From: Eutreptiella sp. 'Long Island Sound 2002'
Lineage: Eukaryota; Protista; Euglenida
Assembly: GCA_964036045.1 (NCBI GenBank)
Contig: OZ038379.1
Location: 72,664,001 to 72,728,000 of the forward strand
Direction: 5' to 3'
DNA: 64,000 nt
A program made the position numbers and the translations under genes. The notes below the pieces were generated by a model. It did not search any database, was not told where the DNA came from, and saw nothing but the letters and a program-made list of their open reading frames with translations. Positions 1 through 64,000 of the stretch are shown here, in pieces; positions within the stretch are counted from its first letter, which is position 1; each line of letters starts with the position of its first letter.

Positions 1-3000
1 TCGCCCTGCGTGGTGCGTCGCGCCTCGTCCAGTCCAGTCGCTCTCGGTGCTCTTATCGGCACTCTTGTTACCGTGGTGCCCTGCCCTACCTGGTCTTTAG
101 CCCCTGGACTCCCTGGACAGCTGCGCGGGGCACGTGGAGGCCGGCCAAGAGCCAGGCTCTTGGTGCCTTGCGCTGGCTCCTGCCGAGGCAGGAGCGCTGA
201 GGTCGCTCCGCGTCGTACCCGCCCGGGGCCTGGCGATAGGGGTATCCCTGCGCTGCGTGCGCTGCGGTTGTTTGGCGTGTGTCAACCCAGTCACTCACGC
301 AACCGCTTTCCTGTACCCTCCGTCTTTCGACAGGGGCCTAGGCTGGTGAACCGGGGCTGTTTCGTGTGGACACCGACACCTCCCCTTTTCAGGTAAGAGG
401 ACGCCTGACCCGGGTCCCGTGCGGGTGTGCGTGTGTGCGCTCTCCTTTGCTGGGTCGGGCGGGCAAGCCTCTCGGGTCCCTTTTGGTGCTCCTCACGTTT
501 TCTTTGGCTCTTTTGTCCTTCCTTTTTCCTCGGTCCCCTCCGGGCTGGGGTTGCCTTTTTCTGGTCCTTTTGTTTGCGTTCTTTTTTTCCATTGCTTTTT
601 TTCCTTTCGCTCGTGGCTTCCCGTTGCTCGCGCCCCCGCTGTCTTCAACTTTCTGTGGTTTCCGGCCCCCATGCCCTTGGCCTTGGCGCTCCGCGTTTTC
701 TTCTGCCTCCACCCTGCCCACACCCCCCCGCCTTCGTTTGCCTTTTTGCCCCCGTTGTCTCTGGCTTTCTGTGGTTTCTGGCCTCGGTTGTCCTCGGCTT
801 TGGCGCTCGGCGGTTCCCCCCCATCCCTGTTCTTGTTTCTTCCCTGGCTTCCTGTTGGTTGTGGCCCGGGCTTTGGCTCCTTTGGTTTGTCGTTTGTCTC
901 CACCCGGTGCCCCCCGTTTTTCTTGCTGTTTGCCGCTTTTTGCTCCTCCCTGCCCTCCCCCCCCCCCTTGGTGTTTGATTTGTGGGTCTCCTCACCCCGT
1001 TGCTCGGCTATCCTTCCTCTCCCGCTGGTTTTGCGTTTCCTGCCTGCCCTTTGGCTGCTCCCTTGACGTTGCTGCCTCCCCCTCTCCTCTGCCGTGTTCC
1101 GCGGCTGTCGCCCTCCTGCCGCTCGGATTTCCATGTTCTTCCTCCGCCTTTTTGCTCCTGCCTGCTCGCTTGTGCGCTCGTTGGCCGATTTTCCCGCCTA
1201 CTGCTCCCCCTGATGTGTGCGCTGTGCCTTGTGCTGTCTGGTGTTGCCGTGCGGCACCTGCTTTCTCTCTGGTGTTTTGCGTTGCCGTCTTGCTGTGTTC
1301 TACGCTGCCTGTTGTGCTGTGGTGTACCACCTTGTATTGTTGTGGACTGCTACGCGCTGTGCGGTGTTCTTTGGGGTGGCTTCTTGTGTGTTGTGCCGTG
1401 CTGTGCCCTGCTGTTGGTTGCGGTTCTGCGTTGTGCCGCGTCTTTGGTCGTGGTGTCCCGCTACGTTGTTCACTTTGTGGTTTGCTCTCTCGTCTTGGTC
1501 TGCGGTGCCGTGTGCTGCGCTCTGTCCCTCGTTGCTGTGCTGCGCTGCGTTGCTTAGCGTCGTTAGGCGCGGTGTTGTGCTGTTGTGCGCTTGGTTGTAA
1601 TGTCGCGTCTGTTTGATTCCGCTGCTTCCTGTGTCATGTTCATGGGTACTGTGCGTCGCTCTGGGGTGTTGTGCCTTGCAGCGCTTCGTTTTGTCATGTT
1701 TCTCTGCGCTTTGTGCTCTGCGCTGTGTGTGTTTTGCCGTGGTTTGTTGGTACATGCTGTTGTTTGCCGCTTTGCTTTGTGCTGTTTTAGCCCTGGGGTC
1801 TTGTCCTGTGTGTTCCCTGTCTTCTCTGGTCTGTGCGGTGCTCCGCTGCGCTGGGCTGGTCGGCTTGCGGCCTGCTGTCGTTTTGTCTGTGCTTTTTCTG
1901 GTGCCTGGTGCTGTGGTGGGATGCTGTATGTTGTGCTGTTTCCTTTGGTGTTCTGTGGTGCGGTTTTGCGAGCGCTGTTTGGTGTGTGTTGTTCTGTGCT
2001 GCTGCGCGCTGCGCCGTGTTGTCCTGCATCCTGTGGTCTTGCACTGCGGCCATTGGCGTGAGTGCCCCTGTGTGGCGCGTGGCTGGCTGCCCCGTTGTGT
2101 GGTGCGGGTTGCTCTTTGGCCCTGCTGCCCTGTGCTGTTACTCGTGTTGGTGTGCTTCCGTGTGGTGCTGTGCTGTCCTGTCCTGCTGCCTTGCTTGCTG
2201 TGTTGCCTGTGTTTGTTTGCTTCCTTCTCCTTTGAAAAACCACTACAAAATCCGTTAAAATATATTTCGTCTTTTGAAAATGAAATAAAATTATACACTA
2301 CCCAACGCACGCACGCAGGCAGGCAGCAAGATCATTTCTGCATCGCCCTCCTACTACCCCGCAACCACAATGGTGGCGTTGTTGTTGATGGTGTTGCCTG
2401 TGCAAGGGGTTGACCGCTTTTCCCTCAAGGGCCACTCGCCTAAGCCGAGGGATAGGGAGAAAGGTGGAACAAGGGAGAGAGGGGAGGTTCATGGAGATAG
2501 AAAAGAGCAAGAAGGAGCGTGTGTGATTCAGGCACGCGGCGACGACTTAGAAAACAGTTTTTTTAGTTTTATGCGCTCCTTACGACGGCTTTATCTTTCC
2601 GTTCGCGCAACCTTCCCGGCCCGGAATATCTGAGGTCATCCTGTGGGCAATTCTGGTCAATCCTAGTTATGGCCTCACTTGTGGACCCCACCTATCCGAG
2701 ATCCAGGGGGGTTTGGTCAATGCCCAAAAAGGTATATTGGACACATAGGACGTGACTCTAAATTTGGGGCATACTGCAGTCCAAATCGGACATGTGCCAT
2801 ATTTGCCTCAACCATGAGTGTGCGCATTTCCGGCTAATTTGCGGCATTTCTTATATTTTTCAGCCCCCGGTGCACGACGGATGCATGGACCAAAGGACTA
2901 TCCATGGTTGATCTTATGCATATTGGTCCCCACCGCTCATATGCCACGTGGACAGACAAGCGCACCTGCTCGCGAGAAGTCTAGCCCACGCTGAGCTTGG

Positions 3001-3031
3001 GGAATTTTGTTATTTTGGTACTTCGCGGGTC
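1..3031 (-). repeat. Composite dispersed repeat, copy A (core - T-rich linker - TG-rich block - purine-rich head - 400-bp module); truncated by the window edge
   Basis: Core 37-420 recurs at ~12350-12720, ~50300-50600 and ~59970-60400. Head 2330-2620 recurs at 26396-26680 and 62340-62640. Module 2627-3031 recurs at 26935-27352. The + strand is almost A-free in the body. The strand assignment is inferred. Confidence 0.75.
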
Positions 3032-3032
3032 A

Positions 3033-3600
3033 GGTAGGTGGGTAGGTATCTTTGGGAGGTCGGGATGCCTTCTATGAAAATGCAGGAGAAAGGTCTTACC
3101 AAGGGGACGTCCTGTCCCTTTCACTGCCCTAGTTCAGGTGCCTCTTAAGCCGCTCCCGCAGATGCTTGGGAAGGCAGTGTTGCGGCTCCCCGGTCCAGGT
3201 GTTCCAGGTGGGAGGGTGTCCCCATATCTCCATGGGTAGGGCCACATGCCCCCTCCTTCTGGCGGCAGCCCTGGGGTCTGCCCAGCCGTGTGGAGTATCT
3301 CTCACCACAAGGGGTATTGCTCCCGCTAGTCTACGGTACGACCGCCTCACCCTTCTGGCTTGAGTTGCGGGGCCTCTCTGCTTGGCAGGCGACCCCATGC
3401 TGGACTTTGTACCGGCTCGCCTGTCACCGGTTGCTTCCATGGCTCAGGGTGACGTTTGCCATGGTCCCCCGTGCAGCCTGGCCTGGCTCGGACCAGTGAC
3501 CTTCGAGTACCGCCCCTGCTGCTGCCCGAGTGGCTCGGCTGGGTTGCCCCAGTGCGCCCGACCCATGAGGTGTGGGTTTTTTCCCGTCCCTCGGCCGCCC
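3033..3600 (-). mobile_element. 3' end of a non-LTR retroelement with a (TACC)n tail
   Basis: (GGTA)n at 3033-3048. The adjacent ~71 bp match the TSD-flanked insertion at 60848-60920 (about 9 mismatches by eye). A residual ORF lies at 3129-3440 (-). Confidence 0.65.
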
Positions 3601-6600
3601 TACGTGTGCACGTGTGTGCGGTGTCCTGGGCAACTTGGCACAGGTTCACGGACGTGCCTGCTTGGTGCGTTGTGTTGCGTGTGCGGTGTCCTGGGCCACT
3701 TGGCTCCTGTTCGGCGGTGTGCTCGCTCGCCGCGTTACATTGCCTGTGCGTTTTCCTGGGCCACTTGGCGCCTGTTCAGCAGTTTTCCCGCTCGGTGTGT
3801 TGTGTTGCGCATGCGTTGTCATGGGCCACTTGGCTCCCGTTCACCGGTGTTCCCGCTCGGTGCGTTACGTTGCGTGTGCGTTGTCCTGGGCCACTTGGCT
3901 CCTTTTCACCGGTGTGTCCGCTCTGTGTGTTGTGTTGCGTGTGCGGTGTCCTGGGCCACCTGGCTGCTGTTCACCGGTGTGACTGCTCTTCTAATCTGTT
4001 GCACGTGCAGTGTCCAGGGCCACCTGGCTCCTGTTCACAGGTTTGCCTGCTTCGTGTGTTGTGTTGTATGTGCGGTGTCCTGGGCCACTTGGCTCCTCTT
4101 CACCGTTTTGCCCGCTCAGTCCGTTGCTTTGCTTGTGCGGTGTCCTGGGCCATGTGGCTCCCGTCCACCGGTGTGCCCGCTCGATGGCCTGTGTTGCGTG
4201 TGTGGTGTCCCCGGCCACTTGGCTCCTGTACACCGGTGTGCCTGTTTGGTGTGTTGTGTTGCGTGTACGGTCCCCTGAGCCACTTGGCTCCTGTTCACCG
4301 GTGTGCCAGCGCGGTGTGTTGTGTCGCGTGTGTGGTGTCCGAGGCCACTTGGCTCCTGTTCAATGGTGTGCCCGCTCGGTGCGTTGCATTGTTTGTGTGG
4401 TGTCCTGGGCCACTCGGCTCCCTTCCACCCCGCTCTGTGTGTTGTGTTGCGCATGCTGTGTCCAGGGCCACTTGGCTCCTGTTCACCAGTGTGCCTGCTC
4501 GATGTGTTGTGTTGCGTGTGCGGTGTCCTGGGCCAGTTTGCTGCTGTTCAGCGGTGTGCCCGTTCGGTGTGTTGTGCTGCGTGTGCGGTGTCTTGGGCCA
4601 CTTGGCTCCCGTTCAACCGTGTGCCCGTTCGGTATGTTGTGTTGCGTGTGCGGTGTCCTGGGCCACTTGGCTCCGGTTCATCAGTGTGCCTGCTCCGCGT
4701 GTTGTGTTGTGTGTGCGATATCCTGGGCCACTTGGCTCCTGTTCACCGTTGTGCCTGCTCGGTGTGTTGTGTTGCGTGTGCTATGACATGAGCCACTTGG
4801 CTACTTCTCACCCGTGTGCCCGCTCTGTCCGTTGCTTTGGTTGTGCTGTGTCCTGGACCAGTTGGCTCCTGTTCACCGGTGTGCCCGCTCGGTGTGTTGT
4901 GTTGCGTGTGCGGTGTACTGGGCCATTTGGCTCCCGTTCACTGATGTGCCCGGTCGGTGTGTTGTGTTGAGTGTGCGGTGTCCTGGGTCACTTGGCTCCT
5001 GGTCACCGGTGTGCCCCCTCTGTGTGTTGTGTTGTGTGTGCGGTGTCCTGGGCCACTTGGCTCCTGTTCACCGTTGTGCCTGCTCGCTGTGTTGTGTTGC
5101 GTGTGCTATGTCCTGAGCCACTCGGCTCCTTCTCATCGGTGTGCCTGCTCTGTCCGTTGCTTTGGTTGTGCGGTGTCCTGGGCCACTTGGCTCCTGTTCA
5201 CCGGCGTGCCCGCTCGGTGTGTTGGGTTGCTTGTGCGGTGTCCTGGGCCACTCTGCTGCTGTTCACTGTTGTGCCAGCTTGGTATGTTGTGTTGCACGTG
5301 CGGTGTCCTGGGCCACTTAGCTCTCGTTCACCGGTGTTCCTCCTCGGTGTGTTGTGTTGCGTGTGCGGAGTCCTGGGCCACTTGGCTCCTTGTCATCGGT
5401 GTGCCTGCTCTGTCCGTTGCCTTGGTTGTGCGGTGTCCTGGGCCACTTGGCTCCTGCTCACCGGCGTGCCCGCTCGGTGTGTTGGGTTGCTTATGCCGTG
5501 TCCTGGGCCACACCGCCGCTGTTTACTGTTGTGCCAGCTTGGTATGTTGTGTTGCACGTGCGGTTACCAGGGCCGCTTGGCTGCTGTTCACTGGTGTGCC
5601 TGCTCGGTGTGTGGTGTTGCGTGTGCCGTGTCTCATTGGTGTGCCCGCCCTGTCCGTTGCTTTGCTTGTGCCGTGTCCTGGGCCACCTGGCTCCTGTTCA
5701 CTGCTGTGCCCGCTCGGTGGGTTGTGTTGCGTGAGCGGCTTCCTGGGCCACTTGTCTTCTGTTCACCGGTGTGCCTGTTTGGTGTGTTGTGTTGCGTGTG
5801 CGGTGTCCTGGCCCACTTGGCTCCTGTTCACCGGTGTGCCCGCTCGGTGCGTTGCGTTGTTTGTGCTGTGTCCGGGGCCACCCAGCTCCTGTTCACCGGT
5901 GTGCCCGCTCTTCTAATTCGTTGCACGTGCGGTGTCCAGGGCCACCTGGCTCCTGTTCACGGGTGTGCCCGCTCGCTGGGCTGTGTTGCCTGTACGGTGT
6001 CCTGGGCCACCTGGCTCCTGTTCACCGCTGTGCCCGCGCGGTGTGTGGTGTCGCGTGTGCGGTGTCCTGGGCCAGTCGGCTCCTGTTCACCGGTGTGCCC
6101 GCTCGGTGCGTTGCGTTGTTTGTGCGGTGTCCTGGGCCACCTAGCTCCTGTTCACCGGTGTGCCCGCTCTTCTAATTTGTTGCACGTGCGGTGTCCCCGG
6201 CCACTTGGCTGCTGTTCACCGGTGTGCCTGCTCGGTGTGTTGTGTTGCGTGTGTTGTGTCCTGGGCCACTTGGCTCCTGTTCACCGTTGCGCCCGCTCCG
6301 TCCGTTGCTTTGCTTGTGCGGTGTCCTCGGCCACCTGGCTCCTGATCGCCGGTGTGCCTGCTCGGTGGGCTGTGTTGCGTGTGCGGTGTCCTGGGCCACT
6401 TGTCTCCTGTTCACCGGTGTGCCCCTTTGGTGTGTTGTGTTGCGTGTACGGTGTCCTGGGCCACTTGGCTCCTGTTCACCGGTGTGCCCGCGCGGTGTGT
6501 TGTGCCGCGTGTGCGGTGTCCTGGGCCACTTGGTTCCTGTTCACCGGTGTGCCCGCTCGGTGCGTTGCATTGTTTGTGCGGTTTCCTGGGCCACCTAGCT

Positions 6601-9600
6601 CCTGTTCACCGGTGTGCCCGCTCTTTTGTTTTGCTGCACGAACCGTGTCCAGGGCCACTTGGCTCTTGTTCACCGGTGTGCCTGCTTGGTGTGTTGTGTT
6701 GCGTGTGCTGGGTCCTCAGCAACTTGGGTCCTGTTAAACGTTGTGCCCCCTCCGTCCGTTGCCTTGCTCGTGCGGTGTCCTGGGCCACCTGGCTCCTGTT
6801 CACCGGTGTGCCTGCTCGGTGGGCTGTGTTGTGTGTGCGGTGTCCACGGCCACTTGTCTCCCGCTCACCGGTGTGCCTGTTTGGTGTGTTGTGTTGCTTG
6901 TACGGTATCCTGGGCCACTTGGCTCCTGTTCATCGGAGTGCCCGCTCTTCTGTTGCGCATGTGGTGTCCAAGGCCACTTTGCTCCCGTTCACCGGTGTGC
7001 CCGCTCAGTGTGTTGTGGTGCGTGTGCGGTGTCCTGGGCCACTTGGCTCCTGTTCACCGCCGTGCCCGTTCGGTGTGTTTTGTTGCGTGTGCGGTGTCCT
7101 GGGCCACGTAGCTCCTGTTCACCGGTCTGCTCACACTTCTGTATTGTTGCACGTGCAGTGTCCAGGGCTGCTTGGCTCCTGTTCACCGGTGTGCCTGCTC
7201 GGTGTGTGGTGCTGCGTGTGCCGTGTCCTCGGCCACTTGGCTCTCGTTCACCAGTGTGCCTGTTTGGTGTGTTGTGTTGCGTGTACGGTGTCCCCGGCCA
7301 CTTGGCTCCTGTTCACCGGTGTGCCCGAGCGGTGTGTTTTGTCTGGTGTGCGGTGTCCTGGGACACTTGGCTCCAGTTCACCGATGTGCCCGCTCGGTGC
7401 GTTGCGTTCCTTGTGCGGTGTCCTTGGCCACCTAGCTTCTGTTCACCGGTGTGCCCGCTCTTCTAATTTGTTGCATGTGCCGTGTCCAGGGCCACTTGGC
7501 TCCTGTTCACCGGTGTGCCTGCTCGGTGTGTTGTGTTGCGTGTGCCGTGTCCTTTGCCACTTGGCTCCTGTTCACCGTTGTGCCCGCTCCGTCCGTTGCT
7601 TTGCTTGTGCGGTGTCCTGGGCCACCTGGGTCCTGTTCACCGGTGTGCCCGCTCAGTAAGCTGTGATGCGTGTGCGGTGTCCTGGGCCACTTGTCTCCTG
7701 TTCACCAGTGTGCCTGCTCGGTGTGTTGTGTTGCGTGTGCCGTGTCCTGGGCCACTTGGTCCCTGTTCATCGTTGTGCCCGCTCGGTCCGTTGCTTTGCT
7801 TGTGCGGTGTCCTGGGCCACCTGGGTCCTGTTCACCGGTGTGCCCGCTCGGTGGGCTGTGATGCGTGTGCGGTGTCCTGGGACACTTGTCTCCTGTTCAC
7901 CGGTGTGCCTGTTTGGTGTGTTGTGTTGCGTGTACGGTGTCCTGGGCAACTTGGCTCCTGTTCACCGGTGTGTCCGCGCAGTGTGTTGTGTCGCGTGTGC
8001 GGTGTCCTTGGCCATTTGGCTCCTGTTCACGAGCGTGACCACTTGGTGCGTTGCGTTCTTTGTGTTGTGTCCTGGGCCACCTGGTTCCTGTTCACCGGTG
8101 AGCCCGCTCTTCTAGTTTGTTGCACGTGCCGTGTCCAGGGCCACTTGGCTCCCGTTCACCGGTGTGCCTGGTTGGTGTGTTGTGTTGCATGTGCGATGTT
8201 CTCGGCAACTTGGCTCCTGTTCACCGCCGTGCCCGTTCGGTGTGTTGTGTTGCGTGTGCGGTGTCCTGGGCCACTTTTCCCCCGTTCACCGGTGCGCTTG
8301 TTTGGTGTGTTCTGTTGCGTGTACGGTGTCCTGGGCCACTTGGCTCCTGTTTACCGTTGTGCCCGCTCGGTGCGTTGTGTTGTTTGTGCGGTGTCCTGAG
8401 CCACCTAGCTCCTGTTCACCAGAGTGCCCGCTCTTCTGTTGCGCATGTGCTGTCCAAGGCCAATTGGCTCCCGTTGACCGGTGTGCCCGCTCAGTGTGTT
8501 GTGGTGCGTGTGCGGTGTCCTGGGCCACTTGGCTCCTGTTCTCCGCCGTGCTCCTTCGGTGTGTTGTGTTGCGTGTGCGGTGTGCTGGGCCACTTGGCTC
8601 CTGTTCACTGGTGTGCCCGCTCGGTGCGTTGCGTTGTTTGTGCGGTGTCCTGGGCCATCTAGCTCCTGTTCACCGGACTGCCCGCTCTTCTGTTGCGCAT
8701 GTGGTGTCCAAGGCCACTTGGCTCCCGTTCACCGGTGTGCCCGCTCAGTGTGTCGTGGTGCGTGTGCGATGTCCTGGGCCACTTGGCTCCTGTTCACCGC
8801 CGTGCTCATTCGGTGTGTTGTGTTGCGTGTGCGGTGTCCTGGGCCACGTAGCTCCTGTTCACCGGTCTGCTCACACTTCTGTATTGTTGCACGTGCAGTG
8901 TCCAGGGCTGTTTGGCTCCTGTTCACCGGTGTACCTGCTCGGTGTGTGGTGTTGCGTGTGCCGTGTCCTCGGCCACTTGGCTCCTGTTCACCAGTGTGCC
9001 TGTTTGGTGTGTTGTGTTGCGTGTACGGTGTCCTGGGCCACTTGGCTCCTGTTCACCGGTGTGCCCGCACGGTGTGTTTTGTCGGGTGTGCGGTGTCCTG
9101 GGACACTTGGCTCCAGTTCACCACTGTGCCCGCTCGGTGCGTTGCGTTCTTTGTGCGGTGTCCTGGGCCACCTAGCTTCTGTTCACCGCTGTGCCCGCTC
9201 TTCTAATTTGTTGCACGTGCCGTGTCCAGGGCCACTTGGCTCCTGTTCACCGGTGTGCCTGCTCGGTGTGTTGTGTTGTGTGTGCGGTGTCCTGGGCCAC
9301 TTGGCTCCTGTTCACCGTTGTGCCTGCTCCGTCCGTTGCTTTGCTTGTGCGGTGTCCGGGGCCACCTGGGTCCTGTTCACCGGTGTGCCTGCTCGGTGGG
9401 CTATGATGCGTGTGCGGTGTCCTGGGCCACTTGTCTCCTGTTCACCGGTGTGCCTGCTCGGTGTGTTGTAATGCTTGTGCCGTGTCCTGGGCCACTTGCC
9501 TCCTGTTCACCGTTGTGCCCGCTCCGTCCGTTGCTTTGCTTGTGCGGTGTCCTGGGCCACCTGGGTCCTGTTCACCGGTGTGCCCGCTTGGTGGGCTGTG

Positions 9601-9870
9601 ATGCGTGTGCGGTGTCCTGGGCCACTTGTCTCCTGTTCACCGGTGTGCCTGTTTGGTGTGTTGTGTTGCGTGTACGGTGTCCTGGGCCACTTGGCTCCTG
9701 TTCACCGGTGTGTCCGCGCGGTGTGTTGTGTCGCGTGTGCGTTGTCCTGGGACACTTGGCTCCTGTTCACGAGCGTGACCACTCGGTGCGTAGCGTATTT
9801 TGTGTTGTGTCCTGGGCCACCTAGCTCCTGTTCACCGGTGAGCCCGCTCTTCTAGTTTGTTGCACGTGCT
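3600..9870. repeat. Tandem array of a degenerate ~65-bp unit (~95 copies)
   Basis: Unit GTGTGCGGTGTCCTGGGCCACTTGGCTCCTGTTCACCGGTGTGCCCGCTCGGTGTGTTGTGTTGC. CCTGTTCACC ends at 6480, 6545 and 6610 (period 65). Variant units recur in longer blocks. Confidence 0.95.
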
Positions 9871-9899
9871 GGGTGTGGGTCAAACGCACTGCATCCACG

Positions 9900-11360
9900 G
9901 TGGCTCATAGACCGTCCGGTTGCTCAGAGTTGTTTCTTGTTGGGCCGTGTTGTAGTAGGGGAGTCTCACGAGGATTGACTGACAGTTGTAGCAAACCTTG
10001 GTTGCACAAAGTACGTCGGCTTCGAGGTCCACTGGGACGTTCTTTGAGGCGAAGGGTTGTTGACTGGTTGGCGGCGTAGAGGACTCAGAAATTGGACTAA
10101 GGCAGCTGCGCCCAGTACAATTCCGTGGTGCCGCAAAAAAACCCCAAGGGAGGCTTCGGTGTGGTAAAACGGGTCCAGATGATGTCCCGAATATTTGACC
10201 TAGTCAGCAGCTTTTTGTCCCTCCGAGACTTGTTTCGTGAGCCACGCGTAGACACGGTTCTTGTAGGACATTGGAGTACTTGGGCCCGTGCGCTTTCTGC
10301 GTTCTGAGTGGCATTCAGTTTTCAATTGCCTGCGTTGCAGTGGTTCACTTGAGAACTCTGTGATCAATTGGACCTCACGCTGTGCGTACTGCTGAATCTG
10401 CTTGCGGCTTGCTGATTCCATGCGTTGTGTGAGCTGCAAGTACGCCGCAAAGGCATGGGGGAGTGCACTCACGGCAATTGCGTGCCATGCCTCGGTTTGC
10501 TTCATGTGAGTGTGGTGCAACTCAGTTGCTATCCGGCTAATGAGTTCGTCGCGAATAACCGAAGACCGTGCGGTTGCCATTAAGAGCAGGAATTCTTCTT
10601 CAGCGAGTTTTGGGAGCTGAACGGCTGTAGCGGCAAATGTCACGTCGGCTGTAATCGTAGTTCTTTCAGGAAGAGCGTCAACTGCATGCAACTGTTTCCC
10701 GTCTCGGCCGGCGCAGCCATTATAGTCCGTGAGTACCGAGAACCAGCCCAATGAAGACTCAACTTGTGACTCAACGTATTGCGGTTCTTCGTGACGGCTT
10801 GAGGTGACATCCGGAGAGCTGGATGAGGGGCGAAAGACCTGAAAGGCGTCCACAAGATGTGAAGGATGAGGCAACTCTGCGGCGGCAGTAGGCTTATCGT
10901 GGAAACAATCAGCGTCGTAGGGCGCCCATGATCTGTTTCCATTGTGCGAAGACCGCGGTGGCGCTGACAAATCGGCGTTCTGTGGTCGTTCTGGAGGCAC
11001 CAAATGGCTAGTCGTTGAACTCGCTTGCCTGTGTTCCTGTTGCGGCGGGTTGGTGGAGCCACTGCGCTGAGGGGAGAACGTGTGCCTGGGATATTCATAT
11101 TGCGGGGTAGACAAGCCGGTGTAGCTTGGTTGATCTGGCGGGGTCCAAAAGTTGCTCGCTGAAGTCACATGTCTGTGCTCCTGTTGCAGCGGGTTGACAG
11201 AGGCATGGTGCTAAGGAGAGAGAGCGTGTCTGGGATATTCAAAATGCGGGGCAAAGTAGGGGCCTGGCCAATTGGCCTGCGGTTCTGGCCAATTTGACGA
11301 TCGCTGCAGACGGCAGCGTCTTGACTTGCGAAGGGGGCACTGCGAAGAAGGGGGATTTGA
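9900..11360 (-). pseudogene. Decayed ORF inserted in the satellite; possibly gag-like (322-aa open part at 10200-11168)
   Basis: Normal-complexity coding sequence between two blocks of the same satellite. The frame continues past single TAG stops at both ends. It has a Pro/Ser-rich N-terminus with a ~140-bp internal duplication (EYPRH..QQEHR twice), a helical core, and a CYNC motif near 9985 in a shifted frame. Confidence 0.4.
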
Positions 11361-11459
11361 ATGGCTCCAGATCGCTGGGGCGCTTGTATCAGGGCCCGCG
11401 GGGCATCTGCTGTTGATTTAATTCACATACTTGTGGGTGTGCGGGGGACTCGAATGATG

Positions 11460-11900
11460 CTTTGTGTTGCGTGTGTTGGGTTCTGTGTGCGGTGTCCTAT
11501 GCCACCGGGCTCCTTCTCACTGGTCTGCCCGCTCTGTCCGTTGCTTTGGTTGTGCAGTGTCCTGGGCCACTTGGCTCCTGTTCACCGGCGTGCCCGCTCA
11601 GTGTGTTGGGTTGCTTGTGCAGTGTCCTGGGCCACTTGGCTCCTGCTCACCGGTGTGCCCGCTTGGTGTGTTGTGTTGCACGGGCGGTGTCCTGGGCCAC
11701 TTGGCTCCTGTTCACCGGTGTGCTTGTTTGGTGCGTTGTGTTGAGTGTGTGGCGTCTTTGGCCACTTGGCTCCTGTTCACCGGTGTGCACGCTTGGTGTG
11801 TTGTGCTGTCTGTGCGGTGTCCTGGGCCACTTGGCTCCTGTTCACCAGTGTGCTCGCTCGGTGTGTTGTGCTGTGTGTTGCGTGTGCGGTGTTGCGTGTG
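11460..11900. repeat. Second block of the 65-bp satellite
   Basis: Same unit as 3600-9870. Confidence 0.9.
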
Positions 11901-11904
11901 CGGA

Positions 11905-12200
11905 GCGTAGCTGCGGGGCGCGCACCCGTCCATCCAGAAGGCGACTGTTCGTGGCCGGCATGGGCTGGGTACCCTCCGGGCCCGCACTCGTTCATCCAGA
12001 GGGCGGCTGTTACGTTACAGGCAGGAGCTGGGTACGCTGCCGGGCGCGCACTCGTTCATCCGGACGGCGGCTGTTCTTAGCCGGGAGGTGCCTGGTACCC
12101 TCCGGGCGCGCACTCGTTGATCCAAACAGCGGCTGTTCTGTAGCCAGCAGGGGCTGGGTTCGCTTCCCGGCGCGCACACGTCCATCCGGGCGGCGGCTGG
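11905..12200. repeat. ~63-bp minisatellite, ~5 copies
   Basis: GCGCAC(C/T)CGT(C/T)CATCC..GGCGGCTGTTC at ~11920, 11981, 12046, 12109 and 12173. Confidence 0.85.
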
Positions 12201-14564
12201 TGTTGCTTGGCACCTGTTCTTGTGCTGTGGTTCGTTGCGTGTTGTGCGCGCGCTCCGGGTTTGCGTCCATGTGCCTTGGATGTGGCCGGCGGCGTGTCTC
12301 TCTAGTGTGCCTCGTGGCCCGGCGCGGTGCGCGGCGCCTCCTCCGGTTTCGTCGCTCTCGCTGCTCCAGTTGGCTTTCCCGACGCCGTGGTACCTTTCCC
12401 CCCCCAGGAGGCTTGCGCCCCCGGCTTTACTGGGCGGCTGCGCGGGGCACGCAGAGGCCGGTCGAGGACGGGGCTCATTGTGCCTGCCGCTAGCACGCGC
12501 CAAGAAAGGGGCGCTGGGCTGGCTCTGCATTGTACCCATTCGGGGCCCCATGATGGGGTTCTCCCTGGCGAGTCCCTGCAGCGTAGGTCTTGTGCTGCGT
12601 GCGCTGTGGTGGTTGGCGTGAGTGGACCCGGTCACTGTTGCGTCCTTCTTTCCTGCGGTGGGTCGGAGCACGTCACGCCCGAGGCCCGTGCGCGTGTGTG
12701 TGTGCTCGTTCTTCCTCACCAGGTCGGGCGGGCCGGCCTCCCGGGGCGCATTTTGGTGCGCCTCACCTTTCCTCTGGCCGCTTTGTCTTTCTGCTTTGCT
12801 CGTCCCCCTCCGGGTTGGGGTTGCCCCTTTCCTGTTCTCTTTGTTAGTTTTTTTGTCGTTCCCTTTGTGCTCCATGGTTGTCTCTTGCTTTCTCTGAGTT
12901 CCGGCCCCGGGAGCCTTGGGCCTTGGCGCTGTGTGGTCCCCGCCCCCGCTCCCCCCTCGGGGGTTTTTTTTTGTTTTTTTTCTTCTCATTCTTTTTCCTT
13001 TTTTTTTCCTCCTGTCCTTCTTTTCTGCTCCCCCCCCCTTTCTTTCCCAGCCTTTCCCGCCCCCCCCCCCTCCTCTTGTTTGTTTTGTTGGTCTCCTGCT
13101 GCTCGGCTCTCCGTGTGCTCTCGCTGCTTTTGTGTTTCCCGCCTGGCCGCTGGCTGCTCCCTTCTGGTTGCTGCCCCCCGTTCCTTTTGTGTGTCGCGGT
13201 TTCCGTTGCTGCTGCTCGGTGCTCTGTCTTTTTTTACCGCTGCTTTGCTCCTGCCTTCTTGCTTGGCGTTCGTCAGCAGTTCTCGCCTTCTGCTGCCCCC
13301 CTCCCCCCGGTGCGCGCGTGCTGCCTTGTGCTGCCTGTCGTTGCCGCGCTGCGCTGCCCTTCTGTCGGGTGTCCTGCGGTGCCGGTTGCCTTGTATTGTG
13401 CTGCGTGTCCTGCTTTGATGCCTCGCCTTGCTGTATTGCGGGCTGCTGCACGCTGTGCGGTGCTTGTTGGGGGGTGTATTTGTGTGTTGTGCTGTGCTGT
13501 TGGTTGCTGCTGCTTGATGTGCCGTGTCTCTGGTCGTGCCGTCCGCTTCGGTTGTTCGCGGTGTCTTTTGCTGTCTGGTTTTGGTCTGCGTTGCCGTGTG
13601 CTGTGCTGCGCTGTGTGTCCCTGACTGCGGTGCTGCTCCGTGCTGCTGCGCGTAGAGCCGCCCGGTGTTGTGCTGTTGGGTGCTGTGTTGTTTTGTTTCG
13701 GTCGTTTGGTGCTGTTGCTTGTGGTGCTGTGCCCTCTGGCGCTGCCTGCCGCCCTGGGGTCCTGTTCTTTGCGGCGCCGTGTTTTGGAGTGTTCCCCCGC
13801 GCTGTGTGCTCTTTGCTGTGTGTGTTTTGTCGCGGCGTGTTTGTGCATGCTGTTGTTCGCCGCTGTGCTGTGTGCTGTGTATGTCCTGGGGTGCTCTGCT
13901 GTGTGTCCCCTGTCCTCTCTGTCTTGTGCGTTGCTGTGCTGCGCGGTGCTGGTGCGCTTGAGTTGTGCTGTTCCTGTGGTGCGTGCCATTTGCTGGCGCC
14001 TGGTGCTGTGGTACGTTGCTGTGTATTGTGCATTTCCCTTTGGTGTGCTGTGGTGCGATGCTGGGTCTGATGGCCCGTGTTTGTCTTCTGGTGGCGTCTT
14101 TTGGTGTCGGTGTGACTGTCCCGCCGCTGGCCTGCTTCCCTCTGCTTTGTGCAGTTTGCTGTGGTGCCCTGCTTTCCTGTGTTGTGTTCCTTGGTGCTGT
14201 GCTTTCGGGTGGTTCTGTGCTGTTGTGCTCTGCTGTCAATTTGCGGTGCTGTTCCTGCTTGCTTTGCCCTCCTGTGGCCTGTAGTGCGGCGCCATGCTGT
14301 GCTGTGTTGTGCTGCTGGTTGTCTGTGCTGTTTTTTGCCCGTTGGTGGCATCTGTGTGCTGTGGTGCCCCTTTCCTCCCTGCATGCACAAAAAACATTGA
14401 TTATTACCCTGTGTTCCCCTGCGCTGGTCTCTGTGTCGGTGGATCACGTCGTTGATGAAACTGGTCTCGTCGATAGCCGCTCCATTGCTGATCCCGGCGT
14501 CACAGTGCACTTGCTTCACTTGTTTGTACATGTACAGCAACCAGGTCCTCATCGAATTCTTGTT
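12200..14564 (-). repeat. Composite repeat copy E: core, T-rich and TG-rich body; its head lies beyond the LINE at 25929-26200
   Basis: Core homologous to 37-420. Removing the LINE joins 14564 to 25929, which restores the head-body order seen in copies A and G. Confidence 0.65.
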
Positions 14565-15636
14565 GCAGCCCTCTTTGGTTTTTGTTTTGAATTGTACAGC
14601 CACTTTAATGTCCGGACAGGGACACAGCCCTCAATCAGAGTGATGTGTATAGACAAACGTGCTTGGCTCTCCCTAGCACTATGTGAGGGTTCTAGCCATG
14701 GAGGAACCTTGGAACTCGCCCTGATGGGTAGGGTTGTAGAGAACTAGGTTGCCTTGGCACGCGCCCATGTGGGTGCCTGGTTGGTTGCACATAGAACTGG
14801 CGGCTTGACAGAATGAGATCAGGATCAAGGGGAGGGATGGGGGCGCTGTGGTGTGAGACGTGGTGAGACGTGAGACGTGGACGAAATCAGCCGAGGCTTA
14901 CTCATGTGTCGGAAGTACTGAGAAGTGTGCAGGCAGGGGGGGGGGCGGGGGAGGGGATCTGGATGTGGCTCTGAGGACCGAGTGATACCTGTGGTGGCCT
15001 TACCGTAGTAATGGAGCGGTTTCCGCTTCAAAAATTGAACTCACAGGTTAAGGGACTCACAGGTCAACTTCAGCCTTCAAGGGGACTGGGAAGAGGATCT
15101 CAGGGTACTTTATCAATCTGTCAGCATGCAGCGTCAGGGCAAACGCCGTTTGTGAGTTGGCTCGGTGCACTGGAGTGCTGCGTACATTTAGTCCAGGTAC
15201 CACGGGATTTCCGGGGACTGCTCGCGGGGTTCCGGTATCCAGAACCAGCAATAGTAGTATTCAAAACCTTCAGGTTCATACCACCAGTGAATGCCGAGGT
15301 ACCACATGACAGCAATGGATGAGGAAAAAGGCTGTGACTTGGATGATTCACTGGAAGGGGCAGCGGCCTCGCTATTTGGGACGGGGTACACTCTGTGTTT
15401 GGCCGAGAATAAACCGAATGCTGGGGGGGGGTAGGGCAAGCGATGGGGGGGGGTGAAAGAGACTCTGGCGTTGAACTCACTGACGGGGGCGGCTCGGCCG
15501 GAGGCAGTTGGGGGGGCTGAAGCTCAGAAGAAATCTGTGATCCGTCGGTTGGAACTGTCAGCGCCGGGGGGTTGGGGGGGGTGCCACCGGTTCAGGGGCG
15601 TAGGTGTCACTACGCATTTTGCGTGGCCGAGGGTCG

Positions 15637-16978
15637 TCAGTGTCCCGGCTGCGGTTCCTGGGTGGTTGTTTGGGACGCATGGGCAATTTGTTTTTGTGGG
15701 TGGGTGGCCTCTATGAGGGGGGGGGTTGGACTGAGTCTGGCAGGTGGTCTGGAGGCAGGGGATAGTGGTAATCGCTGTGCGCCTGTGGGGTGTGTGATGT
15801 GCTGTAGGTGCTGTGTGGTGTGCCCCAGGTGTTGAGACCTTGGGGGGGGGGCGCGGAAGGGGGGGGGATCTTCGGCTAGCCAAGTGAGTGCTTTGGACAG
15901 AGCGCCTTTCAACTGTCGCTGGCGCTGGGGGAGTGCATTTTTAAAAGGCAAAACGCGCTGGGGTTTCGTTTCGCCTGTGTTGGGTGTAGTCATGGCTTCG
16001 TACAGGGTGGAGGGCACCAAAGATTTGACGAAATTTCGTTTGTCTCCCCGGTGGGAGCACTGGGCCCAGGAGGTGCTTGCTACCTGGTTGAAGGGCGGCG
16101 GCCACGCATGCATGAAGCTTTTCACAATGTGGTCAGCGCTGGGGCAATGGGACAAGAAGGAGGCTGCATCGAGGGTGTGTGACTGTGAGCATTTGTGGCA
16201 AATTCGGGGGGTCCTGTCGTTGTGGAATGCATATATAAGAAAATTCATTTTGCCTGATGACCATTTGAAGGGGAGTCCGGAGAACCACGATGAGTGATTG
16301 TGAAAGAAAAAACTGGACGGCACATGGATGTTGTAGTGGTGATGACGGGGGATGAGGGCCCTCGATACAGAGGTTGTCAGGCGATGACAGACGGGCAAGC
16401 TACCGAAGGATACAGTTCTCAGGGGGGGTGGGGGCAGCAACTCAGGAGAGGATGATGAGCTGTATGCAATCCACTTGGAGAACAGATCCGAACATTCATT
16501 CCCCTGAAATCCTGCATGTCCTTTGATCCATGCAAATTGCGTTGACACAAATGTAGGCATTTGAGCTTGAAGAGAGGAGTAAGCCTTAACCCATGTGCTA
16601 TGCGATGAGCGTGATGCCATTAGGTCTGACTGGTGCAATGTGAATCACTTGTTCGTTATCTCCAAGAATAATGCACTGCATGGGTTGGTTTAGGGAGGAT
16701 ACCCATCGAAGAAACATAATGCCGGCCCAGTACTCAGATCCCTCAGGGGAAAGGTAGGGGGATGGGGGGCACAGAACCAGGATTCTACCGTTGGCTTTGT
16801 AGATGGTGGCAGCAGAGCTGAAACCTCCTTGCCCTGCTGAACCATCCAGGTACAGCCAGGTTGTTTCAGAGGAGGCCTCTTGCAGAAGTTGGGATGCTCT
16901 GTTGCAGTTCCACGCTTTGAGGTCTTCACTTCGTAGGGAGTGGGGGGGTAAACCGTGGACCTGGTACAGGTATCCCAA
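15637..16978 (-). pseudogene. LINE RNase H domain plus downstream Cys/His motif (frameshifted)
   Basis: WLYLDGS, GSEY, ILGDN, then WIKGHAGFQGNECSD (the four RNase HI acidic residues and the His loop), followed by CHKCSQSH..HC. Confidence 0.85.
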
Positions 16979-19134
16979 GGGTGTAGATTTTTTTGGGAAC
17001 CCTGGCGATTGAAGGTTGTGTCGTCCCCTGGGAAGTAAATGGATCCTTGGTCGCAGAAGGTATCAGTCACGATGCCTCTGTGGATGCCAGGGTCTGTGTT
17101 TTGGTGGCGTTGTTTGTTTCCCCACTTAGTAACTCTGTTGTTGCGGTATGTGGTGAAACGAACATAGGCCTGTCCATTTTTTTGGAGCAGGTGTGGTGGG
17201 GTGTTGATTTCAGAATTGGTGGTGTTGAATCTTAATTGGAGACTGTGACAGGCGTCGCTGACCAGCTTAAGGACCATCGAAATTTTCTCGTTGAGTGCTG
17301 CTTGCTGAAAAAGTTGGTTGCTTTCGTCCGGGCCCTCGTTGTTCAAGTAATGGATGTCCGCATTGACAGTAGAGATGTTTAGGCAGTGTTGGAAGTGGCG
17401 CCCGTCAAGTCCCCCATGGGGTCTGGGAGTGTATTTGTCTCTGTTAGACACCAACCTGGAGATGCGGTTGCTTTTCTCTGGATCACGGTCAATGGCAATG
17501 TTTTTCCAAATGATGTTTTGCAGGAAGTGAAGCTGTGATTGTTCCAGTGGGTGTGCCATGAGGCGATATTGGAGAGTGGGGATGAGTTGGAGGTTCACCA
17601 GTCGGATATATTCAGAAAGAGTGATGTTGAGTGGGTGTAAGAAAGTGGAAAAAGACGTGATTTCAGATTTAGCCAGTTCATACGTGATAGTGGGGTCGGG
17701 ATCTGTAAACAGATGGACACCGAGGTGTTTGTATACCTTCTGGGGCGCGAGGGTTTTTGGGTCGATGGTTGACAGCCTTTTTCCAGGGGGCGCTGTGATT
17801 GTGGTTTGAGGGGCCTTTCCCATGCTGTGGAGTTCTGTTTTGCTTACGTTGATGTCTAGGCCCCATGCCCTACCCTTGGAGTTGTAGAAGGATAGGATAT
17901 CTTGTATGCGTTGGGAGGATTCAGAGCGGTACAGCAGGTCATCCACAAATGCATGGCTAGATTCATGTTGTGTGATGGGAGTGGACACGTGGTGAGGGAC
18001 AGCGAATAATAAGACATTCACATACAACACGAACAGAATCTGTGATAAGGGACATCCTTGGCAGACGCCCCTGGTTTGCAGGTGTGATGCACTGGTGTGG
18101 CCGTTAACTACCGGGTAATCTCGTGGAGCTCGGTAGAGCCCTCGGATGAGACGGATGAGGGGGGAGGGGAGGCGGTAGTGTTCCAGGGTCTTAAACAGAG
18201 ACCCGTCAGGGACACTGTTGAAAGCTTTGTTGAAATCTATGTAGAGGCTGTATGAAGCCGGGCAGTTTTGGTATTTGGCTAATAGCTGAAATATGTGATC
18301 TGAGCACCGGCGGTATGGAAGGCCCCCGAGCTGGGCTTTGTGGATCAGGCCATAAAACGAGGAAATTTCGTATAGGTGTTTGGCAGCGTGAGTGGCCAAC
18401 ATTTTATAGAGTGTGTTGAGGAGGGCGATTGGTCTGTAGTTCACCGGGTCGTGTGGTGGGCCTTTTTTGTAAAGCAAGACCACGTTGGCTTCCAACCACT
18501 CATCAGGCATATCGTTGGTAAGGTGAAGGCTGCACACAGAGAGCAGAAATCGTTTCACTGCTTCAGGTGAGATGTGGAAGAGGTAACCATTCGTGGAGTC
18601 TCGGCCACCCGCCTTTGAAGGTTTGCAGGAGTGCAGGTAGGAGGTGAATCTGTGCCATGAGATTTCTGGCGTAGGGGTGATGGCCGTGGTGGGGGGGCAC
18701 TTTGGCGTATGCTGGAGGAGTTCTTCGGCAGTGTGTGCACTGGGCTCGTAGTTTAGAGGACCGCCCAGCGTGAGTAGGGTGTCGGAAAAACATTCGGTGA
18801 GACGTTTAGTGTCACATGTTAGTTTGCCTGTGTTTGGGTCTTTTAACGAGGCTGCTCGATGTTCCGTTGGGTTTGCTGCTTCGTTGAGTGTTTTTTTGAT
18901 GTTTGTTTTTTGGATGAGGCACCTGTGTATTTTTGACTGTTTGGATTTGTTGTAAGTGTCATCCCATTGGTGGATTGCATCGTTCAATTGTGCCATTTGG
19001 GCCGAAAACTGCGGGTGCGTTGGGGGGGGGGCATCATTTAACGCCTGGCGAATGGATTTGACGGCTCGGGAGTCGGATTTGATGCGGGGGGCTGTGGTGT
19101 TGTGGTATTGAGCGCTTAGCTCCCGAATGACCAT
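16690..19134 (-). CDS. Non-LTR reverse transcriptase (814-aa open segment; last ~95 aa out of frame)
   Basis: KAGGRD, WLEANVVLLYKKG, NYRPIALLN, YIDFNKAFNSV, GVCQGCPLS, AFVDDLL, LDINVSKT, YKHLGV, PHGGL. Confidence 0.95.
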   Translation of the reverse strand: MVIRELSAQYHNTTAPRIKSDSRAVKSIRQALNDAPPPTHPQFSAQMAQLNDAIHQWDDTYNKSKQSKIHRCLIQKTNIKKTLNEAANPTEHRAASLKDPNTGKLTCDTKRLTECFSDTLLTLGGPLNYEPSAHTAEELLQHTPKCPPTTAITPTPEISWHRFTSYLHSCKPSKAGGRDSTNGYLFHISPEAVKRFLLSVCSLHLTNDMPDEWLEANVVLLYKKGPPHDPVNYRPIALLNTLYKMLATHAAKHLYEISSFYGLIHKAQLGGLPYRRCSDHIFQLLAKYQNCPASYSLYIDFNKAFNSVPDGSLFKTLEHYRLPSPLIRLIRGLYRAPRDYPVVNGHTSASHLQTRGVCQGCPLSQILFVLYVNVLLFAVPHHVSTPITQHESSHAFVDDLLYRSESSQRIQDILSFYNSKGRAWGLDINVSKTELHSMGKAPQTTITAPPGKRLSTIDPKTLAPQKVYKHLGVHLFTDPDPTITYELAKSEITSFSTFLHPLNITLSEYIRLVNLQLIPTLQYRLMAHPLEQSQLHFLQNIIWKNIAIDRDPEKSNRISRLVSNRDKYTPRPHGGLDGRHFQHCLNISTVNADIHYLNNEGPDESNQLFQQAALNEKISMVLKLVSDACHSLQLRFNTTNSEINTPPHLLQKNGQAYVRFTTYRNNRVTKWGNKQRHQNTDPGIHRGIVTDTFCDQGSIYFPGDDTTFNRQGSQKNLHPWDTCTRSTVYPPTPYEVKTSKRGTATEHPNFCKRPPLKQPGCTWMVQQGKEVSALLPPSTKPTVESWFCAPHPPTFPLRDLSTGPALCFFDGYPP

Positions 19135-19157
19135 GGAGGTGTATTTTTGGACCGTAG

Positions 19158-19497
19158 TGAAGCGGTAGCGGCAGGGCCTCCCTACCGCTACCCGCTGTGG
19201 CTCGCACGTGCGCTGAATAGCGCAATTTATGACGTAAAATGGGATTACGAAGGCTACAGAACAATAGCGAGGATTGCCGTTTTTTATGTTAAAATAGCAG
19301 GTTTTTATAATAAATTTATGCTGTTGTGCCCCATTTTGTAATTATTCGCGAGATTTTACTGTTTTTCTGTGTTTTCACAGGCATCTATGTAGATTTGGAA
19401 GGCCTTAGAACAGTTTAAGCAACTTAATCCGACTCACGAAATGTTTGATTCTTGCAGAAATTGCGGTGCTTTGCAAGGGGTCCACGAAAACGCTTCA
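19158..19497 (+). repeat. 5' LTR (340 bp)
   Basis: Direct repeat of 21019-21371. Confidence 0.92.
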
Positions 19498-19509
19498 AAA
19501 CTGTTCTAA
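19498..19509 (+). promoter_or_regulatory. Putative self-priming primer-binding site
   Basis: AAACTGTTCTAA directly after the 5' LTR is the exact reverse complement of TTAGAACAGTTT at 19405-19416 inside the LTR. There is no TGG-type tRNA PBS. Confidence 0.6.
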
Positions 19510-19828
19510 CAACCCTGAACAGGGACAGCCGCCGGCCGCAGCGCATCGCAGCGCCGAGGAGCCGCGCCAACACGCGCTGAAGCCAGGGGGCGCTGGGCGC
19601 AGCGCCAGTCAGCACCGCAACTTGGCCGTCAGCCGCAGCAAGCAGCCAGAGGAGAGGCAGCAAGTGCCTCCGCAGCGTCCCGGATGAGCAGCAGCTACAG
19701 CAGCGGCGTCAGGACGTGGGGACCGCGAAATGGCGGCTACAACCTGGACAGCATGAGCGACGCGTCAGACTGGAGCCCCAGTCCAAGGCCAAGTTCGAGC
19801 CGCAGTCCCGCGTTCGAGCAACAGAGGT

Positions 19829-20524
19829 ATGGCCCTTCCAGCCGTCAACCCTATGGCCGTGGTAACCAGTACTGCGGCAGCACCGGCCGTCCCAAGAGCG
19901 GCAGTACCAGCCGCAATCCGGATTACCGTGACGGCCACCCAGCCGTCCAACGAGAACTCTTCCGCAAGCCGGACCATCGTCAAGCAGCGTGGGAGCGCCA
20001 ACCAGCAGCCTGGAGAACGCCGGAGCGCCAATCAGCGCTCCACCGAAGACAAGGTCCAAGCCGTGGTCACGCAGACCGTGGTCAAGCGTCGAGGGAGCCC
20101 CAACCTGCGCCCCAGAAAGCGCCAGAGTACCGACCAGTACCCCAACGTGGAGCAGAGTTCACCGGAAATCCACGCAACCCCAGTCCCAGTCTCAGTCCCA
20201 GTCCCAGTCCCAAGCTCGGAGATTGCCATCCTCCCAACCGATACGGTGGAGTTCAAGGCCTGGGCCGCAGAGATGACAGCGTGGGCGAGGAATGCAGCAG
20301 CGGAGATCCGGACCCTGAAGTCGGAGCAGGAGAGTCTGCAAGAGCGAGTGCGCCGCCTGGAGAAGACGTCCAAGACAAAGTCCGCTACAGGCGAAGCGGA
20401 GAAAAGGGTGGAAGTCGTGGAGGACTTCCAGACGCCGAAAAAGACCGCCCCAACCAGCGGAGCGACCAACCAAGACAGTGGGACGCAGACGCCTGGCAGT
20501 GGCAGCCGTCGTTGGAGACGGTAA
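19829..20524 (+). CDS. LTR-element internal ORF (231 aa) with a C-terminal coiled coil; function unknown
   Basis: Heptad-like WAAEMTAWARNAAAEIRTLKSEQESLQERVRRLEK. It overlaps an alternative 282-aa frame (19684-20532), so the true N-terminus is uncertain. Confidence 0.4.
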   Translation: MALPAVNPMAVVTSTAAAPAVPRAAVPAAIRITVTATQPSNENSSASRTIVKQRGSANQQPGERRSANQRSTEDKVQAVVTQTVVKRRGSPNLRPRKRQSTDQYPNVEQSSPEIHATPVPVSVPVPVPSSEIAILPTDTVEFKAWAAEMTAWARNAAAEIRTLKSEQESLQERVRRLEKTSKTKSATGEAEKRVEVVEDFQTPKKTAPTSGATNQDSGTQTPGSGSRRWRR

Positions 20525-20527
20525 TAA

Positions 20528-20828
20528 TTTAAAATTCCGTTTGTTGGAACACCTGTGGGCAAGTCCAGTCTTGTCAGACTTGCCGTGCTGAGAGCCCAGT
20601 CTTGTCAGGCTCCACCAACCAGGTATATATGTGGGTCTTAAAACCCATGTATATATGGGGCAGATCAACCCCTGGCACACGCACCCGCACTTGTACAATA
20701 CAGTGCACGGTGCCTGGGTAAGGCACGAACTGACACAGCAACATGGATTTGATGCTGGATTACAGTACTGTGTGCGTGCCTTTCCTGTTGTTTGGTTTTT
20801 AAAAGCATGGAGGTTTTCGGGAAACTGA
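20528..20828 (+). pseudogene. Possible degenerate small-GTPase-like segment
   Basis: KIPFVGTP-VGKSSLVRL (G1-like, one residue short), then after a frameshift PT-VG..H...INPWHT..VHGAWVRHELT...F...PVV, following the Ran/Rab motif order. Confidence 0.3.
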
Positions 20829-21006
20829 AAATCTCGCCAGGTTTTCAAAACAAACGGGGCAGGCCACCCAAGGCCTTTTTCTTAATCTTTTCCTAGTGAG
20901 GCAAAGCAGGTTTTTGCCTGAGGGTAGTATTGGTGCTCCCCACCGGACACCTAGGAAAAGGCTACCTCTGGGGTTTGTTTTTCCCCTTGGGGGATAAACA
21001 AACCTT

Positions 21007-21018
21007 TAAGTAGGGGGG
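21007..21018 (+). promoter_or_regulatory. Polypurine tract
   Basis: TAAGTAGGGGGG immediately before the 3' LTR. Confidence 0.7.
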
Positions 21019-21371
21019 TGAAGCGCTAGCGGCAGGGTCTCCCTACTGCTACCCACTGTGGCTCGCACGTGCGCTGAATAGCGCAATTTATGACGTAAGA
21101 TGGGATTACGAAGGCTACAGAACAATAGCGAGGATTGCCGTTTTTTATATTAAAATAGCAGTTTTTTATAATAAATTTATGCTGTTGTGCCCCATTTTGT
21201 AATTATTCGCGAGATTTTATTGTTTATCCGTGTTTTCACAGGCATCTATGTAGATTTGGAAGGCCTGTGGCTAACGCCTTAGAACAGTATAAGCAACTTA
21301 AACCGACTCACGAAATGTTCGATTCTTGCAGAAATTGCGGTGCTTTGCAAGGGGTCCACGAAAACGCTTCA
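21019..21371 (+). repeat. 3' LTR (353 bp)
   Basis: Direct repeat of the 5' LTR with scattered substitutions and a 13-nt indel near 21267. Confidence 0.92.
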
Positions 21372-21375
21372 GTAG

Positions 21376-22290
21376 CAAGGCGGGTGTTTTTGATGAGAGG
21401 GGTAAATGATTGGCACCAATCAGACATTTCTTTCAGTGCATCGTTGAACGTGCTGATCTCAGACTTGTTGAGCTTTCTGAAAACACGTTTGGTAATTGTA
21501 GATGAGTGCAGGGGGGGGGGGGGGGCAGAAAGGGGGCACGAGGAGGGATGGTGATCAGTAGCACGGTTCTCTGAGTGAATGCTGGCATCCAAAAGGGACA
21601 TCTTCTCTAGTGAGGCCGGGGAAATGAAAATGTAGTCTAGTCTAGATGAGCTGGTACGGTGTCCTTGTGGATACCTGGTGGACTCGCGTGTTGTAGGGTT
21701 AGCCAGGCGGTAGGTATTGCCTAGTAGGGGTGGGCTGGCCGTGGCTGGGTGTCTGATCCATGGCCAATGATTGTCACTCAGAAGCCCCTGGCTGTCCAAG
21801 GCGGGATGAATCAGACAATTGAAGTCACCCCCCAACAGGAAGCTTGGAAATTGCTTGAGGAGGGGGCGTAAGCTGGTTTCCACTTTCCTTCTCCATACCT
21901 CGCCTGCAGGCGCGTACACAGAAGCGACTAGGAGAGGTGGTGTACCGGGCAGGGTTAGGAGGGCAGCTGTGATGAGTCCATCTTTGTATCGATTATCGCA
22001 AGGGGTGACTGGCTTAGAAGGGGTGAGAAGGCTAAACCGGACCCGTGTTCGTGGTGGCGGGATAAGTTTGAGAAAATCACACCTCTGTGACCTCTTTGGT
22101 TGTAAATGTGGGGCAGGAGGGTTTTCTTTTCGAGTTCTTGAAGGAAAACAATGTCGAAGCCTTGCTTGAAGTGTTGCAAAAGAAGGGGGGTCCAAGGCTT
22201 CTTTTCTGTAACGTGGGTGACGGCACAGATGGTGTGGATTAGGCTTTTTGGTGATGACTTTGCCAGAGCGTAGCCTTTTTTCATTTTGGT
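21376..22290 (-). pseudogene. LINE APE-type endonuclease (one frameshift near 22020)
   Basis: GFDIVFLQE, GSGLAFS, LLVASVYAP, LLGGDFN, SRLDYIF, TDHHP. Confidence 0.92.
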
Positions 22291-22572
22291 TGTCACTTGG
22301 GGGGGGGGAGGGGGTTCTTGGGTTGGAGGGTGGCTCGAGTCAAGAAGTGTTTGAATTATGTGTTGGACGTGCGGCAACCGTCAGGGGGGTGGTGGGTTCA
22401 AGGTCGGTCGCCGTGAGGTGTGTGAGATCTGGGGGTAAGGGAGGAGAAGGGAAAAAAGGCACGGTGTTCATGTGGGATTCCACAAGGGTCGAGGCAGACG
22501 GGGCTGCTATGCCAGCCCCGATGAGCACGTCCTTCAGACTTTTCACCATGGCATTTGCAATGGCGCAATATC

Positions 22573-23997
22573 ATGGCGTATCGGAGAACTCGTTGCGTGT
22601 ATTGGCCATTTCTTTCATCCATGGTAGTTTTTGGGAATTGCATGCAACTATGACCAGCGGGTCTCACCTCGCAAACTTGTAAGCGAGCCGGAGTCCATCC
22701 AGTGGACTTAGGGATGTTCGCCTTTCAAATGGCGAAGGTGCATGGCGACGGGACATCTGAGGTTGAAGTTTAGCACATATTTGCCCAATGCTTCGGCATT
22801 CACATGATCCCCTATGCCTGAACCAGGCTCATAACAGGTGACAGTCACTTGGTTTCGAGCATCGATAGAAATGCCGCGGGAGGACAATTGAAGCAGAATT
22901 ATTTCAATGCAAGGCTCAAACTCGGGTGGTAGGTCTTCCAACCGTGTGATATTGGTGGCATTAGCTCCCATTCCATAGCCAAAGTGCTTCAGATGTCGAT
23001 GCATAGAGGTGTCCCAATTCGGTTGGAGGTGATCAAACATAGTAATGAGGCTGTCTTCTTCCTCAGCAGTGAAGAGTTCTGGAAAGTAGTCGAGGCCGTT
23101 GGGGACTCCGTTAGAGGCGAAATGTGCAGGGGGCATTTTGTAGGGAGCTTCGGGGTTCTCTTCAGGCGGAGGGTCGTGGTCGACTTTGATGGTGTCAATT
23201 TTCTCTGCTTTCTCTTCCGGCGGGGGGTCTTGATCTACATTGATAGCTTCAGAGACGGAGTTCACCTCGGGTGCAGGATCGTTGTCGACTACGATGGTGT
23301 CGGTTTTCTCGGTTTTCTCCTCTGGCGGGGGGTCTTGATCTACATTGATAGCTTCGGCGAAATTGTGATCTTTTTGGGAGTCTGAGATGGCTTTGTTCCC
23401 AATTTCTTTATTCAAGTTTGGGCTGTATGGGTTGTAGGTGTGTGCTTCGAGTATAGGAATGAGGAGTTGTTCGTCATCCGTGTCCCCTTCGGTCTGAGGA
23501 TTCATCTCTGGCGAGGGCGATGGGTGGTTGTTGCTTGGCGGTGACGGACTGAATGTGGTTGGACAGGGAGTGCTTGAGGTTGACTCGGAGTTGTCGGGTG
23601 CCGTAGCTCCTGAAGGAGGAAGGAGGGGTGGTGAACGAGGGGAGGCCATGGAGATGTCAGCGAGTGTTGGTGTCTTAGGCGTGTTGTCTTCCGTGTTCCA
23701 TTTGGATATTTTGTCATGCGGGGTCGGAGGTGGTGCGTCCAGTTTCTCTTGGAGTTCCATGAGTTGGGTGACAAAGGCTCCGGCACCAAGGGTTCCTCCA
23801 CATTGGAAAATGGCGATGAGGTCGTTAGGGTGTTTTTCGTCAGTGTGCGGTTTGAGGATTTTTTCCCGAGAGACATGGTCCGGTTCGAGGCAACGTGCAG
23901 ATATTCCCCGGTAGCTGAAGCCATGTGCCAGTAGAGCCGAGTCCCTCTTTTGATATTTGAGTTGGTATAGAGTGGCAACGTTAGATGACGTGATCAC
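22573..23997 (-). pseudogene. alkB: LINE segment: RRM-like part, Pro/acidic linker and ALKBH8-like AlkB 2OG-Fe(II) dioxygenase domain (22573-23106)
   Basis: GLDYFPELFTAEEEDSL, HLKHFGY, NQVTVTCYEPGSGIGDHVN (HxD read as HxN), then across in-frame stops GSLTSLRGETRWS*LHAIPK, and a frameshifted QRV..IR end. The order and spacing match the ALKBH8 AlkB domain as I recall it. Confidence 0.88.
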
Positions 23998-24001
23998 CTT
24001 G

Positions 24002-25645
24002 TCAATTGAGAGAAAAGGGCCCTAGCAAGCCCATAACAATTTTGACTGAATGAAGAGATTCCGTCATTGGCGCGGCAACTTCAACCAAGCATGGGTCACC
24101 CTGCATGCGGACTGGGTCTCTCGAAAGAGGCCATTTGTCTTGGGGGAGAGCCGTGGATGCAAGGGAGGCTGCTTGAGGTTTTTCATCCCAAAAAAGAGCC
24201 ATGGCGCCCGCCGATCCTTTGAATAACAAGAATCCATCGTCACGGAACAATCTTGTTGCTAGAGTTTGAAGCGGGGTTTTTTGAGGTTCGCATGGCACCG
24301 CCGAGGAGTCTATGGTAACTAGCAGACTCGTTGAGTTTTTGATTAGAGCTCCTTCGTACATGCAGTAGCGTGGGTGGGCCGTCTAATTCCGCCTTGTGAT
24401 GGACCAAATATTGCCCGCTTTGTCGTCGTGGTTGCGAGATTTGCAATCACGAGAGGGTACAACCTTGAATGTTCGTAGGCTTTGGAGATCTTCGATACGC
24501 ATGATGAAAATGTCTCCTTTGGCAAACGCCGGGGAGTTGACCACCGCATTGCGAAGGTAGGTGTCGAAGGGTGGTGGGAGATCCCAATCATACCTCACAA
24601 AACCTTCAAGAGGAGAGCGGAAGTTGCGGATTCCTCCTAGTGGGCACAAAGCATTGGATGAGTTGATGCTAGCCGCGTCACTCAAACCGCCGAAGGCTCG
24701 TTTGAAACCCGTTTGCATGATTCTATTGTCCGTGGGCGAGAAGTCTCCCTGGGTTTTTGGGTTGGGAACTTTGGATTCATCATAGAAAGCGTGTAGGGTC
24801 TTGACGGAAACGTCAATCCGAACCTTGGAGTTGACCGTGTTGGGTGGTTTGTTGATGCGGGCGTGTTGGAAGGCTTTGGAGAGAGATGGTTCGTAGAGGT
24901 TGACATCAAAGACTTGAATTTCATCCGTTCTGCTTTTTTGGCTATCAAGCCATAAGGCCACGACTGGGAGGGATTGACCGTTTGTTTCGACAAAGTTGGG
25001 TGTGTTGTTCCTTACCAAAGCAAATTGGTTTTTGGTCTCCTTGAAAACATGGGTCTCGGCGATGAAATCTTTTATTTGAACGAGGGAACCATTCATTGTG
25101 GGGAGGTAGGACTTGGATGTGACCTCCCTATCGTAGCTCGTAGTAATGAACCATCCACCGGTTGGAGTGCTTGGTGAAGCAAAGCGGCTTTTCAACAATT
25201 CTACGTAGTGTTTGGGAGTTTTCACCATTGGTGGCAACCCCGCTTTGTCCATGAGAGGTGCAAGGTAGAACGCAACCCTAGGCATGTACTCATCTTTGTG
25301 CATGAACAAGTCGTGGGCGGGCGATAGGTAGGTGTGTTGAGTTTGTTTGTTGATGTCTATGTTGATGAAGGCGTTGGTGAAGTCGGTGCCCCTTAGATCT
25401 CGGTCAAACGGATGTCTATTGTAGAGGAATTGGCGTATGTTGGAGTGTGCAATGAGGAGTTTTGAGTCAAACATGCGAGTACCTTCTTCGTAAGTGCCGA
25501 ATTTGACGTAGTCATTTTCCCAGGATGATTTTGGCGTAGCCAAGAGTTGAGCGGGACCATAGGTGAGGCCTTTTGGGATTGGAAAAGGGGAGGGCGGCGG
25601 AATGGTTGGCACTTTGTTTCTTGCACCAAGACCAAAAAACGACAT
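24002..25645 (-). pseudogene. LINE N-terminal (ORF1-like) region, no recognised domain
   Basis: ATG at 25645 (MSFFGLGARNK). ORFs 24383-25903 and 24002-24361 share a frame across one TAA. A 1-nt shift at ~24003 joins the 22708-23997 frame. Confidence 0.7.
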
Positions 25646-25888
25646 GTTGTGCGGTGAACGGTGAGTGCTCAAAGTTCGGGAATGGGATGCCAAAGCGTAG
25701 GAAATGAGGGTAAACACGGAGTTTGTCCAATATAGATATAGCGGAAATGACGGTAATTCCAAAGGAAATGACGGTAAATTCGAAGGGAATTGAGAATCGG
25801 CGCAGAACTTGAACAGCCCAGGATTTTTGCAAATCACCGAATGGCCTGGACTATTGGTGGATCCATTAAAGGAATTCTGAGGGTCAAT

Positions 25889-25914
25889 GGAAAAAATAGA
25901 CACTCAGAAAGTGT
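25889..25914 (-). other. Euglenid spliced-leader relic at the LINE 5' end
   Basis: ACACTTTCTGAGTGTCTATTTTTTCC vs the euglenid SL ACACTTTCTGAGTGTCTATTTTTTTTCG (recalled from memory); the first 24 nt are identical. It is not followed by a GT donor. Confidence 0.9.
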
Positions 25915-25928
25915 GCGGCCCTGTTTGG

Positions 25929-26200
25929 CTACATAATTGCCGCCTGCAACGAAAAGGAGGCAGAAGTGTTAAGAATGGGGCACAGTTGGAGGAGAAGGGC
26001 CATGGAGAACAGACGAGGGCAAAAGGGAGCAAGTGCAGGGGCGTGGCGTGTTAGAAAATGTTCTTAGAGTTTTACGCGTTGCTTGCGATGCTGTTTTCTC
26101 CCCGTACTCGGCGTGTTAGTCAATGAGGGGCAGGCGTTACGTTCCCATTAGTGTCTCGGTGCTTATGGCGTTAACTATTCACCTATTTAGGGTTGAATAA
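25929..26200 (-). repeat. Head module of composite copy E
   Basis: Shares GG..CATGGAGA, GAGTTTTACGCG.TGCT and CGGTGCTTA.GGCGTTAACTATT with 62540-62725 and, in part, with 2480-2600 and 26550-26750. Confidence 0.65.
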
Positions 26201-26395
26201 CTATTCACCTATTTAAGTTTGAAAATTTTCCATCGTGTTTTAACGCGTTTCGCCGCGCGCTTTTTTGCCTAGCCCTTTCGTATGTTAATTAGCTTCCATT
26301 TGAGCTAATTACAAAACTTTTTTGTGGTGTTTTACCCATCTTTTCATTTCCATCTGGCATCAGGGCGCATCGCGACTCGAGTTTAACATTTTAAT

Positions 26396-27352
26396 AGATC
26401 ATTTCTGCATCCCCCTCTCACTTGCTACCCCGCAACCTCGATGGTGGCGTTGTTGTTGATGGTGTTGCCTGTGCAAGGGGTTGACCTCATTTCCCCCAAG
26501 GGCCAATCGTCTGGACCGAGGGATAGGAGGAAAGGGGGAACAAGGGAGAGAGGGGAGGTACATGCAGAAAGAAAAGAGCAAAGAAGGAGCGTGGGTGGTT
26601 CAGGCACGCGGCAACGACTTAGAATACATTTTTTTGAGTTTTACGCCCTGCTTGCGACGGCTTTATCTTTCCGTTCATGGTGTATTGAACGATTAGAGGC
26701 AGGACCTTATGCTCCTGAGATCGTTGCAGCACTTACGTTGTTGGTTTCTTACCTATTCAAGGTCAAAAAACATTCGGTTGCGTTTTCATGCGTTTTCTTT
26801 TTTCCTAGCCGTTTTTAATGCTAATTACCTTGAGTTTTAGCCATTCAGTAATTTTGTCGGTCGTGTTCTACTCACCTGTTTATTTCTCTCTGCCGCCAGG
26901 CGGCAGCACGCGCGACCTCCCCTGCCCTGAGAACATCTGAGGTCTTCTTGTGGGCAATTTTGGTCAATCCCAGCTATGGCCTCACTTGTCGACCTCACCT
27001 GTCCCAAATCCAGGGGGGTTTGGTCAACGCCCAAAGAGGTATGTTGGACACATAGGACATGACTCGGGGGCATACTGCAGTCCAAATCAGACATGTTCCA
27101 CATTTGCCCCAACCATGAGTGTGCGCATTTCCGGCTAATTTTGGCCATTTCTGTATTTTTGTGCCGACGTGCACCATGTTCAGCCCCCTCCCCCCTGGTG
27201 CACGCCAGATGCATGTACCAAGGGACCATCCATGGTTGGTCTTAAGCATATTGGTCCCCACGGCTCATATGCCACGTGGACAGACGACCGCGTCCGCTCG
27301 CAAGAAGTCTAGCCGAAGGTGAGCGTGGGCAATTTTGTTATTTTGGTACTTC
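26396..27352 (-). repeat. Head plus 400-bp module without a body (copy B)
   Basis: Collinear with 2330-3031. Copy A lacks the ~230 bp present at 26678-26909. Confidence 0.8.
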
Positions 27353-28889
27353 TGGGGTTACCTTAGACCGCCACCATATAATGACCATGCCATGTATGTG
27401 TTGTGCTTGGCGCTGATACTCAGTCATGCCGCACCCCCCTCCAACATCCTTGACCGAAGTTGGAATCAAAAGGACACAGAAGGCGCTCGGCCCGCCATGC
27501 TCAGACGGTTGCTGTTCTGGCTTACATCTGGCTGGGACTAACACAATGCATACACTGCACTTTAGTAACGAACTGCACACACACGGCGAAAGGTCATATC
27601 ACATATATCCTGCGATGGGATCCAGGACCAAAAGAGGACAATAGAACAACAGGAATCAGAAAACCATGTGCTTGGCTACAGACTAGACCACATTGGAAAG
27701 CAAGGGCGCACAGGAAGGTCAAAGCACAAGGCAAGTGGCCAGATAGCAACATTCACTAAGAAAGCTGCTAACACACTTTGCAAAGCTCCAGGAGGGGGGA
27801 GGCAATAGACAAAACAATTAACGACCGGCCCCAAGTTTTTCCCTACACTCTAAACGTTATTGTCCTGCGTGGCTGACTAAAGGAATGCACAGCCCACACA
27901 CAACACTTGCGATGGAAACCCAAGCTGACAGATATCATCAAGAGCCCATATTGAGAAGCTTGCACACAAATGCACAATTCCAGAGCATATTGTACGACAA
28001 AACAAGAACATGACAGCCGAAGACAACAACATGGTTCCTGAAAGCACTTGTGGCAACTTGAAAAACTCTCTACTCAGCAAACATGTGTGGTTGCACGACC
28101 CATGTGAGTCGCCTGCTGACGGTTCGGATGAAGTAAGTGGCTAGCCTTGTCGTCAACGCGATGGTTGTTTCCCTACTGATGAATAGTAGCTCCCCTTGGT
28201 GTCAGCACGCGCTGACTGACTGGACGGCTTACAGCATTTTTTTACGTTGCCATGTAATCGCTGAAGGTTTGGACTACTGACCAGCCGTGTCTTCTTTCGT
28301 AATGTTGCCGTAGTGCAAAACAACCAAACAGATCGAACGAGATATTTGTACTGTGTCAGTACACGATGAGATGAGCCAAGCCTTGATGACGTCTGTGCAA
28401 AGAAACACAAAGAAAAATATGTCATGAAGTCTGGCACACCAATTACGCGGCATGCAGTGGCACTACTACCCAAGTGCGCCAACAAAATGCCTCTGACTTA
28501 GAAATGGCGCACAGAAACTTGCTGTGCAGTGCTGTACACCCCCCAACCAAAACTCCAGCAGGGGTAGCGTTGTGCAGCAAGCTGAACGACGATCATAGGA
28601 CCACGACAGACTGGGGAACACCATCTAAAGGCAATATGAAGCATGGAACGACTCAGACCACACACGTAATATACTAACGCTCCGCTTTGTGCTGAGGAGG
28701 AAGAGACCGAGGCCGCTCGGCATCAGAGACCGAAGTATGTTTAAGACTGAGCTCAGCTGGGCGACGTAAACACATCAGAGGCAACAGCAATACATAGTGT
28801 GCCCACAGCAATTGCATCCTGACTCATAGATCTTCTAACTTATCTGAAGTAGACCACTTACGAAGTTACCTCCTCATTTTATTCCCCGC

Positions 28890-29380
28890 TCACTGCTGCT
28901 CACTAAGTTGAATGCACTACTCTGCGATTAGGCTCAAGTAGGTACATCCAAACCACTATGAGACAGGGGAAGAGTAAAGAGATTAAAAGTACTTTATGCG
29001 CAGGAAAGGTGGAAGCGCATGCTCAATGACCAGCTGGAGTCCCGCAATGGAAATATTCAGCTCGCAGGCGCATAACAGGCTGGTGGTGGGGCAGCACCTT
29101 AGACAAATACAACTACAAGTGACTGACTGGCAATTAACCAACCACAACAGGGGTATGACAGATAAACGGACATAGGAATTGTACCAGAGTTGGACCAGGT
29201 TGAATGCTCCATGCAGCCTTTGCAGCGTCAGGATATTGCCAGATTGCACTACAGCAGTGACAAGACAGTACCCTGCCGTGCCTATTTGCCAATCGCTACA
29301 ACATAGACAAGAATGGGTGCTGTGGGGCGCACGACGACTGATGAGACAATCAAGTCAGGATCAGTGTGGCGTAGCGCCAG
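28890..29380. repeat. Diverged dispersed repeat (partner at 53815-54310)
   Basis: Shared blocks CACTAA.TTGAATGCACTA, AAGCGCATGCTCAA, ACCACAACAGG, AGCAGTGACAAGACA, TAGCGCC in the same order. Confidence 0.75.
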
Positions 29381-31523
29381 GAAAATCAACCCGAATAACG
29401 AACCAAAAAGGTGTGTAGGACTGGTCCCGGCAATTGTGCGGTTTGAGGTTTGAGGTTCCAGGTTCCTGGTTTTAGACGCCTTTCGGGCTTAGGGGGGCTA
29501 CCTGGACGGGTCAAGTGATATGCTCTTAACCGGAGCCTACTTGGGGGGCCATCAAAAAAACGCTTCCCGCCTTGTAGCGGCCTCCCCCGAATTCACCGGG
29601 CTTCGTGCGCTGACCCTCCCCGGCCCTCAAATTTTGCCCATTCTCGGTCGGCCGTGCTTCTAGCAACTGATCGTCAGGTGCTTACCCGTTACATTGCCAC
29701 CTAATGCGTGGTTGTCCGGTCTGCCGGCGCTGTCAGGCCCGTGCAATTGGTATGTTGCCAGTGGGACGCCCAGCGCTGGCGCGAAGCAGGGTTGGTGTAA
29801 TACAGCACGTGTAATGTATCGTAGCATACAGAGCATGTACTACAATGTATCGTATCCATTTGGAGGCAGTGCAGATTCCATGCCTTCTTGATGTACTTTG
29901 TTCTGCACGATATCCTTGAACAAATGCTAACCCTTCTTCCGGAGCTGACATCTCAAAATAATCTCACACTTTTCTGACCTAGTAGTTTTTGTTCAATTAA
30001 GTTATCTTCTTATGGTTTGCAACTATTTTCTTTTGGTTTCGACCTGCAATTGTGTGCCAAAATAGCTTTCCGCCTTGATTATTGTTTCGGGATACACTTT
30101 GTTCATGTACATTCGTTCAGCCGGACTGATAATGTCATCAGGGATGTCAGTGATTATGTCATCAGTGATGTCTCTGATGATCCTATCAGGCATGACTTCT
30201 TGAGTGATGTTCTGCATTGCCCTGCACCAGAGACAAATGTTTCGCATCCACATCCTCAGGGCCGAAGCCACGGTCCAGACTGCTGTCCACATCCAGTGGC
30301 CTAGCAAACTCACCGATAGGTGACATACCACAGGGGAGGTCTGCTTAGGTTTTCTAGACACCCTTCGGATATTATTCTCCTCCCGAACGTTGGCCAATTT
30401 TGAACATGGCACCAAGCGGCACCGCCCGGCTTGTGAAGCATTTGACACTGAATCTTGCTGGTAAAACCAGCAAAGCTGGGCAGAACCATAAGTGCAACTA
30501 CTGTGCTTATTTGGGCAAGGGCTGTCAGGGACCTGCAAGAGCTGGTGCCCGTTTGTCTTGTGAAAAGGGATATGGTGTGACTGCTTGTCCGCATGTACCC
30601 AAGGATGTGAAGGAGAAACTGCTGAAGTAGGCCGAGGAAAAGCTGAAGCACATACAACACCAACAAAAAAAAAGGACTTTCCTGTGCAGCAAAAGCCTCA
30701 ATAGCCTGCAGACCCAGCCCCCAAGAAAGAAGCAACACTGGATTCCCTGCGAGACATTTTAATCACTAAGTGATGAGGTGGATGTTTTCTACGCTAAGTT
30801 TGTGTACCACGATGAGGTTCCGTTTAATAGTTCTGACGCTGTGATGCTGCACCCGTACATTGACAGACTGACCAAATGTGTGAAGCGTGGTCTGCCACAT
30901 GCCCAGAATTCTACCCCCAGCAGGCACAAGGTCGCTGATGGCTTGCTGGACAAAATGTACCAGAAGGTTTCGGAAGAGATTGCCCCTGTATTTGCTGCGG
31001 ATCACAACACTGGGATGGGGACAGATGGGTACTCCAACGTCCGCAGGAATTCTGTGATCAACTACAATCTGTTTGGTCGCCGTTCGTCACGGTTCATGAC
31101 GGCTTATTACCCAGGCTAACAAGTAAAGAATGCTGACGACATTTTACAGGGCGTTTATGACCCTCTGGAGGTTGTTAGCCACTCAAATTTGCCGTGTCCC
31201 ACATCCACAGTTATTGCAGACAATGCAGAGGTGATGGCACCAGCTCTGACCAAGTTGTGTGACGCTGAGAAATTCCAAGCGGATCACTTTGAGACAATAG
31301 TTGGATGTACTTTTCACGGCTACAATGTGAAGTTCAAGGACCTCTGTGCACCGCCCGCTGTCGCGAATTTTATGAACACATACAGCACAGTTCTGAGGTT
31401 CTTCCGGAATCGATTCAGAGCCTCTGATGTTTTGACGGACGGGCAGAAACAGCACAAAGACAAGGATGAAGACGAAGACGACTGAGCCTCCACTGCCTGG
31501 TGAAACCCGGCTTGCAACCAAAA

Positions 31524-31829
31524 GATTCGGGCCACGCGAGGCAGGCGACGGTGAAATGCGGCAGGGAGCGCCGGGAAGGCGCCAGGCAAAAATTAGCATG
31601 GCGACAGGAAACAACAGGAAGCGACAGGAAGCGACAGGCTGGCGACCGGAGGGCGGCAGGAAAGCGACAGGGAAGCGACAGGGGAGCGACAGGGGAGCGA
31701 CAGGGGAGCGACAGGAGAGCGGCAGGCAAGCAACAGGGGAGCGACAGGGGGCTAAAAGTGCCAAAACAGCGACAGGGAGGCGACAGGGAGGCAACAGGAT
31801 GGCGACAGGAGAGTGAGGTGGCCCGAATC
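31524..31829. mobile_element. 306-bp MITE with 12-bp perfect TIRs
   Basis: GATTCGGGCCAC ... GTGGCCCGAATC, flanked by A-runs (2-3-bp TSD, ambiguous). The interior is tandem GCGACAGGGGA. It is inserted in the hAT TRxAT motif. Confidence 0.85.
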
Positions 31830-34141
31830 AAATAACCAATGTATTCAGTGGTTTTCGAAGAACAAGGGCTGGTCCAGCATCAAGTGGTCGTACCAGACCA
31901 GCAACAGCAGGGGAGCAGAAGCCATCAGTAAGATCATCTTGTCGTCAACCTTCGGGAAGCTGTTGCCGAACTGTCGAACACTGCTGCGGACACTGGCCCG
32001 TATGATCAGGAAGGTGGACACTGAAGGCTCAAGTTTCAATTCTCCTGTGTACCATCACATGGCTGGGTTCTAAGAGCACGGGGCTGAGCATCAGAGATTG
32101 CCCCCATCTGAACAGAACCAGTGCCGGACGCCGAGCATGCCGCCACCCCCCCCCCACCAACCGTCCACGGGGCCAGACCCGTGGGTCGCGCGGAAGCAGC
32201 CCCCTCCGCGACCCCGGCGCATCACGTCGACGCAAGCGCGCCGGGGAAGGTGCCACCACGGGGCCCACCTGGAGCCCGCACAAAGTCCAAAGCCCAGGAA
32301 GCCGGACCGGACACGCCCCAGCGCGCAGCCGACAAGAAACCGTCGCGTGGCAGGCACAACCGCGACAAGGACTCTTTTCGATGCCTTCAAAGGAGTCCTG
32401 CAGGAGTGACCCCCACGCGGACCCAGCACCGGCTGCCCCGCGCGTCCGCCGGGAGCCACGACGCGACCATACAGAGGGCACACTCCTCACGGTGTCACAC
32501 CGGGCACACCTCCAGCGCCATTACACCGCCCTGGGGAAAACTGAGCATGCTACCGCCGCGGATGACGGGCCTGCGACCGCAAGCGGGGCAGCTGACCAGG
32601 CCCCGGACGAGCGCAGCGCCCAAGGTAGCAGGAGTCGTGTGGAGGCGGGCAGCAACACCCGCTAGCGAGCCCACCGGCCAGCCACCGGAGACCACCCCGT
32701 CCAGGGGGCAGGGCCATCTGGACTACGCGCGCTCGGAAGGCGACGCCCGCCAGACCAAGCGCCCACGCGGAACAGGCCGGGGCACAAGACCTGGGCCTAT
32801 GGATCGACAGGCTCACCACAGGGGAGCAGCTCGCCCTGGCGGTGAGCATCCGATGGCTGCTGACTTCGCGATCCCGCCACCTCGAGGAGGGAACCCGCAC
32901 CATCGCAGACATCACCTTCGGCCATCAGACGGGGCAGACGCCCCATCCGCCCATGGACCACCCCGGCGAGTGGCACTCTGTGGCCACCTGGCTCATGGCG
33001 CATATGGGGGCCTACAGGCCAGACAAAATGAACGGGCTACACTGGCAGTGGCACTAACCCTGCGCATCGGTGCAGCCATGCAAAGGCAGAACATCTGGGC
33101 CATCCCTGGGTCCCCAGGGTACCAGGGACAGTCCTGAGGCCACCAGCGACCACGGTCCCAAGAGGACCCGGAGCCCTACAGGCAGGCGCCACGCCGTAAC
33201 TCCCCAGGACGCCACAAGGGGCCACCACCCGGGGTGGCTTCCCCCTCTGGCACTCAAAGAAGCCCCCTCCGACCGTTCGCCCCGCGGAGGGACCAAGGCA
33301 GTCCTCACACCTCAGGGGTCCAAGGCGGCACACCGGAGCGGCACCAGGGGACAAGGAAGAGTGGCCACTCCCGGCGCCGCAGCCGCACGCCGCCTCCCGC
33401 AGCACGGCGAGTCGTCTTCCATGAGGATTTGGACAGGGGCCATGGAGGTCCCGACATATCAACGCCCAACTGACATCATCTGCCACCGATCTCCAACGCC
33501 GGTCCAAGAGGCCCCGCACCAAACGGAGGCACATCCCCACCATTCCCACGCCAGCCGAGCGAGAGCGACAGACAGCGCTTCGCGGGGACCCCAACCGGGC
33601 AGCAGACGGAACGTCCAGCTCGTCCGCCGCCTCCCTCCCAGGGTTGGCGGCCGGCCCGCTGCCGGGGGGACAGCACGCCGCGGACACACGGCCAAGGGGA
33701 CCCGCAGCCGACCGGCGGTCTGCACAAGGGGTGGGGGGACAGCCCCCCCAACGCCCCCCCCCACGAGCGGGGCGCGATGACACCGGTCCTGGAAACGGGC
33801 ACCGGCCGCCAGACCAACTGGGCCCGTACACAAAGGGGTTCCCCACCCCAGCTGCAACACAGCCAAACCGCCGGGGCGCGGAGGACGCACGGCGACAACG
33901 GGAGCACAATGCCAGCAGTTCAAAAGCGGACAAAGAAAGGACAGAGACTTTCGGCCCTCAGGAGTCCGGTGACTCACTGCCCATCGCCGCGGCCTTTTCG
34001 ATGCCCCAGCAACGGGAGCCCTCCACGGGGAACCTGCCTGGGGGACACCCTGGCACCACCCCAGGGCACCCCTCCCCGGCTGGCGCCACACCGGACCAGG
34101 ACCGGGAGACCATGCCCCAGCCGGCCCCCGGACCACCGCAA

Positions 34142-35174
34142 CGGAGGAACACGGACCCCTTTGACGACGCAGAACTGAGGGTGCTCTACGGCATCTACGC
34201 CGCCGCACCCTCGAGTGGGCTGGTGGCAGCCCTTCGGGAACACCTCTAGGACGTCAACCCGAACAGGTTCTTCGCCGTGGTCGCCCTGCCGCACGCAGCA
34301 ACCACCGAAATCTTTGTGCGGCAGCTCCAGGCGCTCGTCACCCCCGGGACACAGATCACGGACGTCCTTGTTGACGCGTGGATCTGGTGGTTCAACACCC
34401 ACCAGCCGAACCAGAGAGGCATATGGGTCCCACACCTGGGCTGGGCACACACGCTCATAGCGCCACCGTCGGACCCCAGGCTGGCGCCCAGCACCGGGGG
34501 CTGGGAACAGGCCGCCCCGCCACTGAGAGCCGAAACCCTCAACATCCCACCGTACAAAGACCTGGCGGAATGGGAAAGCAGGACAGCCCGCGATAGGGGG
34601 CGCAACCTCAAGAGCATGGTGCAGCGGTACCCGGAGACGGCACGCACCACGCGAAGGTGACCCCAGCACCATCGCCATGATCGTGTTGGAAAATGGCCAC
34701 TACCACCAAGTGCGGATCAGCCCGCACCCGCAGGAGCACCACTGGAGCCTGGAGGCCGTCGACTCCATGCTCCCGGCGAACGACCAGCCCCGGGAACCCC
34801 TAACGGGCATCGTGTCGGGGGCAGCTGGCACCTGGCACCCAGGCCATGCCCTCTACTGCCTCTGGCGGTGGGCGCAGCGCCGCTGGTCGCAGGCCAAGCA
34901 CTGAACGGCAACATGGAGGTTCCACCTGGACGGCCGGCAGCAGCTGGAGGCCTTCCCTGAGCGCAAGCGGACAGCAGACACCCCCACTGCGACCAACCTG
35001 TGCCCCGTCTTCCCGATCCACCCGATCCAGGCGCTGGCGATGGGCGGGCAACTGCAGCTAGGCATCCGCACTGAGACGGAAGCCCAGGCGGCACACGCGG
35101 CCCTTGTGCACGAGATCCTCAGTGCCCTCCGCAGCGCCCTCTTACGGCGCGCGGGAAACCCTCCAGGGCCCTGA
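34142..35174 (+). pseudogene. Ulp1/C48-like cysteine protease relic
   Basis: LQALVTPGTQITDVLVDAWIWWF (L.pg.wlnD.vid), IVLENGHYHQVRI (His), LEAVDSM (Asp), QQLE...NLCPVF (Cys). Two stops and one frameshift. Confidence 0.55.
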
Positions 35175-37054
35175 ACCACCGCGAGCCGGAATCGGGAACA
35201 CACCCCCATAAAGAAGCGGGGTGACACCATCGAGACCGCCCCGCGCTGCCTGGCGCGGCACACGCGTCCCCTGCCCACCGCGGTCGGTCACCAGCAGTGC
35301 AACGACGACACACTGCCCCGCACACGCGGCGCAGATCCGACAGCGGCCACCCGCAGATGAGGAGACGACACGGCAACCTCAAGATCACCTCGTCTCACCT
35401 GAGACTCCGACGATGGACATCAAACCAGCGGCTGCGGGACCGGCCGTAAACCGTGACGACCCCGGGCAAGCCAATTTTGCCTAGGAGGACCCCCTCGTAC
35501 AATCCGACAACGCGCGAACGCGCAACACGCTCCACCAACGCCTGTCGGTCGGGCACGCCGGCGAGAAAGGCGTCGAACTGCCCGGCTCATGCAGCGGACA
35601 CCGAACGATTCCGGGCTAACCTTGGCAGCCCTACGGCCCATGATGTTTCAACGAACCCGCGGAACCCCAACGAATTTCTCCTACATCCCCCAGGCGGGGG
35701 CCACGCTCCCCAGACCCCCGCACTCCATCAACGTCAGAGATCAGGACGGGGCCCGGAACGGACCTGTCCTTCCGCCTAACCTTCCTCTCCCACAAGCCGG
35801 GCACACGATGGGCCGGGCCAAGGGGGCAGCCAAACACGCGGGGTCCACGGGCTCGCCGACGACCACGGGAACGTTATCAAGAAGTCGTCAGGAACGTTAC
35901 TTTCCAGGGCGAGGGTCAAGAGATATGTGCGCCACTGGAGCCGACGCGCACCTCCTCCGAAAAAGTTAAATGCCTGGGGTGCTGGGACGGCTTCAGCACA
36001 TGTAACCTGCGAGAATGGTGCGAGGGACACGTTCCCCGCAGCCCAGAAAGCTAACAGCGTCAAGGAGCGAGAGGGGGGCCTCGACACTGACCAGCATTCC
36101 TTTTATCTCCTGACCCCTACCAGGAACACGCAAGGGGCCAAGAGCTCACCGCGCGGGACCCACAACCCCGCCGGCTCCTGCCGGCGAACACGAGAGTGTT
36201 GCGCCGAGCCCAGCCCGCCGCGCCAGACAGGACGCCCGTCACCAGAGCACGAGCCAGGCCACCCTAACCTCCGGAAACTGCACTGAGGCACTAACACGCA
36301 CACCACCGGACCTGCAAGACACAGCACGATACGGCACACGACAGGCCTGCAATCACAAGCACGAGCAGCGCACCATGATCGGCACAAGCGAAGCTGAAAG
36401 GACAGCTGAAGGGCACTGCGAAATACCAGATGATGGGTTGTGCCTGTAACGATGCCTCCAGGGGGGGACAGGGCATATCGTATCGAATTTCAAAATTTTT
36501 CTCAGCGGTCGTACCGATTGTCGCTACTCTTTTCTTCCTGAGCACACGCCCGACCATGAGGGCGCGATGCACCGTCAAAACGTACCATACCGGCCCAACG
36601 CAACCGGAACAACCAGAAACGACCCTACACGGCCACCGTGGCCCAACGCATCCGACGGCAGGACAAGCCGGCCAATGGGGGGCGAAGACGACGGCGTACC
36701 AACGAAGGTACTGGCAACAACACAACAACCGCACGCGCCGATGTCCCAAAACCGGGCAAACAACGAGAAAACACGCCCCACGGGGAACACATGACGTGGG
36801 GGACAGCTACAGTGACCAGACACGGCCGGCCAGGCCCATATGAACCACCACACAACCCCGGACGGGCCGACCACTGGCGGCCACGACACCGGCAAACCAA
36901 CACCACGCACCGGCCGCGCCCCGGTCGCAACACATCCACCACACCAGACAGGCCGGCCACCGCAAACCTGAGAACGAACTGAGAAGACAACAAAGACAAC
37001 ATCTGGCTACACCGGCGCGGGCTGCAGCGCAATCAACCCCACGACCCACAGGCC

Positions 37055-37730
37055 GACCATAAGGCGGCTGACACAACCGGGTACCGACCAAAGTGCTGCT
37101 GAAAAACGACCCGACAATGAGCAGACCGCACGCAAGCCAGCCAACACCCAACCGGCAAGGCATGCAAGGATCAAAACGGGAACGGCGTCCTATGGGTTGG
37201 CCACAACTTGCTGCGCCCCGCCTGCCGGCAACCATACCCACGAACGCACCGCAATGCCGAGATTCCACCATTGGACAACCAACCAACCAACCAAAACGAC
37301 CTACTTCCAACCCCCGACCCCAAGGCCATAACGACTCACCATAACGGGCTGCGCACACGCGGACCTGTGCAAAAATGAGCCCACTGCGCACACATCGTCT
37401 ACAGGACAGCCTAGGACGCGACAGCGCTGGCAGCAGAAGAAAGAAACCAAACAATCAACAAGCTGACCATCAGGCGGCTGACACACCCAAGCACCAACCA
37501 AACAGCTGCGGCAGCAAGGAGGCGACCATAAACAGACCACACGCAAGCCGGCCAATGTCAAATCAGCCGCACATGCAAGGGTCAATACGGGAACACTGTC
37601 CCACTGGTTGGCGACACCACGGTGCGCCAAGCCCGCTGACGAGCATACCCACGGACGCTACAGCACATCGCAACTCTACCATTACACAACCAACGAACCT
37701 ACGGCAACGAACTACTTCCAACCCCCGCCC
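37055..37730 (+). repeat. Diverged ~410-bp-period direct duplication in the A/C-rich part of the retroelement
   Basis: GACCAT.AGGCGGCTGACAC, CACGCAAGCC.GCCAA and TACTTCCAACCCCCG each occur twice (37055-37330 and 37465-37730). Confidence 0.75.
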
Positions 37731-38539
37731 CCCCCCGAGAGCGCAAGCTCGACCGAGTCACGAGGCGTGAGTGTGCGCCACGGCATGCGAGTCGCGTAGC
37801 ACGTGATTCTTCAAAACGCCCCACGCCCAATGAAAACCAACCCAGGTGAAGGTGCCTGCAGGACAGGGCCTATGGCCTGGCTCCGGGCCCCTGGGCCACA
37901 GATTGCGGAGGGTGATGAGTATGTGCGATGGGACCCTCCCCCACATATCATCCGACCAAAGGAGAGGAATGTGACACCTCGGTCGAACATGGGTTACCTC
38001 TCTGGGCAGAAGCCGCCGTAGGGTACTGCTCGCGGCGACCGCGCCCTTCCCCCATGTGGGGGAGCCGCTTTGTGGGGGCACGTTCAGTAGGGCCGTGGGT
38101 GAGTGAGCAAAAGCCCCTTTGTAAGACCCCGCTGCGGGGCAACCCCAGTCCCGAGATGACCTACCTACCTACCTGAACAGAAACAGGCAGAGAACATATT
38201 TTTGACAGGTCGACATTTCTGCACCACCCCCCGCATGCAGCCAGTTACATTCTGTATCCTGCTCTCATGAATCCTGATACTCACCCAGTGAAGGACACTG
38301 AGATGAGGCAGTATGTTGCTCCAGTATTTGAATCTTTTGCTGGCAAGGAACATTCTGCAACAGCAAGACTCCAACTGCAGCAGTTTCTGATGAGGTGTGG
38401 CGAGTTCTCAGATGCTCAAATCTGGACAAAGGAGAGTTTTTCTAGGGGTGGACCCAATTCGTTTCAGGCTTTTTGCTCTGAACACAGTGTCCTAAGGGAG
38501 ATTTGTAATGGGACTCTGATTGGTTTTCCATGATCCGCG

Positions 38540-38817
38540 AATACCTCTGATGATCCCAGATAAATCAAACTCCAACCGCACGACACAGAACCACTGACCG
38601 GATGGAGCTGAGACCGTGACGGTAGCGACTGAAGGAAACCTACCGCCAGTCATACCCCAAGGGAACCTGATTGAAGTTCTCGGCCGTGAGTTGAGACCCC
38701 AGGGGAACTGATGGTCAGCAGCTCCCCTTCTCGCCTGACGCGGCTACCGTGAAAAACAAACAAGGGGATGTCACATGAGGCTGCGGACACGGCCGCCCTT
38801 ACTTACTTACTTACTTA
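38540..38817 (+). mobile_element. Short retroposon 3' fragment with a (CTTA)5 tail
   Basis: CTTA x5 at 38798-38817 ends a unique segment that begins where the hAT frame breaks off. No TSD found. Confidence 0.4.
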
Positions 38818-38930
38818 GACAAAAGATGTATAAGCCTGTACTCGTCACCATACAATCGCTACATCTGGCGCATGCGCCTGCAGAGCCTGCAAATGCTGCG
38901 AATCCTATTACAATCCCCTCCTAAACTGTT
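38818..38930. repeat. Dispersed repeat (partner at 47449-47560)
   Basis: ACAAAAGATGT..AAGCCTGTACT.GTCACCATACAATC...GCATGCGCCTGCAGA...AATGCTGC.AATCCTATTACA shared. Confidence 0.8.
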
Positions 38931-39750
38931 TCATAGTCTACACAACACCTTGCTAGAGTTCAAATGTTTGATAATAATCATATAGGAGTGGTAGCACTTG
39001 CATAGCGCATGCTTGCTGCTCAGCACCCCACTGTGGGCTGGCTACCATACACCACCAAAGATTGGTTTTGATATGTGCTTTAGCCCTAGCCGGGTATACT
39101 GATGACTCTAAGCGGCAGGGTGTGCCTCCATTCCGTCCTCTCAGCCTATTTTGGATCTGGTAATGTGTAGAAGTATATGTACAGTGGGTGCTGCGGGTAT
39201 AAGGAGTGGGGCTGAGTCAAAAATGCTTTAATGCATCTCCCAGGGGGAGTATGTGGGGATCACCTTTGAGCTTCAACACAGGACAACTCTAGGCGCCCAA
39301 ACACAACAGAAGATGCAAAGTTGCAGTGCAAATCCTTGGTTCTGTTCCATTTTGAAATCGTGCAACTTTGACTCAACCTTGCATTTAACAAAAGCTAAAA
39401 AATGTTTCTTCCATAGCTTTTCACCGACGATTGGGCTCCTTGGAGCAACCACACCTGTTGTTCTATGGTATGGCTTGTTTGAGCGATGCCTGGTAGAATG
39501 TTTTGCACCTCTATTACTCCCCTCCCATCATAGCCCTTAGCACCAAAGAAGCAATGTGGTTCAAGATTGTAGGCGGTACATTCAACTTTGGTTCAACTTT
39601 GGACTCAACGTTGCAAATTGCATCAAAGTTGCATCAAGTAATGCAATTTAGGCTCAAATTTGATTCAACATTGCTTTTTATAATGTGGCACGGCGATGCA
39701 CCCATAAACTTAGAAAATAGTTGTATACATGGGAACCTTCGACATCGCAC

Positions 39751-40194
39751 CTATGGGCTCTTAAATGCAAGAGACCTCTCCCTCTTGATTGGGGGTGACC
39801 TTCCGCCACCACTCGGCTTTCTTGCACTATCAGGTTCGCACCACGTGCAATCCCAGCCCGCCCACTCCTCTCTTACCGATGACAGGCTGGTGTACAGTAT
39901 GTACTGTGTGGTGTCTATTTCTAGGTTACAAGCTTCCCATCGACCATCCCATTGTTCTGGTGCTTCGAAGCACACTTTCTTTCCTTTCTCACTTTTGACA
40001 TACCCCACCACTGGCTCCAAACAGCCGGGCCCCTCCCTAGCCCACTCATCCTTGGCACTCGAACCACAACCAAGGCTCATCTTCCAAAGGAGCCACCGGA
40101 CTTTGGAGGTCTGTGGCCAACCAAACGTGTCCCTTGCCAATGCGCTTTTGATGTCACCCAATTCACGGCGGCCTTGTCCTTGCACCAAGCCCAC
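39751..40194 (-). CDS. Trp-rich coding fragment of unknown function (probable exon)
   Basis: A 147-codon open frame with normal complexity, bounded by AAAGTTG-rich intron-like spacers. Confidence 0.3.
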   Translation of the reverse strand: MGLVQGQGRRELGDIKSALARDTFGWPQTSKVRWLLWKMSLGCGSSAKDEWAREGPGCLEPVVGYVKSEKGKKVCFEAPEQWDGRWEACNLEIDTTQYILYTSLSSVREEWAGWDCTWCEPDSARKPSGGGRSPPIKRERSLAFKSP

Positions 40195-40319
40195 CTACAC
40201 ACTAAGAAGAAGTGTTTAGGAGGATTGGAAAAGGACGAAGCACACGAACAATGCGAAAAAAAGAAGACAAGTGCCACGTACATCCAACATTCAATCAAGG
40301 TCATCAAGGTAGCTCATCT

Positions 40320-42379
40320 ATGGAATTATTTCCTCGTGTCCAATATCATCATCCCTGTCCGGAGCTTTTTGCGTTGCGTCGGCCTGGGTTGCGGTGCCTT
40401 GGTTTGCGGTGCCTTGTTTTGCCGTGGGGGCGGCTTGGTTTGCGGTGGCGGTGGCCTAAGTGGAGAGAACCAAAGTTGAAGCAAAGTTGAATGAATCTTG
40501 AGCCCATGTGTGTTGACATGCATCGTACTACATGTATGCTACTCAAAGCTGCACCGAAGTCCAATGAAAGTTGAATGACCCCCTACTTGGACCCCCTACT
40601 GCCTACGCTACCTACCTACCCTAGAGAATACCTTCTTGGTTTTCTGCCGGGTTTCCCCTCGCGCATCGTTGCGGTGGGCGCGGTCGCTCTTGGCTTGGTC
40701 CTTTTTGGCTGCTGCCCGCCTGGCTTCTTCCTTGGCTTCTTCCTGCTTCTTTTTCTCCTTCTCTCTTTTGTCCTCCTTTGCTTTCTCTTCCTTGGCCTTC
40801 TGTGCCAGGACCTCTTGGATGAGCCCCCTGGTCTTCTCCTCGCTGGCATCCATTGCGTCGATCCTGTGTTGCCGCGGCTTCTCCGGTGCTTTGGGTTTCC
40901 CACCGTGCCTTGCCTCGATCCATGCTCTTTGCTCTCGGCTTGGCGCTTGGGGCCCGCGGACTTGGCGACCGATTCTTGGAGAGCGACGTGGGCTTGTTGC
41001 TTGGGCGCTTGAGCTGCCTGGGCTTGCACTGGTGCGGCTTAGGCTGCTGGTGCGGGGGGTCGCTGGAGGGCTGCTTGCCGCGTTTGAAGTTGTTGCAGGA
41101 GGGCCAGTTGATGAGCGGATGGTGGTGCCGCGGCCACGCCGGTAAGCCCCATAAGCCGCGAACTTGGCGCCAACGGACCAATGAGCCCAACGGATTGTGT
41201 TGGGGCCCACTGCGCCCACGGGACGGGGTTGTTCGTGCGCGCTGGCAGGCCAAATACGCCACGGGTCCTTACCACAGCCGCACCCTAAGGCAAAGCAGGG
41301 GACGGGTCATTGGGGGTTGATTGAAAGTTGCAGTGCGGACTGGGAAGATGCATCACTAGTCAATGTACCATAGGCAAAGTTGAACCACAATCGCGTCCGC
41401 CTTAGATCGGCACGAATGCAAAATCACCAACATGGTCCTACCTCCCGCAAAGCCCTACCTCTGCAAAGAAGAGTCGGAATTTGACAACTGGGTCCACATG
41501 GGTCTCCTCGTTGTGCGTCGGTGGTTGGGTTTCCTCTGCCTTCACAGTGGTGCGTCTTCTTTTCTTCTCACTTGTGTCTTTCTCCCTCCCTTTCTCTCTC
41601 TTCCTCATCTTCTCCTTTTTGTCGGTCTCCTTGACTTCCTCCTGCCCAAGAAATAGGGCTTTCCAGTTTGTCATGCAACCACCTACAACCTCGATCAACC
41701 TGTACACGTTCTCGTATGCGCCACTATTTGCGGCAGCATCATCCCACCAACCAGCAGGGAACCCTTCCGCATTGGAGGTGAAGAAATAGAACCTTGTTTG
41801 CGGGGACCTTCCTGCCCGCACGCCACGCGGTGCTCCGATGCTCACCTTCACCACTCCATACCCTTCGAAGGCCCGCAGGATGTGTCCCCATTCCACTGGT
41901 CCGGGAGGGAATAGGGGTGTGCAATTCATTGGCCCGGTGGATGGCCTCATCATTCGCCATGTGCTCAGGGTGGCGGGAGTTACAGCCTCTGCTGTCTAGG
42001 GCAATGGCAACGGGTTGCCATGCATGGCAGTCCTTGTGTTTGTGCGCTGCCATTTGTGTAGGATGCGTTGGTATAGCGTGCGAAGCGTTATGTCCGCCAA
42101 CCATCTATACCCAGCCTCCTTTGCCGGGCTAGCTCCGATGATTAGTGTGTCGGGATGGGGATGCTGTCCTACAAGCATTTCGTCACTTGGGGGCAAACAC
42201 GCGACCGATTGTGTTAATGAGGCTTGTGAACTCGGCAAGGAATTATCCGCATCCTCCGGTACCACTTGCTCAGATTTGACCTGAAAATGGAGAATGGCGA
42301 TCGCTGGACTCGAAGTTCGGAGGACCACGATGGCGCACCACCAGGCGTAACATCGTAACATCGCCGCATCCGTGGGCAA
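40320..42379 (-). pseudogene. Spliced multi-exon gene relic with a weak PhyH-like 2OG-Fe(II) dioxygenase signature and a Lys/Glu-rich C-terminus
   Basis: GT-AG introns at 41441-41285 and 40631-40456 with pyrimidine tracts. FEGYGVVKV, THVD and RVRLW*G motifs. Contains stops and a frameshift. Confidence 0.4.
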
Positions 42380-42939
42380 TGTGGAAGCGCAAATATGGAA
42401 AGTTGAATTACAATCAGCGCTGAATCACTGTTACGCCAATAAGTCGCAATGCATAGAACGCAAAGTTGTAATCTGGCAACCAAAATTGGGGAAATCACGA
42501 TTCAATGAGTCAGACGTAGGAATGCCCAGCATGCATGCACAGCACACACTGTGGCCTGTTGCTGGTTGCTGTGCCTCAGAAGAATACTCCCCAACTGTTC
42601 GACTTCCGAAGGAGTGATACCCGCCATTGTCCCAACACTACAGAAGCCATGGTTTGTCAAACAGGTGTCGTTTGCTGTTTCCGTGGTGCATCGTAGCCAT
42701 TTTCTGAAGCGTATTTGGAATATCAGAAAGCCTACGTTAGGAAACAAGGCCATATTAGACATTTTAGGCACCGCGCGCACTCCGTGCACACTCTGGCGAC
42801 CGATGGTCAAAGTTGTAGCAAAGATGAACGAAAGTTGCATCAAAGTTGGCGACCGGTGCCGCCATACTGCGGATGAACGTCAAGAATGCTTGCCGGCAGC
42901 AACGCTAGACCCTACCGTACGCCTACCGTACACTCTACA

Positions 42940-43390
42940 CGTCCCTTTGTACTGTTCCAACCCGTTGGCACTCGCCAGAGACCTGCCTTCCATGTTTTCG
43001 GCAGTATTTGAGCTGACGGAGCGTAGCGTCGTGCACGTCGAGTCATTGTTGAAGCAAAGGTGAGCGAAAAATGCAGGGAACGGCTGAGATTTACCAGAAA
43101 GACTTCAAGTATCAGTACCAGCAGCACGTACCACCATACCTACCATCATACCATATGTCCTGTGGCTCTTTTCTTAATGTTCCAACCTGTTGGCACTTGC
43201 TGGTAACCTGGCGTTGATGGTTTCAGTGGTATTTGAGCTGACGAAGCGTAGCGGCGTGCAGCGTGAGTCAATGTTGAGGCAAAGTTGACTCAAAGTTGCA
43301 ACGACAGGCAGAGATTTGGAAAAATGAGTTCAAGTATGGGTACCAGCGACACCGAACGGCACCATCAGACTATAGCGCACATCATGTGAC
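42940..43390 (-). repeat. Tandem duplication of a ~235-bp exon-intron unit
   Basis: Both units have CGCTACGCT.CGTCAG|CTCAAATA and encode VPTGWN. Confidence 0.7.
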
Positions 43391-43675
43391 AATCCTTAAA
43401 ATTTCCCAAAATGTCCCACGTCTGTGCTTCCAGTTTGGGTCAAAGCTGAGATGAAGGCGACACCGGTGGAGCAAAGACGGCAAGTTGAGGCAACGACGGC
43501 ATTTTTGAGGCCAAGTTCAGTGCAATCTTCAGCAAGTGGGAGCGAACAAAGTTGCAGCAATGGAGGTATCAATTGAAGCGTAAGAGGGTCATCAGTATTT
43601 ACAACTTTGAGTGTCATGTACAACTTTGCGCGCCATGAGCCCCAGGCTGAGCTCGCAAAAGAGCGGAAAAAACGA

Positions 43676-45462
43676 CTAAGTGTAGGCACCAACGTCCAAT
43701 GAAGAGTCAGACTCAGTGTCGCCTTGCATTTCAGCCAGTGCCAGATCTGCCTGAACAGCAACGTGGACAACCTGTCCCTTTGTCCGACCTTCCCAGCGAG
43801 GCAACTCGTTACCCAGAAAAATACGTGCTTGACATTGCTGAACGACTCTAAGCCACGCCTCGCCTATGTTAGTTTTTGCACCTCTGCCACCAGCTCTATC
43901 GCTGTAGTTATTTTGCATATCTTTGATAACAGCATTTGCAGACTCCAGGAGGTGTCCTGAGAACATTTCATACGGTGTGGTTTGATGTTCTCAACGACAG
44001 ACTTGCAGTCGTGTGTATAAAAACCAAGTATGGGGACTTGAAGTCCGGACACAAAGCATTGCGGAATGCGCGCGCCGGCGGTGAAACGTTTAGGGCCTCT
44101 GGATCATGCCACGTCTGGTACAGCGCAGTCAGTGCGCGCGCCATGCCTCTGACAGCAGCATCAATTGCATTATCGATAGAAAGGCAACCAGATGGTTTCT
44201 TCCAAGCAACCAAGAGCCGCCAGCACTCCTCCCCATCCGGTTCTGCCTTACCCTTTGGTGTAATTCCTGTCTTCTACTCGCACAACATGCGTCCAACCTC
44301 CACAACCACAGCAGGGTCCTTACACACACCCAAGACATTAACATGCACATCAGTCCATGTTGAATACACATGACCACCTGAGAACAAGGATCTGACATAC
44401 GAGTCAAGGGTTTGTGTGTGCACCAACGCCCCTCAACAGGCTGTAGCTGTTTTGTTCGAACAAGCTCGTGCCGGCAGCGGAGCGCTTTACGTAAAATCCT
44501 ACCAATGTTCCATCTTGCCAAACGCCAAAATTGTACAAACTCGCCACCATCCAGTTGGTTGTAATGCCGAATACATGGCAGAGCCATGGTGAGTCCCCCC
44601 CAAAAAAGACGCGTGTAGGATAAGTAGTGCCACAGTAGTACATGGTCCACTCGTCAAAGACTTTCTGTATGCACCCTTAATTGACACGCTACAACCATGC
44701 CAGTGCCACGACCTCGTTTTCTGGCACCACGCCAACTCCTATTGTCAAGAGGTACGGCAGGACCTGGGACAAACGGCCGAAATTCGCAAACCCAATCAAC
44801 AGCTTCACCCAAGTGCGACCACCGACAGGCACGCCATCTCCGCGGATAATGAGGTCCAGGACACCGGTCTCGGCGGAGTCCATTGAAGGAGGAGCGCAAA
44901 TGTCCTGGTTCAAATACTCTACGTAATCAATGACGTCAGAAAGGTCTCAATTACTTGACACAGCACCAGTGGGTTTATGGATCACTTGGTGCAACACCTG
45001 CTTGCTTGCGGACCGCTTCCACTCCTTCTTCATGGTTTTCCAAGAGGGTAAGGATGGGAAAAGGCCCTTGAGTGGGGCCATTCCAGCACGATACCACGTG
45101 AAGAGGTTGCGGTACCTAAAGTAGATAGAGGAAAGTCGAACCAAAGTTGAATTAAAGTTGAAGAACAAAAATGACAGCGTCATGTGCGATCGTTGGAATA
45201 TAGAAGCCATGCAATGTTGTAATGCAACTTTGATGCAAGTTTGGAACTGCAACTTTGAGGAAAAGACAATATTGCATTCAACTTTGCCCGCTGCATCCAC
45301 CCAGCACAGCAGTTCCACAGCACACCTTTTTCTTGGAATTTGGAGGTCCAAAATGAGTTGCACGGCCCTGGCCGCAGGGATGTTTTTAAGGGGCTGCTTC
45401 TTCTGAGCATGTTGCACTCGACCACCAGAGAAAACACGGAAACGACCCGCTTGAGTAGGCAT
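43676..45462 (-). pseudogene. RAG1/Transib-like DDE transposase relic with a spliceosomal intron
   Basis: LIIRGDG (D1), FFGGDSPWL..VFG (D2), VVMCIQHGL, SPYLVFIH...MFSGHLLESANAVIK (E; compare RAG1 YFHK..H...SEGNESGNK). The 210-nt GT-AG intron at 45325-45116 splices in frame. Confidence 0.6.
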
Positions 45463-46229
45463 TTAGCTGCGGGACTGCTTTTGAAGAAATCCACCAAGCT
45501 GGTAGTCACATGAGGGTCATGCAAGTTAGAGTATTTTAGATTAAGACATTTTCTTATACGGCCAGGCATGGGAAAACTGAAAGACACAAAAGAATTAAAA
45601 AGGCGTAGCATTGCCATTTGCAGGTTTTAATACAGAACTTTTTTGGGCTCAACTTCAATGCAATTTTCGAAAACTTGCAACGTTGAGACAAAGTAGATGT
45701 AAACTGGGATAAGCATTGGTTTTGGCACCTCATGTTGGAAAAGGCCCCTAGGGAACCACAAAAGAAATACCAACTAAAAGCGGCGGCCACGTAAGAGATC
45801 CTTTAATATTAAGAGTAAGAAGGAAAAAAACAGAGCTTCCCTGTTGGCTGTTTTTACCCCTGCCTGCTGGCTGTTTGAACAAAACAAAAACCCTCCACAG
45901 ACAGGAAACATCAAAACAGGTGTGCAGGTTTTCACTTTCCCTGCTGTTTTGTGTTTTGCAAAAGCAAAAACACACAACAGACTAGAAAAGCAAAACACTC
46001 TAAGCTCTAGCATGCACAGCACAAGTACAATGTGAGAAGTCCTGTTTGGTGCTCTGCCTGAGCTCAGCAAAAGCGAAGTAGCGCCAAGGGACGCCCCCAC
46101 GTGATATACTTTAGTCATGGGGCACTGGGGCTAACAGACAGCCTGGCCATGTCATATATCACAGGGCATCTGAGCCCAAAGACAAAGAGAAGATAAGCCA
46201 ATACATCAGCGCCATAAGAGAAGGCGCTT

Positions 46230-47322
46230 AGGGCACGTATAACAGGCAAAATGACCTCCTTGACTGAGTCAACTTGCACCTGCATGCCATTTAAATCAGA
46301 TACACATTACGCACGTACAGTACAGCGCAACTGTAAGCACTTAGCGCCTAAGCGGTCTCTGCTTTCTTGCGCCCTGCCGAATGTCCCACTTTGGCTGGCA
46401 CATGTCTTTCGGGAGCGCAAGGAGGGCCTTGGCAGCTTGCTGCTGGTGCACTTGTTTGCCGCCACGTTTACTAAGCTGTCGTGGGGGGCAGCGGCTGGCC
46501 TCTGACAACCTTTGTGTCTCACCCACAGCCACAGCGCCATCAGCGGTGGCGCAGTGCGCCCTGGCATGCACATTCCTTGGGGTGCGGGCCTTTGTCACAG
46601 CTGGCTTTGCTTTAGCGCCTTGATCAGCGCCATACTGCCTCTACTTGAGCAAAGTAGCACCTTGTGCGCCTTTGCAAGCATTATTCGTAGAGTACTTGCG
46701 TAACGCAGCAACCTTGGTGCCTTCCGTAGCACCATTACGAGGTTCTCCTTGCAGCGCAACTACTTGCGCGCTTTCAGCAGCGCCACTCTGAGTGTCTCTC
46801 GTCGCGCAACAGCCACGCTTGAGCCAGAGGCCTCTTGTAGAAGCCGTCAACCTTGCTGTGCAGCTCACGTTGCAAATCTACGGGGATCTCCAACTTCTGC
46901 ACGGCTCACGCAATAGCACTCTTGCGGGGAACAAAGAGCGAGCGGATGAAACTTGCCAACAGCAGATGGTACGCAGCGGTCTCTTCTTCCTCTAGCGCAC
47001 GCCGCATGATGCCTGGATTCTTGGTGAAGTTCACGCAGCGCCAGCCGGCAAGTTCAGTCCAGCCTGAAACCTCATTGTCCTGCGCCGGCAGATCTCCAAG
47101 CTGGACCCAACTCAATACTGCTGCTCTCCAGCCCTCCGTCTCGCTTAGCACGGCTGAACCAACAGCTGATCGCACGTTGCATTCGCAATCAACCCTACAG
47201 GGATCCGTGTTATCAGTCGGAAAACCTGAAACGTAATTTGAGTCTGATTGGTTTTCCATCGTTTGAAAATATTCCCAATCTTTCTGGATAACTGGAACTC
47301 GAATGGCACCAAACGGAACCAA
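46230..47322 (-). pseudogene. Decayed coding segment, unidentified
   Basis: A 138-aa open part (46906-47322) with helical character and further plausible frames downstream. No motif recognised. Confidence 0.25.
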
Positions 47323-47539
47323 TGAATTGTGATTGATAGTCAGCTAGTGGTTCAGTGTTCACGCTGATTCATGCCTAAACAAAAAGACATAAATACAATG
47401 CTGGAAAAACTGATAATTAAAAGTCAGCCTCATAATGCAATTTGAATCGACAAAAGATGTTCAAGCCTGTACTTGTCACCATACAATCAGGACATCTCTG
47501 GCATGCGCCTGCAGAACTGGCTAATGCTGCCAATCCTAT

Positions 47540-47710
47540 TACAGCATTGCCCTCTCTGAGAATTTTACACATACTGTGGCCTCTGCAGCTGAGCGCAACT
47601 TGAGGGTCTTTGTGTTTATCCTCTCCAAGAGCAGAGACTGTCCTTATGGTCAAAAGGTTGGAAACCTGGTCTATATCAATCACAAGATGCCCTTTTTAAG
47701 CACAATTAGG
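47540..47710 (+). pseudogene. hAT C-terminal dimerisation domain fragment
   Basis: ASAAERNLRVFVFILSKSRDCPYGQKVGNLVYINH matches the S..ERnwS.f..I..K.R..L...k...LVy..N pattern. Confidence 0.7.
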
Positions 47711-48479
47711 GCCCGGGGATTCAAAGATCCCTGTGTTCTGCCCGTTTTTGTTTTTGATGAAGAGGAGGAGGGGGAGGCGTAGAAGTACAAAGCTGTACAT
47801 GGTCGCTGCTTCTCCTGCTCTGCCACCGAAACCCTCTTGAGCTGCAGCTCGGCGTCCAACTGTGTCTTCAGTTGGGACCGGGCAGCGCAGGACATGGGCT
47901 GTTTGCCATCTCTTACCTGTCCCCAACAAAAGCCCTCCTACTGGTGTCCCTGCCACTGGTTGGGGAAAACTTCATCCCCATAGTCCCGTTCATCCAAATC
48001 ATTGTCATTGGCGCCTTGCTTGTGACTGACACTGCTTGCCTTGTGAGCAACACTGTTGGCGGCACCTTTCGAGTGGGTCGGTTGCATTTTGTTCACTCCT
48101 TGCAGGAGACCATTGTTGCCTTCTAAATTTCAGCAAGAATGGTTTGGGATGCTTGTTTCTCTACGTACAAGTGGTTACAAAGGACAGCAGGGATATACGG
48201 TGATGCGCAAAGGAGGTGCGGACAGAGCAGTGCTATTTTTATTCAACAACAGGAACAAATTTGGAACTCTGATTTTTGTGCAGTGACCCCTTAAAGAAAT
48301 ACATCGGAAAAATAAGGTTACAGTTTGTGTCATTTCGTAATACCGGCAGACTATGAGATTCTCAGAATGTCGACTCTTCCTCATTCAGAGAATCTTTTGC
48401 GGCTGGGGCAAGGGCAACAGGCGCCGGATGCTGGCCACAAAACATACGCATAGCTGTATAGTATTATTGCAATACTGTA

Positions 48480-51400
48480 TGTGCCTATATGCGTTACACA
48501 TATATATACGGCTTCTTTTCCGACCCTCGCGCAGAGGCTGCCGAGCTGGGCACCTTGTGTATGGCGCTGTGGTCAACTACTGCCTTGGGGTGTGCCCTCC
48601 TGCGCGCCACTCGCAGTGTTCGCGGCGGATTGTACAGTCCCCGTGCTGCGTGCCCTTGCCCGCTGGTGTACCATCACGTGTGGTATATGTTTTGAGCAGT
48701 CTCGGTTCTTTCGCCCGTCTGGTGCACGCAGCGTGCCTGTTGTGTGCTTTTGCGCTCTCGCTCCTGCGTTGCCCGCGCCTGCTTTGCATATTGCCTTGCC
48801 TGCGCACCTCGTGAGGTCCCCTCACAGGGCGCTGGTACGGCCGTTCCATGTGGTTCCTGCCCCTCCACATCTCCGGCTCTAGTAACTTGCTCTGTTGGTC
48901 CTGCGTCTGGGGGGGGGGGGTGTCCTGTGCTTGTGGCTCCCTTCCTGGTTCCCATCTCGCTTTCGCCCGGTGTCCTGGGTGCCGGAGCCCCTGTTGTCAG
49001 TCGCCCCTGAGCCAGACTGCGTGCCTTGGAGGCTGCCGTTGGTTCTACCAGGGGCTTGCCTGGGTCTCCCGGCGTTTGTCGTCACTTGACCCTCAGCAAG
49101 GCCGCGTCTGTCGGCGCTGCGCCTGGTTGGTCCTTTGTTTTGGGCATGTGTCCCGGGTCCCGGGGCAGCTGTCATCCGTTGCCCATCAACGAGGCTGCGT
49201 CTGTCGGGCGTTGCACCTGGTTGAACCTCAGGCTCGGGCCGTTGTGTCCCTGGTCCCAGCGCGGCTGTTGTCAGTCGCTCCTCAGCCAGTCAGACGCTGC
49301 GCGAGCTTGGACGTCGGGCCCCAACAGCTGTCTCGGGCCCTGGGGCGGCTGTTGCCAGTCACCCCTCAGCCAGGCCGCGTATGTTGGGCACTGCGCCTGG
49401 TTGCACCTCGGACCCGGCCCTGGGTCTGGGTCCCGGGGCGGCTGTTGTCAGTTGCGCCTGAGCCAGAGCGTGTCTATCAGGTGGTGTACTTTGTTGGATG
49501 TTGATTTCGCACATGTGTCCCGAGTCTTGGGACGCCTGTCATCAGTCGCCGTCCAGCAAGGATGCGTCCGTCAGGCGCTGCATCGGGTTGGGCCTCTGGC
49601 TCGCCCGGGTGTCCCTGGTCCCAGGGCGGCTGTCCTCAGTCGCCCCTCAGCCAAGCCGCGTCCTCGGGCGCTGTGCCTTGTTTGACCCTGGATCCGGCTC
49701 GGTGTAACCGGGTCTCGGGGTGGCTGTCATCAGTTGCTTCTCAACCAGGCGGCGTCTGTCGGATGCGCCCCCTGGTTGGACTTCGGGTTTTGACGCTCAT
49801 CCGGGATCCCCAGGGCGGCTGTTGTCAGTTGCGAGTCAGCCAGCGTGTGGCGCTGCGGGTGGTTGGACCCTGGATTCGGCCGGCTGTCCCGGGTCCCGGG
49901 TGAGCTGTCATCAGTTGTTCCTCAGCCAGGCCGCTTCCGTCGAGCGCTGCACCTGGTTGGACCTCAGTTTAGGCTGGGTGTCCCAGGACCTTGGACGGCT
50001 CTCGTCAGTCGCCCCTCAGCAAGGCCGCGTCCGTCGGGCACTGCGCCTGGTTGGACCCTGGGCTCCTGCAGGTGCCCCGGGACCCTGGACGGCGGTCCTT
50101 AGCAGGCGCTCAGCCAGGCTGCTTCCGTTGGGCGCTGTGCCTGGTTGGACCCGTTCCCGTTCTTGGGTGCAGCTCGCATTTCCTGGGTTTGCGGCAGCGG
50201 GCGGCCGTGTTGCTAGGAACATTGGTTTGTGCCGTGGTTGTTACAGGCTGTGTTCCTGTCTGGTGCGCCTCATTCTCCCGCGTTTGTGGTCCTTGAATCG
50301 TGCAGTCGGGTGGCTCTCGGTGCGCCAGTCGGTTTTTTCGTCGCCGTTCTACCTTCCCCTATCGGGTGCTTTGAGCTTCAAGTTTTACTGGCGGATGCTG
50401 GCCGAGCGACAGACTCATGGAGCCTGCCGCTGGCGCCGGCCAGGGCAGGGGTGTTGGGCTTGCTCTGCATTGCACCTGCCAGGAGCCAAGATGTGTTGCT
50501 GCTCCTGGCGGGTTCCTCCGGCGTTGGTCTCATGGTGTTTGCAGTGCGGTGCTTTGTTGCGTGTGGACCCGGTCATGTGTCTGCTTTCTTGTATTGTCCC
50601 TCTTCTGACAGTGTTCTAGGCCGATTCACCAGGGGTGTTTCGTGTGGACGCCAGCACCTCCCCCTTTGGGTCAGAGGACACCACGCCTCGGTCTCGTGCA
50701 TATGTTTGCTTTTCCTAGCAGGGTCGGGTTGGCCGGCTTCCCAGGCGTTTTTTCGTTTGTCTCAGCATTTTTTCGCCCATGAGCGTGGAGCTCGTTGTTT
50801 GTTCCGCTGCCTCCGGGCTGGGGTTGTCCTCGTGTTGTAGGTGAGGCTGGGTGTTTTGTCTTGCCTTCCTCTGCGGTTTTGTGCCCCGGTTGGCTTTAGT
50901 TTGTTGCCGGTTCCGCCCCGGATGCTTTGAGACTTGGTGCGGCCTTGCTTTTGTTGTTTCTGTTTCTTTCCACGCCCCTCTCTCGCTGCCGTTTTTTTTT
51001 GTTTCGGCCCTGATACCTTGGGCCTGCGCGCTGGGCGTGGTTTTGTGTGCTGCCTTTTATCTGCCCCTCCTTCTGGTTGTTCTGCCCCCCTCCCGTCCCC
51101 GGCACTGTGGTAGCTCCCGCCGGCGCATTTGTTGTGTCCCCTTATGTGGTGTGCAGCCTTGTGTTCTGTATTCTGCTGTGTTGTGCGGGCTGGGGTGTCC
51201 ACATTGAGCCTTGCCTTGTTGTACCTGTGGATGCACATCGCGGCTTCTGGTGCTGCAGGCTGCCCTCCATTGCGCTCTCCCTGTTCAGCTGTTGTACCCC
51301 CTCCCAATCAGTGTCGGCGGCTGCCCTTGCCGCTGTCCCCTCTCCCGTTTCCTGTTGTGTTGTGCTCTAATTTGTTGTGCATCCCGCCTGCTGTTGCTCT

Positions 51401-53820
51401 ACGTTGCGGTGGTGCGGCGCAGTGTGCTGTGCTGCCTTGTGTTGTTGTGTGCTGAGCTGTCTTCTGAGTTTTCTGTTTCTGGCACATTGTTGTGTTGCCT
51501 GCTGGTGGTGCCCCCAACCTCTCTTTTTCCTCTGCTTTCTGCCACTGGTTGCACTGTGCGGTGGCCCGTTTTCATGTGTGTTATGCGCTGTCCCCCTCCA
51601 ACTGGCTGTTGCTCCTGGCGTTGTGTGCTGTCTCGGGGCTTGTAGTGATGCTGTGGTGTGTTGGCTGTTTCGCGTTGTGGGTTACACAGTGCTCTGCTGT
51701 GCTGTGGTGGCGTGCCCGAGCCCGGCTGTCTGGTGCAATGTTCTGCTATGCTGTTTCTTTCGTCCAGTGCTGTCTTCGTTGGTGCCCTGCAGTGCCGTGG
51801 TGCACTGTGCTGTTTCATGCGGTGTAGTGTCGTGTTGGCGTGTGTCGCGTCTGGTGCTGTGCTGCGCTGGGCTGGCCTCCTTTTGTCTTGTTGTCCAGCG
51901 CGGTCCTGTGCAACGTCTTGCTGTCCTGTTTGCATTATGCCGTGGTGCTGTGCACTTCTGTGTGCTTTGCTGTGTTTCTGGGCGCTGTGAGGTGCTTTGA
52001 TGTGCTGTGCCATTTGTCCTTGGCACTGTGCCTTCGTTGGTTGCGCTGCTTGCTTCGTAGTGAGGCGCCGCGTGTTGTTGTGTACTGTGCTGCTTCTGTT
52101 GGTGCCGTTAGGTACTGTGCTGGCCTATGCTGTGCGGTGCAGAGTCATGTTGTGCGGCGCCATGCTGTGGCAGATTGCTGTGCGTTATTTTGCCTTGCCC
52201 TGTCATTTGCTGTTAAGCGTTGTGTTTACACCTCCCCTGTTTCTATCTGTGGATGCATGTCGTGGCTTCTGGTGCTGCAAGTTGATTTTCATTGTGCTCT
52301 CCGTGTTGGGCCGTTGTGCCCCCTCCCCCTCTCAATGGTGGCTGCCCTTGCCGCTGTCCCATCTCCGGTTCCCTGTTGGGATGCGCTCCAAATGTGTGTA
52401 CATCCCGCCTGGTGTTGCTCTGCGTTGCAACACCGCGCTTGCTTTTGGCTATGTGGCGCGCTGCTGCAGCGCGTTGTGCTGCGCTGCCTTGTGTCGTTGC
52501 GTGCTGAGCTGTCTTTTTGGTGCTGTGTTGCTTGTGTGATGTGGCGTTGCGTGCTGCAGGTGCCTGAACCTCCTGTTTTTCCTGGTGTAGTGCGCCCTTT
52601 TGCCACGGCTTGGGTTTTTCCGTGGCCCGTCTTGCGGTCTGTGATGCGCTGTGCCCCCCCCCGTCCCCCCCCTGGCTGATTTTCGTTGCATTGTGTGCTC
52701 TCCTGTGGGTCGTGGTGATGCCGTGGTCTGTTGTGTTGGCTGCTTAGCATCGTGCGTGATGCAGTGCTGTGCTGTGCTGTGCTGGTGTGCCTCTTGCAAA
52801 CTGTTTGGGGCGATGTTGCACTGTGCTGTTTAGTTCGTCGCTTCTTTTTTCGTTTGTGCTGCGCAGTGCTGTGGTGCGCTATGCTGTTTGGTGCAGTGTG
52901 GTGTCGTGTTGCCGTGTGTTGTGAACGGTGCTGTGCTGCGCTGGGCTGGCCTCCTTGTGTCTTGTTGTTCAGCGCAGTGCTGTGCCGCATCTTGCTCTGC
53001 TGTCCCAGTGGTCCGGTTGTGCTGTGCGTTTTGGTGTGCTGTGCTTTTTTTCTCGGGCGCTCTGTGGTGTTGTGGTGTGCTCTGTCATTTGCCCCTGGCG
53101 CTGTGCCTTGGTTTCTTGCGCTGCTTGCTTCGTAAGGAGGCGCTGTGCGTTGTTCTGTAATGTGCTGCTTCTGTCGGTGCCGTCTGGCATTGTGCTGGCC
53201 TATGCTGTCCGGTGCAGAGTGGTGTTGTGCCATGTGTTGCTGTGGCAGTTCGCTGTGTGTTGTTTTGCCTTGCGCTGTGGTGTCCGGTTGTGTGCTGTGC
53301 TGCTTGGTGCGGGCTGTGGTGCTGGTGCACTGTGAACCCCTCTCTTCTTCCTGTGTTTTTGAAGGTATTTTGCCTGCTTTCTGTTGCGCTGCGCTGATTC
53401 GTCCCTTGTGTCGCGCCGTTCTGCGGGGTGCTGTGCGTTGCCACCCCGTGCTGTTTGTGTTGTGTCACGTTATGGTGGTTTCTGCTGGTGTCTGCTGCTC
53501 GGTGTGGCTCCCTATGGCTAAGTGCCTTGCTGTTCCTTGGTTGCTGTGTTGGGGTTGCTGCTTGTGCTTTTGGCCCCTGTTCTTCACCTGCATTTTCGGT
53601 GCCGTGTCCCTGCTCTGTGGTTGTGGTCCCTGTGTGTTGCGTTGTGATGCTTTTTGGATTTCTGTTGTCTGGTTCCGGGGTCCGCTGTTGCCGCGTGGTC
53701 GTTCTCTGGCTTCGTGCTGTGAGCTGGGCGGTGCTGTGGGCTTTTCTCTGCAATTCCTTCCTTCTGTACTCTGCCAATCACGACGCCGTTTCCTCATTTC
53801 ACTCCCAAGGCACTGCTGCA
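48480..53820 (-). repeat. Composite repeat copy F
   Basis: VNTR, then core (50190-50600), then T/TG-rich body containing a diverged internal duplication (~51100-52200 vs ~52200-53400). Confidence 0.7.
48960..50160. repeat. ~90-bp minisatellite, ~13 copies
   Basis: GCTGT..TCAGTCGCCCCTCAGCCAGGCCGCGTC recurs about every 85-95 bp. Confidence 0.85.
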
Positions 53821-54310
53821 CACTAATTTGAATGCACTATTGTCTGATGAGGCCCAAGTAGATACATCTCAACCACAGCCAGAAAGGTAAAGAGCTGTAG
53901 AGGGAGGAATGGTATTCTACCCACAGGGGAAACACAAGCGCATGCTCAAAGACGGGCAAGAGTCCAACAACGGAAATCTCGGGCTTGGCGGCCAGTGGCC
54001 CCTAACAAGCACGTGGAGGGCCCGTGGCTTAGATTAATACAACCCCAAGTGACCGACAGACAAGTAACCGACCACAACAGGAGCATGCCAGATGAACTGA
54101 CATAGGAGTCTGACAACAGTCGGACCAGGTCAAATGGTCGATGCAGCCATTGCAGGGACCAAACGTTGCCACATGGCAATTGAGCAGTGACAAGACACTG
54201 CCCCGCTGCGCCCATTTGGCAACCGCTGCATCATAGAGGAAATGGGGTACGGTGCAGCGCAGCATGCTTGATTGTACAATCAAGGTAGGGTCAGTGCAGT
54301 GTAGCGCCCA
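53815..54310. repeat. Diverged dispersed repeat (partner at 28890-29380)
   Basis: Same ordered shared blocks as the partner. Confidence 0.75.
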
Positions 54311-55084
54311 AAAGAGATATCTGAACGATGAGGCAACATGGTCTGTAGCACCGGCTGTTGCCATTGTGCGGGCTTCACCGCCCATTCCCGTCTTCCCTGG
54401 CTTCTTGCCCCTTCCCCTCATTGTTCTTAATCTCACCAATGCCTCCATGAATAGCAAAATCCAAAATCCGAAATTTCTGCAAGCACCTAGGGCCTTAGCC
54501 CCTAGAAATGTTGCAGAGCGGAAGAACTTATTGTCAACTGGTTCACGGATTTTTTGAGGTCTTCATTATGCATAAAAAGACAATAATTGAAAACAACACC
54601 CCCATTTGGCATCCATTTGGTCGGGCTGGCAAGCAGAACATCCCTAGAAGTTAGCACAAGATGGATACATTGATTGTCAAGTGGTTTGCATCATCTGGCG
54701 TCATTTCTATGTATACAGAATTATTTGGAAACAAAGATTCTTTCGCCCCCTTCACACCCCCATTTCGGGGCCATTCTGGTTGGGCTGGCAGACAGAACCT
54801 GCCTAGCAGGCAGTTTGGGAGCACCTTGGGTTAATTGGTATTGGACAAATCGCAATTCTAATGTTGCACCCCCGCTATTTTGGGTATCCCTTACCTGAAA
54901 CATTACACAAAAACTGAGTTACAAAAATTAGGGGCTCCGTGGGCAGGCTTTTGCAGCCAGAATCACATCGGTTACTCAGCAGTGAACGGGCTCAGAAAAA
55001 ATCACAAATTACGCATTTTTTGTCATGCAGCTCGCACAAACCACCACGTTTTGTTCATTGCACTGCACCCTTGCCCCAAGTGCC

Positions 55085-55520
55085 TTTCCATAAATGAATC
55101 AGCTTTTTCTGCGCGGGTACATCCTTGGCTCCCTTAGGCAGAAAGGTCTGGTTGATCATTGTTGCACAGCCCTACCCAGCCCTTCATCGGTTGCAACTTC
55201 GCAAAAAAAGGTAAAACAGAAAAGCAAATAACAGCACAAAAACAGCCTGAAGTTCCCTGCACGTTTGTTAATATCACCCTTGACCACCCTGCCAGTATCT
55301 GCCCCACTTGCAGGAGGCCTACCAGCCTACGGTACGTTGGCATGAATAAGTCAGCTTTTTCTGCGCAGGTACATCGGTGGCTCCCCGCGACAGAAAGTTC
55401 GTTTGATCATTGTTACACTGCCCTAATCAGCCCTGCAACCATCAAGAACTAGGACAAAAAGTCAAAAGCAGAAACACAGGTCACAAAGCCCTGAAAACAC
55501 CTGCAATTTGGCAAACATTA
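55085..55520. repeat. Diverged ~255-bp tandem duplication
   Basis: TCAGCTTTTTCTGCGC.GGTACATC and TTGATCATTGTT occur twice. Confidence 0.75.
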
Positions 55521-55734
55521 CACCGCTGCAGCCTGCTACAACCTGGCACACGTTCATTCGCTGGACACTGATTTCTGGTTAACTTCTTAATGCAGGCAGC
55601 TCAGGGGCTGAGCGCAAGAAAAATTAATTAATTAAAGCAACAGAGCAAAAAAGGGATTTGGAATGGAAAGGGCATGCATCAATCAAAAACCATCACGCAG
55701 GAACACCAACACAGGCAAGGCAAACCAGAATAAC

Positions 55735-55912
55735 CTTTCTAAAATCATCCTACAAAACGTTCGTGCATTCGAATCCAAGGAACCACTAATGGTAATGAAA
55801 GCAAAGGACAATGGCAACATGCAAAAACAAATCATTTCGAGCGGAATGGCACGTGCAAAGCTATCATAAGAATAATTGCGAAGCCCCACACAAAGATCTG
55901 AGCATTTGGTTC
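55735..55912. repeat. Dispersed repeat (partner at 63838-64000)
   Basis: AATCCAAGGA.CCAC.AATGGTAATGAAAGCAAA...GCTATCATAAGAATAATTGCGAAGCCCCAC shared. Confidence 0.9.
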
Positions 55913-56290
55913 TCTCAATAGGTTCAGGATCGCAGAAAGTGCATAATGAATACAGAGCTCAGGCATCTGCACTTCCAGATATATAATAATGCAAACACAG
56001 CAATAACCTTAATAACATGGAACGTCAGAGTCAAAAAAAAATCTAAATCAAAAATTGGTCGAGCAAGCTGAACGCAAGAGCGATACAATTATTTCAATGC
56101 ATGAATTGCAGTGTTCATTTTACCTCAGCAGGTTCTAAACTCAATCAAGGCATGATTTAAAATGGGAAAGCGGAGAGACAACACATGAACCACAACAGGT
56201 TTCCCAATTCCAAAAGCAAGGAATAATACCATACTCTACAATGTGCGTGCAAGCTGAACAGTCACCAGACGCAAGTGGAGACACAGGGCA

Positions 56291-56666
56291 TTACTTGAAG
56301 ATGGTGTGTGGCTTCATGTGGGACAACCGCTGCTGCAGGAGAAGCTGAGCATTTCGGACATTAGAAAGTCCCAATCTGTTGAGGAAACTGGACTGCTGCT
56401 GCTGCTGCCCATGCCATCCAGAGACCGTTGACAGAAAAATTGGAGGAACCGGTAACTGCTGCGGGCGGATGGTGTCCCAACCCTGCAAGTACTTGTGCCA
56501 GCCCGTTAACATCAGAGGTAGACATCTGTTGCTGCTGCTGTTGCCCAAGCAAAAGTTGTGGCAATGATGAACCAGATGGCTGCTGCTGCAGTGGCTGCAT
56601 TTGCTGCTGCCCAAGGAAATGTGCCAAAGGCGAACACATGGCGTGCCGAGACCCATGCCAAGTCAT
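56291..56666 (-). CDS. Gln/Ala-rich coding-like fragment
   Basis: QQQ..QQQQQQ and AAAAA tracts, followed in frame after one stop by CPKC...H..HH. Confidence 0.25.
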
Positions 56667-57232
56667 TGTAAGACATCCACGACTTCATGCCATCCGTTGT
56701 GCGCCTTGCCAATGAAAATGAACCTGAAAAGAGGCACAATTCTTAACTAGCTTTGCAAACACGCACGTTCTTACAAATATTCCATAGAGCCACATGGCCA
56801 TGGCCCATGGACCCGTAGTTTCATCATCAATGGTGAACCCAGACTGATGCTCAGACCTCAAGCACAAAATATCGACCCTCTCACCCAACGTAATGATGTT
56901 CAAACACTTCCATGGCACTTGAGACAATCCAAAGCTCAATTCCAACATAACAAAAAGGGCTCAAATGTTCAGATGCGTAGCATTAAGAGCTCAACTATTG
57001 GCACTGGAGCCCTACCTTTGTTATTGCTGGTGTACCGAGACCGAGGTCAAGTCATTATAAGACATCCACGACTTTTTGAAACCCGTTGCGAGGCAAAATT
57101 ACCCTAAAACTGCGTTTTTCTTTAAGGAATCAGAACAAATGGGGCAATGTCATTAAATGTATATGTGAAGGTGCCTAATCCTAAGTTTCATATCCCTTGG
57201 TATGGGTGTTAGAAAAACTTTGAGCAAGATAG

Positions 57233-58200
57233 GGTAGGTAGGTAGGTGCATCCGGTCGTGGAGAGGCGCCTGATGGTTCCCGCTGGCGTCGCCGCTGTGA
57301 GGGACAGCAAGAGGCCCTGCACATGAAGAGGGGAGGCGGCTTACATCCCGCTGACTGGTGCAACAAAGCGGCCCTCAGCAGCACCGGGAGGGCTGATCGC
57401 CGCCAGCGTGACGTACTTGTTACGCCGGGAGGGTGTGCCCCCGTGCTTGCGCACGTCCCCTCCTTTGAGTCGAACCCTAGGTGTTCATTGGACTTCCTGG
57501 CGTAATCCGTTCCAAAGGCATGCCAGCGGCGTGTTCTTGGTAGTTGGGTTCCGAGGTGCTTGGGTGTCGCACGCTCCGCCTCCAGTCCCAAATAAGGTTC
57601 GGAAATGGATTTCATGCGAAAACAACCGATTGTTTTTAATTATTTCTTTGAAAATAACCAATTATTTCGATTATATGACATAAAAGTAATCCGTCATTTT
57701 CGATTGTTGTTTCCGCAAATTGCAATTATTGCCCAAAAGCCGTGTATGTTTACCTAAAGGATGGTAAACAGGAACATAGAGGTGAAAAACATGCTAAACC
57801 TTTGACTTTTATCCGGAACTGCCTTTGATTTTGCAAAATCCTCTGGCTTTTGATAAGAAACATTTCATGGTGTATCAACGAAATATTTCTTTTTCATACA
57901 TAACTTTTCCGATTAATTGTTTTATACCAGTTTTCAAAACAATCAGTTCTACCGATTATTTGTCACATTAGATCCAATTAATCCAATTAATCCGATGATC
58001 CGATTAATTGGTAAAACCGATTCCGAACCTTAGTCACAAAGCAGCGCAGGCCTTAGGATGCAGCCGTACCCCCGGTCTCCAGACCTCCTTTGGCCGGATC
58101 ACCTGCAATGCACGGGCTGCCTCAGTGTCCGGGCTATGGACAATGGGTTTCCTACTGTTGCGAGGCGCGCGTGCTTCGGTTTGAGTTTCGCGGTAACCCC
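57233..58200 (-). mobile_element. 3' end of a (TACC)n-tailed retroelement, interrupted by a MITE
   Basis: (GGTA)n at 57233-57247. Excising the MITE joins HPKACAAL to GLEAERATPKHLG in frame (weak RT domain 6-7 resemblance). Confidence 0.6.
57593..58032. mobile_element. 440-bp AT-rich hAT-type MITE
   Basis: TIR TAAGGTTCGGAA / TTCCGAACCTTA (12 bp perfect, 14/16 extended). 8-bp TSD GTCCCAAA (57585-57592) vs GTCACAAA (58033-58040). Confidence 0.88.
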
Positions 58201-59760
58201 GCCATTCCTGGCTTGGGTCTACGGTGTGCTTGTTTTGGTACGGGTTTGGAATTCGCCCCGCCAATCCTGGCAGGGGTGTTGGGGTGTGTGTGTGTTGGTG
58301 TGCGGGCTCCCCCTATGCCCCGCTAATCCTGGCTGTGGTTCGTGGTGCGTCTGTGTTGGTTCGGGCTTTTGATGTCACCCTGCAAATCCTGGCTGGGGTG
58401 TTGGGCCGTGCATTTTTGTGTGCGCCCTCGGCCTGTACCCTGCCATTTCCGTCTCGGGTGTGCGGTGTGGGTGTGTGTGTTTGCGTGGGCGCTCCGCCTC
58501 TGCCCCGCGAATCCTGGCTGGGGTTCGTGGTGCGTGTGTCTGGGCTTGGGTTTTTGCTTTCAGCCCGCCAATCCTGGCCGGGGTGTTGGGGTGTGTGTCT
58601 TTGTGTGTGCGCTCTGCCTGTACCTCGCCTTTCTTGAGTGGTGTGTGCGGTGTGGGTGTGTGTGCTTTGGTCCGAGTTTCGGTTGCACCCCGCCATTCCT
58701 GGGTGGAGTGTTTCGGTGTGTGTATGGGTGCGCGCCCCCCGCCTCTACCCCGCCAATCCTGGCTGGGGTTGTTGTTGCGTGTGCGTTGGTTCGGGTTATG
58801 GCTTTCACACCGCCAATCCTGGCTGGGGTTTGGGGCGTGTGTGTTTGTGTGCGCGCTCCGCCTGTACCCTGCCTTTCCTGGCTCCAGTGTGCGGTGTGGC
58901 TGTGTGTGCTTTGATTGGAGTTTCGGCTGTACCCCGCCATTCCTGGCTCACATGCTTGGTTGTGTGTTTTGTGGTGTGCGCTCCGCCTGTACCCCGTCAA
59001 TCCTGGCTGGCTTGTGCATGGTGGGTGTGTGTTCTTGGGCTCAGGTTTCGGCTGCGCCCCGCCATTCCTTGCTGGGGTGTTCGGGTGTGTGTCTGTGTGT
59101 GCGCGCTCCGCCTGTATCCCGCCAATCCTGGCTAGGGTGTGCGTTGTGGGTGTGTGTTCTTGCGCTCGGCTTCGGGCTGCGCCCCGCCATTCCTGGCTCG
59201 GGTGTTGGGTTGTGTGTTTTTGTGTGTGCGCTCCGCCTGTAGCCCGCCAATCCTGGCTGGGGTGTGCGGTGTGGGTGTGTGTGCTTGGGCTCAGGCTGCG
59301 GCTGCGCCCTGCCAATCCTGGCTGGGGTGTTGGGTTGTGTGTTTTGGTGTGTGCGCTCCGCCTGTACCCCGCCAATCCTGGCTTTGGTGTGCGGTGTAGG
59401 TGTGTGTGCTTCAGCTCGGATTTCGGCTGCGCTCCGTCATCCCTGGCTCGGGTGTTGGGGTGTGTGTGTTTGTGTGCTCGCTCCGCAATTACCTTGCCAA
59501 TACTGGCCGGGCTTTGCGGTGTTGGTGTGTGTGTTTGGGCTCTGGTTTCGGCTGCGCCCTGCTATTTCCGGCCCGGGTGTTGGGTTGTGTGCTTCGGTGT
59601 GTGCGCTCCGCCTGTACCCCGTCCATCCTTGACGGGTTGTGTGGTGTGGGTGTTTGTTCTTTGGCTCGGATATCGGCTGCGCCCCTCCATTCCTGGCTCG
59701 GGTGTCGGGTAGTGTGTGTCGGTGTGCGCACTCCACCTCTACCCCGCCGTTCCTCGCTGG
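58199..59760. repeat. 125-bp higher-order minisatellite (alternating 60- and 65-bp monomers)
   Basis: CCGCCA(A/T)TCCT starts at 59059, 59119, 59184 and 59244. Confidence 0.92.
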
Positions 59761-62725
59761 GGTTTGTGTCGTGTGGGTTTGGTGTTGCCTGGCACCTGTT
59801 CCCGTGCCGTGCCTCGTTGCGTGTTGTGCGCGCTGTCCGGGTTTGCGGCACCTGGTGGCCGTTGTTGCTTGGCATCTGTCTGTGTGCATTGGTTGTGGCC
59901 GGCGGCGTGCCTCTCTGGTGTCCCTCGTGGCCCCGCGTGGTGCATCGCGACTCTTCTGGTCCGGCCGCTCTCGGTGCTCCGGTCCGGCTTTCCCGACGAT
60001 GTGGTGCCTTTTCCCACCCTGGGGGCTTTCGCCGCCGGATTTAATGGGCGGCTGCGTGGCGCACGTGGAGGCCGGACGAGAACCGGGTTCATGGTGCCTG
60101 CTGCTGGCCCCTGCCGAGGCAGGGCGCTGGGCTCGCCCCGCGTTGTACCCAGTCGGGGCCCCGCGATGGAGTTGTCCCTGGCGGGTCCCTCCAGTGTCGG
60201 TCTTAGGCTGCGTGCACTGCGGTGGTTTGCCTGTGTGGACCCGGTCACTCACAGGTCCGGGTTCCCGTACCATCCATCTTTCGACGGGGGACTCCACCGG
60301 TGCACCAGGGCTGGTTTGTGTGGACGCCGACACCATTTCTTTCAGGTCGGAGGACGCCACGCCAGGCTGTGCCTGTGCGTGCTCCTCTTGGCCGGGTCGG
60401 GCGGGCTGGTTTCCGGGGCGCGCTTTTGTGCGCCTCACCCTTTGCTGTGGCCCGTTTTGGTGCTCTCTTTGTTTGCTCGGCCCCCTCCGGGCTGTGGTTG
60501 CCCTGTTTGTCGTGGTTGCTTTTTTCTTCCATTCTGTGCGCGGCCAGTGTCTCCGGCATTGTGTGTTTTCCGCCCCGGGTTGCCTTGGGCCTTGGCGTCT
60601 TGTCTTCCCCCCCCCACTTTCTTTTATTTTTGCTTGCCCCACCACCCCCTCCTGCCTTTTTTTTGGTTCCTGCCTTGCTTGTGCTTTTTTCATCTCCCTG
60701 CGTCTTTTTTTTTTCCAGTGTTGCCTCCTGCCATGTTGTGCTGGTTGTGAGGTGCTGGGGTGGTTTGCGTGTCCCGGGCTGTGGCCTGTGTTCGTGTGTG
60801 TTGCGGCTGGCATCTTGCCCCGGCGGGGGCAGGTAGGTAGGTAGGTATCTTCGGGAGCTCGGGATGCCTCCTTTGACATTGCAGGAAGAAGGTCTTACCA
60901 TGGGGACGTCCTGTCCCTCCCCCCGGCGGGGGCAGGTTTGCGCTTGCGCTGTGTTGTTCGGTGCTCCCTGGTTGTGCCTGTTGTCTGTGTGCTGTTGTTT
61001 GTCTTGTTGCGCGTGTGCGGTGGCGTCGTGCCAGCGGCGGTTCTCTTCCCTGTACCTCTGGTGCCTCATTGGTGTGCTCTATCCTCTGGTCTTGTTCTGT
61101 GGTGCTTGCGGCCTGTCGTTGCCCTTGGGTGCTGTGGTGGGGTTGCCCTGTTGCGCCGCGACTTGTTGTGCTGTCTCGACTTGCATTGGTGTGTGTTGTA
61201 TTGATTTCCTTGGTGTAGTGTTCTGCCCCGTTGTCGGGTGCCGTGTTGTGCTGCCCCACCCCTTCGCCCCCCCGGGTGTTGTGCGCTATTTTCTGTTTTT
61301 TCGTGTCGGGTGTGTGTTGGTTGTGCCGCCCCCCCCCCCCCCTGCTGGTTGTGGTGCCATGAGTTGTGCGGTGTCGTGCGTCTTGTTGTGTTCTGCTGCG
61401 GTCTGTGGTGTGGCCTGTTTTGCTTTTTACCTGGTGCTGTATGTCGTGCCTGTGTTGGGCAGGGTTCGTGCGCCATGCTGTGAGGCGCAGTGGTGTGCTG
61501 GGTCTTGTTGTGCTGTTTTTGTTGTGCTCGACTGTCGTGTGCTGTTGTCTTCTCCGCTGTTTTTTTTCGGTGTTGTTCCTTGCCTTTCCGTGGTGCTCCT
61601 GGCTGTTTCTGTCTGTGTCTCTGCCGTGGTCCGTCTTGCTGTTAGGCGTGGCCCTGTCGCGACGTGTTCTTGTGCTGGTTTCTGCTGCGCTGTGCCGTTT
61701 GGTGCTCTTGTTTGCTGTGGTGTGTCTCTTGATTCTGTGCTGTGTTGTTTGTCCGTCTGCTGCTATGGCGGGTTGTCGTGCTCTGTCCTTCGGCGCGGTG
61801 CTGTGTTGTCCGGCTGTGCTGCCTGTGGTCCGGGTGCTGTCGTTCCTTGTGCCGTGTTTCTGGGCGCCTCTCGTTTCATGGCGCCTCTTGTGCGGTGCTG
61901 TGCTGGCGTGCCCGTGTTGTTGCTTTCTGTGTGGCGCTCTCTCGCCCCTCTTGCGCTGGCTGGTGCTGTGTGTTGTTGCCTGTTGTTTTTGGGTGCTTGC
62001 TGTTAGGCCTGGCTGTCCGCTGTTGTCTCCTTGTGAGTTCCGGTGGCTCTTAGGGAGGTGTTTCGGCGCTGCTGTCCCTGTCGGGCCGCGTGGCTCGCCG
62101 CCCTGTGGTTTGGTGTGGTGTGTCTCGGTGGTCTGCGCCCCTGTGTAGTGGCCTGTGGTGGTGTGCTGTCGTGTGGTGGTGTGCTGTTGTGCTCTGCTGT
62201 TTGTTTGCGTCGTTGCCTGTGCCTGTTGTTTCTTTCCTGCTTCAAAAACCACTGCCAAACCCGTAAAAAAGTTTTTCCTTTCCTCCTTTATTTGAAAATA
62301 CAAATTAGACGCAACCCACACACCCGCGCGCAGCAAGCCCATGTATCCTTTCTGCAACTTACGTGCTACCCGTGGCTGGCCACACTGTACAGTTGTTGTT
62401 GGTGACGGTGATGGTGGCCATGTTGTTGGGGTTGTTGCCGGTGGTGGTGTTGTTGATGTTTGCTAGGGGTTAACTGCTTTTCCCCCAGGGCCGCTCCCCT
62501 AAAGTGACGGAAGTGAGGAGACGGGGGGCTACAGCGAAGGGAAGGGAGGTACATGGAGAAGAAAGAAAAGGAGAGGGAACGAGGCGTTGTAGCGTCTGGG
62601 AAAAAGGTTTCGAGTTTTACGCGCTGCTCGTGACAATGTCTTCCTTGCGTTGACGGCTTTTTTTACAACAAGAGCACGGCGTTATACTCCTACGCTTGTC
62701 GCGGTGCTTACGGCGTTAACTATTC
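59760..62725 (-). repeat. Composite repeat copy G: core, body and head
   Basis: Core homologous to 1-420 and 12200-12720. Head at 62340-62725. Confidence 0.75.
60834..60920 (-). mobile_element. 87-bp extreme 5'-truncated retro-insertion with a (TACC)n tail
   Basis: Perfect 16-bp TSD CCCCGGCGGGGGCAGG at 60818-60833 and 60921-60936. The body matches 3049-3120. Confidence 0.9.
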
Positions 62726-62729
62726 TGGG

Positions 62730-62993
62730 GACACCGACAGAGGCCTCATCCAGGCCTATATAGAGGACCTGCTGGTAGTGGCCCACACCATGCAGCACTC
62801 CGTCGAGGGCGTACAGTCGGTGGCGGCGTACCTGGGGATGACGGTCATGGGGCTCACTCCCCGCAAGTGCGCCATGGCCACTACAAAGGTGGTCCCGCGC
62901 TTGCAACTGCGCCTCTGCTCCCACCTGGTAAACCCCTGGCACTGGGTGCCGGCGGCGGACTCTGTCCCCTACTTGCACCTAGGATTTAATTGA
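62730..62993 (+). pseudogene. Non-LTR RT fragment (domains 5-7)
   Basis: IQAYIEDLLVVA (YxDD mutated), GLTPRKCAMAT, DSVPYLHLG in one frame. Confidence 0.8.
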
Positions 62994-63837
62994 CCCCAAA
63001 AAAGTCTCTTCTGGAAAAAATGCAAAAAGAAAGACAGAAAATGTGCAAAACGACCACAATATCATCCAAAAAGTTGTTACACTCTATTTTTGTGAAATTG
63101 GCATACTCATAATAGGGGGGGGGGGGCTCGCCTGATAAAAATCAGGCGAAATTTATGACAATGTTCCCGTTTGGGCCTCTTTTTTGGGTTTTTGTTCTGT
63201 TCTAGAAACGAATTGAAAAAATGGCAAAAACCACCATTAATGTGCAAAGCAACTGTGATGTGATGTGATCGGCTGTTAATGCCTGTTCTTTTGCATTATG
63301 CATACTCAAAGTACGGCATTGGGACCTGAGGTAAGGCAAAATAGCTGGAAATTCCCCCGTTTGAGGGTCTTTTTGGGCTTGAGAAAACACTGTTTGAGGC
63401 TGATGTTTTGACCATTTTTGGACAACAAGTGATGTTTTTTGGTGCTGGAGGCTCTGAAACACCCAAGACGTTGCTCCCAATCAATATAAACAACGTTTCA
63501 GTGGGCAGGGCTCCCCAAAAATTGGGTATGGGGCCCTACAATTCTCCACCTCGGCCAAAACAACACTGTTTTCGGCCAGAAAGCTGCATTTTGTGGCCAT
63601 TTTTGGGCGACAACTGCTTTTGTTGTGCTGGCGGCTCGGTGACATCTGATAGGCTGCACCAATCCAGTTCAAGACACGTTTCAGTGGGTCGGGCACGCTG
63701 AAAATGGGGTATGGGGCCCTACAACTCGCCAAGAAGGACAAGAAACCACTGTTTTAGGCCACTAATTGGAATTTGTTACTACATTATACTTACAAGTACC
63801 TCTTCAATATCCACATCATCAGCGAAACCAACTAATC

Positions 63838-64000
63838 AAAATATCATCCTACATTCAAATCCAAGGAGCCACCAATGGTAATGAAAGCAAACGACAATCG
63901 CAACATGCAAAAACAAATGATTTCGAGTGGAAATAGCACGTGCCAAGCTATCATAAGAATAATTGCGAAGCCCCACCACAAAGATCTGAGCATCTGGTTC
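63838..64000. repeat. Dispersed repeat (partner at 55735-55912)
   Basis: Same shared block as the partner. Confidence 0.9.

Follow-up and report, generated by a model that had tools for sequence, protein, structure and literature searches.

Self-priming of reverse transcription has been shown experimentally for the Tf1 element, in which 11 nucleotides (nt) anneal to the primer-binding site (PBS), with RNase H cleaving between nt 11 and nt 12 (PMC7175516). The same mode of priming has been predicted for Tj1, Tcn1, the vertebrate sushi elements, a moss chromovirus clade, and the plant TAR copia elements (PMC4600332, PMC6317226), and about 12% of the plant elements surveyed are of the predicted self-priming type (PMC6317226). 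Our literature search found no report of self-priming in Euglenozoa and none linking it to Euglena. The element described here lies in a 64-kb window (the whole stretch of DNA that was analyzed) of a euglenid genome of 2.28 Gb; the published Euglena gracilis assembly is of 2.37 Gb, with LTR elements at 22 to 33% (PMC11252322). On the evidence given below, we propose, with a probability of roughly 80%, that it belongs, as an old copy, to an abundant family of LTR retrotransposons that depend on a helper and are primed by 12 nt of their own RNA through the mechanism known from Tf1.

The stretch from 19158 to 21371 of the window is a real nonautonomous LTR retrotransposon of 2.2 kb (Table 1). An earlier note on this DNA had read an LTR element here, and the structural features of one are all present: TG..CA repeats with short inverted termini (TGAAGCG/CGCTTCA), a 4-bp target-site duplication (GTAG), a polypurine tract (PPT), and a PBS. 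Further, the element interrupts a LINE whose reading frame is open to both edges of the insertion and is restored once 2,218 nt (the element and one copy of the duplication) are discounted, at which point the two frames coincide. The LINE itself starts with the euglenid spliced leader (SL), ACTTTCTGAGTGTCTATTTTTT..., at window positions 25889 to 25928 on the minus strand (SL sequence from PMC6242988), and it was by this leader that the host was placed among the euglenids. The two LTRs differ by 13 substitutions over 340 aligned positions, a divergence of 3.8%, and by a single 13-nt indel: the 5' LTR of this copy is without GCCTGTGGCTAAC, at a site just upstream of the 12-mer discussed below, and the same 13 nt are present in its 3' LTR and in the other copies of the family. 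Elsewhere in the window, a 65-nt unit is repeated in tandem about 90 times (positions 3543 to 9900; copies 60 to 89% alike), forming a large array, and a related block (11465 to 11890) lies 2 kb beyond it.

Table 1. Window positions of the LTR retrotransposon, its parts, and the LINE in which it is inserted
Feature	Position	Strand	Remark
Target-site duplication, left, GTAG	19154-19157	+	Directly before the 5' LTR
5' LTR, 340 nt, TGAAGCG...CGCTTCA	19158-19497	+	Direct repeat with 21019-21371
Pyrimidine-rich tract ending in AG (AG = 19379-19380)	19358-19380	+	Putative trans-splice acceptor; SL fusions at exactly this point at three loci
Predicted self-primer TTAGAACAGTTT	19405-19416	+	Predicted 5' end of the genomic RNA and start of R
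AAGC	19417-19420	+	Pairs with GCTT 19492-19495 in the folds, with a CA bulge between
Primer-binding site AAACTGTTCTAA	19498-19509	+	Offset 0 from the LTR end
5' leader	19510-19683	+	Small hairpin CCCTG-AA-CAGGG at 19515-19526
Family ORF	19684-20532	+	Split in the window copy (frames 19684-20532 and 19829-20524)
(CCCAGT)n-like expansion	20180-20213	+	Throws the window copy out of frame; other copies have one frame throughout
Noncoding 3' part of the internal region	20533-21007	+	92-94% identity in all 30 fetched copies
Polypurine tract AAGTAGGGGGG	21008-21018	+	Directly before the 3' LTR
3' LTR, 353 nt	21019-21371	+	Copy of the 12-mer at 21279-21290 (TTAGAACAGTAT) with one substitution
Target-site duplication, right, GTAG	21372-21375	+	Directly after the 3' LTR
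Host LINE interrupted by the element	16690-22195	-	RT ORF 16690-19134; endonuclease ORF 21308-22195

A 25-mer spanning the LTR end, the PBS, and the beginning of the leader matches 364 loci in the genome (control, 0), and we accordingly state the size of the family, from this count, as at least 364 copies. The 1.52-kb interior is complete in all 30 copies fetched, at 92 to 94% identity, and some copies of the family form LTR-interior-LTR-interior arrays. The family has a single ORF, of 274 amino acids in most of the 30, with an N-terminal part rich in serine, proline, and arginine followed by a coiled coil that ends in RRWRR. A Pfam search of the element and its ORF returned no domain, with protease, reverse transcriptase (RT), RNase H, and integrase all absent; in a search against 5.8 billion proteins, the ORF matched only members of the same family in another assembly, and a protein atlas search gave no lead. 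Four apparent divergent relatives of the ORF (P0011 and P0013 to P0015) turned out to be frameshifted copies of the same family, and a weak match (E = 0.03) to the ORF of a further family, L067/L068, is no evidence of homology. In one family copy (L098, 565-691; G000 C1:605314-605440), a second copy of the leader immediately follows the first codons of the ORF and begins exactly at the junction TTCA/AAACTGTTCTAA, which suggests a template switch at the PBS.

The 5' LTR is followed without a gap by 12 nt, AAACTGTTCTAA, whose reverse complement occurs without a mismatch at positions 19405 to 19416 of that LTR. The latter sequence, TTAGAACAGTTT, is found just once in the 64-kb window; the continuous pairing covers exactly 12 nt, with the adjoining base unpaired on both sides, and no TGG, the mark of a tRNA-type PBS, occurs in the 33 nt downstream of the LTR. 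The earlier note had described this complement and the missing TGG, and both stand exactly as it placed them. In all 30 fetched copies, the 12-mer/PBS pair is either intact or in single-base decay; the pair is thus the state of the family rather than a peculiarity of the window copy. Minimum-energy and centroid folds of the region from R through U5 to the PBS place the 5' end against the PBS in each of the three families folded, with modest z-scores of about -2, and in the folds of the window family the predicted helix is lengthened by AAGC/GCUU across a CA bulge.

Comparison between families offers a natural test of this pairing, and it was here that a search for compensatory change in PBS and LTR, as called for by the earlier note, divided into two outcomes. 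Between homologous families, compensation is found. A sister family (L057; C1:127309762-127313055, plus strand) has a 498-nt LTR, TGACGC...CCGCTTCA, a PPT, AAGGAGGGGGG, and no ORF; its two LTRs are identical over the 94 nt visible, and it shows homology to the window family both around the PPT/LTR start and at the end of the LTR. The PBS of this sister family, AAATTCTTGTAC, pairs without a mismatch with a site in its own LTR, GTACAAGAATTT, that begins 278 nt short of the LTR end. This PBS differs from that of the window family at positions 4, 6, 9, and 12, i.e., at 4 of 12, and at all four the LTR partner matches. A search for CGCTTCA followed by variants of the PBS brought up a third recurrent PBS, AAAGTTTTCTA, for which the LTR site TAGAAAACTTT was predicted beforehand; a pattern search linking the LTR site and this PBS within 60 to 90 nt matched the prediction exactly at five loci (control, 0). 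At these loci, TAGAAAACTTT precedes CGCTTCA by 63 nt, and AAGC comes next after the site, as it does in the window family. Across the three homologous families, this amounts to six compensated differences, at positions 4, 6, 9, and 12.

Within the window family, the search for compensation came out the other way. Single-copy mutations in either 12-mer are uncompensated, and for the PBS variant AAAATGTTCTA, no compensating LTR change was found. A subgroup of three copies (L012, L025, and L026) has T>G at position 2 of the primer and a PBS without the matching change. This is tolerable in the self-priming model, because new LTRs copy that base from the 3' LTR and the PBS copies it from the primer; the substitution fits the model but does not count as support for it.

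The layout recurs in an unrelated family. L068/L067 has 304-nt LTRs, a 4-bp duplication, and an 11-nt PBS, ATCCCGTTCTC, at offset 0; the complement, GAGAACGGGAT, is in its 3' LTR, and the copy in the 5' LTR bears a CpG>TpG change that still permits a G-U pair. No other nucleotide similarity between this family and the window family was detected. In four of four families, the paired block is 11 to 12 nt long and begins flush with the LTR end (offset 0), and the chance expectations in further families are 1.6e-4 and 3e-5. The wider group is large: TTTAAG.AGGGGGG followed by TGA.GC, a motif of the PPT and LTR start, occurs at 534 further loci of sister families (control, 0).

Several other sequences deserve mention. 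In a sister family whose LTR starts with TGATGC (L096, 290-330 and 5630-5670; L099, 230-270), the apparent LTR end is spanned by a local hairpin of 11 nt, TTTGAAGGTTC/GAACCTTCAAA, in place of a distant self-complement. Very short sister elements form tandem LTR-interior arrays, in which the PPT/LTR-start motif recurs with periods of 1,246 and 1,724 nt (G000 C1:194502957-194506714, C1:194566733-194570490, and C2:71883556-71887023). The near-matches GCTTCA/AAACTGGTCAAAAC and GGTTCA/AAGCTGTTCTAG (L072 to L074) were set aside, having neither a self-complement nor similarity to the element, as was a candidate (L058) that falls within an antisense pol.

Copies in which something went wrong provide evidence of a different kind. 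A pattern search for the LTR end and PBS without the normal leader afterwards found three loci (L069, L070, and L071) in which the PBS is continued without a gap by inverted LTR sequence, the reverse complement of the bases that immediately precede the 12-mer. On the opposite strand, the junction in L069 (654-760; G000 C1:28818290-28818396) reads nt 2 to 26 of the SL, 36 nt of LTR, the 12-mer, and, in antisense, U5, R, U3, and interior, in this order; the 36 nt start exactly after the pyrimidine-tract/AG acceptor of the LTR. In all three loci, the last base of the 12-mer is joined to antisense U5, L070 and L071 being shorter versions of the same arrangement. Beyond the junction the loci diverge: L069, after the copy of the leader, resumes in the interior at a 4-nt microhomology, the copied extension of L070 connects directly to the interior, which it enters at element position 1383, and that of L071 is followed by unrelated DNA. 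Three loci, L069, C11:26130926, and C17:4486065, have the SL fused to the LTR at one and the same point, and the combination of SL with the 12-mer/antisense-U5 order is that of one locus, L069.

From this arrangement, we read the tract at 19358 to 19380 as an SL trans-splice acceptor, after which the exon would start at G 19381. The order of parts in L069 is as expected if the primer RNA was still joined to minus-strand DNA and if plus-strand synthesis later ran through to the 5' end of that RNA; the primer in this case would have been a trans-spliced LTR transcript ending with the 12-mer. The 12-mer/antisense-U5 junctions set the 3' boundary of the predicted primer, which fits a cut right after the 12-mer. 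L069 to L071 look like failed or aberrant second-strand transfers, of the kind to be expected if the plus-strand strong-stop DNA has a nonmatching 3' tail. Two other origins were considered and rejected for L069. A fold-back of plus-strand strong-stop DNA cannot account for the inverted part switching to SL exactly at the splice acceptor, which means that the template was spliced RNA; nor can a palindromic DNA rearrangement account for L069, given that the adjacent sense LTR is complete.

The proposed replication cycle would run as follows. The genomic RNA would start at or next to 19405, and its first 12 nt would fold back onto the 12 nt after U5, in a helix extended by AAGC/GCUU. The RNase H of the helper would cut after nt 12, and the freed 3' end would prime minus-strand DNA through U5. 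The plus strand would later copy the whole primer, such that the PBS is rewritten from the LTR in each cycle, and RT, RNase H, and integrase would be supplied in trans by an autonomous element. Rewriting of this kind would explain why PBS and LTR site covary between families. It also bears on the start of transcription: if the plus strand copies the whole primer and the PBS is 12 nt long, then the primer would be 12 nt and the 5' end of the RNA would lie at about 19405, at or next to which we place the predicted start. The proposal of self-priming made in the earlier note is strengthened on four counts, by the covariation between families, the successful prediction of TAGAAAACTTT, the unrelated family with the same layout, and the L069 to L071 junctions.

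The alternative that survives best, although we consider it unlikely, retains self-priming and lets the priming RNA start upstream of 19405, e.g., as a read-through transcript trans-spliced at 19380/81, with trimming to 12 nt on both sides. L069, apparently primed by an RNA with the SL and 36 nt upstream of the 12-mer, speaks for such a start, as do the strength of the LTR acceptor, used at three loci, and the fact that no recognizable promoter element was seen before 19405. However, where an upstream extension was present, in L069 to L071, it was copied into DNA and yielded rearranged, dead-end copies, whereas normal copies, at 364 loci, have the PBS followed directly by the leader. Moreover, the complementarity ends at exactly 11 to 12 nt in every family, as would be expected if the 5' end of the primer is the 5' end of the RNA.

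Considerably less probable is the idea that the LTR-PBS helix is structural, with a role in packaging, dimerization, or circularization, and that priming is actually done by a fragment of a host tRNA or by some other small RNA. There are retroviral U5-leader helices around the PBS that invite the comparison, half-tRNA primers exist in Ty1/copia lineages (PMC6317226), and our own tRNA comparison covered eight tRNA species of the genome (Val, Ala, Lys, two Arg, Ile, Asp, and Met), none of which is complementary to the PBS region over 8 nt or more; an Rfam search of the element matched no family. A stronger argument against a tRNA primer than this comparison of eight species comes from the homologous families, whose PBSs differ at 2 to 4 of 12 positions, each matching its own LTR, a pattern incompatible with one host primer for all of them. 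The constant position of the paired block, flush with the LTR end in all four families, and the joining of antisense U5 to the LTR 12-mer itself in L069 to L071 also argue against a helix that is merely structural. Finally, although the local AT-richness of the LTR does lift the expectation above 330/4^12, coincidence may be dismissed, with an expectation of 4.7e-5 computed from the LTR base composition (the earlier note had given roughly 2e-5, higher with AT bias), no such match in 20,000 shuffled LTRs, recurrence of the geometry in three further families, and a prediction that held.

With self-priming by the first 12 nt of the RNA as the preferred reading, a broader scenario may be entertained, albeit tentatively and as something we would sooner doubt than expect. 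A large group of euglenid LTR retrotransposons, several hundred copies sharing the PPT, LTR start, and LTR end, might self-prime as a whole, and trans-splicing at the LTR acceptor might separate two fates of the RNA, one as an mRNA, which would give dead-end cDNA if it served as a primer, and the other as a replication-competent RNA, a fate reserved for RNA whose first base is exactly that of the 12-mer. Copies like L069 would then be a natural record of the primer on minus-strand DNA.

The genome has approximately 27,000 integrase candidates, and the helper that such a cycle would depend on was sought through the ends of the element and in a few candidate elements. The expectation that an autonomous partner sharing the LTR should exist elsewhere in the genome found no support: the best 30 genomic matches share one interior, and pattern searches at both ends, for the LTR end with the PBS or the PPT with the LTR start in any context other than the neighboring bases of the family itself, returned no recurrent context and no partner. 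In three integrase-bearing elements that were examined, the signal of a self-complementary PBS is absent from the readable parts. The first is an 18-kb chromovirus (L064+L063+L061+L062; G000 C9:22007605-22032100, minus strand) with 2,113-nt LTRs that are 99.3% identical and ORFs of 856, 1,583 (RT, RNase H, integrase, and chromodomain), and 520 amino acids; the sequence after its LTR has no self-complement, and it was rejected as the helper. The second (L075+L065; G000 C11:61431500-61443290, minus strand) is arranged head to tail with a period of 8,426 nt, and the third (L066) is a 10-kb element; both were set aside with no PBS signal in the parts read and LTR ends undefined. The upstream edge of the 8.4-kb tandem unit adjoins a second, inverted copy of the ~190 nt with which the unit begins, and downstream of pol, before the following unit, there is a tRNA-like stretch (..GGTTCAATTCC..). 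L096, a unit of 5.3 kb that is bounded by two PPT marks, was rejected for want of a pol domain. The best integrase matches (82.8 bits, in frames of 296 to 374 amino acids) are on the very short contigs C1052, C1397, C1527, and C2232 of G000, and these may represent IS-type transposases of contaminating bacteria instead of retroelements.

With respect to known nonautonomous elements, the family resembles the LARD, TRIM, and gag-only derivatives (such as BARE-2 and Dasheng) in having LTRs, a PBS, and a PPT but no pol, in its high copy number, and in mobilization that would have to occur in trans. Classical nonautonomous LTR elements have a helper that shares their LTR. In contrast, no element with the same LTR ends and a different interior emerged from pattern searches of this genome, and the family has a 274-amino-acid ORF that, unlike what is seen in the LARD, TRIM, and gag-only derivatives, is without a relative outside the family.

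The Tcn1 clade of Cryptococcus and mosses, the vertebrate sushi elements, and the plant TAR/Houba elements of the Ty1/copia type have self-priming predicted from the complementarity of PBS and LTR, as here; these elements, however, are autonomous and placed by RT phylogeny, and the window element is nonautonomous. Self-priming in abundant, helper-dependent families of Euglenozoa would widen its known range to a distant eukaryotic supergroup. The homologous families in which PBS and LTR site change together are a natural test set, and annotation pipelines that rely on a tRNA-type PBS to recognize LTR elements are likely to misjudge families of this kind.

The closest parallels are Tf1 and Tf2 of Schizosaccharomyces pombe and Tj1 of Schizosaccharomyces japonicus. 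Like these, the window element has a PBS directly after the 5' LTR that is complementary to a short stretch of the LTR (11 nt in Tf1; 11 to 12 nt in the window element and its relatives), no tRNA-type PBS, and a predicted fold-back of the RNA 5' end onto the PBS (PMC7175516, PMC4600332). Unlike them, it is without gag-pol, and we liken it to Tf1 by the mechanism of priming alone and not by clade; further, unlike the experimentally established case of Tf1, its priming is read from the sequence together with genomic fossils. Those fossils have a value of their own, since aberrant copies that keep the RNA upstream of the primer, once with the SL, are direct genomic evidence of what primed reverse transcription. 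A last difference from Tf1, Tf2, and Tj1 lies in the host, a euglenid with SL trans-splicing, and in the LTR, which has a putative trans-splice acceptor of its own, located upstream of the primer at a distance of 24 nt (or of 37 nt where the 13-nt deletion is absent). Copies of the L069 type also tie the replication of a retroelement to trans-splicing.

Follow-up and report, generated by a model that had tools for sequence, protein, structure and literature searches.

An AlkB-type dioxygenase domain at the end of the first protein of a LINE group in a Euglena-type genome

Structure of the element

A large, old and probably still active group of LINEs in this Euglena-type genome carries an AlkB-type 2OG/Fe(II) dioxygenase domain fused to the end of its first protein, ORF1p, and in the literature searched we found no report of such an accessory domain in any other LINE. 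The stretch of DNA analyzed here (the window, 64,000 nucleotides) holds a dead copy, about 5% diverged, of a 9.1-kb APE-type LINE whose intact ORF1 is 1033 aa long. The element starts with what appears to be the euglenid spliced leader (SL), ends in an A-rich tail and is flanked by target-site duplications. Its parts in the window are:

25914-25928, minus strand: 5' target-site duplication (15 bp)
25891-25912, minus strand: 5' end of the element, apparently identical to the euglenid SL sequence (ACTTTCTGAGTGTCTATTTTTT)
23224-25645, minus strand: N-terminal and middle part of ORF1, a conserved region of about 650 aa followed by a Pro/Ser/Asp-rich linker, broken here by a TAG at 24385-24383 and a 1-nt insertion at 24016
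22545-23223, minus strand: AlkB-type 2OG/Fe(II) dioxygenase domain, C-terminus of ORF1, decayed (folded part about 23130-22545)
22542-22544, minus strand: ORF1 stop codon
21372-22284, minus strand: start of ORF2 (ATG at 22284-22282) and APE endonuclease domain (Pfam match 21994-21545)
19158-21371, no strand assigned: foreign 2.2-kb insertion that interrupts ORF2 and is not part of the LINE
16980-19157, minus strand: reverse transcriptase region of ORF2 (RVT_1 match 18462-17716)
14593-16979, minus strand: C-terminal region of ORF2 with an RNase H-like stretch (16575-16477), and the 3' UTR
14579-14592, minus strand: short A-rich 3' tail
14564-14578, minus strand: 3' target-site duplication

The two duplications of the window copy match at 13 of 15 positions, and two intact copies (C10_25 and C1_5) have duplications of 16 bp and 14 bp at the same element ends, with A10 or an A-rich run just before the duplication. 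The same 5' head is present in copies of family 1 and of family 3, a family only about 35% identical. The ATG of ORF1 at 25645 was mapped from intact copies, and the position of its stop codon from C10_25; three intact copies end at ...HCECHG followed by a stop. ORF2 begins 258 nt downstream and is collinear with intact copies, except that blastn of two of these against the window jumps from 21372 to 19157, which marks the foreign insertion. Pfam detected Exo_endo_phos (24.8 bits), Exo_endo_phos_2 and RVT_1 (96.8 bits) in the window, and RVT_1 scores reach 115 bits in intact copies. Among solved structures, the RT of an intact copy is closest to human L1 ORF2p (E 4e-22). The RNase_H hit on the window's decayed copy is only 17.8 bits, below the cut-off of 25.8.

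The N-terminal and middle part of ORF1 is homologous over its whole length to the ORF1 of family 3. However, its N-terminal 641 aa gave no Pfam hit and no Atlas hit, the AlphaFold2 model was poor (pLDDT 55) and Foldseek found nothing at E below 0.001. VIA-align gave only middling matches, in which two segments of the family-3 ORF1 (residues 273-400 and 521-595) align to many RRMs at Z 5-5.7, suggesting weak RRM-like folds. Matches resembling N6-adenine methyltransferases (Z 5-6) were also obtained, but we do not trust this resemblance because no conserved (D/N)PPY-type motif is shared by both families.

The AlkB domain

The AlkB domain that the sequence-only reading had recognized at 22573-23106 is confirmed. 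All of its motifs lie in one minus-strand frame across 23199-22545: GLDYFPELFTAEEE, KHFGY, NQVTV..YEPGSGIG.HVN, GSL..LRGE.RW and LHAI. Those coordinates cover the folded domain, although its true C-terminus, the Rx5R motif, lies at 22583-22563 and the ORF1 stop at 22544-22542. When mapped against an intact copy, the stretch shows a TAA at 22710-22708, a TAG at 22650-22648, a 1-nt insertion at 22632 and a change from Asp to Asn in the HxD iron triad (22800-22798), while the LHAI His is at 22647-22636. An apparent third stop is a product of the frameshift. The reading had placed AlkB in a chain of broken frames ahead of APE, but the domain is the C-terminal part of a separate ORF1, which ends in a stop conserved in intact copies, and is not part of one polyprotein with APE.

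The window's own pieces gave no Pfam hit at E 0.01, and at E 10 the AlkB piece reached only 17.8 bits on PF13532, against a cut-off of 31.2. Intact copies were needed, and these score 40.0, 38.7, 38.9 and 34.6 bits, always at the C-terminus of ORF1. Searches with phmmer matched human ALKBH8 (3THP) at E 6e-12 and 3e-12, far beyond chance. The AlphaFold2 model of the domain is a confident AlkB jelly-roll (double-stranded beta-helix; pLDDT 94, pTM 0.90), and all 50 listed Foldseek PDB matches are AlkB-family proteins, the best being ALKBH6 (7VJS, 2.5e-14) and ALKBH8 (3THT, 8.6e-14).

The iron and 2OG ligands are intact in most copies. Family 1 has HVD...LHAI, with HVD kept in 28 of 29 sampled copies, and the family-3 group has HxE...KHGI, which is unusual within the AlkB family. 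The Rx5R motif reads R-YAMIL-R in family 1 and R-ISLIF-R in family 3, aligned with R-VSLTF-R of the other AlkB proteins. However, the NxY 2OG-contacting motif before the PGxGI loop is altered: Tyr is kept, but Asn is Ala in all but one of the sampled LINE lineages (Val in the decayed fragment P0019), while the 17 non-LINE sequences in the alignment keep Asn. This could weaken cofactor binding.

The similarity to ALKBH8 noted in the sequence-only reading holds as best similarity only and does not indicate orthology. The 13 LINE AlkB domains form one clade (98/91), separate from the ALKBH8-like clade (99/89), and the nearest rows outside the LINE clade are an environmental protein and a Ploeotia vitrea (euglenid) protein. 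ORF1 has no methyltransferase Pfam hit, whereas the true ALKBH8-like protein P0027 shows AlkB plus Methyltransf_11. We also tested whether RRM and AlkB were captured together from ALKBH8, but hhalign aligns only the AlkB part.

Copy number, linkage and selection

The genome holds at least 1300-1650 first-look candidate copies, among which 150 matches were scored, many of them inside open frames of 930-1290 aa. In 30 of 30 sampled family-1 loci the AlkB stretch runs straight into the inter-ORF/APE sequence, and 29 of 30 are contiguous with upstream ORF1. Seven further full-length loci of other subfamilies have the same layout (the order holds in loci L043, L049, L050, C7_71 and C9_37). Between subfamilies P0002 and P0003, whose synonymous sites are saturated, the AlkB domain has pS 0.74 and pN 0.084, and the ORF1 N-terminal region has pS 0.67 and pN 0.127. 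Within family 1, variants shared by two or more copies give dN/dS of about 0.25, against 0.61 for singletons. None of the outcomes that would have counted against the sequence-only reading (sister copies without AlkB, no profile hit, or loss of the iron ligands with dN/dS near 1) was obtained.

The sub-threshold Pfam score and the many defects of the window copy could suggest an accidental one-off capture, a host gene fragment lying next to a LINE, or a chance similarity. This is refuted by the copy number, the linkage, the position of the domain inside the target-site duplications and in frame at the end of ORF1 in lineages about 35% identical to each other, the low dN/dS and the single clade. 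We are highly confident of the architecture and of the selection on it. The domain was acquired once, long ago, by the ancestor of a large LINE group in this genome, and every lineage sampled has kept it under strong purifying selection. One subfamily has six copies with identical AlkB domains (100% over 223 aa), which points to recent activity. However, transcription is not shown. Every protein-database relative comes from a genome assembly and none from a transcriptome, and the one RNA run found, an estuary metatranscriptome, held contigs over only the 5' 560 nt or so; the other runs are of unknown kind and probably DNA. Long proteins with a C-terminal AlkB among the distant hits were unrelated fusions, with glycosyltransferase 90 (on a giant-virus-like contig), isochorismatase, NADAR, TRIP4 and DUF4326, and none is a LINE.

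Possible role of the AlkB domain

It is likely, in the absence of enzymatic data, that the domain is an active oxygenase. An alternative is that it is a catalytically dead AlkB fold, kept as a nucleic-acid-binding or oligomerisation module of ORF1p, as the change in NxY, the HxE of one large group and the modest Pfam scores (35-40 bits) might suggest. We consider this unlikely, since the metal ligands (His, Asp or Glu, His) and both 2OG arginines are kept between lineages with saturated synonymous sites, which would not be expected from selection for binding alone, and the predicted active-site jelly-roll is modelled with high confidence.

The explanation we favor, with some reserve, is that ORF1p coats the element's own RNA, so that the enzyme sits in cis on the template and oxidatively removes base methylation (m1A/m3C-type or m6A-type marks) that would stall the reverse transcriptase or mark the RNA for host control. 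This may raise the yield of full-length cDNA; full-length copies here reach the very first nucleotide of the SL. That the substrate is the element's own RNA, as the sequence-only reading also proposed as an inference, remains tentative, since the nearest solved relatives, ALKBH8 and ALKBH6, are not classical demethylases, and ALKBH8 hydroxylates a tRNA wobble uridine, so the substrate cannot be read from homology.

The domain may instead act on host targets, either like ALKBH8 on tRNA wobble uridines, to favor translation of the element, or on host or target-site methylation, for example DNA or RNA adenine methylation, to escape epigenetic or epitranscriptomic silencing or to prepare the integration site. 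The best matches are indeed ALKBH8 and ALKBH6, not the m1A/m3C repair enzymes, and NMAD-1, an ALKBH4-like enzyme, is also among the fold matches. Moreover, a preprint reports that transposable elements of this genome also carry adenine and cytosine DNA methyltransferases and that the Euglena epigenome carries both 5mC and 6mA (bioRxiv 10.64898/2026.05.21.726589), which makes methyl-mark conflicts plausible here. However, we regard action on host targets as improbable, because the domain is fused to ORF1p, which by analogy with other LINEs binds the element's RNA in cis, because the methyltransferase domain of ALKBH8 is absent and the profile comparison does not align the RRM, and because the LINE clade is not nested in the ALKBH8 clade.

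A more speculative possibility is that ORF1p is an RNA chaperone with a built-in, active eraser of RNA modifications, which travels on the element's trans-spliced, SL-capped RNA and is required for efficient full-length retrotransposition. If so, this would be the first LINE known to encode an epitranscriptomic counter-defence enzyme. As a still less likely part of this idea, AlkB might erase a cap-4 base methylation on the SL; cap 4 is documented for kinetoplastids (PMC1636459), but the literature at hand describes only a trimethylguanosine cap for the Euglena SL (PMC3388326).

The conservation of the domain through a long radiation of LINE lineages, and its presence in copies that look recently active, suggest that methylation of the RNA template, or of another nucleic acid, is a real barrier to LINE retrotransposition in this host, to which the element carries its own answer. 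Since natural intact genes are available for expression, the group is a tractable system for asking what RNA or DNA marks restrict retroelements.

Comparison with known systems

LINE ORF1 proteins are known as RNA-binding chaperones. The described ORF1p types include coiled-coil/RRM/CTD, CCHC knuckles, PHD and the SGNH esterase of CR1-like elements (PMC4120745, PMC3905857). As in these, ORF1p here is a modular protein presumed to bind RNA, and the esterase type, the only enzyme described in an ORF1p, shows that such a protein can carry an enzyme. However, none of the five described types includes a 2OG/Fe(II) dioxygenase.

Human ALKBH8 (3THP/3THT) and ALKBH6 (7VJS) share with the LINE domain the double-stranded beta-helix (Foldseek TM-score about 0.78), HxD..H and Rx5R. 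The LINE protein differs in having no methyltransferase domain, no detected homologous RRM and AxY in place of NxY.

One of the two nearest precedents is found in orchid (Phalaenopsis) Ty3/Gypsy elements, which encode an AlkB/2-ODD that demethylates m6A in ssRNA in vitro and was proposed to counter methyl-based host control of the element's RNA (PMC9289625). That element is an LTR retrotransposon whose AlkB lies in an additional ORF, is ALKBH5/ALKBH9B-like and was acquired recently, in one plant genus. In the LINEs described here the domain is fused to ORF1p, is ALKBH8/6-like by similarity, is old and is present in over a thousand candidate copies. AlkB domains also appear to occur in replicase polyproteins of plant RNA viruses (Flexiviridae and relatives), selfish RNA-templated replicons with an RNA-dependent RNA polymerase, where their presumed role is to clean m1A and m3C lesions from the viral RNA. 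With these two unrelated cases, the LINE domain would be a third independent recruitment of AlkB by an RNA-templated selfish element.

Structure of the LINE copy in the window

The AlkB-encoding sequence lies on the minus strand. Translation of 23199-22250 placed in one frame all the motifs noted in the sequence-only reading, namely GLDYFPELFTAEEE, KHFGY, NQVTV..YEPGSGIG.HVN, GSL..LRGE.RW and LHAI. Alignment of the window to an intact sister copy revealed a full-length LINE with the following parts:

25928-25914 and 14578-14564, minus strand, target-site duplications, matching at 13 of 15 positions
25912, minus strand, 5' end of the element, which we take to be the spliced-leader sequence ACTTTCTGAGTGTCTATTTTTT
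25645, minus strand, ATG of ORF1
22544-22542, minus strand, stop codon of ORF1
22284, minus strand, ATG of ORF2
21994-21545, minus strand, APE domain
19158-21371, foreign 2.2-kb insertion
18462-17716, minus strand, RT domain, followed by a weak RNase H-like stretch
14592-14579, minus strand, A-rich tail

The copy is about 5% diverged from its relatives and is dead. ORF1 carries three stops (24385-24383, 22710-22708 and 22650-22648) and two 1-nt insertions (24016 and 22632), and the Asp of the HxD iron motif has become Asn at 22800-22798. On its own, the AlkB piece of the window scores only 17.8 bits on PF13532. The foreign insertion, which splits ORF2 between the APE and RT domains, has plus-strand open frames at 19684-20532.

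Copy number and linkage of AlkB to the LINE

The AlkB stretch was used to search the 2.28-Gb genome from which the window comes, which gave 150 scored matches out of 1300 first-look candidates, while searches with a divergent relative and with a euglenid AlkB protein gave 1488 and 1646 candidates, respectively. The matches fall into a continuum of subfamilies, which lie at 76-88%, 51-61% and 32-35% amino-acid identity relative to the window. Relative to family 3 (a family 35% identical to family 1, the window's family), the series runs from 100% down through about 60% to 36%. Many matches sit in open frames of 930-1290 aa, although open-frame lengths can overstate the length of ORF1: the family-1 copy C4_156 (L031:5486-6118) is inserted in frame behind an unrelated open frame from another element, giving a misleading open frame of 1289 aa.

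Intact ORF1s hit PF13532 above the cut-off, at 34.6-40 bits against 31.2, always at the C-terminus, and the downstream ORF carries Exo_endo_phos and RVT_1. Two intact copies, the joined copies C10_25 (L041+L035) and C1_5 (L038+L032), show the same element limits as the window (25891-25928 and 14564-14592), with a target-site duplication of 14-16 bp, the spliced-leader head and an A tail. Full-length copies begin exactly with the complete spliced-leader sequence, directly after the 5' target-site duplication or 1-2 extra bases, and end in a short A-rich tail. The retrotransposed template therefore appears to be a trans-spliced, spliced-leader-capped RNA.

In all 30 sampled family-1 loci the AlkB segment runs directly into the inter-ORF/APE sequence, and in 29 of 30 it is also contiguous with upstream ORF1. 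The same order was found in loci of other subfamilies (C7_71, C9_37, L043, L049 and L050). The test proposed in the sequence-only reading, whether sister RT copies lack AlkB, therefore fails to refute the finding.

Architecture of ORF1

Family-1 ORF1 (1033 aa, starting MSFFGLG) and family-3 ORF1 (857 aa, starting MSFLFGG) align over their whole length. The shared layout is a conserved region of about 650 aa, a variable acidic and Pro-rich linker that is expanded in family 1, and then the AlkB domain. AlkB, which the sequence-only reading placed simply upstream of APE-RT-RNase H, is thus the C-terminal domain of ORF1p and is not part of a single polyprotein with APE. In family 1 a stop and 258 nt separate it from the ORF2 ATG. 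In the family-3 group, a further long ORF (548-889 aa) with no Pfam hit lies between ORF1-AlkB and the APE domain (L043:10570-12945, L049:9801-12470, L050:9723-11927 and C7_71 11018-12661), and in the three loci with gene calls it overlaps the end of ORF1 by 14 nt.

The N-terminal 650 aa match no Pfam family and nothing in the Atlas. A low-confidence model (pLDDT 55) contains two beta-alpha-beta-beta-alpha-beta segments, which align to many RRM domains at Z 5-5.7; we treat this as a lead only. A low-confidence part of the model (residues 91-261 of the family-3 ORF1 at L033:6018-7940) aligns weakly (Z about 6) to Rossmann-type N6-adenine methyltransferases, including the cap-specific adenosine methyltransferase CAPAM. 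However, no conserved catalytic motif supports this resemblance, which may be noise.

The AlkB domain

Among solved structures, the domains of both families match human ALKBH8 best by sequence, at E 6e-12 and 3e-12, followed by ALKBH6, ALKBH7 and S. pombe Ofd2. An AlphaFold2 model built on a 31-sequence alignment is confident, with pLDDT 94 and pTM 0.90, and all 50 listed Foldseek matches to this model are AlkB-family structures, the best being ALKBH6 at 2.5e-14 and ALKBH8 at 8.6e-14. The iron ligands and the 2OG arginines are conserved, with H-V-D ... L-H-A-I ... R-YAMIL-R in family 1 and H-x-E ... K-H-G-I ... R-ISLIF-R in the family-3 group. However, the Asn of the NxY 2OG-contacting motif is Ala in all but one of the sampled LINE lineages (Val in P0019, a decayed fragment), while every non-LINE sequence in the alignment keeps Asn. 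This is a shared derived character of the LINE clade, but it is also a caveat for full catalytic competence.

Selection and age

Two subfamilies of the family-3 group, P0002 and P0003, were compared codon by codon. In the AlkB domain pS was 0.74 (saturated) and pN 0.084, with a dN/dS of about 0.03, while in the N-terminal region of ORF1 pS was 0.67 and pN 0.127, with a dN/dS of about 0.08. AlkB is at least as constrained as the rest of ORF1. Within the young family 1, variants shared by two or more copies gave a dN/dS-like ratio of about 0.25, against 0.61 for singletons; for these counts a majority reference of one 225-codon segment was used, only to classify substitutions. Shared variants reflect changes in active master elements, and singletons are largely decay after insertion.

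A maximum-likelihood tree united all 13 LINE AlkB domains at 98/91, with family 1 and family 3 separated by more than 3 substitutions per site. So the domain was acquired once and long ago, and has been retained ever since. Six family-3 copies (C7:71854942, C9:37165919, C13:7335984, C19:2167412, C20:10452683 and C23:25320196 of this genome) have AlkB domains that are 100% identical over 223 aa, inside open frames of 943-1703 aa, which points to recent or ongoing activity of this subfamily.

Origin of the domain

The LINE clade is separate from a well-supported clade of eukaryotic ALKBH8-like proteins (99/89), which includes the annotated Guillardia theta ALKBH8 and a Chlorarachnion protein with AlkB plus a methyltransferase domain. 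The nearest rows outside the LINE clade are an environmental protein and a transcript from the euglenid Ploeotia vitrea. The best match of the Ploeotia protein in this genome is a single plus-strand locus (C1:157907622-157908605, 38% identity, E 7e-51) with an open frame of 593 aa. This locus is distinct from the LINE copies, is probably the host's own AlkB-like gene and is a candidate relative of the donor, although the donor is unresolved. A profile comparison of the LINE RRM-like-plus-AlkB segment with the RRM-plus-AlkB of ALKBH8 aligned only the AlkB part. The term "ALKBH8-like" used in the sequence-only reading is therefore a statement of similarity, not orthology. A C-terminal AlkB domain fused to glycosyltransferase family 90 was also found in a 1227-aa protein (L045:10001-13684, on a JGI metagenome contig of 56.7 kb). 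This contig has a giant-virus-like gene content (TFIIS, ResIII helicase, papain-like protease and thioredoxin), and the protein is unrelated to the LINE.

Possible function and comparison with known elements

Although activity was not measured, two points argue for an active oxygenase rather than a dead scaffold: the metal and 2OG ligands are kept between lineages whose synonymous sites are saturated, and the fold is modelled with high confidence. Fusion to ORF1p matters because in other LINEs ORF1p coats the RNA of the element in cis, which makes the element's own RNA the most economical substrate. Methyl lesions such as m1A and m3C would be expected to block reverse transcriptases, and these elements are copied right through to nucleotide 1 of the spliced leader. 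However, transcription could not be shown with the data examined, and it remains possible that the enzyme acts on host tRNA, DNA or RNA, or that the domain is a non-catalytic binding module.

No report of an AlkB-bearing LINE was found in full-text literature searches, and a 2026 preprint on Euglena transposable elements that carry DNA methyltransferases (bioRxiv 10.64898/2026.05.21.726589) does not mention AlkB. The described ORF1 types are coiled-coil/RRM/CTD, CCHC, PHD and esterase (PMC4120745, PMC3905857). While an AlkB in a LINE, fused to ORF1p, is not known from these searches, retroelements with accessory nucleic-acid-modification enzymes are known, AlkB included. The precedents are an orchid Gypsy AlkB, which demethylates m6A in ssRNA in vitro (PMC9289625), and probably the AlkB domains of plant viruses.
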